Counted from the first letter of the stretch, positions 1 to 9,342 are shown. The stretch: 9,342 nucleotides of DNA from Candidatus Vampirococcus lugosii (GCF_018420025.1 NZ_JAEDAM010000039.1:1-9342); one strand, 5' to 3'. Numbers and translations: made by a program. Notes: generated by a model not told the origin, from the letters alone.

Positions 1-1076
1 GATTCAAAAAAAGAACTTGGCATAATTGAAATTGGTCTGATTGGGAAATAACTTGCAATTCTTGATATACAAAATTTTGAAATTCTTGTAAAAAGAGAAT
101 TTCTTGAGGTTGAGGATGAACAAGATGGACAGTACCAAAAGAAAATCAAAAAGATAAAAAATTGGAAGAAAATAATCAAAATAAAGCTAAAAAAGAAGAA
201 AATAAAGAAAAAGAAGATAAAGATAAAAAAAATGACAAACAGGAAAATAAAAAAGTAAAAGAAGATAAAAAAGATAAAAAATTGGAAAAAAATAATAAAA
301 ACGAAGCTATAAATAAAATTTTAGAAAAAATAATTGATGAAAAAAAATGAAAAAATATAAATAAAAGAATAAAAATTGAAAATAAAGAATTAAAAGAAAA
401 ATTATATTTATTTAATAAAATAATAAATTTTAATAAATTTGATAAAATTTTATCTTGAAATAAATATTATCAAGAAATGTTAATTTATTATCAATATATG
501 ATATTATGAATAGATTATTTTTTAGAAACAAGAAATCCTATTTATAAAGAGATTATTTTTGAAAATTATAAAAAATTTGATTATATATATAATATATTTA
601 ATGAAAATTATGAAAAAATAAATAATTTAATAAACAAAAATAAAAAAAATGAAAATAATACTGAAAATATTATAAATTATTACATAAAAAATTGAGTAGT
701 AAAAGAAAATATATTTAATAAATTAGATAATATTATTACAAAAAAAGAATTAGCAAAATTAATGAAATCTATAAATGATAATACTTCAATAATTAATTTA
801 AATGCAAATAAATGATGTTATATTACAGATATTTGAAATTTGGATTGAGTTTATGATTCAAGTATTAGATGGGCATGTTGAGTTTGAATTTTATGAACAG
901 AAAATAATAAATTCAATCCATACTCCCCTATTCAAATAAATAAATTTTACTCAAATTTATCAAAGTTTCATAATATTAATTATGAATTCAATAATAAATC
1001 TTTATTGAATTATAAAACAATTTTGATTGATTTATATGAAAATGAAAATGAAAATGAAAATATAAATCTAAAATAA
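1..1076 (+). CDS. Hypothetical protein, 5' end outside the window (frame starts at nt 3). It has a Cys/Trp-containing N-terminal stretch, a long Lys/Glu/Asn-rich low-complexity linker and an Asn/Tyr-rich C-terminal region.
   Basis: The frame with codon starts divisible by 3 is open from nt 3 to TAA at 1074-1076 if TGA is sense. I checked every triplet and found no TAA/TAG. Track ORF 162..350 is an in-frame fragment of it. Translation (TGA=G): FKKRTWHNGNWSDWEITCNSGYTKFGNSCKKRISGGGGGTRWTVPKENQKDKK...EKIIDEKKGKNINKR...GCYITDIGNLDGVYDSSIRWACGVGILGTENNKF...LYENENENENINLK*. I recognise no family. Confidence 0.7.
151..308 (+). repeat. In-frame internal duplication inside the K/E-rich linker. A ~38-nt unit at 151-188 recurs at 271-308, an offset of 120 nt (40 codons).
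   Basis: aagataaaaaattggaagaaaataatcaaaataaagct (151-188) against aagataaaaaattggaaaaaaataataaaaacgaagct (271-308) has 4 mismatches. The peptides are KDKKLEENNQNKA and KDKKLEKNNKNEA. Confidence 0.6.
1038..1061 (+). repeat. Hexanucleotide microsatellite (GAAAAT)x4 encoding ENENENEN at the C-terminus of the first CDS.
   Basis: Four perfect tandem gaaaat units are read directly at 1038-1061, in frame. Confidence 0.9.
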
Positions 1077-1106
1077 TTAATTTTATAACTAAATTCTGGT
1101 TTAATT

Positions 1107-1361
1107 TTAATTATTTGAATTTAATTTATCATATTCCCATTTTATAGGATTTTCTATTATATATTTTTTTATTTTATTTAATTCATCTTCATTTCTAATA
1201 ATTCTATCATAATATGATTTTTGCCATGAAAATAAAAAATCATTTTGTATTGCATTTATTTGTTTTGTTATTGTTCATTTTAATCATTTCATAATTGTAG
1301 GGACAAATTGCATTGGTCATTCTTGATTATATGAAATATTATTTTTTGAAACAATATTTAT
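1107..1361 (-). pseudogene. C-terminal remnant of an IS200/IS605-like (REP-associated tyrosine transposase, RayT-like) transposase. The N-terminal catalytic part is missing.
   Basis: The minus-strand frame is open only from the TAA at 1362-1364 down to the TAA at 1107-1109. The first ATG is at 1313, giving a 68-aa ORF at 1107..1313. Translation: (INIVSKNNISYNQEGP)MQFVPTIMKGLKGTITKQINAIQNDFLFSWQKSYYDRIIRNEDELNKIKKYIIENPIKWEYDKLNSNN*. The WQxxxYDxIIRNxxEL..I..YIxxNPxxW tail is the characteristic C-terminus of this family, recalled from memory. There is no room upstream for the HUH/Tyr catalytic core. Confidence 0.5.
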
Positions 1362-1378
1362 TTAAAATAATTAATTTA

Positions 1379-2383
1379 CTATTTAAAACTTCCTTTCAAA
1401 GGATAGTTATTTTTTATTTTTTTTATCATCAAAGATATTATTTTTAATAATTCTTTATTATTTTTTTCTAATTCATCATAATGAGGATAGTCAGATATAG
1501 ATCATGATTTTTTCAATAATTCTAAACAATAATAAGCATTATTAACTTCCCTATCAATTTGATATAATTTGTCTAATAATTCTATTATATTTTTGGAATA
1601 TTTTGATTCATTTATTAAAATTCAAACTATAGTTCATGATTCAAAAAGCTTGTTATTAATAAGATTTTCTTTTTTATTTTCACAAATAAAATTATATAAT
1701 TTCACTATATTTAAACTAAATTCAAAAGACTTTTCTTTAAAAGTTTTATTTTTTTTAACATATTTATCATAAGCCTTATTTTTTTCTTCAAATAATTTCA
1801 TATTATTATAAATTATCAATTCAGTATCAAAATCTTTTGCTTTCAATATTATTTTAGAATTTTCTGTAAAAAGATTATTTTCATTATATAAATTATCTTT
1901 TTTTTCTTCTATATTTTGATAATCAAAATTTTGAAAAACTATATTTCAATATTTATTGTTTTTTTTATTATTTTTATTAGTTTCATTTTCTTGATTAGAT
2001 ATAATCTCTTCTATAATTTCTAATTTTCTATTTTTCAGAGAAAAATATATTTGAGCAAATTTTTTTTGTTCAATATCAACATTTATATTATGACTAATAA
2101 GATAACAAGCATATCTTGTTAAAACAATATCAGATATTTCTTTTTTATTTCATTCTCATAATTTTACAGATTTTGTTATATAAACAAAATTTTCAGAATG
2201 ATTATATCAAATTGTATTACAATAATCTATAGATTTTGATATAATATTCAAAAAATTATCCCATTTAGTATATCAAAATAATTTTTGTAAATCTCTTGCA
2301 AGCCAAAATTCTGCTCAATTTCAAATATTTTGAACATATTCTTCAAAATTCAAAAATAAATTCTTAATAAACAATTTATCCAT
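1379..2383 (-). CDS. dinD: DNA-damage-inducible protein D (DinD)-like domain fused in frame to a C-terminal four-helix-bundle domain of the 23S rRNA intervening-sequence protein / DGR Avd family. Length 334 aa.
   Basis: ATG at 2383 is the first start after an in-frame TAA at 2405-2407. The stop is TAG at 1379-1381, followed by TAA. The frame contains 10 TGA and no TAA/TAG (scanned). N-terminus: MDKLFIKNLFLNFEEYVQNIGNGAEFWLARDLQKLFGYTKWDNFL...VKLGEGNKKEISDIVLTRYACYLISHN...AQIYFSLKNRKLE. This matches E. coli DinD from memory (NGAEQWSARQLGKLLGY...KDIVLSRYACYLVVQN...QTYFAIQTRRQE). C-terminus (about residues 219-334, nt 1382-1729): SFEFSLNIVKLYNFICENKKENLINNKLFESGTIVGILINES...LLDKLYQIDREVNNAYYCLELLKKSG. 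This matches the four-helix-bundle consensus (F.L.I.KLY..L...KE..L..QLLRSGTSIGANI.EA...KEA.ET.YWL.LL). Track ORF 1634..1846 is an in-frame fragment. Confidence 0.8.
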
Positions 2384-2443
2384 AATATTTTTTAATTTAA
2401 TTATTTAAATTATATTTTTATTTTTTTCTTAAAATTTCAATAA

Positions 2444-4672
2444 TTAATTCTCTTGTATATCTTCCAAATAAGAATTTATTGAATCTTGATCTATTTCTTT
2501 CAAAAACTCAATTGGATCAACTTTAAATCTATTAAAATCTGTTCTATTATTGGCAACCATATCAACAGAAAATCAAGGTATTCTATATGTATCTGATTCA
2601 GATATTATCTGTAATCTAGATAATCTATAATTCATATTTGTATCAAAAGTTCATTCAAACTCATGACCATTTACTGAAAAACTTAACATAAAAAATCATT
2701 CTTTTATAACTCTATTTATACTAACTTCTGATCAAAGATAATCTTTAAATCTAGATCTTAAAGACAAAATTTCTTGACGATCTAGACCCATAGAATCATC
2801 ATTTAATTTTACTAATTCTTCATATCATACACTAATAAAATTAATTACTTTTTGATCTGAAATATCTTTATTTGACGACATATCAGATAATTTTTTTTCT
2901 AAATTTTTATTATTTGTCTCAAATGAAATAAGTGTATTTGATTCCAATGATAAATTAATATAATCATTCTCATATTCTATACTAATATAATCATCTTGAC
3001 AATCTTTAATTTTTAAACCATCTTCCGAACTTACAAATTCTCTTAATCAATAACATATATTATATGTTGTATCTTGTCATTCAGATTTAATTAATACAGC
3101 TATATATTCAGATAAATCTCAAATTGATATATATTCCAAATTTTTCATATATTTATTTACTCCTTGATTAATATAATTATCATTTATTTTAATATTTTCT
3201 ATTTTAAAATCATATCAATAATCATTATAAAATAAAACTTGCACATCAAAATCTTTTTTAGATACTTTATCATCAACATTATATGAAACTGTCAATTTTC
3301 ATAAAGAAGTAAACTTTTTTTCTCAAGAACGTTTTCTCTTAGTCTCAATATAATTAGATAATTCTAATAAAAAATCATCATATTTACTAACAATAGTTTG
3401 TTTATTTATTTGCTCATCAGTTCATGCTCAATGTCCTTTATCTCATGATACAATAGTAAGTATTTCATCATCTCTTATTCATTCATATCAAACTAAATTA
3501 TCTCATCTACTAACATTAGAAATTTTATTTTCAATACTTAAAACACTATCTTTACTTGTTGCCATTATTGATGGATTTTTTTTGATATCGTCAGATATGA
3601 TATTTTTAAGATATTTTTCATTAAAATAAAAAACTATTTTTGAGTACATCTTATCAAGATTCTGTTTTTTTAATAATTCTTCCAAAAAAGATAAATAATT
3701 ATTTATTAGGCTAATAGAAGTTTTATTTAAAAGAATTTTTCTTTGAAAAATAATAATTTTTAAATTATTTAATTTATTATTTTTATAAACTCTAGTTCAT
3801 AATACTGAATTTAATTCAGATAAAAAAACATAATATTCTTGTGAAAATTTTAAATCAGATATTAATCCATCATCACATTGATTAACCATATTATCAAAAT
3901 AATCAATATTTCTTGATTGATATTTTATAGAATTATTAATTCATTTACAAAAATCAGCTTTATATTTATCTCAAACATTATTAAATATAGCACTTAAATC
4001 ACTTTCATATCATGAAAAATCATATAAATGCATATTAGTCAAAAAATTTTCTACATTTTTATTACATAAATAATTTAATAACTTACTTGAATTTAAACAT
4101 TTAAGACCAAAATCTGAAATAACATCATTTTTTATTCAAATAATATCTGGTTTATTTATCTTATTATAATCTAAACTTATATCATCATATAATATTTTTT
4201 CCAAATATCCTATAAATTCCTTTTTTTTTCAAGATTCCGTATATAATGGAACTGGCAAACTAGATAAATAAGCTTTATCTAATTCAAAATTAAATGGAAA
4301 AACAAATCAAGATAAATTAATTATATTAGAATTAGAATTTATTTTATTATCTCAAACTTCAAGAGTTCATCAAATCAAAGTAGTATTTAGATTTTCAACT
4401 TCTAAATCAACAACATCGTTTCATATATATAAATTATTTGCTTCAAATACAGATCAAGTCATACTATATCAATCTACTTTTCATCACATATTATCATATT
4501 TTACAGACATATAATCTGCATTAACATCAAAATCTACAAACCAAAAAAACAAAATAGAAACAATAATAATTATTATATATATTCAAGAAGGAAATAATAT
4601 ATTTCTTATTTTATCATATTTATTTATTATCAACAATAATTCTTCATTTAAATTATTTTTTTTATTATTCAT
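2444..4672 (-). CDS. Hypothetical 742-aa protein with a short N-terminal cytoplasmic tail, a single N-terminal TM helix and a large extracytoplasmic region. No family recognised.
   Basis: ATG is at 4670-4672 with an in-frame TAA just upstream at 4676-4678. The stop is TAA at 2444-2446. The frame contains 32 TGA and no TAA/TAG (scanned triplet by triplet). Track ORF 3503..3685 is an in-frame fragment. N-terminus: MNNKKNNLNEELLLIINKYDKIRNILFPSGIYIIIIIVSILFFWFVDFD, with the hydrophobic helix at about nt 4535-4585. C-terminus: ...FSVNGHEFEGTFDTNMNYRLSRLQIISESDTYRIPGFSVDMVANNRTDFNRFKVDPIEFLKEIDQDSINSYLEDIQEN*. Confidence 0.8.
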
Positions 4673-4887
4673 TTTTATTTTAATTTTTATATAATAAATA
4701 TTATTTAATCAATAAATATATTATAACAATATTTTATCAAATGTCAAAAAAAAAATTTAACAATTTGATGAAAAAATTTATACATAAAAAATCTTGATAA
4801 TTTTAATTTTTTAATTAAATAATAAATTATTATATATTTTTAGTAATATATAAATTGAAAATAATATAAAAAATAATCATTTAAAAT
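4673..4887. promoter_or_regulatory. Divergent intergenic region (215 bp) that must carry the promoters and 5' UTRs of the 742-aa gene (-) and the DedA-family gene (+).
   Basis: The call is positional only, because the region lies between two divergent start codons. A TTGATA hexamer sits at 4794-4799, and TATAAT-like strings are everywhere in this AT-rich context, so no specific -35/-10 pair can be supported. Confidence 0.3.
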
Positions 4888-5505
4888 ATGGAATTAGAAA
4901 TTATAAAAAATTTTTTGTTGGAAAACTTTTGGATTGGAAATTTAACTGTTTTTATTGCTGTCATTTTGGCAAATACATTTCCTATAATGTTTTTTGTATA
5001 TCCTTATTTAATAATTTTTTTATGAGTTTTTTTGTCAAAAAATTTTTGAGATTGGTATATTACATATTTTTTATTATTAATCTGATCTATCTTATGAGAA
5101 AGTATAAGTTATTTTTTTTGATATAAATATTGAGATAAACTTATAAAAAATAAACTATTCAAAAATGATAAATCACAAAAAATTTTAAATAAAATTTTAA
5201 ATAATAAATTTAAAACAATATTTTTTTGAAAAATAACACCATGAATATTTTGAATAATTCCTATTTTTTGTTGAATATTAAAAATAAATTTTACTTTTTT
5301 CTTCTTTACTAATTTATTAATTAGTATTCTTGCAGTAAGTTACATATTTTGATTTTTATATTTTGGTATAGAAATATTTGAAAAATATTTTTGAGAAAAT
5401 ATAATGTATATTATAATATATATCATTATTATATATTTAATATATCTATTTTTCAAAAATAGAAAAGAAATAATAAAAAATATAAAAAACATTAATAAAA
5501 AATAA
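4888..5505 (+). CDS. DedA / SNARE-associated (VTT domain) family inner-membrane protein, 205 aa.
   Basis: ATG is at 4888 and TAA at 5503-5505. Every codon was checked and only TGA interrupts the frame. Translation: MELEIIKNFLLENFWIGNLTVFIAVILANTFPIMFFVYPYLIIFLGVFLSKNFGDWYITYFLLLIGSILGESISYFFGYKYGDKLIKNK...FFGKITPGIFGIIPIFCGILKINFTFFFFTNLL... The G..LG(D/E)...Y..G...G and F.GK..PG.R...P..AG motifs are the DedA signature, and all four glycines of the first motif are TGA codons. Track ORF 4929..5126 is in the wrong frame. Confidence 0.85.
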
Positions 5506-5506
5506 T

Positions 5507-6637
5507 TTATGATAATATATCTTTTTTTATTTGTTCAGTTAAATTATGTAAATGGACTATATTATGCAATGATAATAATGTAGAACCTAACATTTCTTTT
5601 TCTTTAAATAAATGATGCAAATATCATCTCGTAAAATTTTTACATGTAAAACATTGACATTCATTATCCAAACTATCTTTACTCATTTTATGAATTGAAT
5701 TTTTTATTCTAATTCTTTCTCAACTACTATGAAATGCAACTCAATGTCTTGCAAGTCTTGTTGGTAAAACACAATCATACATATCTATTCATTGATATAT
5801 TGTTTCCAGTAAATCTTCAGGAGTTCCTACTCACATTAAATATCTTGGTTTATTTTCAAGCAATGAATTACTAAGCCAATCAACTACTTTATACATTTCT
5901 TCTTTAGTTTCTCATACACTTACTCATCATATTGCTATTCAGTCCCAAGCATAATTATTAAGAAAATCTAATGATTCTAATCTTAAATCTTTGTGCAATC
6001 ATCATTGTATAATAGGAAAAAGAACTCAATTTAAATCATTATACTTATTTTCAAAATAATCAAAAGCCTTTTTTGCCCATATATGTGTCAAATTCATTTG
6101 TTTAGCAGTTTGTTTTTTATCATTTCAATGCACAGGACTACATACATCCAAGACCATCATAATATCTGAAAACAAATCTCATTGTATATCAACTACTTTT
6201 TCTGGAGTAAAAATATGTTCTGATCAGTCTTTAGGAGATCTAAACCAAACTCAATCATTTTTTATTTTTACTAATGATTTATTTCTAGAACTTCTTTTAT
6301 CTAATCATAATGAAAATACTTGAAATCATCAACTATCTGTCAATATTAATCAATCCCAATTTTGAAATTTATGTAATCATCAAAAATATTTTACAGTTTT
6401 ATGTCAAGCACTTATATACATATGAAAAGTATTTGCCAAAATTATACCAATTTTTTTATCAGTTCAAGTATATTTAGGATCATTTAATATATCCAAAATC
6501 ATTGATTTAATAGTTGCTTTTGTTCATACGGGCATAAATACAGGAGTAGTTATCGTTTTTCAATTTAAATTTAATTTAGCGACTCTAGCTTTTCATTTAG
6601 TTTTTATAATATCAAATTTTAGTTTATTATTTTTCAT
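5507..6637 (-). CDS. tgt: tRNA-guanine transglycosylase (queuine tRNA-ribosyltransferase, bacterial preQ1 type), 376 aa.
   Basis: ATG is at 6635-6637 and TAA at 5507-5509. The length is 1131 nt, with 27 in-frame TGA and no TAA/TAG. Translation: MKNNKLKFDIIKTKGKARVAKLNLNGKTITTPVFMPVGTKATIKSM...[25 protein letters not shown]...MMVLDVCSP...FPIIQGGLHKDLR...WDGIAIGGVSVGE...[37 protein letters not shown]...CQCFTCKNFTRGYLHHL...SLHN. All hallmark Tgt motifs are present, including the CxCxxC zinc site with His 26 residues after the third Cys. The Cys in DVCSP and Val in SVGE are retained as in preQ1-type bacterial enzymes. Confidence 0.97.
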
Positions 6638-6739
6638 TTTTTGAGTATTGATTTTTTAGTAAAAATCTTTATTAATTATATATTAAATATAATTTAATTA
6701 AGTAATTTTCTTTTTATTTATTTTTTATATATTTTCAAT
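6638..6739. promoter_or_regulatory. Divergent intergenic region (102 bp) between the tgt start (-) and the 7TM protein start (+). Presumed to hold promoters for both genes.
   Basis: The call is positional. A TATAAT string at 6688-6693 is noted, but it is not significant at this base composition. Confidence 0.3.
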
Positions 6740-8314
6740 ATGAAAAAGTTTTTTATTTTTCTGTTTTTATATTTTACATTATTCTTTTCAAACTCATATT
6801 CTCAAGAAAATTTACAAATTTGAGAAAATTTTTCAACTTGAAGTATATTAAATCGAGATGATATCCAAAATTTTAATGTATGAATGAATTGTATAGAAAA
6901 TAAATATAAAATATCTGGTGAGGAAAATATAAAATATAATTCTTATTCAGATTATACTGTAAAAGCAAATGAAGAAATAAAATTATTCACTCCAGTAGAT
7001 GGTTTTATGCATATTTATAAGAATTGAAAAGAAGTATATTCTACAAATTGATTTTCTGTAAACTATGATTTCCCAGAAATTTGAGAATATGAAATTTTTT
7101 CTTATGTAGAAGATGCACAATGATGTTCTTATGAAATATGGCAAAAAATTAATTCATATAAAGATATATATACATATATAGGTGATGATATTCAACAATT
7201 AAGTCTTATTCAAAATACTTTTACTCAAAGAAATATTTATCTTGAAAAAATATTTATTCCACAAAAAAACTTTTTTTTGGAAGATGATTTTTTTTCTGTT
7301 ATATTAGAAAATACTGCTAATATTTCTGATTCAAGTATTATCATAATTAATAATGCAAATTTTTCTTCTATTTTTGAATTTTTGGGAAAATTTTCAAATA
7401 TTTATAAAATAGATCTTTCTGAAAAAGACTTTTTTCTTATTACAGATCAAAATACTAATTTTATTAAGAGAACTTTGGCACAATATATTAATAAAATTTG
7501 ACTTAAAAATATAAATATATTATCTTCTTGAGATATATTAAATTTATTTGATGATATATCACAAGATAATTTTAGAGTATATGAAAAAGAATATTTACAA
7601 ACTTTTTCAATATCTTTTGAAGATTCTGATAAACAATATTTTTTATCTTATGTTGTAGATGTATTATTATCAAATGATTTTCCTATTCATTTAATATGAA
7701 TTATACTAACTTTATCTACTTCCGTTTTGGTAGTAACTATTTTTAGACAAATTATAGGTTTTTCTGTATTTGGTGTTTATAATCCAATTTTGTTTGCTAT
7801 TAGTATGCTTGTTTTATGAATAAATTTAACTTTTATACTATTATTTGTATGATTATTATCTACTTTAGTAGTTAGATTATTTACCCAAAAAATATATTTA
7901 TTATATAGTGCAAAAATATCTTTACTTATGATAATATATTTTATATTAAGTTTTATTGTTTTTTGGATTGATAATGAATTTTGATTTTATTTTATAGATT
8001 ATTCTATATTTACAAATTCTTTTATTATGTTTCCATTAGTATTTATGATAATGGTATCAAATAAAATATTTAGCGAAAATTTTGTATTATTTAGTAAATC
8101 TTGGTTTATTTCTTTTATTGAATTTTTGATAGTATCTAGTGTAGTTTATACAATTATTACTTTATCAGAATTTGAATTTTTTATTTTAGCTTATCCAGAT
8201 TTTATTCTGTTAATATTAATTATAAATATTTTAGTTTGAAGATTTACTTGATTACAATTACTTGAATATATCCGTTTTATGCCTTTACTTAAAAATAAAT
8301 GAGAAGAAGAATAA
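6740..8314 (+). CDS. Secreted/membrane protein of 524 aa. It has a signal peptide, a ~290-aa extracytoplasmic domain of unknown fold and a C-terminal 7-TM module resembling the '7TM_transglut' (PF14402-like) family.
   Basis: ATG is at 6740 and TAA at 8312-8314. All codons were checked and only TGA interrupts the frame. Track ORFs 7277..7501 and 8027..8239 are in-frame fragments. N-terminus: MKKFFIFLFLYFTLFFSNSYSQENLQIGENF (signal-peptide-like). About seven hydrophobic segments lie between nt 7685 and 8239. The motif FRQIIGFSVFGVYNPILFAIS after TM1 and the C-terminal GRFTGLQLLEYIRF resemble, from memory, the conserved R..(V/I)G..TFGTF.P.L.A and (R/W)TGLRL.E..RF motifs of that 7TM family. Confidence 0.8.
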
Positions 8315-8400
8315 AATAATTCTTTTATATATTTGAAACTATATAATACTTGAAATTTAAATCAAAATCACAAAACAAACTTCATAAAAAATCATTAACA

Positions 8401-8431
8401 AAAAAACATTTCTTAATCAGAAATGTTTTTT
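8401..8431. terminator. Candidate bidirectional intrinsic terminator between the convergent 7TM and beta-helix genes.
   Basis: There is a perfect 13-bp inverted repeat, aaaaaacatttct (8401-8413) and agaaatgtttttt (8419-8431), with a 5-nt loop taatc. The A-run on the left arm and T-run on the right arm give a U-tract after the hairpin core when transcribed from either strand. It lies 87 nt after the + gene stop and 31 nt after the - gene stop. The stem is GC-poor with only 2 G:C pairs. Confidence 0.5.
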
Positions 8432-8461
8432 GTGTCTTATTTGATATAATTATACTATATC

Positions 8462-9342
8462 TTAATTATTACTTTCTATTTTTAAATTATCTATATCACT
8501 TTCACTATCTATATGATAATCACCTTCATTATTTCCAGAAAAAGTATTATTAATAATTTCAATATTATCAATTTTATTTTCAGAATTATTAATACGAACT
8601 CAATAATTATCATTATCATAAATATTATTTGAATCAATAGACAAAGAATTTGAATTATTAACATATATTCAATCTCAATCTCATGAAGTATCACTAATAT
8701 TAATATAATTATCTTTTGTAAAAGATATATCATTATCTTTCACTATTGATTTATAACTTTCATTATTTATATTTATATCAGTAACAGTTATAGCACTTCA
8801 TGAATTATATTCAATATCATTTCAAATAACTTCAACATGAAGAGTCGCATCACCTCATCAATTTAATTCAATTCATGCATACTTCTCGTCAGTATTATTA
8901 TTTCTATATACTTTATTGTTTTTTATCAGAACATATCTTTCATCAGGTTCTGTATCTTCATTTGATGGTGAAGAACCTACACCATAATGATGAATTCATC
9001 TTTCTATATTATCACTAATCTCTGTATTTATAATTTCTCCATAAGAATATAAAGTTATACCATCTCAAGTATTATGAGTAGATTTTGAATTTCTTATTGA
9101 AATATTTTTAGATTTTTTTACTCTAATTCAATCATCATTATTATTATGAGAATATACATTATCAATCAATATATTATTTGAAAATTCAGCATAAATACCT
9201 CTTTTACCAAACTCTTTAATTTCAATATTTTTAATTTCAATATTATCAAAATTATAAATATATATTCAATGTTCATTAATATCTGTACCATCCAATATTG
9301 ATCTATCTGTACCGACACCTATTAAAGCAATTCATTTTTTAT
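8462..9342 (-). CDS. Right-handed parallel beta-helix repeat protein (PbH1/NosD/CASH-like). This is the C-terminal 293 codons; the 5' end is outside the window.
   Basis: The frame is open from 9340 down to TAA at 8462-8464, with 14 TGA and no TAA/TAG (scanned). Translation: KKGIALIGVGTDRSILDGTDINEHGIYIYNFDNIEIKNIEIKEFGKRGIYAEFSNNILIDNVYSHNNNDDGIRVKKSKNISIRNSKSTHNTGDGITLYSYGEIINTEISDNIERGIHHYGVG...NNKVYRNNNTDEKYAGIELNGGGDATLHVEVIGNDIEYNSGSAITV...SGDGDGIYVNNSNSLSIDSNNIYDNDNYGVRINNSENKIDNIEIINNTFSGNNEGDYHIDSESDIDNLKIESNN*. Periodic N-(I/V)-x-(I/V)-x-(N/D) rungs with G(I/V) turns are typical of this fold. Track ORFs 8509..8733 and 8350..8553 are off-frame or antisense artefacts. Confidence 0.8.

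Follow-up and report, generated by a model that had tools for sequence, protein, structure and literature searches.

Sequence evidence for UGA as a glycine codon in a contig of Candidatus Vampirococcus lugosii

Gene content and reading frames of the window

Candidatus Vampirococcus lugosii is a predatory bacterium. The window, meaning the whole stretch of 9,342 nt that was analyzed, has a GC content of 18.5%, and we consider it almost certain that it is a chromosomal contig of this organism (Absconditabacteria/SR1) that uses genetic code 25. When TGA was treated as a sense codon, seven long nonoverlapping genes and one short transposase remnant were found, which occupied about 91 to 94% of the window; the seven long genes by themselves tiled 91% of it. 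The features are as follows.

g1: 3..1076, plus strand; 5'-truncated ORF running past the contig start; has a low-complexity region rich in Lys and Glu; 16 TGA; ends with TAA
RAYT remnant: 1107..1361, minus strand; C-terminal part of a REP-associated tyrosine transposase, 85 codons; 3 TGA; ends with TAA
g2: 1379..2383, minus strand; protein of 334 aa, DinD-like in its N-terminal half and with a four-helix-bundle domain (TIGR02436) at the C terminus; 10 TGA; ends with TAG
g3: 2444..4672, minus strand; hypothetical protein of 742 aa; hydrophobic segment close to the N terminus; 33 TGA; ends with TAA
g4: 4888..5505, plus strand; 205-aa DedA/VTT-domain membrane protein; 12 TGA; ends with TAA
g5 (tgt): 5507..6637, minus strand; tRNA guanosine(34) transglycosylase, 376 aa; 27 TGA; ends with TAA
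g6: 6740..8314, plus strand; 524-aa protein with a signal-like N terminus and a C-terminal 7TM_transglut domain; 16 TGA; ends with TAA
g7: 8462..9340, minus strand; 5'-truncated ORF running off the contig end, a right-handed beta-helix/NosD-like repeat protein; 14 TGA; ends with TAA

With glycine at TGA, the translations of five genes were identical to NCBI proteins of Ca. Vampirococcus lugosii: g2 to MBS8122085.1, g3 to MBS8122086.1 (a "hypothetical protein"), g4 to MBS8122087.1, g5 to MBS8122088.1, and g6 to MBS8122089.1. No family was found for g1, which gave only sub-threshold low-complexity matches in Pfam; this gene contains the run TGA-GGT-TGA-GGA-TGA, which becomes GGGGG under code 25. 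Neither Pfam nor NCBIfam gave a match for g3, and it has no family. The ORF at 1107..1361 was not recognized by Pfam. It matched NCBIfam NF047646 at profile positions 73 to 135 of 146 (E=5.5e-9), scoring 36.1 bits with glycine versus 33.6 bits with tryptophan, below the 80-bit cut-off, and it is without the N-terminal catalytic half. The DinD-like assignment proposed earlier for g2 was right for the N-terminal half; the C terminus is instead a TIGR02436 four-helix-bundle domain. A HEPN domain was also considered for g2 and rejected: its match was sub-threshold and uninformative on glycine versus tryptophan, and TIGR02436 fits the region better. Orthologs of g6 adjoin tgt in two relatives, L001 and L002, whose flanks contained no tRNA genes. 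No tRNA genes were found in the window, nor any Rfam family (SECIS included) at the gathering score, and a promoter scan gave 129 sites versus 125 in shuffles, overall no excess.

Under table 11, the longest ORF in the window was at most 125 codons, and we recovered the same nine ORFs of at least 60 aa that had been listed originally. Five of them (162..350, 1634..1846, 3503..3685, 7277..7501, and 8027..8239) are, as had been proposed, in-frame pieces of much longer frames bounded by TAA or TAG. The parent frames are 3..1076 (plus), 1379..2404 (minus), 2444..4720 (minus), and 6698..8314 (plus), the last of which holds two of the five. The remaining four are antisense or out of frame and look spurious. 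Standard (table 11) calling thus shatters every gene into short pieces because UGA is a sense (glycine) codon here.

The long frames are broken by TGA alone, as originally claimed, and each coding frame has a single TAA or TAG, its terminator. The two other frames carry 18 to 91 TAA/TAG, and 10 to 34 in-frame TGA are present per coding frame. In total, the seven genes contain 128 in-frame TGA (4.5% of codons) and no internal TAA or TAG in about 2,800 codons. The longest TAA/TAG-free frame spans 758 codons; in 200 shuffles, it averaged 90 codons and reached 143 at most. Frames of the observed length are far beyond chance. Eight frames had been counted earlier, which is correct for the seven long ones, the eighth being only the 85-codon remnant at 1107..1361 (minus). 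All frames end with TAA (seven) or TAG (one), in line with the earlier statement, which is nevertheless partly circular, since TGA was read through when the frames were delimited. The terminators are still informative, because six of the seven genes have their last TGA 37 to 60 codons upstream of the terminator and because Tgt aligns with its homologs to the C terminus. They are consistent with termination by RF1 only, without being proof of it. In g6, one TGA lies just 4 codons ahead of the TAA, and the sequence is compatible with the view that termination at this TGA may be context dependent. Coding density, which had been proposed as a check, cannot discriminate table 25 from table 4, as both read through TGA.

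The residue encoded by TGA

The TGA positions were then filled with each candidate residue and the proteins were rescored against profiles, with X as the neutral option. The Tgt match, with its 27 TGA, was uninterrupted across the TGAs and covered positions 2 to 340 of 357 of the Pfam TGT profile (PF01702). Glycine gave the highest score in Tgt and tryptophan the lowest of the ten options, the order being G (413.3 bits), S (370.3), N (369.5), A (365.7), K (362.6), X (353.7), R (353.6), C (336.4), L (325.1), and W (320.7). With TIGR00430, Tgt scored 426 bits with glycine, above the equivalog cut-off of 306.75, versus 335.6 bits with tryptophan. The profile check proposed for Tgt therefore came out in favor of glycine with both models. 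Glycine was the best choice in six domains, that of Tgt and five more across g2, g4, g6, and g7. The VTT_dom domain of g4 (PF09335) scored 54.0 bits with glycine (cut-off, 33.9) and was undetected with W or X. For g7, Beta_helix (PF13229) gave 70.0 bits with G, 43.5 with X, and 42.0 with W, and NosD (PF05048; 40.3 bits) was seen with glycine only. For g6, 7TM_transglut (PF14402) gave 49.7, 39.9, and 36.3 bits with G, X, and W, respectively. In g2, the corresponding values were 124.6, 109.9, and 101.1 bits for NF008573 (positions 6 to 137 of 288) and 36.7, 30.8, and 26.6 bits for TIGR02436.

The motifs on which glycine had originally been proposed are all present. In tgt these are MPV[TGA]T, LTDS[TGA][TGA]FQ, IIQ[TGA][TGA], AI[TGA][TGA]VSV[TGA]E, and YLM[TGA]VG; in the DinD-like gene, NI[TGA]N[TGA]AEFW and KLF[TGA]Y. 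All four glycines of the DedA motif (G..LG/Y..G...G) are TGA in the g4 segment [TGA]SIL[TGA]ESISYFF[TGA]YKY[TGA]. TGG is kept at conserved tryptophan columns, including those in FQNW and HIWAK, again as first described.

We sought comparators from organisms with the standard code, namely, TGTs of the E. coli type and of T. maritima with solved structures. In PDB entries 10fa and 2ash, glycine occupied 18 and 17, respectively, of the 27 TGA columns, and tryptophan occupied none; about one-third of the TGA columns of Tgt lie at nonconserved positions, from which no residue can be inferred. In archaeal tgt genes, 101 of the 155 aligned cells at TGA columns were GGN, against a background of 8.5%, and none was TGG. 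The tgt DNA of the relatives L001 to L003 gave TGA in 42 cells and GGN in 31 (73 of 81), with no TGG. Similarly, for g6, the DNA of relatives shows GGN but never TGG in exchange for TGA. A tally pooled across loci paired TGA with TGA 184 times, with GGN 97 times, and with TGG twice; since it takes in an antisense shadow ORF of tgt, the per-gene tallies for tgt and g6 are preferred. Conversely, the window has TGG at positions 94 and 187 of Tgt; both are W in 10fa and in 2ash, and of the six archaeal genes, 4 and 6, respectively, have TGG there.

Codon usage was also examined. With TGA as glycine, the composition of the encoded proteins is 5.7% Gly and 0.6% Trp; with TGA as tryptophan, it is 1.2% Gly and 5.1% Trp. 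TGA makes up 128 of the 162 glycine codons in the window (79%), and GGC and GGG are absent. In tgt, there are 27 TGA versus only 3 GGN, and TGG occurs 5 times.

Protein databases could not be used in the same manner. At the TGA columns of Tgt, the best 119 database homologs gave 1,582 G and 1,148 W, and this tabulation was dropped as evidence because a Logan twin of the window's Tgt is identical except for W at all 27 TGAs. Such a tabulation misleads, since the database versions of many relatives were mistranslated with table 4; it was replaced by the PDB sequences, the archaeal tgt DNA, and the raw codons of relatives described above. Full-length versions of the window's own proteins with W at each TGA are also present in public databases (P0129 and P0124).

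Alternative readings of TGA

Tryptophan (table 4) is the reading of TGA in the Mycoplasmatales/Entomoplasmatales, including Mycoplasma and Spiroplasma, and in several AT-rich insect endosymbionts (Zinderia, Nasuia, Hodgkinia, and Stammera), so that TGA is a sense codon in other AT-rich reduced genomes as well. The GC content of 18.5% is as low as is typical of table-4 endosymbionts, the gene models, long ORFs, and coding density are identical under tables 4 and 25, and both the W versions P0129 and P0124 and the many homologs with W at TGA columns would seem to speak for it. However, these entries come from pipelines that translated the same DNA and are not independent evidence. The difference between the two tables lies in the amino acid, and the TGA columns of the window are Gly and never Trp: tryptophan scored below even the neutral residue in Tgt, its substitution loses the VTT domain of g4, it is absent from all 27 columns in TGTs of standard-code organisms, no TGA-TGG exchange was seen in tgt or g6 DNA of relatives, and 5.1% Trp with 1.2% Gly would be implied. 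We therefore regard tryptophan as very unlikely.

Still less probable, to the point of carrying almost no weight, are two further readings. If TGA were a normal stop (table 11), the window would be a field of pseudogenes or noncoding AT-rich DNA, in agreement with the short ORFs and with the lack of a tRNA or RNA family in it. Against this stand the 128 in-frame TGA with no internal TAA/TAG, when each off-frame has 18 to 91 of them, the domain matches that continue across TGAs, and the conservation of the TGA positions as TGA or GGN in relatives; moreover, at 18.5% GC, pseudogenes in decay would acquire TAA/TAG no more slowly than TGA. The other reading is site-specific recoding to selenocysteine, for which UGA serves in many bacteria, or reassignment to cysteine or arginine, whose codons are one mutation from TGA. 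A frequency of 4.5% of codons is incompatible with selenocysteine, and no SECIS or other Rfam family reached the gathering score. In Tgt, cysteine and arginine scored at or below X and far under glycine, and the aligned columns hold Gly rather than Cys. Every test run on the window and its relatives favored the original prediction of TGA as glycine under table 25, and not table 4 or 11.

Code 25 in Ca. Vampirococcus lugosii and its relatives

Judged from its sequence, the window thus uses UGA as a sense codon for glycine, UGG for tryptophan, and UAA and UAG alone for termination. These are the assignments of code 25 (SR1/Gracilibacteria); the AT-rich genome and the CPR lineage are also shared with the organisms known for that code, and no categorical difference from them was found. 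The lineage had been guessed to be of the SR1/Gracilibacteria type, and this agrees with Ca. Vampirococcus lugosii, phylum Candidatus Absconditibacteriota (taxid 2789015); the best named homologs of Tgt are from Absconditicoccus, Absconditabacteria, and SR1. The window lies at the extreme end of code 25 with its share of TGA among glycine codons and its loss of GGC and GGG, and its GC content, a value for the window and not for the genome, is below the genomic range of 0.21 to 0.53 given for these lineages (PMC8629427).

The recoding is already known. UGA-to-Gly in SR1/Gracilibacteria has been known since 2013 (Rinke et al. 2013, cited by both PMC8629427 and PMC8080830). For Ca. V. lugosii, it was reported in 2021 in the genome paper, where Prodigal was run with table 25 (PMC8080830). 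The supplements of that paper have no content on release factors or tRNA-Gly; the logic of tRNA-Gly(UCA) and RF2 has been described at the lineage level (PMC8629427). By analogy with this literature, UGA would be read by a tRNA-Gly with the anticodon UCA, the factor for termination at UGA (release factor 2) would have been lost, and RF1 would terminate at UAA and UAG. The codon counts show that UGA is now the dominant glycine codon in this extremely AT-rich genome.

Table 25 may itself be incomplete for V. lugosii if the nearly extinct codons CGA and CGG are also read as tryptophan. This would add to, and does not compete with, the glycine reading of UGA. An extended code of this kind (UGA as Gly plus CGA/CGG as Trp) has been reported for Absconditabacteria/Absconditabacterales, the same phylum as the window (Shulgina and Eddy 2021, PMC8629427; PMC13092985). 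Its signature was found in the relative L003, which has CGG, CGA, and CGA at three tgt columns that are TGG in L001, L002, and the window alike; of the three, two are Trp in the E. coli-type and T. maritima TGTs and mostly TGG in archaea. A tRNA(UCG) nearby in L003 has G73 and U20 and no A20. The window has one CGA and no CGG in 2,837 codons, which is the state expected either before or after such a capture. On the other hand, TGG is found at all conserved Trp positions of the window, the one CGA that it has, at codon 39 of g6, falls where no alignment is possible, and L001 and L002, the nearest relatives, use TGG and have no CGA or CGG in alignable columns. We hold this extension of the code to be possible, with our judgment leaning slightly against it.

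Whatever the status of CGA and CGG, the glycine reading of UGA must be recognized for the contig to be annotated. Table 11 yields almost no genes, and table 4 yields full-length proteins with about 4.5% wrong residues. Database entries of the latter kind, with W at every glycine UGA, can mislead homology-based codon inference and contaminate alignments and profiles. Code 25 was correctly recoverable by a reader from the sequence alone. Should CGA and CGG prove to be tryptophan codons, the deposited g6 protein MBS8122089.1 would be wrong at codon 39, and the genome would represent an extreme end-state: about four-fifths of the glycines come from UGA, a captured stop codon, and GGC and GGG have been lost.

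Reading frames of the window with TGA as sense

The window (9,342 bp) has a GC content of 18.5%. Under table 11, in which TGA is a stop, no stop-to-stop frame was longer than 125 codons. Those of 80 codons or more, many of them overlapping or spurious, covered 31% of the window. When TGA was read as sense, seven long frames were obtained, none of them overlapping.

Long frames of the window with TGA read as sense
3..1076, + strand: g1
1379..2404, - strand: g2, DinD-like N-terminal half and TIGR02436 domain
2444..4720, - strand: g3
4885..5505, + strand: g4, DedA/VTT
5507..6655, - strand: g5, tgt
6698..8314, + strand: g6, 7TM_transglut
8462..9340, - strand: g7, beta-helix

Measured from their start codons, the seven genes covered 91% of the window; no comparable tiling was found when TAA or TAG was made sense instead of TGA. 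Each coding frame contained 10 to 34 TGA codons and exactly one TAA/TAG, the terminator, with 18 to 91 TAA/TAG codons in the same gene's other two frames. The longest TAA/TAG-free frame was 758 codons; in 200 shuffles, the corresponding length averaged 90 and never exceeded 143. The long TGA-interrupted frames are real and not due to chance, and a frame comparison showed that the five short table 11 ORFs named in the original prediction are in frame with them. The prediction also held that all frames end in TAA or TAG. This was seen (seven TAA and one TAG for eight frames), but the argument is in part circular, since read-through of TGA was how the frames were defined. The argument still carries weight because the last TGA was 37 to 60 codons ahead of the terminator in six genes and the Tgt alignment with homologs extends to its end. 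In g6, one TGA was found 4 codons ahead of the TAA.

Long TAA/TAG-free "shadow" frames antisense to tgt were present at 5499-5954 and 6060-6659 (+), and also in the relatives' tgt loci L001, L002, and L003. They appear conserved across loci only because tgt itself is conserved, and they give rise to false gene calls if such AT-rich genomes are read with TGA as sense. A short TAA-bounded frame at 1107..1361 (-) matched the REP-associated tyrosine transposase (RAYT) profile over its C-terminal half only (positions 73-135 of 146), with a score below the family cut-off. No space for the catalytic N-terminal half was left between this frame and the end of g2, and the frame is probably what remains of a decayed mobile element.

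A perfect extended sigma-70 consensus (12/12) was located at 4720-4747 (-), with TTGACA and TATAAT separated by 16 nt and a TG upstream. It lies between the divergent genes g3 and g4, about 50 nt ahead of the g3 start codon (4672). Position is the sole argument for this promoter candidate because promoter-like sites were no more frequent in the window than in shuffles (129 versus 125). Between the convergent g6 and g7, an AT-rich inverted repeat with a perfect 13-bp stem (AAAAAACATTTCT / AGAAATGTTTTTT, loop TAATC) was found at 8398-8435 (both strands), with an A-run on one side and a T-run on the other. Its minimum free energy was -12.2 kcal/mol (z = -4.45), and 0 of 200 shuffles folded as well. 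This hairpin is likely a bidirectional intrinsic terminator; its low number of G-C pairs (2) explains why the consensus scan missed it.

Residue encoded by TGA

To avoid presuming any residue, the window was translated with X in place of every TGA. Even with this masking, g5 was plainly Tgt (PF01702, E = 1.4e-105). Each residue one nucleotide change away from TGA, together with control residues, was then placed in turn at all 27 TGA positions of Tgt and scored on Pfam TGT. The scores were 413.3 bits for G, 370.3 for S, 369.5 for N, 365.7 for A, 362.6 for K, 353.7 for X, 353.6 for R, 336.4 for C, 325.1 for L, and 320.7 for W; glycine thus led the runner-up by 43 bits and tryptophan, the lowest, by 93. 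On TIGR00430 (Tgt), the score was 426 bits with G versus 335.6 with W. The DedA/VTT domain of g4 was matched with glycine only (54.0 bits; cut-off, 33.9), with no match when W or X was placed at TGA. With G, X, and W, respectively, the scores were 70.0, 43.5, and 42.0 bits for Beta_helix in g7; 49.7, 39.9, and 36.3 for 7TM_transglut in g6; 124.6, 109.9, and 101.1 for the DinD N-terminal half of g2; and 36.7, 30.8, and 26.6 for its C-terminal TIGR02436 domain.

Tabulating the residue at the Tgt TGA columns, a check proposed with the original prediction, gave glycine at 18/27 columns in 10fa and 17/27 in Thermotoga maritima 2ash, both solved TGT structures from standard-code organisms, and tryptophan at 0/27 in either (phmmer alignments). 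The window's TGG codons of FQNW and HIWAK were opposite W in both, as expected if TGG is kept at conserved tryptophans. Among 2,837 codons, there were 128 TGA, 34 GGN (GGA, 11; GGT, 23; GGC and GGG, 0), and 18 TGG. With TGA as Gly, the proteins contain 5.7% Gly and 0.6% Trp; with TGA as Trp, they would contain 1.2% and 5.1%, respectively, an implausible composition. In the window, UGA is a sense codon for glycine and UGG encodes tryptophan, as predicted.

Codons in relatives and rejected readings

Raw codons of relatives' DNA were compared, independently of any annotation. A GTDB scan yielded the close relatives L001, L002, and L003, whose Tgt proteins were 77%, 62%, and 55% identical to that of the window, and several archaea of the Thermoplasmata in which tgt is of the bacterial type. 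At the window's 27 Tgt TGA columns, the close relatives had 42 TGA, 31 GGN, 8 other codons, and no TGG. The archaeal genes had GGN in 101 of 155 aligned cells, versus a background of 8.5%, and TGG in 0 of 155. The gene g6, adjacent to tgt, was syntenic in L001 and L002. Its TGA codons were opposite TGA or GGN at 12/16 columns in L001 and 8/16 in L002, never opposite TGG in either, and its TGG columns remained TGG in 5/6 comparisons. The TGA share of Gly codons dropped with rising GC, from 79% in the window (18.5% GC) to 77% in L001 (25%), 51% in L002 (29%), and 29% in L003 (34%).

The archaeal loci (L004-L009; Thermoplasmata/Methanomassiliicoccales MAGs) carried a bacterial-type tgt, not only the archaeal archaeosine TGT, with 36-40% identity to the window Tgt over nearly the whole query. 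Such sequence similarity suggests inter-domain transfer.

Table 4 was rejected: W was lowest in the Tgt substitution, Trp occurred at none of the TGA columns in standard-code TGTs, and relatives never had TGG opposite a TGA of tgt or g6. Table 11, with TGA as a stop and the genes as pseudogenes, was ruled out by the long frames with a single TAA/TAG and by the domain matches that continue across the TGA codons. The exclusion of both tables in the original prediction is upheld by the frame, substitution, and column tests. Sec, Cys, or Arg at TGA was also ruled out, the Tgt scores for C and R being 336.4 and 353.6 bits versus 413.3 for G.

Public protein collections contain mistranslated copies of these genes: two Logan proteins, P0129 and P0124, were the window Tgt (5507..6637) and VTT protein (4888..5505) with W at every TGA; they are table-4 translations by an automated pipeline. 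At the window's TGA columns, 119 Tgt homologs had 1,582 G and 1,148 W. Codon inference or profiles built on table-4 entries would lean towards Trp.

Known recoding and the CGA/CGG codons

The best database match, P0001 from Ca. Vampirococcus lugosii, was identical to the window Tgt, with G at every TGA. The Gly translations of g2 to g6 matched exactly the consecutive proteins MBS8122085.1-MBS8122089.1 of the same organism (taxid 2789015, phylum Candidatus Absconditibacteriota), in agreement with the predicted SR1/Gracilibacteria-type lineage. The UGA-to-Gly reading is correct and already known, because the genome paper (Moreira et al., PMC8080830) states it, with genes predicted by Prodigal under table 25, and PMC8629427 reports its lineage-level basis, a tRNA-Gly(UCA) and the absence of RF2. 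No tRNA genes were found within the window. Following this literature, UGA would be decoded by tRNA-Gly(UCA), RF2 would have been lost, and RF1 would terminate at UAA/UAG.

A CGA/CGG-to-Trp change has been published for Absconditabacterales (PMC8629427, PMC13092985). That V. lugosii uses table 25 and also reads CGA/CGG as Trp is possible, and we lean slightly against it. Among the window's 2,837 in-frame codons, CGG was absent, as were GGC and GGG, and the sole CGA (g6 codon 39, 6854-6856) was within an unalignable N-terminal region. In L003 (MAG nzgw385, 34% GC; tgt at L003:459-1682), Tgt had CGG, CGA, and CGA at the three columns occupied by TGG in the window and in both L001 and L002. At two of these columns (window positions 94 and 187), the PDB TGTs have Trp and most archaeal genes have TGG; at the third (position 231), both groups have Phe. 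In the long ORFs of L003, CGA+CGG (19) were about as common as TGG (16). A tRNA(UCG) was found at L003:8202-8275 (-), about 6.5 kb away from tgt. It has G73 as the discriminator, U20 instead of A20, and an anticodon stem of 4 bp topped by an A·C mismatch. By the PMC8629427 rule, it is provisionally a Trp acceptor, and the L003 signature fits the reassignment published there. The study of 4-bp anticodon stems (PMC13092985, 2026) covers only tRNA-CCG, whereas the L003 tRNA is UCG.

The contig cannot be annotated correctly unless the recoding is applied. If CGA/CGG-to-Trp holds in V. lugosii, the deposited g6 protein would have Arg where Trp belongs.
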